From contig CM000151.3 in the NCBI GenBank assembly GCA_000004695.1, positions 7,808,001-7,872,000 of the forward strand: a stretch of 64,000 bases of DNA, given 5' to 3'. Positions 1-64,000 of this stretch are shown here, piece by piece. The DNA is from Dictyostelium discoideum (lineage: Eukaryota). The notes under the pieces were generated by a model. That model had not been told where the DNA came from. It ran no database searches and saw nothing but the letters and a program-made list of their open reading frames with translations. The stretch's first letter is position 1. Each line of letters begins with the position of its first letter. The translations under genes were made by a program, and so were the position numbers.

Positions 1-1
1 C

Positions 2-472
2 CCAAGAGAAGTCCCACCAATTCAATGGTATCGTCGTTTACCATGTCAAATTTTAATCGCTGGTTTCTTACCATTTAGTGCCATTTACATAGAGTTGTTT
101 TACATTTTCAATAGCGTTTGGGGCCATTCTACCTACACGCTCTATGGTATCCTTTGTTTGGTCTTTTTAATTCTTATCAATGTCACCGTGTGTATCACCG
201 TTGCCCTAACTTACTTCCAACTCTCAATGGAAGATCATAAATGGTGGTGGAATAGTTTCATCAATGGCGGCTCCACTGTTGTTTTCATCTACATGTACAG
301 TATCTACTACTACTATTATATCTCTCATATGTATGGTTTACTTCAAGCAACTTTCTACTTTACCTACATGTTGATCGTTTGCTTCTTCTTCTTTATTCTT
401 TTAGGTACAGTTGGTTTCTACAGTTCTTTAATTTTTGTTAAAAGAATTTATAGAAATTTGAAATCTGACTAA
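2..472 (+). CDS. C-terminal part (5'-truncated by window edge) of a TM9SF/nonaspanin (Phg1-family) protein
   Basis: Frame 2 reads PREVPPIQWYRRLPCQILIAGFLPFSAIYIELFYIFNSVWGH... ending ...LGTVGFYSSLIFVKRIYRNLKSD*. This is the characteristic multi-TM C-terminus and terminal KxIYxxxKxD-like tail of TM9SF proteins. The ORF is open to position 2. Confidence 0.75.
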   Translation, partial: PREVPPIQWYRRLPCQILIAGFLPFSAIYIELFYIFNSVWGHSTYTLYGILCLVFLILINVTVCITVALTYFQLSMEDHKWWWNSFINGGSTVVFIYMYSIYYYYYISHMYGLLQATFYFTYMLIVCFFFFILLGTVGFYSSLIFVKRIYRNLKSD

Positions 473-699
473 AATCAAAAAAAAAAAAAAAAAACAAAAA
501 AATTAAAATAATAAATAAAAAAAAAAAAATTATATTAAAAATAATATCTTAACAATATTGGAAATGGTAAAAGCTTTAAAGTTATTGGAAAAAAAAAAAA
601 AAAAAAGGTAAAAAGTTTGAAGTTCTAATTTTTTAAATTTTTATTTCTTTTTTAAAAAAAGTTAAATTTTTTTTTTTTTTTTTTGATTTTGTTTTTGTT

Positions 700-2861
<2,162 letters not shown>

Positions 2862-3633
2862 TTGTTGATTGTATGAATTGTAATTATCCTAAAAAGTGAA
2901 ATAGTAAAAAAAAAAAACAAAATAAAAATAAAAAAAAAAAATCAAGAAATAATCAAAAAAAGAAAAAAAAAGAAAAAAAAAAAAAAATTTGTTATATCAA
3001 TTATGTTCATACAAATTATAAAATTAAAAATTATTTGTAAAAGTAAAAGTAAAAAAAAAAAAATGAGAAAAAAAAAAAGTCTAATAAGTATAATGTTCCA
3101 ATAATCCTATTTCGTCAATGTCCAATAATCTAAAAATTCTATAAATTTTTAAGTAAATAATTAATCTATACCATTTTTTTTTATGTCTTTTTTTTTTTTT
3201 TTTTTTTCTATCTATCTATATTTTCTTTTGTTTCTTTTCTAATTCTTTTTTTTTTTTTTTTTTATAATTTTTTAAAAATTTTGGTCAATATCTATTTTTC
3301 TTTTTCTTTTTTTTTGTTTCTTTTCAAATTCTATTTTTTTTTTTTATAATTTTTTAAATTTGGTAATACTTCTTCTCTCTTTTCTTTCCACTAATCTACC
3401 TAATAATTTATTTATCTATTTTATATAAATATATTATTATCTTTTCCTTTAATTTTTATTTTTTTTTTATTTTTTTTTTTCCTGGCCCGAAAAAAAAAAA
3501 ACAAACAAAATCAATTATATATATAATATTATAAATAACGGTTAGACACTCGTTGGTTAGGAAAAAATAAATAACAAAATATAAAAAATAAAAAATTTGA
3601 AAAATTAAAAAAAAAAAAAAAAAAAAAAAAATG

Positions 3634-3665
<32 letters not shown>

Positions 3666-4315
3666 AAAATAAAAATATTGGTAACTTTTTTTTTAAAACT
3701 GAAAAAAAGTTTATCAGATTTGAAGATTAAACTTTAAAACAATTATATAATTTTTAAAAATTAAAGTCCAAAAAAAAAAAAAAGAAAAAAAAAAAAAAAA
3801 AAAACTTTATTTGGTAATTGATGTGACAAACAATTTTTTTTTTTGGAATTGTTTTTTATTACCTTTTTATAAATTAATTTTTTAAGAATTAAAATAAAAA
3901 TATTTAATGGATAAATTAAAGTTGGATGAAGAATTAAATTTTTGTTGTTGATTTTCTTAATTTTTAATAAAACCATCATTACTATAACCTTAAAAATTTA
4001 ATTTAAATTTAAATCATTGTACAAACCTTAATATAATTTAGTTTTAATTTTTCCACTGCAAGACAAGATATAACACCATTTGATTAATCCTTCTGTTCTA
4101 CAATTAGTTAGGCCATATTGTTGTAATAAAGAAAAAAATAATTTTTAATCCTTACATAAAAAAAAATTAGTGAATTTATTGTTTGGAAAAAAAAAAAAAA
4201 AAATAAAAATAAAATAAGAAAAAAAAAAAAAAAGGTTATTACTACACATAAATGTTATTTTATTTTTTTGGTTTAATTTTATTTTAATGTTACTTTTTTT
4301 TTTTGTAGGATTTTG

Positions 4316-4352
<37 letters not shown>

Positions 4353-4656
4353 GGAAATCTATATAGATATTGTTTTTTTTTTTTTTTGGAATTTTTTTTT
4401 TAAATTATCTTTTTTCCATTTGGTGAAAATGTTGAAAAAAAGTATGACATCTTGGTTGGTGTTTTTGTTTTTTTTTTTTTTTTGGGGTTGTAATTGTTTA
4501 TAATATTATACAAGGACAATTAATTGTTGGAAAGATACTGGGGAAAACGACATAATTAATGGTTGTGTGAGAAGTTGCGTGTGTTGTTGATGTGAATTTT
4601 AAATGAGTGAGGTGAAATTTGATAGTATTGTTGATATTATTTTTGTTATTTTTATA

Positions 4657-4688
<32 letters not shown>

Positions 4689-4707
4689 GTTAATATTATT
4701 AAAAAAT

Positions 4708-6292
4708 TTAAGCCCAAATCTTGAGGAGAGAATCCCAACTACCTGTACATAAAGCCATACCATCGGTTGGTACACCAAGACAAGATACACGATTACCGTG
4801 ACCAGTTAAAGAGAGAACACGTTCACCCTTTAATGTATCCCAAACGTTGCAAGTGAAATCATCGTAACCAGCAAATAAGAAACGACCTGAAAATGAAAAA
4901 CCAACGGATGTAATACCACATAAAATGTTGTCGTGGGTGTATTGCATTAATTCACGATCGGCACGAATATCAAATAATCTACATGAAGCATCATCAGAAC
5001 CAGTACCAAATGATAAACCATTTGGGAAATATCTAAATTAATTTTGATGAAAAAAAAAAAAAAATAATAATAATGAAGATATTAGAAATCAAACTTGATT
5101 TAATTTTATCTATAAATAGTTTTGTTTTTACTTACTGAACTGCATTAATATCAGCTTCGTGACCAGTGAAAGTTTGAACACATTTACCACTACGTAAATC
5201 CCATAATTTGGCGGTAGCATCACAAGCACCACTGATGAAATAGTTTTTATCTGGTGAAACACTGACACTCATGACATCACCGTTGTGGTCAGAGAATTCT
5301 GTGATCTTTGTACCATTTTCAACATCCCATAAAATACATGTCATATCACCACTTGAAGTAACAATTTGTCTATCATTGAGGAATCTACAACATGAGAGAT
5401 AACCAGTGTGAGAGTTTAATTCACGGCATACTCTAATTGGTTGTTCTCTACTACGTAAATTATAAATGGAACAAATGTTATCCAAACCACCACAAGCAAC
5501 AAAGTTAGCAGTTGGTGAATAAGCACATGTCATAACCCATGATGATCTATAAATAATTAATAATAATAATAACAACAAAATAAAGTTAGTATCTTAATTA
5601 TAAAAAATAAATTAATCTTGATCGCCAACCATAAAAATTCCTTCGTAAAAAAAAAAATCCCAACCGACACGATTTTCTTTTTTGAAAAAAAAAAAAAACT
5701 TTTTTTTTTTTAGAAAATAAAAAAAAAAAAGTTCCACATAAAAAAAAAAAAAAAAATCTTTGGTATTTGCTGGTATTGAGAAAAGTAATGGAATTAATCA
5801 ATTGAGGTTTTTTTTTTTTCTTTTTGTTTCCTATTATTTCTTGATATTATTAATTATTTCTTGATATTATTAATATTTCTTTTTTTTTTTTCCTATTTGT
5901 TTGGTTTTGATTTTTCTTTTTTTTTTTTTTTTTTTTTTCTATTTGGTTGGTTTTTTAAAAAAAAAACAAAGGAATTTGAAGTGATTGATGATCTGTGCTA
6001 TAATTTTTTATTTCTTTTTAAAAAAAAAATCTTACCTTAATGGAATAGCGTGGACTTTGTTGGTAGTTAAACCATCCCAAACTAATAATTTACCATCTTG
6101 AGAGGCAGAAACTAAATGAACATTATCTTCAGCCCAATGCATAGCATAGATTTTAGCAAGATGACCCTTAAGGTTTCTTCTAACTTTAATTTTACCTTCC
6201 ATCTTTGGAAGACCTGGTAAATCACGAGTAAAAGTTTTGACTGAAATATGATAATAATAATTATTATAATAAATGTTAGTTTTTTTTCTTTT

Positions 6293-6340
<48 letters not shown>

Positions 6341-6477
6341 GAGTTTAACATTATTTATTTATTTAAATACATACGAGTAGTATCATTCATTACATCTCTG
6401 TTTGCTCTAATTTGTTCTTTCATTGATTCAGCATCTCTTCTTGCTTGTTGAATTTTTTCTGAAATATCTGATGACAT
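4708..6477 (-). CDS. gpbA: Heterotrimeric G protein beta subunit (WD40). Four exons at 6477..6375, 6240..6036, 5546..5136 and 5032..4708.
   Basis: Exon 1 reads [34 protein letters not shown](L). Exon 2 reads [67 protein letters not shown](R). Exon 3 reads [78 protein letters not shown]...EADINAV(Q). Exon 4 reads [107 protein letters not shown]. It is collinear with animal G-beta1 throughout. Donors are GTATGT, GTAAG and GTAAGT. Phases 1/2/2 are consistent. Total is 1041 nt, 347 codons, the length I recall for Dictyostelium G-beta. Confidence 0.9.
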
Positions 6478-6687
6478 TTTTTATATATTTTTTTTTTAAA
6501 TCTATTTATATATTATAGTTGTTTAGCTAAAGTTGATATTAAATAATAAAAAGTAATTTTGATTAGAACTTATAAGTTTATAAATATAAATGTTTTTTGA
6601 AAAAAAAAAAAAAAAATAAAAAAAAAATTAAATAAAAAAAAAAAATAAAAAAAAAAAATAAAAATAAATGAAAAAAAAAAATTTTAG

Positions 6688-6718
<31 letters not shown>

Positions 6719-6727
6719 GAGAGAGAG

Positions 6728-6760
<33 letters not shown>

Positions 6761-7284
6761 ACTTACTAAAATTACAGGTGATTTAATTGATTGATTGATT
6801 TGAAAAAAAAAAAAAAAAAGAAAGAGAAATAAAAAAAAAAAATTATATAGTACAACTATTCTCTTTTTGTGTGGTTGATTTGGTAAAATGAAAAAAATAT
6901 GGGGAAAAAAAAAAAAAATAAGTTAAAAAATTTTGAAAAAAATAAAAAAAAAAAAAAATAAAAAAAAAAAAAAAAAAATAAAAAAGTTAAAAAATAAAAA
7001 TAATAAAAAAAAAAAAAAAAAAAGTTGGGTGTGTGTTTGTTTAAAATTGAGTGTGGGTTGAATTGAATCAAGATATAATTAGGGGGCTATTATTATATTT
7101 TTTTTATTAAAAATTTTTTTATTAAAATTTTTTTTTAAAATAAAAATAACACTAAAAATAAAACTAAAAAAAAAAAAATAAAGTTTTTTTTTACAATCGT
7201 GTTATATGTTTAATAAGTGAATTAAAGTTGTAATAATAAAAAAAATAAAATAAAACTATTTTTATTTTTTTTTTAATTTTTTTT

Positions 7285-7332
<48 letters not shown>

Positions 7333-7611
7333 GATAAAAATATATAAATAAAAAACATGAGAAAAAGAAAAAAATAAAAAATAACGGTTCTATTTTTGAA
7401 TGTGTGAAGCAGAACTCACTTTTTATTAATTTTAAAATTCGGTTATTATTATTTTTATTATTATTATTTTATTATTCTAAATAATTATATATACTAGTAA
7501 TAATTTAATAATTTGTGTGATAATATTTATATATAAATACAATGTTATGGTGTGCTTTTGGGTGGGAAATAATTTGAAAAAAAAGAAAAAAAAAAAAAAA
7601 AAAAAAAAATC

Positions 7612-7643
<32 letters not shown>

Positions 7644-8428
7644 TTTTGTGCAGGAAATTTTTTGAAAAAAAAAAAAAAAAAAAAAAAAAAAATAAAAAAC
7701 CGTTTTTTGATTGTCATATAAATTTGGAAACTTGGAAAGAGAAATTCTATTTTTTTTTTTTTTTTTAGATTTTTTCCATTTTTTCAAATGTTTTTCTTTG
7801 TTTAAAAATATTTTTTAAGATTTTTTTTTTTTTTTTTTTTTATATTAGATAATTAAAAATAAAAATAATAATATAAACATTGATTAAATAAATTTTCATT
7901 ATTTTTTATTTTTTATATTATTTTTTTTTCCAACCACATGTTAATATAAATAGCAACAACCGCAAATTTACGATTTTTAGATTTTTTTTTTTTTTTTCAA
8001 TTTTTATTATTTTTTTTTTTAATTTTTTTTTTTACAGATCAATTAGCTTGATTTTAAATAAAGATTTGCTTCAGGTTTTTTAACCATGCGACTGATCATT
8101 TGCAAAAAATTCTAAAGACGAAAAAATAATAATAAAAAACAATTATAAATAAAAAGGTATAAGTTTCAAATTTAAATCCAATTTCCAATTTTTTATTTGC
8201 TGATTTAAAATCTTAAAAAAAAAAAAAAAAAAAAATACCTAAAATAAAATATAAAATAAAAAATAAAAAATAAAAAACTATTTTAATTAATATTGCCAAC
8301 CATTTTTAATTATTTATTTATTTTTTTTAATTTTTTTTAATTTTTTTTAATTTTTTTTTTAATTTTTTTTATTATTTTTAAATTTTTTTTTTATTTTATT
8401 TTATTTTATTTTTTTATTTTTTTTTTTA

Positions 8429-9535
8429 ATGTTTAAAATAAAACAAACATTGAAATTTATTCCCAATTTCAATAAGAACATAAAAATGACAACACCAATT
8501 GTAACAAGAAATAGATCATCTATTATTTCATCACCTTATTTTTCGACATCAACAAAACTGACAACAGTAACAACTACAATAAAAGATAAAAATGATGAAA
8601 CACCAAAAAAAATAATAAAAAGAGAACAAATTAAAATAGAATATGAAGAAAAAGAAGAGGAACTAGAAGAAAAAGGAGATAAAAAAAGACAAAGAAATAA
8701 AAAAGAGAAAAAAATAAAAAATGATATCAAAAAGGAAGAAGAAGAAGAAAAAGAGGAAGAAGAAGAAGAAAAAGTAATTGAAGATATTAAAATTAAAACA
8801 CATATTAATGGTATATCATTAGCAAAAATTCATTGGAAAGAAGTTTGGGATAAAATTAAAATAATGAGAAGTGAAAATTTGGCACCAGTTGATACATTGG
8901 GAGCGGAATCATTTAATCAAGATAATATTGAACCAATTGAAAAGAGATTTCATATATTAGTTGGCTGTTTATTATCATCACAAACCAAGGATGCGATTAC
9001 CCATGCAGCAGTAGTAAGATTAAAAGAGTATGGATTAACAGTTGATAAAATGTTAACAATTGATACCAATGAATTGGAGACACTATTATATCCGGTTGGA
9101 TTCTATAAAAGAAAAGCGATTTACCTTAAAAAGATTGCAGAGATTTTAAAGAATAAATACAATGGTGATATACCACCAACATTCAAAGAGATTGAACAAT
9201 TACCAGGTATTGGACCAAAAATGACCAATTTAATAGTTCAAATAGCTTGGGGTAGAGTTGAAGGTATAGCCGTTGATGTTCATATGCATAGAATTTCAAA
9301 TAGATTAGGTTGGGTCAAAACTAAAACTCCTGAAGAGACAATGAAGGACTTGGAATCTTGGTTACCAAAAGAAAATTGGGCTACTGTCAATCATCTATTA
9401 GTTGGTTTCGGTCAAACTATTTGTTCACCTGTAAATCCAAAATGTTCAAATTGTTTAGTAAATAATTTATGTCCTGTTGGAATAATTGAAATGAATTCTT
9501 CAAAAAAGAAAATAAAAAAGAAAATAAAAAAGTAA
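8429..9535 (+). CDS. Endonuclease III (Nth-type DNA glycosylase/AP lyase) homolog. It has an HhH-GPD domain plus a C-terminal 4Fe-4S cluster loop, with a basic/acidic N-terminal extension.
   Basis: Single ORF of 368 aa. It contains ...ILVGCLLSSQTKDAITHAAVVRL..., the helix-hairpin-helix LPGIGPKMTNL, the catalytic region VDVHMHRISNRLGW and the Cys ladder C-x6-C-x2-C-x5-C (CSPVNPKCSNCLVNNLC). Confidence 0.85.
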   Translation: MFKIKQTLKFIPNFNKNIKMTTPIVTRNRSSIISSPYFSTSTKLTTVTTTIKDKNDETPKKIIKREQIKIEYEEKEEELEEKGDKKRQRNKKEKKIKNDIKKEEEEEKEEEEEEKVIEDIKIKTHINGISLAKIHWKEVWDKIKIMRSENLAPVDTLGAESFNQDNIEPIEKRFHILVGCLLSSQTKDAITHAAVVRLKEYGLTVDKMLTIDTNELETLLYPVGFYKRKAIYLKKIAEILKNKYNGDIPPTFKEIEQLPGIGPKMTNLIVQIAWGRVEGIAVDVHMHRISNRLGWVKTKTPEETMKDLESWLPKENWATVNHLLVGFGQTICSPVNPKCSNCLVNNLCPVGIIEMNSSKKKIKKKIKK

Positions 9536-9717
9536 ATTTAATAAAAGAAGAAAAAAGTAAAAAAAAGAAAATAATGTTTTAATTTGATGTTTTTAAAAAA
9601 TTATAATTTATTTATAAAGGTTCAAAGAAAAAAAAAAAAAAAAAAAAAGGTTTTTTTGATTTTCTATTTTTTTTTTTTTTTTTTTTTTTTGTTGAGATTC
9701 TTGGGTTCTTGAATATA

Positions 9718-9754
<37 letters not shown>

Positions 9755-9926
9755 CTTTTTTTTTTTTTTTATTATTATTATTATTAATTTAAATTTTTAC
9801 AAAGGATTTAAAGATATAATTTGATTTAGATGAACAAAAAATTCTTGGTTTTGAGGAAAAATCATTAAAGAAATTGAAATGAAAAAATTCCGATCTCGAA
9901 ATGATTGAAAAGTGATAGTTTGTTGG

Positions 9927-10775
9927 CTAAAAATAAGTTGAGACAGCAGTTGATCTTGCTCCATAAGTAAGATCTCTTAAATTACCAAATGGATAGATAT
10001 CACTGCCTTGTTGAGTGTTGATATTTCTGTTGTTGTTTTGAATTGAATTTAATAATAAATCAACGATATTTGAGTGATTATTTGATTTCGCTTCAGCTAA
10101 TGGGCTAACACCACTTTCATCTAAAAGTTGACAGTCAGCGCCATAGGATAAAAGTAATTTTGAGGATTCAAAATCACCAAGACAGGCTGATAAATGTAAG
10201 AGAGATTCACCATCTTCATTGAAAGAGTTGGCATTGGCACCTTTTGACAAGAGGTAACTGAGGATTTGAGGTTGGCATTCACGAATGGCATAATGGGAGG
10301 GTGAGTCACCCTCTTCATCTTGAGAGTTTAAGTTTGCACCATTCTGGACTAAAAGTTGAACCAAATCCATTGAACCAATAGAAACTGCTTTGTGGAGTGG
10401 TGTCGATTCTGTTAAATCGCCTAAATTCAAATTAGCACCTTTGAAAATTAAATATTTAACGTATGGAATGTTTTGTTTTAGGATTGCCAATTGTAATAGT
10501 GTTACACCTTCTTGATTTTGTGTGTTTATGGATATGCCTTGATTCAATATATTATCTATGGATTGATAATCTTGTAAAAGGAAGAATTGAATGATGATAT
10601 CCATAATCTTGAAAGATTCTACTACAAAACTCTTACCACTTCCACTTCCACTAACAACTCCATCCATTGGAGTTGAAAGTGTAGTTCCATTGTGTTGTTG
10701 TTGTTGTTCTGCTACTACTACGCTTGGTGGTTTGTTATTACTTAATGAATTATTATTGTTGGCTGAGGAAAACAT
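9927..10775 (-). CDS. Ankyrin-repeat protein (at least 5 ANK repeats), 282 aa
   Basis: Repeated ANK consensus: TPLHKAVSIGSMDLVQLLVQNGANLNSQDEEGDSPSHYAIRECQPQILSYLLSKGANANSFNEDGESLLHLSACLGDFESSKLLLSYGADCQLLDESGVSPLAEA. ATG is at 10775. A single exon as far as I can see. Confidence 0.7.
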   Translation of the reverse strand: MFSSANNNNSLSNNKPPSVVVAEQQQQHNGTTLSTPMDGVVSGSGSGKSFVVESFKIMDIIIQFFLLQDYQSIDNILNQGISINTQNQEGVTLLQLAILKQNIPYVKYLIFKGANLNLGDLTESTPLHKAVSIGSMDLVQLLVQNGANLNSQDEEGDSPSHYAIRECQPQILSYLLSKGANANSFNEDGESLLHLSACLGDFESSKLLLSYGADCQLLDESGVSPLAEAKSNNHSNIVDLLLNSIQNNNRNINTQQGSDIYPFGNLRDLTYGARSTAVSTYF

Positions 10776-12428
10776 TCTGTTGTATTGAGTGATTAGGGTG
10801 GGTATATTACTACTTGAAATTTAAATGAGACAAATGAAAAAATTAAATGTTAGGTTATTGGCTTGAAAAAATTGATATCCGTTCTAAAAAGGTGATGTGT
10901 GACTATTGATTTAATTTGTGAAAGTTTTAAACTACTTGTAGAGCTTTAACTAAATTTACTAAAAAAAATAATAATAATAGACCAATTGTACTAAATTATT
11001 ATTATTTCTTAATTACTAAATTTAAATTAAAACCTAAAAGCCAACTTTTTTTTTTTTTTAAAAAAAGTTTTTTTTTTAATAATATAGGTTTTTAATGATT
11101 AATGATAAAAAGAAAATTTCTTATTGTTTTTTTTTTGTTTTTGGTTTTTTATATAATTTGAAAATTTTTTTATAGGACTTTCAAATAATATATATATAAA
11201 GAGAGGGAGATTTTAATTTAATATTGTGTGGGGAAAATAAGGATATTATAATTGTAGTTGATTAAAAATGTTAAAAAATGAATTATTTTGTTTTGTTTTG
11301 TTTTGTTTTTATAAAAAAGAATTTGAAAATTAATGTTTATGTAGAGTTATTTGTTAATGTTATGGTGGAAAATTTTTTTTTTTTTTAATATCTTGTGCGT
11401 TGGGAAATAAAAAAAATAAAAAATAAAAAAAAAAATTGTTCTAAAAAATTAAAAAATGAAAAAATGAAAAACGAAAAGTTGAGAAAGTTTTATGAAAAAT
11501 ATAAAGTTTTAATATATTATTATAATTATTGTTATTATTGTTGTTATTGAAAGGTTATTTTTTTTATTTGCTTTTATTTAATGGTAATGTTTATTTATTA
11601 TTTTTTTTTTTATTTATATAGTTTTTTTTTTTTTTTTTTTTTTCTTAATGTTTGTTTGTGTGTGTGTGTTTTTTTTTTTAAAAAAAGTTTTTTTTTTTTT
11701 TTTCTTTTTTAAAATTTTAAATTTTTTTTTTTTTATTTTTTTTTATTTTTTTTTTTTTTTGGTTTTTTCTCATATTTTGAAATTTGCCAGGCAATTCTTT
11801 TCAACAAATGTAATTAATTTTTTTTGTAATAACACAAGAAAACTGTTAAAGAACCAAAATTTTTTTTTGAGAATTGTTTTTTTTTTTTTTTTTTTTTAAA
11901 ATTTAATAATCGTAGTTTTATAAATAATTCCTTTTTTAATATTTTAACTTTTTTTTTACTTTTTTGAGATTTTATTATTTATTTATTATTTTTTTTTTTA
12001 TTTTTTTTTTTTTTATTTTATTTTTATTTTTTTTTTATTTTTTTTTACTATTTTTATTTTTTATTTGATCGTTTATTTATTTATTTATTATTATTTGGAT
12101 TTATTTTTTTTATTTTTTTTTTATTCATTCAATTTCCAAAAACATATGTTTATAATTAAAAAATAAAAAGAAAAAAAAGATTTTGAATAGTTTATTTTTA
12201 TTTAAAAAAAAAATTTTAAACTTTTTTTTTTTTTTTTTTCCTTTTTTGGAAAGTTTCCAAAAACAAAGATATTTACCTATGGGTCTTTTTTTTTCAAATG
12301 AGAATAAAATATAAATAATATTTAAAATTATTATTACTATTGAAATATATATAAAAGTTTTTTTTTATATACAATAATGATAGATAATTGTTATTTTTTT
12401 TTTCTTAACTTTTTTTTTTTTTTTTTTA

Positions 12429-12460
<32 letters not shown>

Positions 12461-13348
12461 AAAATTGTGGTAAGGAAAGTAGGTTGGATGGTGAAAAAAA
12501 TGGGAAAAGAAAAAGCTTCCCATTATACTTTGCCTAATTTTTTTTTTTTTTTACAGGATCCTACAATAATTATATTATATACTTTTTAAAATAACTTGGG
12601 AAAATTTTAAAAATAATTAGGTTATTTCTTTCTTTTTTTGTTTTTTTTTATTTTAATTTAATATAATTTTATTTAATTTAATTTAATTTTATTTTATTTA
12701 ATTTAATTTTATTTTATTTTATTTTTTTTTTATTTTATTTTTAATTTATTTTATTGGTTTTTTTTTTTTTTTAATTTTAATTTAAAAATCCAGATTTTAT
12801 TATGAAAAATGATATGGATCAAATTTTATAAGAATTAATTGACATTCAAATATTTGAATGGTATTAAAATTTGAAATAATTGGACTTTGGAAGAATTAAA
12901 AATTTCTGTTGCAAATCCCTTTAAAACTTGGAAATCAAAAAAAATAGAAAAAATCAAGAATTGATAATTAACAATTTAGATTTTTAAAAAATTTAAAAAA
13001 AAAAAAAAAATAAATTTAAATAAAATAAAATAAATTAATTATTAAACTATTATTGCTATTATTTTATTATTTTAAAATTAATAGTTTAAATATTTAAATG
13101 TGTAAAATTATTTTTATATAAACAATGATGTGTTAAATTTTATTTAATTTCTTTAAATAAAAAAATAAAATGGAAAATAATATATAAAAATAAAAAATTT
13201 AAAGAGAAAAAAAAAAAAAAAAGCCAATAAATGAAATAATAAATTTAGTTTGGAAAAAGAAATACAATTTTATTATTGATGGAAAAAAAAAAAAAAAGAA
13301 AAAAAATTAAAAAAGGATTATAGGTTTTATAAGGAAAAAAAAAAAAAA

Positions 13349-13509
13349 TTATTTGGATGGTTGGGTTTGTTGTTTGTGTTGTTGATTATCATTGTTGTTA
13401 TAATTTCTTCTGTTATTTTGGTTTTTATATCTATTAGTAGCATTATTGTCACCAATATTATTTTCGGGACTGGTATTATTATTATTACTATTATTCCTAT
13501 TATTACTAC

Positions 13510-13580
<71 letters not shown>

Positions 13581-14347
13581 CTATAGTTATTATTTCTATT
13601 GTTATAGTTTCTATGGGTTGATTTTATTTGTAAAGGTTCATTTTGTGAGGTTTGATTTTCAGTTTGTTGTTGTTGTTGTTGTAATTGTTGTTGTTGTAGT
13701 TCTAGTTGTTGTTGTTCAGCAGTTGAAATAATCTCTGTCCAATTTTGTGGTTTGCCCCAGACTGGTGGTTGGACAACAATGGGTTTTTCTTCAACTTCAG
13801 GGTTATCACCAGAAGTGTTGGTTGTGGTTGTTGTTGATGTAGTTGATGTTGTGGTAGTAGTTTGATTTGAAGCTTCAAACATTTCCAATTTATTTTGTTT
13901 TGGATGATTTGATGGAGGTAATGTCTATTTTTATCCAATTTTTGAATGTAAGTAAGAATAAAAAAAAAAAAAAAAAAACAAAATAAAAAAAAAAAATAAA
14001 ATAAAAAACTTACAGGAAAGTGTTTTTCGAGACCAATTAATCTCTGTTCTTCAAGTTCTTGTAATTCAATTTGTCTGAAAATCTCTTTTAATTCTTCATC
14101 AACTTCCTCTGGTTGTTGTTGTTCTTGTTGTTGTTCTTGTTGTTGTTGATCAACCAATTCATTTGTTGGAGAGGATGATGTTGATAATTGTCTCTCTGAT
14201 GCTGAAGATTCTATAGATTCATTTGAGTCTGTAGATAATAATAAATAATTTTTACCTCTTTTATCATTATTATTACTATTATTGTTATTATTATTAATAT
14301 TATTATTATTATTATTATTATTGTTATTCCTTCTTTTTCCACTTTGA

Positions 14348-14405
<58 letters not shown>

Positions 14406-15358
14406 CAATATTGTTAGTATCACTACTTGTTTTAACATTTCTATTCCTATTATTGTAATTATTGGTTTGTTTCTTTTTATTTTTATTTATTTCATATTCT
14501 GTTTATAAAATAAATATTAGTATTTTAAAAATACAATTATAGGTAATAATAATGATAATAATAATAATTGATTTAAGTATACAAACCATCTAAAATATTA
14601 ACAGATTGAGTTTTTAATAATTTTTCAACAATTTTTGAATCTCTAATTTGTTTTATTTTATCATCAGCTTCCCAAACTTTTAGAGGTATATTTGAGTATG
14701 GTATACCTAATAATGGATATTGTTTATCGATTGCTTTGTAAAGGATTTCATAAACTAATGACTGAAAATTGGTATACAATTGTAAACTCTTTGAATCAAT
14801 GACTAAATCATAATGTTCACCATGACAATATGCTAATTGAATATCTTTTTTAAATCCATTATTAACATTTGTTGTACCATTACCTATATAAATTATAAAA
14901 TTTACTCTGTAATAATTATTAAATAATTATTTTTTAATATATACATATATTTATACAAATTGATCATATGATATTAACTTACTCATAAATTAAAGAAATT
15001 GCTTGTAATTCAACTTCACCACCCCATGTACCATCTTTTTTCATTTCAAGAATATACTTTTCCCATGGATTATGAATACAAGCAAATGGTTCAAATAAAT
15101 CTCTATTCAATTCTAAATATTTTATACATTGATTTCTAACTCTAGAATGATAGTTCTGAGTTCCAAATATTGATTCACTAACACATCTAAACTATAGGAA
15201 TTAATTATTATATGTTAATAATCGAAATAAATAATAAAATTTTTATTTTTTTCTATAATTATTATTGTACTCACTAAACAAGAACCATCCTTTGGTATCT
15301 CTTTTCTAGAGAGATTTAATAAACTTAATTGTTGATCTATCTTTTCTAAAGAGCTCAT
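13349..15358 (-). CDS. OTU-domain cysteine protease (deubiquitinase-like) with a long Gln/Asn-rich C-terminal tail. Five exons at 15358..15275, 15191..14983, 14906..14587, 14498..14014 and 13924..13349.
   Basis: Exon 1 reads MSSLEKIDQQLSLLNLSRKEIPKDGSCL on a GTGAGT donor. Exon 2 reads FRCVSESIFGTQNYHSRVRNQCIKYLELNRDLFEPFACIHNPWEKYILEMKKDGTWGGEVELQAISLIYE. This is the OTU Cys box DGSCLFRC. Exon 3 reads VNFIIYIGNGTTNVNNGFKKDIQLAYCHGEHYDLVIDS..., the OTU His box HGEHYD. Unspliced, exon 3 would end GLYT*. A 88-nt AT-rich intron (GTTTGT...aaacag, 14586..14499) joins it in frame to the downstream poly-N/Q reading frame. That frame has an in-frame stop just before the acceptor and no ATG for more than 500 nt, which argues for the spliced model. 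The exon 4 donor is GTAAGT at 14013 and the acceptor ...aaaaatag is at 13925. The protein is 557 aa. Confidence 0.6.
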
Positions 15359-15708
15359 CTTTTATTTTTTTATTTTTATAATTTGAAACTAAAAGATAAA
15401 TTAAAATAATTTAAAAAAAAAAAATTTGTCAAAACTAATGTTTTTTTTTTTTTTTTTTCATAAAATTTTAAAAAAAAAAAAATAAAAAAAAAAAATAAAA
15501 AAAATTTAAAGTGGGAAAATTATATGAAAATAAAATATTTTAAAATATTTTAAATCGATCCAAAAATAAACGAAATAAAATTATTTTAATAATAATAATA
15601 ATTTCCTTTTTACCAAAATTTTTTTTTTTTTTTTTTTAATATCTAATAAATAAAAAAAAAAATCGGACATATTTATTTATTAATTAATTTAATTTTTTTT
15701 TTTTTTTT

Positions 15709-17646
15709 TTATCTATTTAAAAATGGTTGTGGTGGTAAAAAATGAGAATGTTCAACAGTTGTATTTGTAGTTGATAAAATTTGAACTTGTTGTTTTGGAG
15801 GAAAAGTTTCTAATTGAATTTCACCTATCCATTCTTTCATTTTGAAAAGGAATTCATTTTTAATGATTCTTATTCTTTTACCATCCTGCCAACTTGCAAT
15901 GATACTACCACCATAACGAACTGTTATATGATTTGTACCAGTGATAGCAGAAAAAGCCAAATAGATATCTGGACGCCATTTATCAGGTTGAGCTTTAACC
16001 CATTTATCCAATTTTGATTCCAAAAAGTATAATTTCTCAACTGGAGTATTAAAATTAACCGTTACATCAACGCCAACACTTGCCTCTTCAGAACGTTGAT
16101 GATTTTCAATTCTCGCCATTACCAATGTCGAATTTGGTAAATAGACAGCTTTACCATCCAAACTCTTGAATGAGGTGAAAACAATGCCAATCCTATCAAC
16201 GAATAAACCTTCCAATTGGTTGATTACCACCTTGTCACCCACTTCGAATGGTCTAACAAAGAATATTAAAATCAATGATTCAAATACGTTTCTCAATGTC
16301 GTACCAAATGCAAATGATAATGCCAATATCGTAGTTGATAGTGGTACGAGGAAAACACTGACCTCCACACCATACAATGTCATAACGAAAAGAAACATTA
16401 GTATCCAAAATATGAAATTCACAATCTCATTAATCACTCTACCAATATCCTCGTGATCCCTAAGACGATACTCCAAGGTTTTTCTTGACCTCACCACCCT
16501 GAGTATCCAATTGGTCAAGTCGTCCTTCTTTATAATATCGCCATGAATGCTGCCAATGGTATTGAACGCTTTGTCCAAATGCTTATCCTTTACATACCCA
16601 CTAAGGTCACTCTTCACCAAATAGCCCTTATGATCCCTATCTGCAAATTTCAACATTTGTTTTGCTATTGTCTTTGCTTGATCTTGAGTGAACTGATCAG
16701 CTTTTGAATTTAGTTTACCACTTAGTTGATTATTTATTTTCAATGATTCAATCCATTGACTAATTCCCATCTTTTTACGTTTCTTTAAACTTGCAGACAC
16801 CGACTGTGACAATGCCGATGGTTTTCTTGTTGACAACTGTTCCAATAGCTCCTCATTTAACAAGGACTGTTTCAAAGAGGTGTAAAATGCTTTTCTATTT
16901 GTTCTAGCGGCTAATATCTTCACCAGTATCACTCTACCACAATAGAGCAAACTTACATACATCACTGCACGTAATGCAGTGAAAAACTTACTCATTGAGT
17001 CCTTTGTCCAATCTGGTAATTGCAATACTGGATCTGTTGCAAAATAAACTATAACCGCCCAAATCAAACAACTCAATGGTCGTATGAACCCATTCACATA
17101 GTAGAATACATGTTGTTGTAAATACATTGTACTTGAAAAAATGGAAAAGAATCCACGAACTAACCAATACACTATTAAAAATGACATAACTCCAATATCA
17201 ATAAACAATGCCCATCTAAGTATTTGTGTCTCCAATATCAATATATCTGGCCAAAATATCCTAAATATTACACCCACCGCTCCAACCAACAATAACATAA
17301 ATAAAATTGATATTATAAAATATTTCCTATTTAAAAATCTCTTTTTAAATGATTTTTTCTTCTTTTTTTTCATTTTCTCTTCATCTTCACCTTCATTTTC
17401 AGGATCTGAATCATAATCTCCTTCAAAACTATCCTTATTCATATCATTTAATGTTACAACTTGAAATGGTAATTCTTGTGCTTGTCCTAATGGTGGATGA
17501 CTCTTTTCACTACCAATCACTAAATCATTACTACTATTACTATTATCTGCTCCACCTAATTTATTTAATTCTGTTGGATATGAACTAACTGTATTAAAAT
17601 TATTATTATTATTTGGTGATTTTGAAAATACTGATTCATTAAATTG

Positions 17647-17695
<49 letters not shown>

Positions 17696-18005
17696 GGATT
17701 ATTATTACTACCATTACTATTACTATTATGATGACCACCACCACCACCACCACCACCACTATTATTATTATTTATAATATTTATATTTATTGGTGGGGAA
17801 GATGAAGATGGAGATATTGAATCATGTGGTGATTTTGATATTGATGGTGCAGAACTTGTTAAATTATTATCTCTATTTACAACTTTGGATATTGCTTCTT
17901 TCTCTTCCCTTGGTGATATTAATGTTACACTTTCATTAATTCTAATTCTTGGACTCTTTATTATTCCACTAGATTTTCTTGGTGATTCTTCATTATCTGA
18001 ATTAC

Positions 18006-18102
<97 letters not shown>

Positions 18103-18321
18103 GTTATTACTTAAATTTGTACTATTTCTTTTTTTAATTTGTTTTGACATTCCTGTACTTTCTTTAGTTTTTTTTGTTGAAACTAAATATTCTTTACTAT
18201 CATTTAAATCATAAAAATTATTATTACTATTATTTGTATCACTTTGGATACTATCCGTTGACTTAAAATTATTATTATTATTAATATTATTATTATTGTT
18301 ATTGTTATTGTTGTTGCTCAT
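15709..18321 (-). CDS. MscS-like (MSL/Msy-type) mechanosensitive channel, 870 aa, single exon, with a degenerate EF-hand-like loop and a poly-Asn N-terminus
   Basis: Multi-TM core followed by the MscS beta-domain signature ...LVPLSTTILALSFAFGTTLRNVFESLILIFFVRPFEVGDKVVINQLEGLFVDRIGIVFTSFKSLDGKAVYLPNSTLVMARIENHQRS.... Upstream is DRDHKGYLVKSDLSGYV, EF-hand-like as in fungal and plant MscS-like proteins. Confidence 0.8.
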
Positions 18322-19354
18322 TTGAAATGAGGTTTTTCTATTGGACTTTTTTTTTTTTTTTTTTCTATTTAGAAATTATTAATTATTTTTTTATTTATTT
18401 TTTATTTTTATTTTTATTTTTATTATTTTTTTTTTTTATTTTTATTTTTTTTTTTCCAATTTTGCGATATATTTATAATAAAAAAAAAAAAATAAATAAA
18501 AAAATATGTGTGTGTGTGTGTGTGATTATAATAATGCTGGAGAAAGAGATTTTATATCAAATTACAAACTAAATTTAAATTGGGGTTCAAGTAACAACTT
18601 TTTTTTTTTTTTTTTTTTTTTTTTATTTATTTTTAATTTTTTTTTTTTACTTTTATTTATTTTTAATTTTTTTTTTTTTAAATTTAACTAATCGCGCCAT
18701 TCAGGTAATCGATTTTTTTTTTTTTTCAATTTTCAAATAAAGTAAAAAAAAAAAAAATAAAATAAAATTATTTAAAAAAATTAAAATAATATAATAATTA
18801 AAAGGATTCCAAGATAATTTATCAAAACTATGGTTTATATGTTCAAAAAGAGAAATCCAAATGAAAATTTAAATAATTTTTGCTTTTTATTTGTTGGTTT
18901 TTAAAATTTTTTGTTTTACAATAATTCTCATTGTTGTCATCATTAATCACTATAACCCAAATTTTAATATAATTTCTTCCTTTTTTTATTTTAAATTTTT
19001 TTTTTTTATAATTCATAATTTTTTTATAAATAATTTAACCTTTATCTTTTTTTTTTTTTTTTTTTTTTTTAATTATTAACAATTTAAAAAACGACTTGAT
19101 AATATTTAAAGCACTAAAAAACAACTTTGGAATTTCAATACTCTGGCACAAAATAAAAAGAAGTATAAAATTTTTCTTACAATTTTCATAACAAAAAAAA
19201 GTGTTTGGTAAGGAAACAAACTTGGAAAAAATAAAAAAAATAAAAAAAAAGGTCAGAAGCAGATAATAAATTAATATTATTAGAAGGAAGAGAAGTTTCG
19301 TTTAAATCAAAAAAAAAAAAAAAAAAAAATCAAAAAAAAAAAAAAAAAAAAAAA

Positions 19355-19389
<35 letters not shown>

Positions 19390-19594
19390 AACATGTTTAA
19401 TAATAAATAATATTTTTTATCAATAAAATTTTTTATTTTTTTTTATTTATTTATTCTTTTCTGTTTATTATTTTATTTTATTTTTTTTTATTTTTAAAAA
19501 AAAAAAAAAAAAGAAAAAAAGAAAAAAAAAAAAAAATTAAGATGTATGTTGGAAAATTGAATTTGAATTTGGAATCATGGAGGAGGACTATTAT

Positions 19595-23164
<3,570 letters not shown>

Positions 23165-23813
23165 GTTTTTTTTATATTTATTTAATTTTTTATTTAAAAA
23201 AGAGTTTAATCTTTATTTTTTATTTTTTTATTTTTTTATTTTTTTATTTATATAAAAAAAGAAAAAAAAAAATTAAAAAATTAAAAACCAAAGGTTTTAT
23301 AAAATTACTTTTTTTTTTTTTTTTTTCTAATTGTTTAATTATTATTTTTATTATTATTAATTGTTATTTATTATTTTTTATTTTTTATTATTATAAAATT
23401 ATTATTGATTATGGTTTTTGGTTATTTATTTTTTTTTATTTTTTTTTTTCAAACAAAAATATTTTTTTTTATGTATAAATATTTATTTGTGATGGTTGTA
23501 TTACACCTTATATATTTGTTGAATGATAAAAAAAACAAACAAAGAAAAGTCACTTTTAATTCAAATATTTTTGAAAAAAAAAGAGAAAAAAAAAACAAAA
23601 ACCTTTTTGTGAGGTAAAATTTATTAAAATTAAAAAATATTGGTGAAAAAAAAAAAAAATAATAAAATTTTGAGAGGTGTAATTGTTATTATTATTATTA
23701 TTATTATTATATTAAAATATGAGTATTTGGGTGTGAAAGTGTGGTTATTTTTATTTTGGGGTGGGAAATAGGCCTATTTGAGATCAAAAAAAAAAAAATT
23801 TTGGTTTTTTTTT

Positions 23814-23847
<34 letters not shown>

Positions 23848-24049
23848 GAATAAAAAAATTAATAATTTAAATGTGAAATTTAATAACTAAAAATTTAACT
23901 AAACCGAATAAATTATAAATAGATAATAAATAAATAAATGGGTAAATAAATAAATATGGCTTTTAGTCTAAAAGAAGAAAAAAAAAATAAAAATAAATTG
24001 AAATTAAAAATAGAATAAAATAAAATATAAAATAAAAATTAGTTTTGGA

Positions 24050-24083
<34 letters not shown>

Positions 24084-24278
24084 AGAAAAAAAAAAAAAAA
24101 AAAAAAAAAATAAAAAAAAAAAAAAAATAAAAAAAAAAATTTTCTTTGAACATACCTGGTTGGTTTATTGATAATTTTTTTATTTTTATTTTATTATTAT
24201 TTTTTTTTTTTTTTTTTATATATGGTGCTTAAATGCAAATTTTTTTTATGATTTAATGAATTTTAATATTTTTAAAAG

Positions 24279-24313
<35 letters not shown>

Positions 24314-24397
24314 ACAAATTTAAAACAACAGTATTTTTTTTATTGATGTGCCTGTGTGAAATTGATTAGAGTTTTTTTTGATGTTTTTTTATGTTCT

Positions 24398-24445
<48 letters not shown>

Positions 24446-25017
24446 AAAAAAAAAGAAAAAAAAAAAAAAAAAAGAAAAAAATTCACTTGATATCAGGAAA
24501 ATTACCTACGAACTTTTTTTTTTTTCATTTTTTTAATTTAATTTTTTTTTTTTTTTTTTTTTTTTTTTTGTAAAAAGTAAAAAATATCTTTTTTTTTTTT
24601 TTTATTTTATTTTATTTTTATTTTAATCATTTTTAATCATTTTTTAATCATTTTTTTTTTTTTTGAAAAAAAAGGAAATTTTTTATTTTTTATTTTTTTT
24701 ATTTTATTTTAATTTTTTTTTTTCCCACAGATTTTCCAATCGTTTTGTGTGGAAAAAAAAATCAAAAAATTTTTTTTTTTTTTCCTATCCATTTTTATTA
24801 ACTATTCAATTAAAAAACAGGATAACCTACAAAATTAATTCGTCAACCCAACCCAAAGCCAAACACTCCCACATTACAAGATGAACTTCATTTTTATCAT
24901 TTGTTTGGTATGACTAAAAAAAAAAAAATAAAAAAATAAAAAAATAAAAAATAAAAAAATAAAAAAAAAAAATAAAAAAAAAAATGAAAAACCCAAACCT
25001 TTCCGTGTTTGGGCCAA

Positions 25018-25074
<57 letters not shown>

Positions 25075-25224
25075 AAACTAAGGATAACCTAAGAAACATT
25101 TTTTTTTATTTTAAATTTTTTTTTATTTTTATTTTTATTTTTGTGTTATTATTTTCTGACACATTTGATCTTTTCTTTTTCTTTTTTTTTTTTTTCTTTT
25201 TTTTTTTTATTTTTTATTTATTTT

Positions 25225-25558
25225 TTATCTGTCATATTTATCTTCTGTGCTTTCTTCACCACTAATTAATGAGAATAATTTCCATTCACCATTCATATTA
25301 CATTTCCAAAGACAAACATTACCATCATCACCGGATGAAGCCAAGATTGTACCAGTGATATTCCATTCAACACGCCAGACTTCGGATTTATGATCATCCT
25401 TACGCATTACCTCTTTTAATTCCATCTTTGATTTATCACTACTGAGTTTCCATATTCTAACTTTATGATCTTTTGATGCTGTTGCAATTAAATGATAAGA
25501 TCTAATTTAAAAACAAAAAAAAAAAATAATAAAAAAGAAATAAAGTTAGAATGAATAG

Positions 25559-25589
<31 letters not shown>

Positions 25590-26846
25590 ATTATGTGTGT
25601 ACAAACCTTCCCATATTTGGGGCCCAACAAACATCATGTATAGCTCTACTACCACCATCAGAAGAAGAATCGAAATTATTATTAGAGTAGATACTATTAT
25701 TACCACTTGAAACATTGATGCTACTATTAGCACCACTCATTAAACTGTTGCTATTGAGACCACCACTATTGCCACTGATATTATTTAAACTACCAATGTT
25801 ACCATTACCTATACTATTACCTTGAGCACTATTTAAACCATTATTTAATGAACCACCAACACCACTACCAACACCACCACCAACACCACTACCAACACCA
25901 ACAGAGATATTATTGATATTGCTATTGTTAATATTATTTCCAATACCACTACCTAAATTACCCATACTACTATTATTTACACCACTGACACCACCAATAC
26001 TACCGCCAGCACCACCGATACCACCACCAATACCACCACCGATACCACTACCAATACCACCACCAATACCACCACCACTATTTAAATTACTACTTGAAAT
26101 GGTTGAACCAATTGGATATGCAGTTAATGTATCTATTTGAAGCCATTTTCTAGCAGTTTCACTATACTCCCAAATCTTTATATATGGTTCATTTGAACCA
26201 ACTGCAATCATTGGTTTATCATATGAACTTGGATTCCAAGAGATACAATTGCTAGTACCTTTTTGTGATTCAAATTCTTCAACGATTGTCCATTGTGATA
26301 AATTCATTATATCCATAGCTTCATAGATTCTAATATATCCATCTGATGAACATGTTGCTAATCTTAATCCAAATGATTTTGGTGCAAATTTAATATCTGT
26401 AACTGAATCTCTACTATCAACAAGATGGGCTTTCAATTGCCATTTTTTTTGACCTTTTTCATCTATAAATAAAATATTTACAAAATTAAAAAATAATTAA
26501 AAAATAAAAAATAAAAAAAAAAATGTTAGTTTTGTGTGTGTGTGGGTGGGTTTATTTATTTATTTATTTATTTACCTTCACTTTCTTCCCAAATACAAAC
26601 TGTTCTATCAAATGAACATGATGCAATTACTTGACCATATTCAGGATGTGCCCATGCTAATTTCCAAACGGAACCTGAATGTGCTTTCCATTCTGCTGAT
26701 AATTCCCATTTTTGATTGTCATTTTGATCCCAAACTTTAATCTTTTGATCTGATGAGCATGTTGCTAATCTTTTACCATAAAAATCATAACTAACATCAT
26801 GTATTAAATCATCATGTGCTGTTGAAAGTCTATGAAATACTCTCAT
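25225..26846 (-). CDS. Seh1 (Sec13-like WD40 nucleoporin / GATOR2 subunit) homolog with a Gly-rich inserted loop. Three exons at 26846..26576, 26462..25607 and 25501..25225.
   Basis: Exon 1 reads MRVFHRLSTAHDDLIHDVSYDFYGKRLATCSSDQKIKVWDQNDNQKWELSAEWKAHSGSVWKLAWAHPEYGQVIASCSFDRTVCIWEESE. It tracks metazoan SEH1 closely. The exon 1 donor is GTAAAT. Exon 2 reads DEKGQKKWQLKAHLVDSRDSVTDIKFAPKSFGLRLATCSSDGYIRIYEAMDIMNLSQW... with a (GGGIG)n insertion ...AIHDVCWAPNMG(R). The exon 2 donor is GTTTGT. Exon 3 reads SYHLIATASKDHKVRIWKL...WRVEWNITGTILASSGDDGNVCLWKCNMNGEWKLFSLISGEESTEDKYDR*. Phases 1/2 are consistent. The protein is 467 aa. Confidence 0.8.
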
Positions 26847-26923
26847 TTATCTATATATGGTTTTTTTTTTTTTTTTTGACTTTTTTTTGATTACTTTTAC
26901 AAAAAAATAAAAAAAAAAATATT

Positions 26924-26962
<39 letters not shown>

Positions 26963-27293
26963 CTTGATATATATTTATATTATATATATATGTCTATAAA
27001 TATATAATAGTAAATATTAAATATCTATGGTAATTAATTGGTAATAAAAATTTCCTTTTTTTTTTTTTTTTTATTTTTTTAATTTTATTTTTATTTTTTA
27101 ATTTTTTTTTTTTTTTTTTTTTAAAAAAATTGAAAAAAAATAAAAAAAAAATAAAAAAAAAAAAACTTTTAGTGGAGTCGACTTTTTTTTTTTTTTTATT
27201 TTTTTTTTGTTTTTCAATGTTTTTTTTTTTTTTTTTTTTAATTTTTGTTTTAATACCTTCATTTTACCATTTCCAACATAAATTTTTTAAAAA

Positions 27294-27704
27294 ATGTTTA
27301 AAAACATTTTAAAATCAAATTCATTATTAAGACAATATTCAATTGTTAAAAACAATAGATCATTTTCAAATTTATCAAATGGTTCATCATCAAATAGTTT
27401 TTCAAATTTAATTAATAAACAATATAGATTCAATTTAGATGGTTCACTAAAATCAATCAATACATTAAACATTAAAAACATTTTATCAAATGAAACTGAA
27501 ATTAAACCAATACTTTTAATTAAAGATTTAAACTTAAATGAAATCAATAATAATAATAATAATAATATTAATAAAAAACAAGAACAAGAAGCATTAGAAG
27601 TATCATCAGTTGTCATCAAAAGAAGAAAAATGATGAGTAAACATAAACAAAGAAAATTAAGAAAGAGAACTAGAGCTTTAAAGAAGAGACTTGGAAAGAT
27701 TTAA
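27294..27704 (+). CDS. Mitochondrial ribosomal protein mS38 / AURKAIP1 / Cox24-like (DUF1713 C-terminal motif), 136 aa
   Basis: N-terminus is presequence-like (MFKNILKSNSLLRQYSIVKNNRSF...). The C-terminus VIKRRKMMSKHKQRKLRKRTRALKKRLGKI matches the conserved basic KRRxKMxKHKxxKRxKRxRxLxxRLGK tail of the mS38 family. It is transcribed divergently from the seh1 gene. Confidence 0.6.
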   Translation: MFKNILKSNSLLRQYSIVKNNRSFSNLSNGSSSNSFSNLINKQYRFNLDGSLKSINTLNIKNILSNETEIKPILLIKDLNLNEINNNNNNNINKKQEQEALEVSSVVIKRRKMMSKHKQRKLRKRTRALKKRLGKI

Positions 27705-28021
27705 ATTCTTTAAAAAATATATATTAAATAAATTAACAAAAAAAAAAAAATAAAAAATAAAAAATTAAAAATAAAAAAAATAAAAAAAAAAAAACTACAA
27801 TTAAACTATATGTAGAGATACCTATATTGTAAAAAAAATTTTTTTTTTAAAATAAAATAATAAATTATAGCCATAATTTTGTACTTTTTTTTTTTTTATT
27901 TAAATTTAAATTTAAAATAAAGATTAAATTATTACTTTATTTTTATTTTTTTTTTTATTTTTTTATTTTTTTATTTTTTTTTAAAAAAAAACAAAAAAAG
28001 TAATAAATAATAATTATTTAT

Positions 28022-28432
28022 TTAATTATTTATTTTTATTGATAATGCAGGTTGATATTTAATATATACATTAAAATCTGTACATCCTTTTGGACAAGAA
28101 GCGAAACATGTATTTATTTTAACATGTTGTCTTTCAATGTGACCATTAGAACAAAGGTAATCATCTGAATTGAAAACTGAAAAATAGAAACTTTCACCAT
28201 TTGCAGTTGTATTTATTATTGTTGGGTAATCATTTATAAATGCACAATAATTATCATCGACTACAGTTTCACCAGTTTTTGAATTACAACCTTTTCCACC
28301 ATATTGTTCAACATAAATGAAATCTAGGATATATTCTGAACTTGAACTTTCTTCTGTTTTTGAAATATTTATAAGAAAAATAATTGATAGTAAAATTATT
28401 GATAATAATTTCTTAAAGATATAAAGTTTCAT
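28022..28432 (-). CDS. Small secreted Cys-rich protein, 136 aa, with a signal peptide and 8 Cys; no recognisable family
   Basis: MKLYIFKKLLSIILLSIIFLINISKTEE is a hydrophobic signal peptide. The mature part reads ...GGKGCNSKTGETVVDDNYCAFINDY...YLCSNGHIERQHVKINTCFASCPKGCTDFNV.... The ATG is at 28432 and it is a single exon. Confidence 0.45.
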   Translation of the reverse strand: MKLYIFKKLLSIILLSIIFLINISKTEESSSSEYILDFIYVEQYGGKGCNSKTGETVVDDNYCAFINDYPTIINTTANGESFYFSVFNSDDYLCSNGHIERQHVKINTCFASCPKGCTDFNVYIKYQPALSIKINN

Positions 28433-29504
28433 TTTATTTTTTGATTTTTTGTTTGATGTTTTTTTTGGAATGATTTTTTTTTTTTTTTGTAAAAAAAAAA
28501 AAAAAGTTTGATTACGTAATCAAAAATAAAATAGTTAAAAAAAAATCTTTTTTTTTTAAAAATATCCAGATTTAATCAATTTCAAAAATTCAAGTTTTTA
28601 GAAGTTTAGATATTTTTTTAAAAAAAAAAATTGTTTGAATTTTGAAATTACTTTAGCCATAGTTTTAAATTATTTATTAAAATAAAAAAAAAAATAAATG
28701 AAAAAAATGATTATTTTTAATAATAACTAACTTATTGTTAAAAACTAAAATAATGATATATTTCAACAGAAATATTATAATTATTATTTAAAATAATTTT
28801 TTTGGAATTTAATCTATTAACCTCTTTTGTCTCACAATAAATTTTAAATAGTTAAATTCTAAAAATAAAATTTTTGACTAAAAAAAAAAAAAAAAAAACA
28901 GAACTATTGAATTCTTTTTTTTAATTAATTGTTCAAAGAAATTAATATAGAAAGAATTAGAATTATTCTGAGAAATAATTAAAATTAATATTAGAAAACA
29001 AGAATTAAAGAAGCAACACACATAAAACTATCTTATCCATTTAAATAATAAACTTATTGTATTATTTTACCCATTGATAAATTTTCTACATTTATTTAAG
29101 AATAATAATATAACATAATTAAATTATAAATAATATTATACAGCTAACAACAATACTTTCTTTATTATAATTAATATCAACAATAATGCCCACTCCTAAA
29201 TGATTCCTAGAAATGTTTTTTGGTTCATTAGGGTTTAAGAAGTTTAAAAGGTATATATTGAATAATTTCACCAGGTTTATCAGTTCATCAGGTTTGACAG
29301 GTTTATCTGGTTTACCCAAGTTCATTTGATTCAAATTAAATGATAGAGAAAGTAAGGATTTTTCAATATAATAATGGTCAATTGTTTGTTAAATTGTCAG
29401 TGGTTTTGGAGATTATTTATGTCATGGTGCATATATAGATATTTAATGTTTTAATATTTAATTAAAAACTACTTTTATAACTGTTCATATGCTCGTGTAT
29501 TTTC

Positions 29505-29518
29505 GGGAATCGAACCCC
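29505..29518 (-). promoter_or_regulatory. Downstream extra B-box (exB) of tRNA-Arg
   Basis: Minus-strand GGGGTTCGATTCCC lies about 30 nt 3' of the tRNA end. It is B-box-like (GGTTCGAnnCC) but not embedded in a complete tRNA. This matches the extra downstream B-box known for Dictyostelium tRNA genes. Confidence 0.5.
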
Positions 29519-29549
29519 TGGTTTTTATATCGAGGGCATGAAAATTATA

Positions 29550-29623
29550 CGAGACCATCAGGGGTCGAACCTGAGACCTACCGGTTCGTAGCCGGTCGTT
29601 ATATCCAACTAAACTATAGTCCC
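29550..29623 (-). tRNA. tRNA-Arg(ACG): tRNA-Arg (anticodon ACG)
   Basis: Minus strand: GGGACTATAGTTTAGTTGGATATAACGACCGGCTACGAACCGGTAGGTCTCAGGTTCGACCCCTGATGGTCTCG. The acceptor stem is 7 bp with two G-U pairs. The anticodon stem is CCGGC/GCCGG-like (ACCGG/CCGGT) and the loop is CUACGAA with U33-ACG-A37. The T arm is TCAGG-TTCGACC-CCTGA. Discriminator is G. Total 74 nt. Confidence 0.8.
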
Positions 29624-30258
29624 TTTGATGAAAACTAAAGATATATAATAAAAAATATACAAGATTATTGATAAGAAATACAAAAATATATATTAAATCA
29701 TTAACCCCCCTCTTTCAGAGTCCCTGTAATTATATAAAAAATAAATTGAGATCTTTTATCTCAAAAAGAAGTAACACACAACCGTGCTGTCCAATTCAAC
29801 AAAAAAGTATGCAATTATAATCAATGATATCGAAGTAATAAGCTATATATTTAAACATATAAAATTTTCATCCTTGGTAAATACAAATATTGAAATGGTT
29901 ATACTACTGAAAAGAGGTTATCAATAAATGCACTTTCAGTTAAGGCAACAAATAAAATCTATAAAATTGACATTTAAATAGTATTATTATTAATAATTTA
30001 ATTGAAAATATAATTAGTAATATAATTATATTATAATTTAAATTACATTTAACATTAAATGATTATATAATTAATAATTAAATTATTTTTAAAATATAAT
30101 TTAAAACATTAAAATTACAATTAAAATGAATTTCATTTTTAAGAAAATTTAAATCATTTTTAAAGATCATTTATATGTAATTTAATTATAATGGTAATGG
30201 ACATTTTCTTTGTAATGAATGACCAGGATATTACCAAAGGTTTAAATTAGGTAATTAA

Positions 30259-30306
30259 TTTTAGTATAAATTACAAGATAAATATATTTTGTAATTTATA
30301 CTAAAA
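30259..30306. repeat. Perfect 18-bp inverted repeat with a 12-nt spacer
   Basis: ttttagtataaattacaa-gataaatatatt-ttgtaatttatactaaaa. It lies inside the complex non-genic block upstream of tRNA-Arg. Confidence 0.8.
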
Positions 30307-30827
30307 TGTACACTATTTTTTAATTTAACAACAAAGATATTATAAATAAATTTCAGAAGGGTCAATAATCGTATAAAAAGTATTTACAAAATTTTAGAGT
30401 ACCCATGGGATTGGATATACGTGGTTTATTACATCGAGAAATTTTTTCACACTATTAAAATTATAAAAATCATACCTAAATTTCTTTATATATTTTTAAT
30501 TTTGAATTCTTTTCATAATAATTTTTTTTTTTTTTGTTAACACTAACCAATAATTATTGTTTATTAATAAATTGTAAACAATAATATTTAATAAAAGGAA
30601 AAAAAAAAAAAAAAAATTGTTGTTATTTAAATATTAAAAAAGAATAAGAAAAGGAATAATAGTATTATAATATTTTTTTTTTTCTAGAAATTTCTAAACA
30701 ATTATTTATTTGAAGAGGTTTTTTAAAAAAAGAAAAAAATCAGAGCATCCAAATAATAACCGCAGTAAGGGGGGGATGGTTGTTAATATTATTGGTACAA
30801 ATTCATATGAGGAAATGAATTAATTGC

Positions 30828-31444
30828 TTAAGCAGTTGGTTGGAAAGCAATGGTATCTTCACCATCGATGATGTAACCGAAAGAGAAGGATTGACCTGGT
30901 TGGATGACTGGGTACCATTGGAGTGACCAGAGGTTAGTGGCTTCATTGACTGAGAGACCCCAGATTGAGTTTGGACGATTTGGAGAAGAGGTGAAAGTTG
31001 GGTTGGTAACAGTGACTGAACCAGTGTTGGTAATTGTACCACCGAATTGAGAGACAGTTTTACCGTTTTCAAACCATGAGGAGTAACGAGTTTGATCAAT
31101 CTTTAATGGTGAAGTAGTGTTGGTACAGACACATTGTGGTTTAATGTAATAGATTGAAGTTGGTTTGCTACAGTATGAACCGAACCAGGCGTCAGCTTCA
31201 GTACGTAAGACACCACCGATAACTCTTGGTGGGCTAGCTCTTAAACCATAGTAACGACCAAAGATGTATGAGGAATCCATTGGGATGTTTGACATACAGA
31301 TTTTGCAAAGTAAATCACTGTTGAAGGTACCCCAGACAATGGTTTTGAAGTCAGCCCACAAAAGAGCAGCTGAGCACATGGCGCATGGCTCTATAGGAGT
31401 TTGTTAGTTGTTCAATTGATTGATCACATGATCATTCATTATTA

Positions 31445-31489
<45 letters not shown>

Positions 31490-31940
31490 AGTGTTTGTAG
31501 ATTAAAACATTATTATTACATATTAATTACTTACCACCAGAAGTGTAAAGAGTGTAGTTGGTGAAAGAGGTGATACCGTGTAAAGCAGTACAGTTGTTGA
31601 TGGCAACGATTTCACCGTGTGAAATGATATTTGGTTTACCAGTGTTGACACCAAGACACATTAAAGTACCATTTTGGTGGTAGATTGAAGCAACGAATTT
31701 CTTGTTTTGTTGTTTGGCGATGGCAAGGACGTAAGCCATACGTTCTTCGTGCATACCTAATTTTTGTGGATCGAGATCAGCTGGAGTGAGAACTTGAACG
31801 TTATCAGTTGGTTTCCAACTGGCTTTTTGAGTAGCAGTACATTCACCAATGGTTGAAGTGTTTGGGTTGAATTCATCGCATGCAAATGAAATTGCAAACA
31901 AAGCAAAGAAGATAGTAAATAATAAAGCGATTTTATTCAT
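30828..31940 (-). CDS. Secreted cytosine-deaminase-like (CDA-fold, Fcy1/CodA-type zinc deaminase) protein with a C-terminal Cys-containing beta-sandwich, carbohydrate-binding-module-like domain. Two exons at 31940..31535 and 31390..30828. 322 aa.
   Basis: Exon 1 reads MNKIALLFTIFFALFAISFA|CDEF..., a clear signal peptide. It continues ...GMHEERMAYVLAIAKQQNKKFVASIYHQNGTLMCLGVNTGKPNIISHGEIVAINNCTALHGITSFTNYTLYTSG on a GTAAGT donor. Exon 2, after a ctcctatag acceptor, reads EPCAMCSAALLWADFKTIVWGTFNSDLLCKICMSN.... Together these give the H-x-E ... PCxxC zinc-deaminase signature. The spacing and flanks resemble yeast cytosine deaminase Fcy1 (HGEI...NC...TLYTTLSPCDMCTGAI) as I recall it. The C-terminus reads ...CVCTNTTSPLKIDQTRYSSWFENGKTVSQFGGTITNTGSVTVTNPTF...WGLSVNEATNLWSLQWYPVIQPGQSFSFGYIIDGEDTIAFQPTA*, which looks like a CBM2/CBM49-type cellulose-binding module. 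Codon usage is strongly C-ending (TTC, TAC, AAC, ATC, ACC, GGT), typical of highly expressed Dictyostelium genes. Confidence 0.7.
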
Positions 31941-32470
31941 TTTTTGAAAAAAATATTTTATTATTGGTAATGTTTTTTTTTTTAATTATTAATAATGGTA
32001 CAAATGTAATGGTAGCAAATAAAAAAAAAAAATATAATAATATTATATTTAAGTAATGTTAATTGTTGATGTTTTTGGAATGATTTGAAAAAAAAAAAAC
32101 TAATTGTATTTATATTAATTTCGTCCCCCAGCAAATAAAAAAAAAAAAAAATTTAATTCAAATTAAATAAAATTTTTTTTTTTTTGGATATTTTTTTTTT
32201 AAAAGTGCCACAAAACTTATTGGGACGAATCTGGGAAAAAACGATAGTTTTCTAAAAAAAAGTGATGGCAAAAATAGCTTTTCAGTTGCAAAGAATTTTT
32301 TTTTTTGATGCGACCTCCTTTTTGATTGGTTATTGATACGAGTTTTTCAAATAAATTTAATAATTTGATTATGTGATTGGCTTAAACCAATTCTTTTAAA
32401 ATCAAAATTTATTAAATTTTAATTAATAATTTTTTTTTCTATTTTTTTTTTTTTTTCTTTTTTTTTTCCC

Positions 32471-32502
<32 letters not shown>

Positions 32503-32516
32503 GAATAACCTACTGG

Positions 32517-32566
<50 letters not shown>

Positions 32567-33413
32567 TTTTTTTTTAAAATTTTTTTTTCATTGCACATTT
32601 TTTCGTCGATTTGTTTTTGGGATCAAAAGTGTTAACTGATTATCTAGATCCCATATGGTTTTTTGAAAAAAAATAAAAAAAAAAAAACAATCTACCTTAA
32701 TTTAAGAACAGATAAAAAACGATAAAAAAAAATAAAAAAATAAAAAATAAAAAATAAAAAATAATATAGATATGTGATGTGTACAAAAATAAATAATTTC
32801 AAAGAATAAGAAAAAAAATTTAAAATAAAAAATAAAAAATAAAAAAATAAAAAAATAAAGTTAGGATATATATCTCCTTTTCATTAGACGATAAAAACCA
32901 AAAAAAAAAAATGAAAAAAATATTGTCATCATAATACTTTTTGTTTTCCCAAAGGAAACTTATTTTGATTGGGCATATGTTTTAGGTAAAATATATTACA
33001 AAAATAGGTTATTTTTTTTCTTGTTTTCATTTAATTTTTTTTGTCCAAAGATAAAATTATTTGAAAATTCATTTTTAAAACAAAATCCTTTTTACCCTTT
33101 TTTTTTCGTTTTTTTGATGGTTTCAATTTTACTTTTTTTTTTTTATTTTTTTTTAATTTTTCTTTTCATTTTCCATTTTTTTATTTTTTATTTTATTTTT
33201 ATTTTTATTTTTTTTTTTTTTTTTAATCACAACATATGAACACAGCACTTTGATTTATTTTAATTAATTTGTTTGGTGGTGATGGGTATTGGAACAACAT
33301 TGTTCTTATGAATAAAGACAAAATTGATTTAAAGAAAATGAATAAAGCACAACAGAATTGAAGATATTTGTTAGAAAATAGATTTATTCCATATTATTTT
33401 AAAAAAGAGACCG

Positions 33414-33465
33414 CTAAATCATTTGTAAAAATTATAGTAATTACTAATTTTTACAAATGATTTAG
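33414..33465. repeat. Perfect 21-bp inverted repeat (hairpin) with a 10-nt loop
   Basis: ctaaatcatttgtaaaaatta-tagtaattac-taatttttacaaatgatttag. I checked base by base that the arms are exact reverse complements. It is intergenic. Confidence 0.85.
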
Positions 33466-33821
33466 TGTTTTCTTTTTTTAAAATTAGTAAATACTATAAT
33501 TTTTTATTTTTTTTTAAAATTATTGCATACTTAAAAATCCACAAATTAATTAAATTAGCAATCGATTGCAAATTGGTGTTTTTAGAATTTATTTATCCCA
33601 AAATCAAAATATTACTTGATTAGTTTTTAAAAAAAAAAATAAATAAATAAAAATAAATATAATAAAAATATCCTATTTATACATTTAAAGCATATCTAGA
33701 TGAGCTGCTTTTTCATGAAGAAATAATTTTTTTTTTTTGTGGTCTGTGGTGACCAGAAATAATTTTTTTGAGATAATCGAAATATCCGAATGAAAGTAAT
33801 AAATTCCAAATTTTAATATTT

Positions 33822-33864
<43 letters not shown>

Positions 33865-34619
33865 AAATAAATTTTATATGGGAAAAAAATTAAATTTTAA
33901 GGGATGTAGTAAATCCCAGTGAAAATCTTAAAATCATGGATAATCTTTTGATAAAAAAAAAAAAAAAAAAAAATTATGTAATAAATAATAGTAAAGTTTT
34001 AAAGAGTGAAAAAATAAAAATGAAAAAAAGTACCATTATTATTTTTATTTTTATTATTTTTATTTTTTTTTTTTTTTTTTATTACATCCTTGTTATCAAG
34101 ATCTATTTCAATTAAAAAAATTCTAGAATTAACTAATTTATTGTATTTTTTTTTTTTTTTTTTTTTAAATTAAAAGATTATTTAATTTTTTTTTTTTTTT
34201 ATTTGGAAATTGGTGGGTAAAAATTATCATACGACGTTGATTTTTTTTGCGATAAGGGCAACTGATCAAAATTTTTTTTTAAAATTTTATTTTATTTAAT
34301 TAAAATTTTTTTTTTTTATAATAAAAAAAAAAAATCCCTTTAGAGGGAATTTCACTCATCAATAATTTTTTTTTTTCTCACACTTAAGATTTATTATTTT
34401 TTTTTTTTAAAATTTCCCAGTCAATTTAATTATTTAAATTAAATATTTGTTTTTTTTTTTTTTGTATATTTTTATCTATATATATATATAAATTCTATAA
34501 TTAAATAAAAATAAAAATAAAAATAATAAATCTCAATTTATTTTCATTTTATTTTTTTTTTATATTTTTATCTATATTTATATATATATATATATATTTA
34601 TATATTTATATTATGGTAA

Positions 34620-35801
34620 ATGATATATAATAATAATTTAATTTTAATAATTTCCAAAATTTTAATAATTACAAGTTTTTACAAGTTGATATCAGATTCA
34701 ATAAAATGTATATTCAGAGGTATTGGTGAAATTATGTTGGCAAGTAATGGTTATACAGGTTTGTTATTTTTAGTTGGTCTTTACTTTGAAAACCCTATTA
34801 TGGCAACGGTGGCATTATCATGTACAATAATATCAACACTTACAGCGGTAATATTAAAATTTAATAAAGAGAATATAATGGAAGGGTTATATGGATTTAA
34901 TTCATCATTGATTGGATGTGCAATGGTATTTTATTTAGAATTGAATATTTATGTTATCATTGGATTTATAATGGGATCAATTGTATCCACATTGTTGATG
35001 GAATTCTTCCTAAGGAATAATTTACCAGCGTATACATTTCCATTCATTTTCACAACATGGATACTATTATGGATTCTAAGGATACCAGGAATAACCAATG
35101 CAAAGCCGCCAAGTGACATAATCGATTACCAAGTACTAATTGACTATTCAATGCCTGCGCATTCATTTGGCCAAGTTTTATTCTTGGGTGATTGTATTAG
35201 TGGGTTGTTAGTATTGATTGGTGTTTATATATGGTCGCCAATCGCTTCACTCTATGGTATAATCTCCACATTAATCAGTGCTGGTATTTCAAATTATTTC
35301 CTCAATGTATCTGGTTCCGAGGTTTCTATAGAAAGAATTCACGCTGGTCTATATGGATTCAATGCAGTTTTATGTGGAATAGCTCAAAGTGGTAAAAAAC
35401 CAATTGATGGTATTTATGTATTAATATCTTTAATAATATCAACAACATTTTATATAATGTTAGTTCAAAATAATTTTACATCGTTAACTTTTCCTTTTGT
35501 TTTATCAATGTGGTTTTGTTGTATTTTGAAATTTATTATTTCAAATTATGATAATGATAAAATAAATAATATTATTGGAAATAATGGTGGTGGTGGTGGT
35601 GGTGTAAAACAAACAAAAGTGTATAAAAATTTTAAATTTGTTTTGAAAAAAGTTTCAAAATTAAGAAATAGAAGTAAACAAAATGGGAAATTTAAAAATT
35701 CAACAACAATCAACAATAATGATGACGAAAATGAATTTGCTTTAAAAAATATAATAGTACCAACAACAAATAATAATAACATATTGTTAAATATTATTTA
35801 G
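34620..35801 (+). CDS. Urea transporter (UT/SLC14 family) homolog, about 393 aa
   Basis: Two internally repeated halves carry the UT signature: ...GIGEIMLASNGYTGLLFLVGLYFENP...LYGFNSSLIGCAMVF... and ...FGQVLFLGDCISGLLVLIGVYIWSPIASLYG...AGLYGFNAVLCGIAQ.... The C-terminus is Asn/Gly-rich. The start is ambiguous. ATG at 34620 is a continuous ORF. Alternatively ATG(34614)|GTAAAT ... tttttacaag|TTG (34684) gives M+LISDSIKCIF.... Confidence 0.7.
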   Translation: MIYNNNLILIISKILIITSFYKLISDSIKCIFRGIGEIMLASNGYTGLLFLVGLYFENPIMATVALSCTIISTLTAVILKFNKENIMEGLYGFNSSLIGCAMVFYLELNIYVIIGFIMGSIVSTLLMEFFLRNNLPAYTFPFIFTTWILLWILRIPGITNAKPPSDIIDYQVLIDYSMPAHSFGQVLFLGDCISGLLVLIGVYIWSPIASLYGIISTLISAGISNYFLNVSGSEVSIERIHAGLYGFNAVLCGIAQSGKKPIDGIYVLISLIISTTFYIMLVQNNFTSLTFPFVLSMWFCCILKFIISNYDNDKINNIIGNNGGGGGGVKQTKVYKNFKFVLKKVSKLRNRSKQNGKFKNSTTINNNDDENEFALKNIIVPTTNNNNILLNII

Positions 35802-36508
35802 TTTTAAAATAATAAAAATCTAAAAATAAATTCTAAAAAATAAAAATAAAAAAAAAAAAAAAAAAAAAAATTAAATTATTATAATTTGATCAGTTGAATT
35901 ATCTTAAAAAATAAAAATAAAAAAAATAAAAAAAAATTGGAAAATAAAAAAAAAAATCTAATCAAACTTTTTTTTTTGAAAATTCGTATTTTTTTTTTTT
36001 TATCCCATAAAAAATCTCCTCAATGTTTGAGTATTAGTGGAAAAGCTATATTATTTAAACAAGTCACAGTTTGGATCTTGCTATGCTTCCTATCCTGGTG
36101 GCCAACAAAAACAGCCTTGGTGTGTTTTTGTGTATAAAATAGTAAAGTAGAAAGTTCAGTGATGGGCAATGACTTGTTGGTTTCTTACAGACATATCTCA
36201 ATCATCACAGGTACAATCCACCAAAATTAAATTAAAAAAATAAACAAAAATAAAGGCATAGATTTTTATTTTTTTTAATATCTATCTACTTTAATCCTAT
36301 CATTTTACTTTCCAAAGAAAGAAAAAAAAAAAGAAAAAAAAAAGAAAAAAAATAATTTAAACTAATAAATAAAAAAGAGATAACTTTTAAAATTCTAAAA
36401 AAAAAAAAAGTGCACAGATTTTTTTTTTAAAAAAAAAGATAAAATGAATTTATAAATAAATAAAAACAATTTTAAAATTTTAATATATATATACAAAAGT
36501 TTGATTTA

Positions 36509-37027
36509 TTATTTTAAATTAAAATCCTCAGAATCATCAATAGCAGATGACATTGTTGTAGAGGTATGAAAAGAGTTATTATTATTATTATTATTGTTAT
36601 TATTTTGATTTACTTGTGTTAGTGTTGGTGTAGTTATGTTATTTGGTGTTTGATTTGTTGGTGAAGAAATAGATGGGGTAGTATTTGTTGTCGTTGTTGC
36701 TGTTGTATTTGTGGTAGTAGTAGTGGGATTATTAAATATTAAAGATTGTGTCCCTTTATAAATTTTTAAAAGTGTATCAATTCTTGGTATTAATTCTTCA
36801 AATGCTAAAACCATTTTATTTTTACCTTCAACTATGAATGCCATGTAAAAGATAACATTATGCTTTGTAATACCTTCATTAATTACAATTTGCTCAATCT
36901 TTGATTTCTCTATAAATTCCACAACTGTTGATGGTCTTAAAAAATATTTTCTTTTTAATTGAACTCCTATCTCTCTCATTACAATTAATGATTCTGAATA
37001 AAAAATAAAAAAAATAAAAAAAATTAA

Positions 37028-37090
<63 letters not shown>

Positions 37091-37326
37091 AACAAACCTT
37101 CTTTTACAATAAAAAATTTTAAATAAAATCTAAATAAAATTAATGCAAACAAGAAATAAGTCGAGAAAGATTTAAATAGAGATTGAGAATAGAATTGATG
37201 TTTTACAAATGTACATATAAAAGTGAATAAAAGGAATAGATCGAAATAGGTTATTAATGATCTATCCTTTCTTGATATTTTATATTCTCTAACATCGTTA
37301 TTAATTGGTATACAACTATATTCCAT
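36509..37326 (-). CDS. Tentative two-exon gene (37326..37098, 36993..36509): two predicted TM helices, a roughly 75-aa globular segment and a Thr/Asn-rich tail. Function unknown.
   Basis: Exon 1 (ORF 37087..37326) reads MEYSCIPINNDVREYKISRKDRSLITYFDLFLLFTFICTFVKHQFYSQSLFKSFSTYFLFALILFRFYLKFFIVKE on a GTTTGT donor (37097). The intron contains an (ATT)n tract. After a ttttattcag acceptor (36994), exon 2 reads ESLIVMREIGVQLKRKYFLRPSTVVEFIEKSKIEQIVINEGITKHNVIFYMAFIVEGKNKMVLAFEELIPRIDTLLKIYKG...*. The phase-1 join is exact, but the donor is non-canonical. The 36509..36979 ORF could also stand alone (Met at 36979). Confidence 0.35.
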
Positions 37327-37633
37327 GTCCTATTACTGTAATTGATATCCTTTTATATCATTTGATTCGGTTATTGATAAGGTAACGTCGGTGAACAAAA
37401 AATAAAAAAATAAAAAAAAAAAATAAAAATAAAAAAAAAAATTTTAAAAAAAAAACTTTTTATGTTTATTTTTTTTATGAAATTAAAAAACCTGGAAATT
37501 CTTGTTGTTTTCTTGGATTATTTTTAAAATTAAAATTAATTTCATGTTAAGTTTTATTTTAATAAATTTCCAAAATTAATTTAAAAAACTTTGAGAACAA
37601 AATTTTTGAGTTTTAAATTTAAAATATAGATTA

Positions 37634-37707
37634 GTTCGGATGGTGTAGTCGGTTATCACGAATCCTTAACACGGATTAGGTCGTGGGTTCGATTCCCGCT
37701 CTGAATA
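37634..37707 (+). tRNA. tRNA-Val(AAC): tRNA-Val (anticodon AAC)
   Basis: GTTCGGATGGTGTAGTCGGTTATCACGAATCCTTAACACGGATTAGGTCGTGGGTTCGATTCCCGCTCTGAATA. The acceptor stem is GTTCGGA/TCTGAAT with 2 G-U pairs. The anticodon stem is AATCC/GGATT and the loop is UUAACAC (U33-AAC-A37). The T arm is GTGGG-TTCGATT-CCCGC. Discriminator is A. 74 nt. It closely parallels metazoan tRNA-Val-AAC. Confidence 0.85.
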
Positions 37708-37739
37708 CTCTCTTTCCCTTTACCACATTATATGTCGTA

Positions 37740-37750
37740 GGTTCGACTCC
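37740..37750 (+). promoter_or_regulatory. Downstream extra B-box (exB) of tRNA-Val
   Basis: GGTTCGACTCC lies about 33 nt after the tRNA 3' end and is not part of any tRNA fold. Confidence 0.5.
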
Positions 37751-38561
37751 TTTCACAGATTCAATTTTTTTTTTTGTTTTTTTTATTATTTTTAAACTAA
37801 TCAAGGTAAAAAATAGATTATATACCTACTAAATATTTTATCCATACTTCTAGTTTAATTTTTATCTTTTCTTTTTTTAAATAAAAGAAAATGAGATAAT
37901 AATTTCAATTTGGAGGAAATTAAGTTTGTATATGTGCAGCTATTTTTTTTTTTTTTTTTAATTTTATTTTTTTTTTGGGTTAAGTTATTTTATTATTTAT
38001 TTGTTATTAAATTTGTGTTTAAAAAATTTCAAATAAAAAAAAAATAGTGGAGCATATGGATGGATATTATAAAAAAAAATTTTATTTGATAAAAAAAAAA
38101 AATAGTAATATTAATAACTCCATGCAACTAAAAAGAAGAATTATCTCAAAAAAAGACTTTCTAATATTATTTTTTTAGGACTTTGAATCAAAGAAAAGTA
38201 ATATTATTTAGGTATTTAATTAGATATAACTAAAATCTATAATTTAAAAAAAAGATATGAATAGATATTATCTAAGATCTTCAAGATATAGGGCAGAAAA
38301 GAATAAGAGTATCGAAATCTAACTATCAATAATATTAACGAAAAAAAAAAAAAAAATTTTGGTTTTATTTTCATTATATTATTATTATTAATGCAACGAC
38401 CACTATTTTAATAATAAAACATTTGTTGTCGCCATACAATTTTTCATTCTTAATTTCTTATTCACACAATGACAACCTCGCTCCAATATCTAAAAATAAA
38501 AATAAATTTAAAAAATGAAATTACCACTTCAATATCTAAATATATTAAAAAACTATATAAA

Positions 38562-38690
38562 AAAAAAAAAACAAATTTTCAAACATCATCGAATTAATTT
38601 AAAAAAAAAACAAATTTTCAAACATCATCGAATTAATTTAAAAAAAAAACAAATTTTCAAACATCACCAAATGAATTTAATAAAAAAACA
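38562..38690. repeat. Tandem repeat of about 39 bp with about 2.7 copies (acaaattttcaaacatcatcgaattaatttaaaaaaaaa)
   Basis: Three near-identical consecutive copies. The third is diverged (catcaccaaatgaattt). It is intergenic, about 0.85 kb downstream of tRNA-Val. Confidence 0.8.
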
Positions 38691-39231
38691 AAATAAAAAA
38701 ATTATATATTAATTTAACAAATAAAAAAAAAAACAAAAAACAATAAAAAAAAATAGTTGGAAAAAATTCGGAAATTTTTTTTTTTTTTTTTATCACCCCG
38801 GGACAAACAAAAACATTGATTACAACCAAAACTATTTTTAATGATCAATTATTAACGAATTTTTGGTATATTTATTTCCCATTAACCAAACTTGGCTACC
38901 TGACCCATTTTTTTTTTTTTTTTTTTTTTTATATTTAATTAAAGTTTATTAAAAAGCCAATTCAAATAATATCATAAAAATTATTCAATAAATAACTTAT
39001 TAATTTAAATAAAAGATAATTGATTAGTCATTGGTTTAATTATTATTATTTTTTTTTTTTTTTTAAATATTTATTTTTTATTTTTTATTTTTTTTTTTTT
39101 GGTTATTCCTTATTTTTTATTTTATTTATTTTTTATTTATTTTTTATTTTTTTATTTAATTGGGAATTAATATTAATTTTGGGATTAATCATAAAAAACA
39201 TTGGGGTCAATATTTTCACAATAAGCAAATG

Positions 39232-39269
<38 letters not shown>

Positions 39270-39610
39270 AAAAAAAAAAAAATGAAAAAAAAAAAAAAAA
39301 ATTAAAAAAAATGAAAAAAAAAAAAATAATAAAAATAATAGGGATTGTAAAAATAATTAGTTTTCTTGTTTAAATTCCGTTTGCATATCAATATATATGT
39401 AACGAAGTGATGGGGATTGTTTTTTTTTTGTTTTATTTTTTAATTATTTTTATTTTTTTTTTATTTTTTTGGTTTTATTTTTTTTTTCTGTTTAAAAAAA
39501 TGAATTTTTCGTGCTGGGAAACCACCAGTGCGCAAAAGTACCCGACAATCAAATTGAATTTTTGAAATTTAATTGTTTTTTTTTTTTTTTTTTTTAAATT
39601 TCGACTTTTT

Positions 39611-39642
<32 letters not shown>

Positions 39643-39912
39643 TTTCTTTTTTTTTTCTTTTCAAAACAATTTTTTTTTTTACAAATCAATAATTTTTTTT
39701 TTCCTTCTTTTTAATCTCCTATATTTATTTATATGCTTAATTTTTCAAAAAGTCAAAAAATAAAAAAATTGCTATTATATATATATATTTTTTTTGGCAA
39801 TAATTAAATAGTGTTTAACTCCGACATAATTTCAGATTTTTAAATTTTTAAATAAATAAATAATTAATGTAGGTATAGCAACAACAAAAATTAATAATTA
39901 TTTTTTTTTTAG

Positions 39913-40081
39913 ATGTTGACAACATTTTTTGGATATTTTCATATTTATTATCCCTTCATATACAAATAATTTTTTTTTTTTTTAATTGTTGACAACATCG
40001 CTTTATGAAAATAATTTATTTCTTTATTTTATTGTTCCTCTTTTTCATACAAATAAAATTATTTTAAAATGTTGGCAACAC
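39913..40081 (+). promoter_or_regulatory. Thrice-repeated motif TGTTGACAACAT(C) (third copy TGTTGGCAACAC), paired twice with a downstream TTCATA(TA)CAAATAA box. Candidate cis-regulatory repeats about 0.5-0.7 kb upstream of the 40602 gene.
   Basis: Copies at 39913-39925, 39987-39998 and 40069-40081. The CATA(TA)CAAATAA boxes are at 39953-39968 and 40044-40058. Confidence 0.4.
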
Positions 40082-40267
40082 ATTTAAAAAAAAAAAAATC
40101 CTAAACGGTGTGGGAGTTTTTTCTTGTGACGCAGATATTTTTATTTTTTTTAAATTTTTTTTTTTTTCATTTTTTTTTTTTTTTTGCTTACATAAAATTG
40201 TGCTTCAAATTCCCATTCGGCTTTAGAAAAATGATTTGGCTGATATTTATTTTTTGAAATTTCAAAA

Positions 40268-40303
<36 letters not shown>

Positions 40304-40601
40304 TTTTTGCTGTTTAGGTGTTGCAAAAATTTCGTACATATTTTTTTTTTTTTTTGCTCATTTTTTTTTTTTTTTTTTTTTTTTAAAATAGAACACAAGG
40401 AAAAATATTCTAATAATTGTATTTTATTTTTACTTCAAATTTATTTTCATTGCTTTATAACAACAAAAAAAAATAAAAAAAAATTAAAAATATCGCGCAC
40501 CAAATAAAAACTATTTTTGGATTTTTCAAACTTTTTTTTTCTTTCTCTATAGATTTACTTTCAAACTCACACGCATAAAAAATAAAAAATAAAATAAAAA
40601 A

Positions 40602-40880
40602 ATGACACAAAAAGATAAAAGATCAAATAGAAGAAGAGTTTCTTGTGGATTCCACCATAAAAGACATCAAGCATGTCCAGATAATTGTGAAGGTAGAATT
40701 TCTCATCCACCTGATGTACATCCACCAGTTCAAGATAAATTTACAGTAGGTTGCACTGAATGTAAAAGTTTTTTCCAAGAAAAGTTGTTTAGTCAAACTA
40801 CTTTATCTGGTAAACCTTTAAGTCAAATTATTGCAACAAATAATAATAATAATACAAATAGTAATAATACAAATAATACA

Positions 40881-40936
<56 letters not shown>

Positions 40937-41477
40937 AAATAATAATGACGATAATAATAATTTACCAACTCAAGTAAATAAAAAAAAGAGAACTACAACT
41001 CAACCAATAAATATTAAAAAAATTGAAAAATCAATTCCATTTGAAGTAAATTTCATATCTTCATCAACACCATCATCAAGTAATACATCACCATCAATGT
41101 CTCCACCAACTTATCAACAAAGTGATAATAGCTCTGCCATTGTTCCATCTTTTACTTTAAGTTCAAATATTGTACAAACCTTTTCATCTGCTAATCCTTT
41201 ATCCTCATCTGGTGAAACTAAAAAAAGAAAATTCTCTTATGACGGCAACAGCAGTGGCAGTGATACAGAAGAATTTACCTCAAGATCGTCATCTTTCTCT
41301 AGATCTTCATCTCCTTTATCTCTTTCATGTGTTCCAAGTCCTTCAAATTCTTCACCAATTGCTTCTCCTCAATTAACCGTTCCATCAACTCCATTACTTA
41401 CCAGTGTTAATGGTAGTCGTAATAATAATAATAGTAATAATAATAGTAATAATAATAATAATAATCAAATTCAAAAC

Positions 41478-41508
<31 letters not shown>

Positions 41509-42071
41509 TTAATAATAATATTATTAATAATAAAGATAATAATATTTTGGTTGCAGAATCATTATTATTTTTATTAGAACAAGAAGTTGAAAAAGAAATA
41601 ATAACACAAAAAGAAAATGACCTTTCTGCCAGAAAATTAAAACAAATCCAAGAACAGGAATATGTTGAAAGAATACAACAAGTTTTGGAATATAAAAAGG
41701 GTCAACAAGATATAGAATATCAAAAATTACAACAAAAACAAATGGAATTAGAAAAATGGAAATCACAATTAATAAATTTTGAAAAGGAATTAACTTTTAA
41801 ACAACAATATATAAATAGTATAAATTATAATTTACAACAACAACAACACCAACAGCAAATTAAAGCTCAAATTCAACCACAACAACAATTACAACAACAA
41901 CAACAAAATAAGTCAATTAATTCAATGGTATGTAAAAAAAAAAAAAAAAATACAAGTTTTCAGGATCTTACTAACTTTTTTTTTTTTTCTTCTCTTTTCC
42001 TAATTTAGTCATTTTTTAATTTATTAAACTCTTTGGCTGAAGAAAGTCCAATTGCCACTTTGTCATCATAA
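40602..42071 (+). CDS. Putative nuclear/regulatory protein. It has an N-terminal basic plus Cys/His-rich motif, poly-N/S linkers and a C-terminal coiled coil. Two exons at 40602..41926 and 42009..42071.
   Basis: N-terminus reads MTQKDKRSNRRRVSCGFHHKRHQACPDNCEGRISHPPDVHPPVQDKFTVGCTECKSFF, a possible zinc-binding module. Heptad-like ...ARKLKQIQEQEYVERIQQVLEYKKGQQDIEYQKLQQKQMELEKWKSQLINFEKEL... follows. The terminal intron is TCAATG|GTATGT...TACTAAC...ttcctaatttag|TCATTT, with a consensus branch point. It yields ...NKSINSM-SFFNLLNSLAEESPIATLSS*. The unspliced read-through would give ...VCKKKKKNTSFQDLTNFFFFSSLFLI*. Confidence 0.5.
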
Positions 42072-42281
42072 ATTTATTTATTTCCAAAAAAAAAAAAGTT
42101 AATATATTTTTTATGATGCTACAAACAATAGAAATTCAAAAAGTTTCTGTTGATTTTTTTTTTTCCGGCGAACATTGGTGAATGTATCGTTGAATAAAAT
42201 ATTGGCCAATCCTTTTTTTTTTTTTGTTTTTCTTTTGGCTTAAAAAAAAAACAACAAATTTGTAAATAATCAACCTTAAAC

Positions 42282-42313
<32 letters not shown>

Positions 42314-42365
42314 TAATAAAAAATTAAATATATTTATAAACATATACAAAATTATTTATTTTATT

Positions 42366-42743
42366 TTATTGTTGTTGTGAATTATTAATATCTCCTTCGA
42401 GTTGGATAATAATTTTTTGAATTTCTTCATTAGTTTGAGAAGAGAAAATTGATTTATTCACATCCATTTGGTTTGGTTGAAAAAGTTTTGATAATTCTTG
42501 AGTGTATTGAATACCTTGAGGGTTTTGTGTTGGAACAGAAGTTAATAGTGGAAAGGTATTAATATCATCTTCTAAAAAATTACTATCTTGTAATTGATGA
42601 TGGTGATAGGGAGTAGAGGTTTGTTTACTTTCTTCATTTTGATTAGAATTTAATGTACTACTAATATCACTATCGCCCTCTTCATTTGTTTGACTATTAC
42701 ATTTTGATTTATCTTGATCTAAAGTTGTATCATTATTTACATT

Positions 42744-42829
<86 letters not shown>

Positions 42830-42878
42830 TGTTTTTATTATCTTTTTCATCATTATCATCATTATTATCATCATTATT

Positions 42879-42909
<31 letters not shown>

Positions 42910-43852
42910 TCATCATAAACATTTGTTTCATTAGGTAATGATTCATTTTGATCTCTATTATTAATTTTTGCAAATAATCTTTTACTACAATCTTTCCATT
43001 GTGCCAACTCTTTAAAGAGAGCATCAAGCTTTTTCAAATGTTTTTTCTTTGTTAAATCCAATTCTTGTTCATGTTCATCCATTTCCTTTTGCATTCTCTT
43101 GTCAAAGGAGACTTTAACGATTTCAGCATATTGTTTACTCTCATCGAGTTGAATTTTTAATGAACCAATTTCTTTTTCCCATTGAACCAATTTATTTTGG
43201 GATTCATTGTGTTTCATTTCAAATTCATCTACCATTTTCAAAGCTTTACAAAGTTCTGCTTGATGTTGTTCCTTTGATTTCTCCAAATCCAATTTAATTT
43301 CAGTATTTCTTTGTTGTTCAAATTTAAATTGTTGTTGTAATTGTTGACTTTGATTTTGCAATTGTTGATTTTGTTGTTGTATTTGATGGTTTTGTTGTTG
43401 TGTTTGATGATTTTGTTGTTGTAATTGTTGGTATTGTTGTTGTAATTGTTGTAATTGTTGAGTTAATTGATTTTGTTGTTGGATTTGTGGATCCACTAAG
43501 TTTTCAATTTGTTGTGGTTGTTGTTGTTGTTGTTGTGGTGGTTGCTGTTGATTGCTCTTCATACTTCTTAATAACTCATTTCTAACAACTAATGCAATAT
43601 CTTCAGCTTTTAATGCTTGTTCTTTTGGTTTTTTATCAAATTCTCCATTCAATGCGGCCTCAACATTTCTTAAACGAGTTTGGAATTTGGATGCAATGTT
43701 TTTCCAATATGATGCATCACTTGATGACGATGAATGAGTGGATGAAGATGTTGTTTTATCATTGTTGTTATGATTATTTATATTGCCACTATTACTACGA
43801 CTAGTACCATTATTATTATTATTGGTATTGGCATTGGTATTGGTATTATTTA

Positions 43853-43891
<39 letters not shown>

Positions 43892-44569
43892 TTACATTAT
43901 TTACACTATTGATATTATTCTTTGATGAATGAGTAATTTTTTCAAGTAAGGAAATCGATTCACCTGAAGAGTCAATAGATTCAACTTGGTCATTTAGACC
44001 ATCAAATATTTCATCAACAGCATTGCCATTTAGGTTTGAAGTATCAATATTTTCATTTGGTTTTTGTTTTTTTGAAATATTGGAAGAGGAGGGTTGGTTT
44101 GAGCCATTTTGATTTCTTGATTTATCTTTTGATCCAACATTTCTATTATTGTTGTTATTACTACTATTGTTGTTATTGTTATTATTATTATTGTTATTAT
44201 TATTATTAATTGGGATTGTAGTCTTAAAGTGTGCAATTGGTTTTGTTCCTTGTATTTGTTGATTTGGAAATGAAACTTTTAAGTTTGAAATCTTTGAAGT
44301 TGGAACAGATCCTGCATGGGATTCTTGTTGCACACCTGTTAACTTTTTACTCATTTCACTAACCATTTTATCCCTATTCATTAATAAATTTGTTAATTCT
44401 TCAATCTTTTTATCTTTTGATAAATTTTCTTCATTGTTATTATTGTTGCTGTTGTTATTATTATTACTATTATTATTATTGTTGTTATTGTTATTGTTAT
44501 TATTACTATTATTATTATTTATATTATTGTTATTATTGTTATTACTATTATTATTAATATTATTATTAA

Positions 44570-44635
<66 letters not shown>

Positions 44636-45083
44636 TGGAATTGTTGTTATTGGAGTTAGTGTTGCCAGTATTATTATTATTGTCATTGTTATTATTATTA
44701 TTATTATTACTGGAATTGTTGCTACTATTTTCAGATTTATTTTCTATATTGTCAGTGCTTGTAATATTAGTTGAGTCATTTAAAGGTTTATTGTGAACAA
44801 TTACTTCATAATCCATATTAGATTGGTTCAAGTAGCCAAAGTTTGGTTTTGCTTGTTCTTCATATTCATCTAAATTTAAACTTAATGATTTTGGTGAATC
44901 TGGAATTATGACATCCATAGAATCATCGCTGATGATTATCTTTTTAACTGTTTTTAAGGAAGGTGAAGTATTTGAATCTTCTGTTGGCTCTACAACTTTA
45001 TTATTATTAATTTCATTCTCAATATTTTGATTTGCTTGTTGAGGTTGTATTGGCTGAGGTGGTTGTGGTTGTTGTTGTGATGG

Positions 45084-45159
<76 letters not shown>

Positions 45160-45512
45160 AATTGTTGTTGTGGTGGTGATATTTGTTGTTGTTGTTGTTG
45201 TTGTTGAATTGGCTGTTGAATTGATTGAGGTGGTGATATTTGTTGTTGTGTTTGCTGTATTGGCTGTTGAGGCTTCGATAAAGATGGAAGAGATGGTTTT
45301 AACTGGTGACTTGGTCTATTAATATTATTATTATTATTATTATTACTACTATTATTATTCACATGCTGAGGAGCTTTTAAAGTTTGTGGTATAATTGATT
45401 TTGGTTTACTATTGCTATTATTATTATTATTATTACTATTTGAATTCATTGTTGGCTTTTTCAATGCAGAGTATGATACAATTGATTGTTGAGAGTTTGT
45501 TGACGAAAGCAT
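42366..45512 (-). CDS. Large Gln/Asn-rich protein of 1048 aa with a central coiled-coil segment; function unknown
   Basis: Single ORF. It contains poly-Q (CAA)n and poly-N tracts, an acidic DDDDDDDD run, and a coiled-coil block ...EIKLDLEKSKEQHQAELCKALKMVDEFEMKHNESQNKLVQWEKEIGSLKIQLDESKQYAEIVKVSFDKRMQKEMDEHEQELDLTKKKHLKKLDALFKELAQWKD.... Confidence 0.55.
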
Positions 45513-46120
45513 TGTCTTAAAGATATTATATTTTTAAAATAAATGTAATATCGATATTTATTTGATTGTAAACCTTTTTTTTATTTTTTTTTTTTTATTT
45601 TTTATTTTTATTTTTATTTTTATTTTTTGTTGTTATTTATTAATTAATTAATTATTTGTAGAAGGTTTAGTAGAGTAAAAAAAACATAAAGAAAGAAAAA
45701 AAGAAAAAAAAAATATTTAAGAAAAAAAAAAATAAAAATAAAAAAAAATAAAAAAAAATAAAAAATAAATTAAAAAAAAATTTTACCTTTTCTTAGAAAT
45801 CTTATTTATTTGTGAAAACAATGATTTATAGTTACATTTTTTTTTTTCTTTTTTTATTATTTTTATTATTATTTTTTATTTATTTTTATTCAAAGTACTA
45901 TTAAATTTATTATAATTCTTCTTTTATTTATTATAATTCTATTAATTAAAAAGAAAAAAAAAAAAAAAAAAAAAATAATAAAAAAAACAAATATATTTTG
46001 ATTAAAAAAAAAAAAAAAAAGAAATTAATTCCAAAACAAATAAAATATTCCCTTTATTTGAAGGACGAAATAGTTAAAAAAAATATATTTTAGAGATGTA
46101 AACACCAAAGAGTTAAAATA

Positions 46121-46164
<44 letters not shown>

Positions 46165-46254
46165 GGAATTTTTTTTTTCAATTTTTTTTTTCTTTTTTTT
46201 TTTTTTTTTTTTAATTTTATTATTATCCCACACATACAAATATACACATACATA

Positions 46255-47280
46255 ATGGCAACATTACCAAAAAGAATTATAAAGGTAATTTTATTTAAAA
46301 ACTTTATATCATTTTTTTTTTTTTTTTTATCGTAAAAAAAAAAACAACAATAGGTTCATTTAAATAATAATAATCTAAAATTAAATATATAAAAATCAAC
46401 CTTAATCACACTTGAATCATTTTAATCAAAAAAATAAAAAAAAATATAAAATATAAATATCATATTTTTCACAATTTAATTGTTATTCTAACTTTTATTT
46501 TTATTTTCATTTTTAAAAGGAAACACAAAGACTTATGACTGAACCTGGTAAGGTTTTTTTTATTTAATAATGTTTCTTTCTGTTTTGATACTAATAGAAT
46601 TTTTTTTTTTTTTTTTAATAAAATAAATAGCTCCAGGTATTAGTGCAACACCAGCAACAGATAATTTTCGTTATTTTAAAGTAGCAATTTCAGGACCATT
46701 AGATTCACCATTTGAAGGTGGTGTTTTTAATTTAGAACTTTTCCTTACAGATGACTATCCAATGTCTGCACCAAAAGTTCGTTTCCTTACTAAAATCTAT
46801 CACCCAAATATTGATAAGTTGGGTAGAATTTGTTTAGATATTTTAAAAGATAAATGGAGTCCAGCTCTTCAAATTAGAACTGTTCTCTTATCAATTCAAG
46901 CTTTATTATCAGCCCCAAATCCAGATGGTATGATTATTATTTTAAAAATAATTTACAATTACTTTATATAATTTATTAATTTATATAATAATTTATATAA
47001 TAATTTATATAATAATAATTAATAATAATTATATATAAAATTTTTGAAAAATTTCTAATTTTTTTTTTTTTTTTTTATAATTTATAGATCCATTAGCAAA
47101 TGATGTAGCTGAACATTGGAAAACCAACGAAAAAGAAGCAATGGCAAGAGGTATGATTAATACAATATATTTATTATAAATCAAAGATATCCTTTATCTA
47201 ACCTTTTTTTTTTTATTATTTAAACTTTAATAGCTAGAGAATGGACCAGATTATACGCTGAAGCACCAGTTGAAAATTAA
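46255..47280 (+). CDS. ubc13: Ubiquitin-conjugating enzyme E2 N (Ubc13) ortholog. Five exons at 46255..46284, 46520..46547, 46631..46927, 47088..47150 and 47234..47280.
   Basis: The spliced product is [10 protein letters not shown]|ETQRLMTEP|[99 protein letters not shown]|[21 protein letters not shown]|[15 protein letters not shown]. It is near-identical in order and sequence to human UBE2N (catalytic Cys in HPN...GRICLDIL). All donors are GTAAxx or GTATGA and all acceptors are (T)nAG. Phases 0/1/1/1 are consistent. Confidence 0.9.
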
Positions 47281-47698
47281 ACAAATCTTGATATAGTATT
47301 ATTCTTTTTGCGTTTTTAAAATCCTCTTGGAAATTAATATACAGCTTTTTTTAAAATTTCAAAATAGATATTATAACACCTCCCCTCAACGATACAAAAA
47401 TTACTACACCTTGTGAATAAACACCATATAAAATATAAAAGAAAAAAAAAAAAAAATCAACCAACCAACAAACCGCAATAACCATCAACCATCATCATCA
47501 CCTCTACCATTTTTTGTAATAAATAAAAAAAAAAACATTTTTTATTTTTTTTTTTTTCAATTATATTTGTTTCTAAAAAAAGAAATGATCATTTTGTTGG
47601 GAAAATCAATTGTTTTTTTTTTTTTTTTTGATTTTTCCAAATTTTTATTTTTTTATTTTTTACAATTTTTTTTTTTTTTTTTTAGTTTTAGTTCCTAA

Positions 47699-48957
47699 AT
47701 GTCAATAATAACAAAAAGTCAAATAATTATAAATAATAGTTGTAAAAGTTTGGTAAAATATATTAAAGTAGCAAATGTATCATATTTAATTGTTGATAGG
47801 GAAGACACGATATCGAATATATTAATAAATCATTATAATAACAAACCAACCAAAGAATATATAAATCAATTATTAGAAAATGGATGTATTTATCATCAAG
47901 ATTCAATAGAAGTAACCAAGACTAAAACAATTCCAAAAAGGGTTCAAATCGATAAAGTAATTAATAAAGGTTCTTTATTGAAATACTTTTTTTATCCAAG
48001 AGTTAATTCAACTGATCATATAGATTTCAAAAATTTTAATAAATACATAATCTTTGAAAATCAATATTTTTTAGTTATTGATAAACCACATGGAATCAAT
48101 GTTGGCCCAATAGTTGATCATTTACATAATAATTTTACAAGTTTTGTAAAAGATTGGTTAAAAAAGAGGAATAATAATAATGATAATAATTTAATTTTAT
48201 ATAATCCACATAATTTAGATTCTCCTACAAGAGGTTTATTTGTAATTGCAAAGGATTTTAATTTTTTAAGTAAATTTAATAAATTATTATCTGATAAAAA
48301 AGTTTCAAAAAAATATAAAGTAAGTATTTATTTATTAATTTATTTTTATTTTTTTTTTTGTAAATATTAATTAAATCCAACATTTTCCTTTTTTTTTTTT
48401 TTTTTTTTTTTTTTAAGGCATTTATTCCAATTAAAGAAAATGAAGAAAATATTGAAATTAAACCTGGAATTTATAAACATTTTATGGAAATAACAAATCA
48501 TTCACCAAAGAAATTATTTGATGAACAAAATCAAGATAATAGTTTAAAAGAATGTTTATTAAAAGTTTTAAAAGTTGAAAGAAAAGAAATTTATGTACCA
48601 TTAGGTTTAAAGGATGTATCAATTGATTTATTACAAGATGATTTACAATTTGATGATATTGGTAAAGGTGATTTTAGAAAACAAACAAAGAAATTATTAT
48701 TTAATGTAGTGGAAATTCAATTAATAACTGGTAGAACTCATCAAATTCGTGCTCAATTAAGTAAATTGGGATTTCCATTACTCTCTGATATTATGTATGG
48801 TGGTACATCATTGAATCATTTAATAACTGATGATAATGATATTAAAAATTTTGAATCTAAATATTATCCAAAAATGATTGGTTTAGTTTCATTCAATTTA
48901 TCATTTCAATGTCCAATAACAAATGAAAATTTTAATTTTAATATTTCAAATAAATAA
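47699..48957 (+). CDS. RluA-family pseudouridine synthase (probably organellar or rRNA/tRNA-modifying). Two exons at 47699..48319 and 48418..48957. 386 aa.
   Basis: Exon 1 contains ...NQYFLVIDKPHGINV... and the catalytic HNLDSPTRGLFVIAKD, which is the HRLDxxTSG motif with the catalytic Asp. It ends ...KKYK on a GTAAGT donor. Exon 2, after a (T)n-aag acceptor, contains ...IQLITGRTHQIRAQLSKLGFPLLSDIMYGG, the conserved RluA C-motif. Phase is 0/0. Confidence 0.75.
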
Positions 48958-49098
48958 ATAAATAATTAATTAATTATTATAAAATGTAATATATTTTCTA
49001 AAATATTTTATTTTATTTTTTTTATTTTTATTTTTTTTATATATTTTTAATTATTAATTTTATTATTATTATTATTTTATTATTATTTTTATTATTAT

Positions 49099-50410
49099 TT
49101 ATTTTCTAAAAACATTTGGTTGAACATAACCAATATTTGAAGTTGTTCTTTTAATTACTTCAGCAAATGTTGTAGTTTCACATTCACGATTTACCATTCT
49201 CATTTCAGGAGTTTCATACCAAAATCTATCACCAGCTCTAGTTCTAAAGAATTGTTCATAGATGATGAGATAAAAAGTTTGACCAACACAACTACCTTCC
49301 ATATGATCTTCTGCTAAACCACCGACATAAGAGTCGATATCATCTACTGATTTGTAAGCATTTTTTAAACGATTTTGAATTTGTGGATCAGAGGTGATAT
49401 CAGACCAAGTTTGAACTGGACGAAGACCTAACTGACGTCTTAATGAGTTATATGGTGGAATACCATGATCACGATTTCTTTGTAAATTTCTACTTGCTAA
49501 ATCTAAACCACCTTGACCTGGTTTACCAAATAAAAAGTTTCTTAAATCACTAATCATATAGATATCGATATTTTCTTCTTCATTGATAATTAAACCACGA
49601 ATTAATGGTTCAACACCTCTATTAAGAGCATGAGGATTGAAATAAGAGAATTTAATTGGTAATGGTTGAAGACGAGTACCATTCTCTGAATAATATTCCA
49701 TAAATGGTCCAACTTCACTATGACCAAATCTAAATGCTGTAGTTGTAAATTCATTTGAAACTTGTGCATTCACATTTGCATCGTAGCCTGTATAAGATGG
49801 GAAGGAACCTAAAGTAGTTGGTAAATATTCATCATAGGTAATCTTTTGAATTTGTTCAATTATACATGAACGTGATTGTTGGAAAACTCTTTCATCATCC
49901 CATTCTGGATGTAATCTTGCAAATTTTCTAGCTAATCTATTATGATCTCTAAGTAGTAATGTATGAATTGATAGTAATCCTGGATTTTCATTACCTCTTC
50001 TCTCACCAACACTATACAATTGATCGATTGGGAATAAATTTGCATCGTTATCCATTGGTACACCTGGGACATTCTTTGGTGGTAAATCACCAACATCTGT
50101 TACTGTCATTTTCATTTCACCACCACTTAGTGATCTTAAATTCTTACAAATCTCTTCTGAATTTCCATATAGTACATTACCATCTATATAGGATCCTAAA
50201 CTATTAATTTGTTCATAACATTTACCATCTTCATCAACTACGGTTTTACCTACATCACATGGTACTTCTGTAGCTCTAGTTCTAAAATAATTCATTGTTT
50301 TATTACCAATACATGCTGGATCAAAATATTGATCACATTTTGGTACTTTAATTGGCCATGAATTTGGTTCTGGTTTTGATAATGCCATATTATGAATTAA
50401 AAACTAAAAT

Positions 50411-50444
<34 letters not shown>

Positions 50445-50927
50445 TACAGTTTGTTAATTTTATCAAAATTTATAATAACTTACTTGACCCCACATATTAA
50501 ACATATCAGTTAAATGTTCTTTTGAACCAATATGAGTTTGTTGATCAAATATTATATTACTAATTGCTCTTGATGGTTGATTCGTTATATTTGGAAATCC
50601 ATTTTTATTAAATTTAATTGGATTTGCAAGTCTAATAAATGGAGTAAAAATTGAACCTTGTTTTGGATTTTGTTTATTATTTCCTTCACCGGTATATGAT
50701 CTAAATTCCTCTATTTTAAAAAAAAAAAAATAAATTAAGAAAAAAAAAAAAAAATGGTTAAATGATGAAAAAAAAAAAAAAATAAAAGATTGGAAACAAA
50801 TAAAATTTAATAAAAAAAAAAATATAAAAATATAAAAAAAATAAAAAAAAGGAAATTACTTACGAGAATTTGAAATAGAAACTAAAATAGTAAATATTAT
50901 AAAAAACGATATTAAATTTAATCGCAT
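49099..50927 (-). CDS. poxA: Animal-type haem peroxidase / peroxinectin with a signal peptide. Three exons at 50927..50864, 50710..50484 and 50403..49099. 531 aa.
   Basis: Exon 1 reads MRLNLISFFIIFTILVSISNS, a signal peptide, on a GTAAGT donor. Exon 2 reads QEFRSYTGEGNNKQNPKQGSIFTPFIRLANP...HLTDMFNMWGQ on a GTAAGT donor. Exon 3 reads FLIHNMALSKPEP...LLRDHNRLARKFARLHPEWDDERVFQQSRSCIIEQIQKITYDEYLPTTLG...*. The haem-peroxidase distal-His region (MWGQFLIH.M) and proximal region are present. Length 531 aa matches what I recall for D. discoideum peroxinectin A. The symbol is given with moderate confidence only. Confidence 0.8.
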
Positions 50928-52769
50928 TTTTATTTTTTAAAAAAACAATTACTTAAAATTTTTTTTATTTTTTTTATTTTTTTTTTTCTATATTAATATT
51001 AAATTTTTTTAAAAATAAAATTTTAAAAAAAAAGCAATGAAAAAGGGAATATAGTTTATTATGAGATATTATAATTTTATTTGTAATATTATTTTTAAGA
51101 ATTTTTTGGGTTTTAAGTTAAAATTTATAAAATAAAAATGATTGGCGATTTTAAGTTAAAATTTATATAATAAAAAAAAAAAAAATAAAAACTTAAATAA
51201 GAAAAAAAAAAAAAAAATTTATATTTTTTTTATTATAAATTATTTAATTTATTATTATTATTATTTATTTTTGTTATATTACTGTTTAATCTGTAAATTA
51301 TTATTATTATCTATGTTGTAGAATTATAAATAAAAAATCAGAAATTTGAATAAGGAAATTTTTCCTTTTTTTTTTTTTTTTTATAATTATTTTTATATTT
51401 TTTTTTTTTATTTTTTTTATTTTTTTTTTTTTTCTATATAAAAATAAAAAAGGGTGAATTAGTACATTGAAAAATTAATTTAAACACTTTTTTTTTTTAA
51501 AAAAAAGTCAGACCGTGGTTGTGGTAATTAATTACATACCATATCTATTCAAATTTTATATTTAGAAAAACTTGATATCTTTCATGGTAATTATAAAAAT
51601 AAAATAAAATATAACACTGTTGTCATTTTTTTAAAAAAAAAATAAAAAAAAAATAAAAAATAAAAATAAAATATATCGTTTATGTGGTGTGTTTTGTGGG
51701 TTATTATTTTATTGATTTAGACAATCTAATTTCCAAAAACGAATTTTTGGATTACATAATTTCTTATCAATCAAAATTAAAAAAAATTAAAAAAAAATAA
51801 AAAACATAAAAATTTCATCCATTAATTAAAACAAAGAAATATCTTTTAAAAAATGATTATTATTTTTTTTTTTTTTTTTTTTTTTTTGGATTGTAAATAT
51901 GATTAAAAATAAATAAAAAAAAAAATAGAATGAGGATAATTTTTAAAAAATTTCCCAAATGAAAATTATCATTTATGATTACATTGATTTAGTGTAATCA
52001 TTGAATTTGAATGCAATGATGAAGTAATTACCTAAAAAAAAAAAAAAAAAAAAAAATTATTAATTATTTATTATAAAAATAATTTGTGTCTATTAAAAAA
52101 AAAAAAAAAATAATAATAATGAAAAATATATATATATATATATATATATATTTGGATTATAATTTAATCAAATGCATACCCATACATCATATTTAATTTA
52201 CAAATATTAAATAAAAATAAAATAATATTTAATTAAAAAAAAAAAAAAAAAAAAATACCAAAATTACTAAAAAATAATAAAAAACCAAAAATAAAAATTC
52301 AATTTTTTTTAATCCTCTTTACTACTTTAAATAAAGGGAGTTTGAATATGAGTGTTGTTTTTTTTTTTTTTTTTTTAGGGTAATTACTTCATCATTTCAT
52401 TCAAAAAGTTGTAGATAATACAATATGTAATTAATTTTTTTTTTTTTTATTTTTTTTTTTTATTTTTTTTTTTTTAAATTTTTCAAAAAAAAAAATTTTC
52501 AATATCGCCACTTAATATTATTTAATTATCAAACTACACAAAAAAATAAAATAAAATAAAAAGAGATTCATTGGTAGTGGCAGTAGTAAACAAAAATCAC
52601 TCTGTTGTTATACTTTTTGTTTACATAGACACACACACACATTTTACCACAGTCTCAGACTGTAAAAAATAAAAAATAAAAAATAAAATAAATAATAATA
52701 ACACCATATTAAAGAAAATATATATAATTTAAATATAATAAGATATTTATTTTCACTGAAAATTCAAAT

Positions 52770-53876
52770 ATGGATAATAACAATAATAATAATAAAGATA
52801 TTACACTTAAAAAGTTTAAATTTATATTAAATATAATTCAAAAAAGGAAAAAATTGGTATTTTTACTATTTCTATCAATTCTTTCAATTATAATAAATAG
52901 AAAATTGATATTAAAATCTCTTTATCAATTACCATTTTTACCAAATTTCATTAAACTATTTATTCAAAAAAACTTATTATCATCAAATGATTGTAATAGT
53001 TCTGTATCAACAATAACAACAACTACAACTTTAAATAACAATAATTCAAATGAAGATATTTTAAATAGTAATAATAATAATAATAATTATAATTATAATA
53101 ATAATAATAATAATAATAATAGTAATGTTTTCTCATTTAGGTATAATAGTAATAATGGAGAAGATAGTTCAGATGAATCAAATAATAATAAAAAGAAACA
53201 ACCAAAAAAAGTATCATTAAATCAACTTTCAAGAAAAAAAGTTTGCATATCAACTATAGGTGTAATGTATCAATTTATAATAATAAAAATAATAATAATT
53301 AATAATTATTATAATAGAAATTTTTTAATTAATATTAATTTTTTTTTTTAATAGACAATTTTTAAAAAAAATGTTTATTATGAACATATTGCAGATAGAA
53401 GAGTGTGTGAATTTAAATTTATAGAATCTGAAAGAAATATATTATTGAAATTAGCAAAAGAGACAGATTTATATTTAATAACACAAACTGAAGATCTTCA
53501 AGAGGAAGATCAAGTTGCAAGACTTTTAAAACAATATGGTATAATAGATGCAGGTTTAAATCCCCACAAATCATTATATTGTTCAACTTCTCAAGGTAAA
53601 GGTCATATGTCAAGACATTTAGAAATTATATTACATATTGATGGTTCAGATATTGAAGTATTAACAATGTTAAAACCATTTGTTAAGAATTTAGTTTATA
53701 TTAATTCAAATATTAATTCAAAAACAACAACAACCACAACTACAACCACAACCACAACCACTTCTTCAAATGGTTTAACTGTATCAGTATCACCAATAAC
53801 CACTCCAAAAACTAATAGTGAACAAGGAATTTATACTGCTACTTCTCTTCACGAGTATTTCGATTATTTTAATTAA
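52770..53876 (+). CDS. Membrane-anchored protein (one N-terminal TM, poly-N linker, C-terminal globular domain), possibly peroxin Pex22-like. Two exons at 52770..53261 and 53355..53876. 337 aa.
   Basis: Exon 1 reads MDNNNNNNKDITLKKFKFILNIIQKRKKLVFLLFLSILSIIINRKLIL (TM) ... KVCISTIG on a GTAATG donor. After a (T)n-aatag acceptor, exon 2 reads TIFKKNVYYEHIADRRVCEFKFIESERNILLKLAKETDLYLITQTEDLQEEDQVARLLKQYGIIDAGLNPHKSLYCSTSQGKGHMSRHLEIILHIDG.... Its HK..YC.S..G....R.L....L block resembles, from memory, the Pex4-binding domain of yeast Pex22. The topology (N-anchor plus cytosolic domain) also fits. This assignment is speculative. Confidence 0.4.
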
Positions 53877-53957
53877 AATAAAATAAAATAAAATATAAAA
53901 AAAAAAAAAAAAAACAATTAAAAAAACAAAATAGAATAGAGTTTATTATATATGTTA

Positions 53958-54905
53958 TTACTTTTTATCTTTACTTTTACTTGTACTTCTACTTCTGTCC
54001 CTAGTAGTTTTTAATTTTTTATCTCTGCTTAAACTTCTATCTCTTTTTTTATTTGATCTATCTCTTGATCGATTTCTTTCTCTATAATTATCTCTATTTC
54101 TTTCTCTGCTTCTACTTTTACTTCTACTTCTACTTCTACTTCTTGATCTATCTCTTTCTCTTTCTCCACTTCTGTCTCTTTTAGTTTGTTTATCTCTTTT
54201 ATTATCTTTTGAACGATATCTATCTCTACTTGTACTTCTACTTCTACTTTTTGATCTATCTCTTTGTTTTCTTTCTTTTTTTTTATCATTACTTCTACTT
54301 CTACTTCTACTTCTTGATCTACTACTTGAACTATCTCTATATTTTTCTCTTTCTCTTTCTTTTTCTCTTCTTCTTTTAGATTTACTTTTTGATTTACTTT
54401 TACTTTTACTTTTACTCTTTTTTCTTTTCTTTTTTTTACGTTGATCTTCACTATCACTACTTTCTGATAATGAAGAATCCTCTGATGATGTACTAGAAAC
54501 TTCTAACAAATCGTCATAATTTATATCTTTATTTTTATTTTCATTACTATTACTATTATTATTATTATTATTAGTAGTGGAGGAGGTTGTTGTTGTTGTC
54601 GTTGTCGTCGTCGTTGAAAAATCTAATTTAACATCAGCATTACATTGAAATGTTAAATGACCATTTCCTTTGCAACGTTTACAAGTTGATCTTGAACCTT
54701 CTGATAATCCTGTCAATCTTGCTATGGCCAACATTCCTCTATAGTTATCTTGTGTTTGTTCAGTTGGTCCCGCTGTGTTGGTGGTTTTTGGTTTCACATC
54801 TTTATCATCATCTCTATCATCATCATAAGGTTGGTCTATTGATTTCCAAATGTTATGTGATTTTAAAGAATTATTACTATATAATCTATTATTATTTCTA
54901 CTCAT
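53958..54905 (-). CDS. SREK1IP1 (p18 splicing-regulatory protein)-like protein. It has a CCHC zinc knuckle and a long Arg/Ser (RS) and Lys-rich tail. 315 aa.
   Basis: ...STCKRCKGNGHLTFQCNADVKLDFS...LLEVSSTSSEDSSLSESSDSE... parallels human SREK1IP1 (GCKKCGYPGHLTFECRN...LDVSSTSSEDSD). It is followed by the (KS)n, (RS)n and RDRSRS tracts typical of SR-related proteins. Confidence 0.65.
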   Translation of the reverse strand: MSRNNNRLYSNNSLKSHNIWKSIDQPYDDDRDDDKDVKPKTTNTAGPTEQTQDNYRGMLAIARLTGLSEGSRSTCKRCKGNGHLTFQCNADVKLDFSTTTTTTTTTTSSTTNNNNNNSNSNENKNKDINYDDLLEVSSTSSEDSSLSESSDSEDQRKKKKRKKSKSKSKSKSKSKSKRRREKEREREKYRDSSSSRSRSRSRSRSNDKKKERKQRDRSKSRSRSTSRDRYRSKDNKRDKQTKRDRSGERERDRSRSRSRSRSKSRSRERNRDNYRERNRSRDRSNKKRDRSLSRDKKLKTTRDRSRSTSKSKDKK

Positions 54906-56372
54906 TAAGTATTAAATGAATTAAAAAAAAAAAAAAAAATAATAAAAAAAAAATTAAAAAATAAAAAAAAAAAAAAAGGTGAAAATTTTTTATTAATGAA
55001 AAAAATAAAAAAAAATAAAAAATAAAAAATTAAAAATTTTTAATAAAAAAAAAAAAAAAAATAAAAATAAATAAAACAAATGGATAATTTCCTTTTGTTA
55101 GTTATCTTTCATTATTTATATTTATTTATTTTAATATTTTTTAATTTCCAAAAAAAAAAAAAAAAAAAAAAAAAGTGAGAAATATTTAAGTTTTAAGGTT
55201 AAACCTTAAATAATAAAATCAAAAAAAAAAAGAAAATAAATAAAATATTAAAAAATAAAAAAATAAAAAAAATAAAAAACCAGGATTATAATCTTATATC
55301 AATCTTCGGCTTTTTTTTTTTTTAATTAAGATAAAAAATGATTATAAAAATTAAATAAAAAAAAAAAAAAAATAAAAATAAAAATAAAATAAAATAAAAA
55401 TAAAATTATAATAAAAGGCTTTTTTGACGTTTCAAAACTTGGGTTGAAAAATTTGGTGCACTTAAAACCGAAAAAATAAAAAAATTTAAAAATATATTTT
55501 TTATTTTTTTCCATTTTCAAAAGAAATCGAAATAGATTTTTTTTTTTTTTTTATTTTTTATTTTCTCTTCACAAAAAAAAAAAAAAAAAAAAAACAAACA
55601 AATAAATTCATAGTAATAATAATAATTATTTATAGTTATTATATATCTATATATTTTATTATCATATATAATTTATTTTATATATATATATTTTTTTACT
55701 CTACCAATACACCTACCTACTCCCTTTTAACAAGAGATAGATAGTGTACAATGAATTGAAAAAAAAAAGCACAAACCCCCACTTTTTAGAGCGATAAAAA
55801 AAAATAAAAGAAAAAAAAAAGTTTAATATTTTTTTTTTCCAATTATATAATAACTTTTTTTTTCCAAAATTTATAATAAAAAAAAAAAAAAAGTAATAAT
55901 CAAACCATAATAAATAAAAAAAAAAAAATAAAAAAAAAAATAATATAAAAAAACAAAAATCCAATTAAAGTATGTAGCATTTTCTTTAATTTCATAAATT
56001 AATCAGATAATATCATCATTATATTTTTTATTTTTTATTTTTTTTAAATTACAAAATTTATCCTTTATTATAATTACAAAAAGTGTTTTTTTTTTTTTTT
56101 TTTTTTTTTGTTTTGTTTTTAATTTATTTTTTATTTTTATTTTATTTTTTTTTAAAATAAATTAATTGTGTGTGTGGATAATAAAATAAAAAATTATAAA
56201 AATAATTAAAAAAATCATATTATTTATTTTTGTTATGCATTGTATCACATACTATAGTTTATTTATTTTATAACATAGAATTTTTTTTTTTTCTTTTTTT
56301 AAACCATTACCTATGTATAAATAGAATTCTTTTATCTAACTGAACTTAATATTAATTTATTAAAATATATAG

Positions 56373-56413
<41 letters not shown>

Positions 56414-56422
56414 ATTTAAAAA

Positions 56423-56431
56423 ATGGATGGA

Positions 56432-56475
<44 letters not shown>

Positions 56476-59400
56476 AGAAGATAATAATTTAGCAAAAGAT
56501 AATATTTTAAAAGATTTTGATAATAATGATAATAGCAATGATAATAATAATTTAACAAAATCAACAGATGAAAATAAAGAACAAGAACAAGTTAAAAGAA
56601 GATTATCATTTCAAAATTTAGATAATCATCCAATGAATACAGTTTCAAAGAATCAAGCACATAATGCATACACTTTTCAAGCCTATGATCAAAAAGATGT
56701 TAGAACAGGAGCATATCCAAAATTATCCATTGATTTATTTGGTACTTCAAAAGAGATTCCACAAATTTTTCATGAGATGAAACAACAAATTGGTGAAAAG
56801 CGTGCCAATAGACCATCATCACCAACTCAATACCTCTCCACGATTCAATCATCGACAACAACCGTTCAAAAACAACAAGCTAAATCTTTTGCTGAAACTT
56901 TATCAATTAAAGATATTTTCAATCAACCACCACCATCAACAGCTACACCAGCATCTACATCGACTTCAAGTACAACTACAATTGGTAAAGGTGAGAATCA
57001 TAATGCAATTATTCAAGGTGCAGATGTTGTAATACCACCAACTAAAAAAGAGATATCAGGAGGTGAACATACTCCAATCGAAATGAAACCAATGGGTCAA
57101 ACCGCTGAATTATCTAAAAAGGATAAATCTGCAACCAAACAAAAAGCTTCCGAATATGATGTTAATGAACATGAACTAACACTTGAACAAATTTCTGAAA
57201 AATTTTCAACAAATATTAATTCAAATGATCCATCATTATCATCTGTAAATATTTTTTTAAAATTATATTTACCAATTTTAAAAATAGAAATATCATATTA
57301 ACTTTTTTTTTTTTTTATTTTTTTTTTTTAAAAAAAAAGGGTTTAACACAATCATTAGCAAATGAATTATTAATTAGAAATGGTAAAAATATATTAAAAC
57401 CACCAAAAGAGGTACCATGGTATGTTCAATTAGGAAAATGTTTTACAAATTTCTTTATGATACTTTTAGAAGTTGCAGGAGCATTATGTTTTTTAGCTTA
57501 TGGATTGGATAGAAATCAAAGGGTAAATTTATATTTGGCATGCGTTTTATATGCAATTGTAATATTTACATGTTTATTAACATTCTCACAAGAGCGTCAA
57601 ACTGGTAACATTATGAAATCATTTAAGAATCTTTTACCACAATCATGTCGTGTTATTCGTGATGGTTCAGAGACCAAAGTCAAGGTGGAGGATATTGTAG
57701 TTGGTGATATTGTAATGTGTCAAGCTGGTGATAAAGTACCTGCCGATATTCGTATTATCACATGTAATGGTATGAAAGTGGATAATTCATCATTGACTGG
57801 TGAGAGTGATGCCCAATCTTGTACTGTTACATGTACCGATGATAATCCATTGGAGACTCATAATCTTGCTTTCTGTGGTACATTGGTTATGGATGGTTCA
57901 GCTCGTGGTGTTGTAATTAGAACTGGTTCAAATACATTGATTGGTAAAATCGCAGATTTAGCATCAAATACAGAACAAACCGAAACAACATTACAAATCG
58001 AAATTAAAAGATTCGTTCATTTCATCACTGCATTGGGTATCACTATGGGTTTGATCTTCTTTATCATTGGTTTCGCAGTTGGTATTGATTCAATTCAAAA
58101 TTTAATTAATGTGTTGGGTTTAATTGTTGCAAATGTACCAGAGGGTTTACCATCAACTATTACAGCTTGTTTAACGGTTACAGCACGTCGTTTGTCAAGA
58201 AGAAATGTTTATAGTAAGAAATTGGAATCCATTGAAACATTAGGTTCAATTACATTGATTGCATCAGATAAAACAGGTACTCTCACTCAAAATCGTATGA
58301 CCGTTAGCCATATGTGGTATGACAATACCATTGTTAGAGCCATTGAAAATGGTGGTACCATTGGTCGTCAGTTATTCGATATTGGTACACCAACTTGTGC
58401 AGCATTATTAAATGTAGGTGCTTGTTGTAATCGTGCAGATTTCGATAGATTATTAGAGGGTAATATGGAAAGACCAATTGAAAATCGATTAATTCTTGGT
58501 GATGCTTCAGAGAGTGCAATTCTTCGTCTTTGTCATACAATTGAAGATATTGAAATTACTCGTGCTAAAAATCCAAAAGTTTTTGAAATCCCATTCAATT
58601 CAACAAATAAATGGCAACTTTCAATTCATAAACTACCAAATGATCAACCACAATCAAATACTTCTACCGCTAGAATATTGTATATGAAAGGTGCACCAGA
58701 GATTATCTTTGAAAAATGTTCAAAACTTATGATTAATGGTAAAGAATTGGAAATTGATGAAAAGATAAAGAATGATTTCATTCAAGCATATGAAGCATTG
58801 GGTAGTATGGGTGAAAGATGTTTAGGTTTCGCTCAATTATTATTAGATAATGAAAATACCGTACCAAATGATATGTATGATGCTCAAACTTTAAATTTCC
58901 CAATGACAGGTTTAACATTTGTTGGTTTATGTTCATTATTAGATCCACCAAGAGAAAATGTACCATTTGCAGTTCATCAATGTAAAACAGCTGGTATTAA
59001 AGTTATTATGGTCACTGGTGATCATCCAATCACTGCTAAAGCTATCGCTAAAAAAGTTGGTATCATCTCCTCACCAACTGCCGAAGATATAGCATTGGAA
59101 AGAGGTATTCCACTCTCACAAGTCGATGATAATGAAGTTAAAGCTGTGGTTTTACATGGTGGTCAAATTCGTGAACTAACTGATGCAGATTGGGACCGTG
59201 TCCTAAGTAAGAGTGAAATTGTTTTCGCAAGAACTTCACCTCAACAAAAAAGTCAAATCGTAGAAAATGCTCAAAAAAGAAAAGAAGTAGTTGCTGTAAC
59301 TGGTGATGGTGTAAACGATTCACCAGCTTTAAAGAAAGCAGATATTGGTGTTGCTATGGGTATTGTAGGTAGTGATGTTGCAAAAGAAACTGCCGATATC

Positions 59401-60216
59401 ATTTTATTGGATGATAATTTCGCATCAATTGTAGCTGGTATCGAAGAAGGTAGAATCATTTTCGATAATTTAAAGAAATCCATCGCTTATACACTCTCTC
59501 ATGCAGTTCCAGAGGTAGCACCATTCCTTTTAAATATTATTTCAGGTATTCCATTGGCAATAACATCATTCTTAATTCTTTGTATCGATTTGGGTACAGA
59601 AATGGCACCTGCAATCTCTTTGGCTTATGAAACTGGTGAAAAGGATATTATGAGTCGTAAACCACGTGTTTTAGGTAAAGATCATTTAGTAACTACAAAT
59701 CTCTTATCTTATAGTTATCTTCAAGCTGGTCCAATCGAAGCTATCATTTCATTCTTAAATTTCTTCTTGGTATTGGCTCATCATGGTTTCCCACCTCATT
59801 CTCTTCCAGGAACTACAAATGATTACTTTTTTGAAGGTTGTGGTAAGTATTTAGGTTTCGAATCGGATTATCAAGTTGAAGCTCTTCGTCAAGCTCAAAC
59901 CGCTTATTTTATGACTTTGGTAACTTGTCAATTCTTTAATCTAATAACTAATAGAACTCGTGTCGTTCCTTTGTGGTCTCATAAAATTTTAAGTAATTGG
60001 TATATCAATATTGGTTTAGTTATTGAAGCTGGTATTTGTGCTTTTGTTGTATACACTCCATTCGTTCATACAATTATCGAATCAGCTTCTGTACCAGGTT
60101 TATTTTGGGCTTATCCACTTCCAATGATATTTTGTCTTTTTAGTTGGAATGAAATTCGTAAACGTATAGCCTATGATAGACCAGATTGGAAAATTTCTTC
60201 ATCATTAGGTTTTTAA
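56423..60216 (+). CDS. Na+/K+ (or H+/K+)-type P-type ATPase alpha subunit (type IIC) with a 274-aa Asn-rich N-terminal extension. Two exons at 56423..57244 and 57340..60216. 1232 aa.
   Basis: Exon 1 ends ...EYDVNEHELTLEQISEKFSTNINSNDPSLSS on a GTAAAT donor. After a (T)n(A)n-aag acceptor, exon 2 starts GLTQSLANELLIRNGKNILKPPKEVPWYVQLGKCFTNFFMILLEVAGALCFLAYGL.... Together they reproduce the N-terminal segment of animal Na,K-ATPase alpha ([45 protein letters not shown]...). Downstream are DKTGTLTQN (phosphorylation site), TGES, MVTGDHPITAKAIA, VAVTGDGVNDSPALKKADIGVAMG and the 10-TM topology. Confidence 0.85.
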
Positions 60217-60354
60217 AAAACAATTAAAGAAATTCAATTCTAATAAAAAAAAAAAAAAATAATAATATATAATAAAAATTCAAATTTATAAATTTAATGT
60301 AGTATTAATTTACATTATAGTTTTATAAATTTTAAAAATCGACACATATTAAAA

Positions 60355-60357
<3 letters not shown>

Positions 60358-60440
<83 letters not shown>
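60358..60440. repeat. (TTTA)n microsatellite of about 20 units
   Basis: tttatttattta... uninterrupted, between the ATPase 3' end and the 3' end of the 60434..62935 gene. Confidence 0.9.
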
Positions 60441-60962
60441 TTATATCGATTTAAAAGATAACTTATTGATGGTGATGGTCTTAGTTTTAATTGAATTAAA
60501 ATTTGAATTGGATTTGGCATTAAACCAATTGATTCAATTAAATAATCTACCAAATCTAAATAATTATTTTCCATTGCAATTAAAGTTAATTCGACTAATC
60601 TGGGAACTTGTAAACAATTTAAACTTTTATTATTATTATTAATTGATTTTGCATTTTTAAATATAAAAGAATATTTTTCATTTAATAGTTGTAAAATTAA
60701 TAAATGACCATTCTTTACAGCACTCTCAAGTAAATGAATTAAATATTTTGTTGGTGTTTTACTTTGTTCATTTTGATAATATTTTGACATAAATTCATCA
60801 ATTAATAAAAGATCACATTTTTTACCCAATTCTTTTAATAATAATGATGATAAATCTATATTTTTATCAAGCAATTTAAATAATTCTAATTTTTCATTTA
60901 AATAATATAAATAAATTATATTATTTTTAAATTGTTGTTGTAAATTATTATTTAATTCATCA

Positions 60963-60994
<32 letters not shown>

Positions 60995-62935
60995 GTTATT
61001 ATTAAAATCAATTAAACCAATATCAATATATTTTGAAAATGAATGATTTCTAAAATTATTATTATTATTTAATCTAAGAAATGTACAACTATAACCTTTT
61101 TCATGTAAAAATTTTAAAACATTTTTTGATAATTTTTCATCATTCATTATTGAATAATCATTTTTTGAAACAATTGAAAACTTTTCAAAACATTCCATTA
61201 AATCAAATCTTTCTCTATATAATAATGATTGATAATTAAAATTGAAATCTTTTTTATTTTGACATAAATAAGTTAACACTTTAGTTGATTCAACAAATTG
61301 TAAGAAATTATTTGAAATAATATGTTTTGATTTATTAATTCCAATACCATAAATTAACATTAAATGATGAATAAATTGTATGATTTCTAAATCATCATTT
61401 TTTAAAGCCAATTTAAATATATAATCTTTTTCTTGATAACAATTTATATGATATAAAAATGTTTGTAAAAATATTCTTTGTTTTTCTTTATCATTTAAAC
61501 AATATTTAAATAATTTTAAATTTTCATTAATTTCAAAATTATTATTATTATTATTATTATTTTTATTTTTTGATAGTAATGATGATGATGATAATAATGA
61601 TAATGATGATGTTAAAGATATTGAAGCCTTATAATTTATTTTTTGAGATGATATTATTTCTAATAATGCTTCAGAATTACCATATTCAATACAAAATTCA
61701 ATACCTTTTTGTAATTTAATTTTTTGATTTAAATTTGATAAATAATTTAATTGATTATATTTAATTGAATATTCAAGTTGATTTAAAATTTGATTCTGAA
61801 ATCTAAAACAACATAATTCTTGTAAATCAATAATATAAATTTCAATCAATTGTTTAATATCTTGATTTTCAAATGGATAACTTGATAATGGTTTATCATC
61901 ATTTATCGTGGTTGGTAAATTTAATTTTTTAATTTTTTCAATATTCGATTTATCATCAATTCTTAAATATCTTTCTAAAATTGATAATGAGAATTTAATA
62001 TACTTTTTTAATTGATCTACTGTGCAATCAAATAATTTATCCATACATGAAAAACTAAGACTATTTTGATCTACTATAATTTTATCATTCAAATAAAGTT
62101 TATCAAATAGCTCTAAATCTAATTCCAAATAAATTGATGTATCAAATTGACTTGGTTCACATTTACTTAAATCAATATTTACTTCATTTAATAAATAATT
62201 TGCAATTTCATTATAATTTTTATTTTTATTTTCTTTTGATTCAAATAAATTCTTTAATAATTCTTTTTCTGAATAATTTTTTGAAATTTCTAAATTTTCA
62301 TTATTAAATAAAAATTTTAAAATTTTTAAATTAGTACCATTTTTAATTGATAAATCAATTAATGATGAATTATTTAAAAATTTATAATTAAAATCTGAAT
62401 CATTAATTATAATTTTTAATAATTCAATATTATTTGAAATACATAATTCTTCACATAATGTTTCAGATTTATGAATTAAATGTCTTTTATAATTTTTAAT
62501 TAAATTATTATAGAAATTATTTGAAATTATTGTATCACCATTTATAGTTTCAAATAAATCTTGAATTTTAAAATTTTTTGAAAATGTTAAATAACAATTT
62601 TGTTTAACTTTATCTATTAATAATTCTATAAAGTTATTTTTTAACATATAATCAACTGAATGAATTTCATGATATTTTTTATTTCTTGTAAATTTTTCTT
62701 TTAAATTATTTAAAATATTTATTAAAATATATTTATTTCTCCAAATTTTCCAAAATAAAATTTCTTTTTTTTCATCAGTTATTAAATTTAATGTAGTTGA
62801 TGATTCTTCATTTATTATTTTAATTATTTCATTTTTATTATTTTTAAAATTTAATTGTTCAATAATATTATTATTTAAATTATTAATTATAATATTTCTA
62901 TTACAACTTGTGCATGTAATATCATTTATTATCAT
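60434..62935 (-). CDS. Uncharacterised 833-aa protein, Leu/Asn/Lys/Ile-rich, probably an alpha-helical repeat architecture. No family recognised.
   Basis: Single uninterrupted ORF from ATG at 62935. There are no homopolymer runs beyond short poly-N, and the composition resembles Dictyostelium-specific helical-repeat proteins. I cannot assign a domain. Confidence 0.45.
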
Positions 62936-63714
62936 TTTTATTTTTATTTATTTGTTAATTATTTTTTATTTATTTTATTTTTAAAATTATTTAATAGTTC
63001 TCTTTTTATAAACTTTTTTATTTTTTTAATTTTTTTTTAATTTTATTTAATACAAATATTAATTTTTAAATTTATTTTATTTAAAATATTTAAATAAATA
63101 AAAAAAAAAAAAAAAAATAAATTTATCTGAAGATGTGGAGTTGTAATACAGAAAAAAAAAAAATAACAATTTTATTATTGTTTAATATCGGGTTATTAAT
63201 GTTAAAATAATTTAATTAGTGTTTAATTCGTATATTATATTTTTTTTTTTTATTCAATTAATTAAATTTTTTTTTTTTTTATATTTTATTTTTATTTTAT
63301 TTTATTTTTATTTTTTTTTAATTAAATATTACCAACACACCAAACAATTATTGTGAAAATAAATAAAAAAAATAAAAAAAATAAAAAAAATAAAAAAAAA
63401 CAAAAATAAAAAATTGGTTTGTGTGAAATTTCAAAATAAGTTTTATTATAATAACCATTTTATTAGATTTTTTTTTTTTTAAAATAAAAATAATTTTTTT
63501 TGGTATAAATTCTTACTATTGCCGGTATATTATTTTTTGGTATAAATTCTTACTATTGTCTGTGTATTATTTTTTTTGATATTGACCAGTTATTATCCTG
63601 ATGTAATAAATTGATTTAAAAGTAACTGTGTTTTTTTATTTTAAAAAAAAAAAAGTAAATTAAAATACAATAGGGAGTTTTATCTTTTTTCATCATTATT
63701 GTAAAACCTCATTC

Positions 63715-63725
63715 GGAGTCGAACC
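63715..63725 (-). promoter_or_regulatory. Downstream extra B-box (exB) of tRNA-Leu
   Basis: Minus-strand GGTTCGACTCC lies about 20 nt 3' of the tRNA end, outside any tRNA fold. Confidence 0.5.
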
Positions 63726-63744
63726 TATGATCTTTAGATGATAG

Positions 63745-63827
63745 GAAAAAGTATTGCAAGAGGCGAGATTCGAACTCGCGAACCGAATGGATGAGATCTT
63801 AAGTCACACGGATTTAACCAGACTTTC
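63745..63827 (-). tRNA. tRNA-Leu(UAA): tRNA-Leu (anticodon UAA), type II with a long variable arm
   Basis: Minus strand: GCAAGGGTAGGAAAGTCTGGTTAAATCCGTGTGACTTAAGATCTCATCCATTCGGTTCGCGAGTTCGAATCTCGCCTCTTGCA. The acceptor stem is GCAAGGG/CTCTTGC with one G-U pair. The D stem is 3 bp, GGA/TCC. The anticodon loop CUUAAGA (U33-UAA-G37) is identical to metazoan tRNA-Leu-UAA, and the stem has one U-U mismatch. The variable region is 12 nt. The T arm is GCGAG-TTCGAAT-CTCGC. Discriminator is A. 83 nt. Confidence 0.75.
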
Positions 63828-64000
63828 CTACCCTTGCTTTGATGTTTTTAGTGTAATAAAGCTTGTTAGCTTTATAAATATATATCGCGTAGCAAAATTT
63901 TCAAAAAAAAAGCAAAAAATAATCAGATCGAAAAAAACAAACAACAACAACAATCTCTTTTTTTGATTATTTCATTTTTCATATAAAAAAGACTTAAAAA

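What the first reader, a model, noticed from the sequence alone, without database searches (positions are those of the whole stretch)
30828..31940. Secreted cytosine-deaminase-fold enzyme fused to a carbohydrate-binding-module-like domain
The gene encodes an unambiguous signal peptide, then a CDA-fold zinc deaminase domain. The zinc site is split across an intron: HGE in exon 1 and PCAMC in exon 2. The flanks (…SHGEIVAINNC…TLYTSGEPCAMCSAAL…) are closest, as far as I can judge without a search, to the yeast Fcy1/CodA cytosine deaminase type rather than to dCMP or tRNA deaminases. A C-terminal ~150-aa Cys-containing beta-rich domain follows, with CBM2/CBM49-like motifs (TNTGSVTVTN, QWYPVIQPGQSFSFGY). 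Cytosine deaminases are normally cytosolic pyrimidine-salvage enzymes and are absent from many eukaryotic lineages. A secreted, polysaccharide-anchored version suggests an extracellular role: pyrimidine or nucleoside scavenging from prey bacteria, detoxification of a cytosine-containing antibiotic such as a blasticidin-S-like compound, or a matrix or cell-wall-tethered enzyme. Codon usage indicates high expression. I would treat it as a candidate new type of extracellular deaminase.
Basis: partly seen in the sequence, partly recalled or inferred. Interest (0 to 1): 0.8.

Follow-up and report, generated by a model that had tools for sequence, protein, structure and literature searches.

The report
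Secreted cellulose-tethered zinc deaminase, Dictyostelium
This Dictyostelium discoideum gene (DDB_G0277355) does encode a secreted zinc deaminase fused to a cellulose-binding module, its reference annotation splices out the zinc site, and it belongs to an unstudied family of extracellular deaminases whose substrate is unknown.

Summary
On the minus strand, exon 1 (31940-31535) and exon 2 (31390-30828), joined across a 144-nt GTAAGT...TATAG intron, give a 322-aa protein. It has a signal peptide, a CDA-fold zinc deaminase (HGE, PCAMC; Pfam PF00383, E=1e-12) and a C-terminal CBM49 (E=3e-20).

The gene is DDB_G0277355 of D. discoideum AX4. The 299-aa reference model uses other splice sites, removes EPCAMC and is annotated only as carbohydrate-binding.

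The deaminase belongs to the TadA / Fcy1 / guanine-deaminase branch. It cannot be assigned to Fcy1, so cytosine is not supported as the substrate.

It is one member of a Dictyostelia-wide family. At least six catalytically intact AX4 genes were found, and other species have forms with hydrophobic, GPI-signal-like C-terminal tails. The nearest outside relatives are signal-bearing bacterial and fungal proteins.

Best reading: a matrix-tethered small-molecule deaminase of late development, substrate unknown. One speculative, testable lead is that the family includes the still-uncloned folate/pterin deaminase.

Novelty: new variant of a known kind. Interest 0.58.

The parts
31535..31940 (-). Exon 1 (aa 1-135 plus the first base of codon 136): signal peptide, N-terminal extension, and the first half of the deaminase domain including HGE
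   Evidence: colinear with intronless orthologues
31881..31940 (-). Predicted signal peptide, aa 1-20 (MNKIALLFTIFFALFAISFA | C)
   Evidence: Hydrophobicity and the -3/-1 rule; A20 and C21 invariant in 18 homologues; not tested with SignalP
31611..31619 (-). HGE motif (H108 zinc ligand, E110 proton shuttle)
   Evidence: Sequence; invariant in the family
31391..31534 (-). Intron: 144 nt, GTAAGT...TATAG, phase 1, 16% GC, long T/A runs
   Evidence: orthologues lack it and read through; the same junction is implied by the P0230 annotation
30828..31390 (-). Exon 2 (aa 136-322 plus stop): PCAMC, C-terminal half of the deaminase, Cys-rich linker, CBM49
31374..31388 (-). PCAMC motif (C138 and C141 zinc ligands)
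   Evidence: Sequence; invariant in correctly modelled homologues
31122..31808 (-). CDA-fold deaminase domain (about aa 45-225, interrupted by the intron). It includes the beta4-beta5 insertion with C164-x-x-C167 and M168/N170/P172/D174, and the C-terminal helix plus the Y208-C209...C222-x-C224 tail
30831..31121 (-). CBM49 cellulose-binding module (aa 226-322; Pfam match aa 232-310). Family-conserved aromatics: W241, F251, F268, W279, W290, W294, F306, Y308, F318
31318..31530 (-). Intron of the AX4 reference model (GTAATT...AACAG, 213 nt). It removes 73 nt of 52%-GC coding sequence, deleting EPCAMCSAALLWADFKTIVWGTFNS, and yields the 299-aa XP_642768.1
   Evidence: Reconstructed exactly from P0003

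Best explanation
DDB_G0277355 encodes a secretory-pathway protein with three parts. A cleaved signal peptide sends it into the ER. A catalytically intact zinc-dependent CDA-fold deaminase domain follows; it has H108, C138 and C141 as zinc ligands and E110 as proton shuttle, and belongs to the TadA / Fcy1 / guanine-deaminase branch. That domain carries family-specific cysteines and five N-glycosylation sequons. A C-terminal CBM49 with a CBM2-like beta-sandwich fold and conserved aromatic residues then anchors the enzyme on crystalline cellulose.

In Dictyostelium, cellulose exists only in the developmental matrix: slime sheath, stalk tube and spore coat. I infer that the tethered enzyme hydrolytically deaminates a small diffusible amino-heterocycle (a base, nucleoside or pterin-like compound) and releases ammonia. 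It would act as a matrix-bound sink or modifier, not as a cytosolic salvage enzyme.

Shown here: the gene structure, the domains, the intact catalytic motifs, their conservation across Dictyostelia, and the fold. Inferred: secretion, cellulose tethering, catalytic activity, and a small-molecule rather than nucleic-acid substrate. Unknown: the identity of the substrate.
For: - Domains and motifs.
- Catalytic residues H108, G109, E110, E136, P137, C138, C141 and N99 are invariant in 14 correctly modelled homologues spanning all four dictyostelid taxon groups.
- The AF2 model shows a confident deaminase core and CBM.
- The family uses three extracellular formats. Paralogues carry signal peptides and either no anchor, a C-terminal hydrophobic GPI-signal-like tail (8 of 18 representatives), or CBM49.
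- An unrelated metagenomic eukaryote-like sequence fuses the same deaminase to a WSC carbohydrate-binding domain (P0059).
- Many of the closest bacterial relatives carry Tat or Sec signals.
- Extra cysteines are invariant only in the eukaryotic secreted forms.
- Two AX4 paralogues (DDB_G0272030, DDB_G0282171) are detected only at culmination and fruiting body, the stages at which the same paper reports most CBM49 matrix proteins (PMC12821622 supplement and section 3.5.2).
- The deaminase domain is near neutral (pI 7.6, 16 K+R against 15 D+E), not basic as expected for an RNA binder.
Against: - No transcript, protein, localisation or activity data exist for this gene. It was not found in the held text of the 2026 developmental proteome or in any searchable paper.
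- The signal peptide was judged by heuristics only.
- Segments 164-170 and 209-224, which could form an active-site lid, are modelled at pLDDT below 50.
- Bacterial gene neighbourhoods gave no clue to the substrate.
- The in-frame AX4 splice variant lacking the zinc site could exist as a minor isoform.
Confidence: 0.6

Rival explanations
1. One reading: an extracellular Fcy1-type cytosine deaminase that salvages pyrimidines from prey or detoxifies cytosine-containing antibiotics such as blasticidin S.
For: - The zinc-binding core is most Fcy1-like per residue. HGE (not HAE) is followed by NC, and the TLYT..PC.MC motif is shared; identity is 35% over 63 aa against a yCD sequence recalled from memory. 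Single-sequence phmmer gives 29 bits over 68 aa to cytosine deaminase 8vll.
- The position aligned with NE0047's second catalytic Glu is not acidic (N170 or I171). This fits a one-carboxylate, yCD-like mechanism (PMC9081823).
Against: - The domain has an N-terminal extension and a beta4-beta5 insertion of about 30 aa, shared with NE0047 and the bacterial relatives but absent from the 158-aa Fcy1.
- No counterpart of Fcy1's lid residue D155 was identified; no residue-level alignment of the C-terminal helix to Fcy1 was obtained.
- From general knowledge, D. discoideum is routinely killed by blasticidin S unless it carries bsr.
- Paralogues are late-developmental proteins, not feeding-stage ones.
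Confidence: 0.12
2. A deaminase of 2-amino-4-oxo heterocycles: the classical Dictyostelium folate/pterin deaminase, or an extracellular guanine deaminase. The family would supply the secreted and cell-surface activities that destroy folate or pterin chemoattractants.
For: - Folate deaminase is secreted and cell-surface, has a molecular weight of about 40,000, and was 'yet to be cloned' in 2021 (PMC4794234, PMC8616412). No later cloning was found.
- The family offers secreted and GPI-signal-like forms across all dictyostelid groups.
- The mature protein is 33.2 kDa with 5 sequons.
- The only full-length solved relative is the CDA-fold guanine deaminase NE0047.
Against: - NE0047's second proton-shuttle residue E143, described as a hallmark of guanine deaminases (PMC9081823), is not conserved. 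It aligns with N170 or I171, and the family has Q, N or E there.
- Folate deaminase is abundant in growth-phase cells (PMC5476428). The two paralogues seen by proteomics appear only at culmination and fruiting body.
- A cellulose anchor makes no sense for vegetative cells.
- The molecular-weight match is weak evidence.
Confidence: 0.12
3. A secreted nucleic-acid deaminase acting on tRNA, RNA or DNA. It would be a defensive toxin displayed on the matrix against bacteria, fungi or nematodes, analogous to bacterial toxin deaminases or vertebrate SNADs.
For: - Pfam MafB19-deam scores 35.4 bits, above its cut-off of 27.
- Bacterial toxin deaminases can use Sec export (PMC3239186).
Against: - MafB19-deam also hits ordinary TadA-like proteins in this set.
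- The NCBIfam TadA equivalog scores 28 bits against a cut-off of 150.
- The domain is near neutral.
- There is no translocation or delivery domain, and the enzyme is immobilised on cellulose or, in paralogues with GPI-signal-like tails, probably on the producer's own surface.
- The bacterial relatives are small stand-alone proteins without conserved immunity-like neighbours.
Confidence: 0.08
4. A non-catalytic matrix protein. Either the deaminase fold serves only as a binding or structural module, or the AX4 299-aa isoform lacking PCxxC is the real product.
For: - The family does contain degenerate members, with HSE...PDSLSS in P0022, P0024 and P0026.
- The AX4 reference model is in frame.
Against: - All zinc and catalytic residues are invariant in the CBM49 clade across Dictyostelia.
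- The reference intron would contain 73 nt of 52%-GC, codon-biased sequence, against 16% GC in the true intron.
- Intronless orthologues encode the segment.
Confidence: 0.05

Closest known systems
NE0047, CDA-fold guanine deaminase of Nitrosomonas europaea (PDB 2g84, 4hrq)
   Same: It is the only solved protein matching the whole domain by sequence (aa 51-216, E 2e-8 to 4e-9) and the top Foldseek hit. It shares the pre-helix N-terminal segment, N66 (aligned with N99), the beta4-beta5 insertion with a conserved Pro, and the C-terminal helix.
   Different: Identity is about 23%. NE0047 is cytosolic and has no CBM. It has HAE rather than HGE. Its second catalytic Glu (E143) aligns with N170 or I171. 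It has no extra cysteines.
Yeast cytosine deaminase Fcy1 (PDB 1uaq, 1p6o)
   Different: Fcy1 is a compact 158-aa cytosolic enzyme without the N-terminal extension, the insertion, a signal peptide or a CBM. No counterpart of its lid residue D155 was identified here.
TadA / ADAT2 tRNA adenosine deaminases
   Different: The NCBIfam TadA model scores far below its cut-off (28 against 150). TadA and ADAT2 are cytosolic RNA enzymes. The protein studied here is secreted, glycosylatable, near neutral and tethered to cellulose.
Signal-bearing bacterial and fungal 'nucleoside deaminase' proteins of unknown function (for example P0018, P0038, P0043, P0173, P0205, P0216; relatives in Nocardia, Tsukamurella and Alphaproteobacteria)
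   Same: They are the nearest non-dictyostelid relatives, at 30-42% identity. They share the NP..HGE..AIN.C and TLYTTGEPC.MC motifs and the insertion motif G..QI..(D/S)S. Many carry Tat or Sec signal peptides.
   Different: They have no CBM49 (one, P0059, has WSC) and lack the dictyostelid cysteine set. None is characterised, and they have no conserved gene neighbourhood.
Dictyostelium CBM49 matrix proteins and plant class C GH9 cellulases (SlCel9C1)
   Same: They use a C-terminal CBM49 as a cellulose anchor. Dictyostelium CBM49 proteins accumulate at culmination and fruiting body (PMC12821622).
   Different: Their partner domains are structural repeats, cellulases or expansins. I found no description of a deaminase partner.
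Other secreted deaminases: vertebrate SNADs and ADGF/ADA2
   Same: These are extracellular deaminases with signal peptides. Pfam SNAD4 gives only a weak hit here (E 0.09).
   Different: By general knowledge, SNADs belong to the AID/APOBEC branch and ADGF has an amidohydrolase fold. Neither is polysaccharide-tethered.

Membership tests
CDA (cytidine/deoxycytidylate deaminase-like) zinc deaminase superfamily | H-x-E and P-C-x-x-C zinc and catalytic motifs in one polypeptide | tested here: met
   H108-G-E110 and P137-C-A-M-C141 are present after splicing. They are invariant in homologues and lie in one ORF in intronless orthologues.
CDA (cytidine/deoxycytidylate deaminase-like) zinc deaminase superfamily | Profile score above the curated threshold, and the deaminase fold | tested here: met
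Fcy1-type cytosine deaminase | Core HGE/N51-type active site | tested here: met
   N99, H108, G109 and E110 align with yCD N51, H62, G63 and E64 (yCD sequence recalled from memory).
Fcy1-type cytosine deaminase | Compact architecture (~158 aa) with a C-terminal lid helix carrying W152 and D155 | tested here: not met
   A beta4-beta5 insertion of about 30 aa and an N-terminal extension are present. Fcy1 matches cover only aa 86-156. No counterpart of D155 was identified.
Fcy1-type cytosine deaminase | Cytosine / 5-fluorocytosine deaminase activity | not testable with these tools
   Needs an enzyme assay.
CDA-fold guanine deaminase (NE0047 / GuaD type) | Conserved Asn contacting the exocyclic oxygen (N66 in NE0047) | tested here: met
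   N99 is invariant and aligns with N66.
CDA-fold guanine deaminase (NE0047 / GuaD type) | Second carboxylate proton shuttle (E143 in NE0047) | tested here: not met
   E143 aligns with N170 (HMMER) or I171 (MAFFT). The family has N, Q or E at position 170. D/E174 is conserved 3-4 residues downstream, so a functional substitute is not excluded.
TadA tRNA adenosine deaminase | Equivalog-level profile score | tested here: not met
   NF008113 scores 28 bits against a cut-off of 150.
Blasticidin-S / cytidine deaminase branch | Fold-level closeness | tested here: not met
CBM49 cellulose-binding module | Profile score above threshold, and a CBM2-like beta-sandwich with conserved surface aromatics | tested here: met
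CBM49 cellulose-binding module | Binding to crystalline cellulose | not testable with these tools
   Needs an Avicel or stalk-cellulose pull-down.
Classical secretory protein | Cleavable N-terminal signal peptide | tested here: inconclusive
   The n/h/c regions and the -3/-1 rule fit, and the feature is conserved in all homologues. No SignalP run and no experimental data.
Dictyostelium folate/pterin deaminase (biochemically defined, uncloned) | Secreted and cell-surface forms, ~40 kDa | tested here: inconclusive
   The family has secreted and GPI-signal-like forms. This mature protein is 33.2 kDa with 5 sequons. The target description comes from PMC4794234.
Dictyostelium folate/pterin deaminase (biochemically defined, uncloned) | High expression in growth-phase and early-starvation cells | tested here: not met
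   Paralogues DDB_G0272030 and DDB_G0282171 were detected only at culmination and fruiting body. There are no data for DDB_G0277355 itself.
Dictyostelium folate/pterin deaminase (biochemically defined, uncloned) | Deamination of folate and pterin | not testable with these tools
   Needs an enzyme assay or knock-outs.

The most novel reading that the evidence does not exclude
The secreted CDA-fold family to which this gene belongs has at least six intact genes in AX4 and occurs as free, GPI-signal-tailed and cellulose-tethered formats across Dictyostelia. It may include the long-sought, never-cloned folate/pterin deaminases that shape self-generated chemoattractant gradients. The CBM49-tethered members would then act as matrix-bound sinks for a pterin- or purine-type signal, or as local ammonia sources, in the fruiting body.
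Probability: 0.12. Interest if true: 0.85.

Novelty: new variant of a known kind. Interest (0 to 1): 0.58.

Why it matters
1. The AX4 reference model (XP_642768.1 / Q54ZU8, 299 aa) splices out the zinc-binding motif. The databases therefore describe the protein only as carbohydrate-binding. The corrected 322-aa product reveals an enzyme.

2. A nucleobase-type deaminase fused to a cellulose-binding module does not appear in the searchable literature. Together with its secreted and GPI-signal-tailed paralogues, it points to unrecognised extracellular deamination chemistry in the Dictyostelium developmental matrix. Ammonia, adenosine, cytokinins, pterins and c-di-GMP are all signals in that system.

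3. The family gives a short, testable gene list for the folate/pterin deaminase. That enzyme is central to work on self-generated gradients and was still described as uncloned in 2021.

4. The same clade includes many signal-bearing bacterial and fungal proteins of unknown function, so identifying a substrate here would annotate a wide family.

Tried and rejected
- Literature searches for DDB_G0277355, DDB_G0292080, the short paralogues and their UniProt accessions found nothing.
- The supplements of the 2026 developmental proteome and of the 2022 cell-type marker paper do not contain this gene in the held text. The spreadsheets were cut when stored, so this absence is weak evidence.
- Wurster 1981 (PMC216180), on folate and pterin deaminase kinetics, is not held.
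- Gene neighbourhoods of bacterial relatives gave nothing. Two look-ups and a Pfam enrichment over 146 flanking ORFs from 39 loci showed no conserved partner; the best was 4 of 146 generic two-component proteins.
- tblastn found no paralogue in the window.
- NCBIfam gave only sub-threshold TadA hits.
- The spliced window protein could not be submitted to structure prediction or to the representative search. I used the 94%-identical D. citrinum orthologue P0002 and dictyostelid alignments instead.
- Linkage to the divergent neighbouring urea-transporter gene was considered and rejected as a functional clue. It is absent from the D. purpureum and T. lacteum loci.
- The MafB19-deam Pfam hit was rejected as evidence for a toxin, because it also hits ordinary TadA-like proteins in this set.
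- The NJ tree has no bootstrap support. I use it only for the coarse statement that the dictyostelid sequences cluster together.
Full report
**What is in the sequence.** The window is very AT-rich (21.6% GC) and contains a compact GC-enriched gene on the minus strand.
- Exon 1 is 31940-31535 and exon 2 is 31390-30828.
- They are separated by a 144-nt intron (GTAAGT...TATAG, phase 1, 16% GC against 39-44% in the exons).
- The spliced CDS is 969 nt and gives 322 aa.

Pfam gives CBM49 (aa 232-310, 72.8 bits, E=2.9e-20) and dCMP_cyt_deam_1 (aa 68-156, 47.9 bits, E=1.3e-12). MafB19-deam overlaps at 35.4 bits. CBM_2 is weak (E=0.04).

The N-terminus (MNK-IALLFTIFFALFAISFA|CDEF) has the layout of a cleavable signal peptide, and A20-C21 is invariant in 18 homologues. 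The mature protein is 33.2 kDa, has pI 6.5 and carries five N-x-S/T sequons.

**Identity of the gene and the splice question.** The window is Dictyostelium discoideum AX4, and the gene is DDB_G0277355 (XP_642768.1, UniProt Q54ZU8).

The reference product has only 299 aa. I reproduced it exactly by using a donor 4 nt further on (GTAATT) and an acceptor 73 nt inside exon 2 (AACAG). That model places 73 nt of 52%-GC, codon-biased sequence in the intron. It deletes EPCAMCSAALLWADFKTIVWGTFNS, which includes both cysteine zinc ligands. This is why the databases list only CBM49 for it and call it a 'carbohydrate binding domain-containing protein'.

- Every correctly modelled homologue keeps the segment, with E136, P137, C138 and C141 invariant.
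- The D. purpureum and Tieghemostelium lacteum orthologues are single uninterrupted ORFs (966 and 990 nt) that read ...YTTGEPCAMC... straight through the junction.
- A newer annotation of another D. discoideum strain (KAM9946467.1, P0230) is 322 aa and differs from the window product by one residue, K59E.

No transcript data could be consulted, so the in-frame reference junction could still exist as a minor isoform.

**Which deaminase.**
- Single-sequence search of PDB sequences puts the CDA-fold guanine deaminase NE0047 first (E=2e-8). It is the only full-length match (aa 51-208). Fcy1-type cytosine deaminases, B. subtilis GuaD and TadA/TAD2 follow at about 5e-6 to 2e-5.
- A family profile scores TadA (9e-11), TAD2, Fcy1-type (1e-9) and NE0047 (4e-9, aa 51-216) about equally. 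dCMP deaminases are not listed at E<=0.001; the only dCMP deaminase hit was 2hvv at E=0.19 in the single-sequence search.
- An AF2 model of the 94%-identical D. citrinum orthologue has mean pLDDT 77, above 90 over aa 50-160 and about 88 over the CBM.
- Foldseek on that model puts NE0047 first.

The domain therefore belongs to the TadA / Fcy1 / guanine-deaminase branch but to none of its characterised subfamilies.

The HGE (not HAE) motif followed by NC, and TLYT..PC.MC, give 35% identity over the 63-aa core against a yCD sequence I recalled from memory. But the domain also has an N-terminal extension and a beta4-beta5 insertion of about 30 aa that Fcy1 lacks and NE0047 has.

Against a guanine-deaminase assignment, the second proton-shuttle residue E143, described as a hallmark of guanine deaminases (PMC9081823), aligns with N170 (HMMER) or I171 (MAFFT). 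The family has N, Q or E at position 170 and a conserved D/E at 174. The substrate cannot be read from the sequence.

**Family context.** An exhaustive profile search found 18 representatives below 1e-30. All that could be traced are dictyostelid.

The family has several formats:
- CBM49-fused forms occur in all four taxon groups. AX4 has a second one, DDB_G0292080, whose gene models also disagree around PCxxC among strains.
- Short secreted forms exist. In AX4 these are DDB_G0272442, DDB_G0272030, DDB_G0282171 and Q8T1Z7, all with a signal peptide and intact HGE/PCPMC.
- Forms ending in a hydrophobic, GPI-signal-like tail make up 8 of 18 representatives, all from other species.
- Degenerate members have lost the zinc ligands (P0022, P0024, P0026).

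In a distance tree without bootstrap, all 40 dictyostelid sequences cluster together. Next come signal-bearing eukaryote-like metagenomic sequences, including P0059, which fuses the deaminase to a WSC carbohydrate-binding domain. Then comes a large bacterial set. Many of those bacterial relatives carry Tat or Sec signals. Named ones come from Nocardia, Tsukamurella, Segniliparus, Pseudomonas and many Alphaproteobacteria, at 30-42% identity. Their gene neighbourhoods are not conserved.

**Expression.**
- Codon bias is strong: GC3 is 0.38 against 0.05-0.25 for 19 other window ORFs, with TAC, AAC, ATC, CAC, GGT and CCA preferred. By general knowledge of Dictyostelium codon usage this suggests high expression.
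- I found no direct data for this gene.
- In the 2026 life-cycle proteome (PMC12821622), paralogues DDB_G0272030 and DDB_G0282171 are detected only at culmination and fruiting body. The same paper reports many CBM49 matrix proteins in the clusters it treats under culmination and fruiting-body maturation.
- DDB_G0277355 is not in the held text of that paper's supplements. Those files were truncated when stored.

**Interpretation.** The best-supported reading is a catalytically intact zinc deaminase that is secreted and glycosylated and is anchored through CBM49 to the cellulose of the developmental matrix, where it acts on a small diffusible amino-heterocycle. The extra invariant cysteines suggest disulfide stabilisation, but no pairings were determined.

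Four observations argue for real extracellular catalysis:
- The family uses three extracellular formats (free, GPI-signal-tailed, cellulose-tethered).
- An independent fusion to another carbohydrate-binding domain exists.
- The nearest bacterial relatives are signal-bearing.
- The catalytic residues are invariant.

The near-neutral charge of the domain and the lack of any delivery module argue, weakly, against a nucleic-acid toxin.

**A speculative lead.** Dictyostelium folate deaminase is secreted and cell-surface, about 40 kDa, central to self-generated folate gradients, and 'yet to be cloned' as of 2021 (PMC4794234, PMC8616412). No later cloning was found. CDA-fold enzymes such as GuaD, NE0047 and RibD deaminate the same 2-amino-4-oxo ring. 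Against this lead, the guanine-deaminase second carboxylate is missing, the paralogues seen by proteomics are late-developmental rather than growth-phase, and a cellulose anchor does not suit vegetative cells. I put this at about 0.12 for the family and lower for this gene.

**Verdict.** The gene is annotated but mis-modelled and uncharacterised. Its architecture is a new variant of a known enzyme kind, within an unstudied extracellular deaminase family.

Noticed in passing
window 31318-31534 (minus strand): The AX4 reference gene model (XP_642768.1, 299 aa) uses donor GTAATT at 31530 and acceptor AACAG at 31318. This removes the PCxxC zinc motif and hides the deaminase domain from database annotation. 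The 322-aa model should replace it.
   Followed up: yes
P0233-P0236 (DDB_G0292080 and strain orthologues; not in this window): The second CBM49-fused paralogue has four different gene models among D. discoideum strains, exactly around PCxxC (EPCAMCLIVVWG, EPCSMCLNFKVV, EPCAIALLW, EPCTLCASALLW). This suggests an intron near the same site that is repeatedly mis-called. The AX4 product (320 aa) also looks truncated there.
   Followed up: partly
P0022, P0024, P0026 (D. discoideum and D. purpureum paralogues): These are catalytically degenerate family members. HSE is retained but PCxxC is replaced by PDSLSS. One has a long Ser/Lys/Asp-rich low-complexity tail. They look like pseudo-enzymes within the secreted family.
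   Followed up: no
P0059 (JGI metagenome, 364 aa): This sequence has a signal peptide, the same deaminase clade and a C-terminal WSC carbohydrate-binding domain. It is an independent fusion of this deaminase to a glycan-binding module in an unidentified, eukaryote-like organism.
   Followed up: no
window 34620-35801 (+): A urea-transporter ORF (PF03253, E=1e-54) is transcribed divergently, 2.7 kb from the deaminase start. The nitrogen-waste theme is suggestive, but the adjacency is absent from the D. purpureum and T. lacteum loci.
   Followed up: partly
window 28022-28432 (-): An ORF matches the counting-factor-associated protein family CfaA_B_C (PF11912, E=2e-8). This is another secreted-protein family, about 2.4 kb downstream of the deaminase gene.
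   Followed up: no
window 29550-29623 (-), 37634-37708 (+), 63755-63837 (-): Three tRNA genes: Arg-ACG, Val-AAC and Leu-TAA. The Arg gene lies 1.2 kb from the 3' end of the deaminase gene.
   Followed up: no
L008:1-575 (Cavenderia fasciculata): The C. fasciculata orthologue lies about 2.4 kb from a GGDEF-domain (diguanylate cyclase-like) gene. This may be coincidence, but c-di-GMP is a guanine-containing stalk morphogen.
   Followed up: no
PMC12821622 supplement S1 (DDB_G0292096): [quoted passage not shown] It is also detected only at culmination and fruiting body. I did not check whether it belongs to this family.
   Followed up: no
window 36509-36979 (-), 15709-18321 (-), 9927-10775 (-): Other neighbours: a PIG-H (GPI-GlcNAc transferase) ORF, an MscS-like channel ORF and an ankyrin-repeat ORF. 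These are ordinary genes with no evident link to the finding.
   Followed up: no
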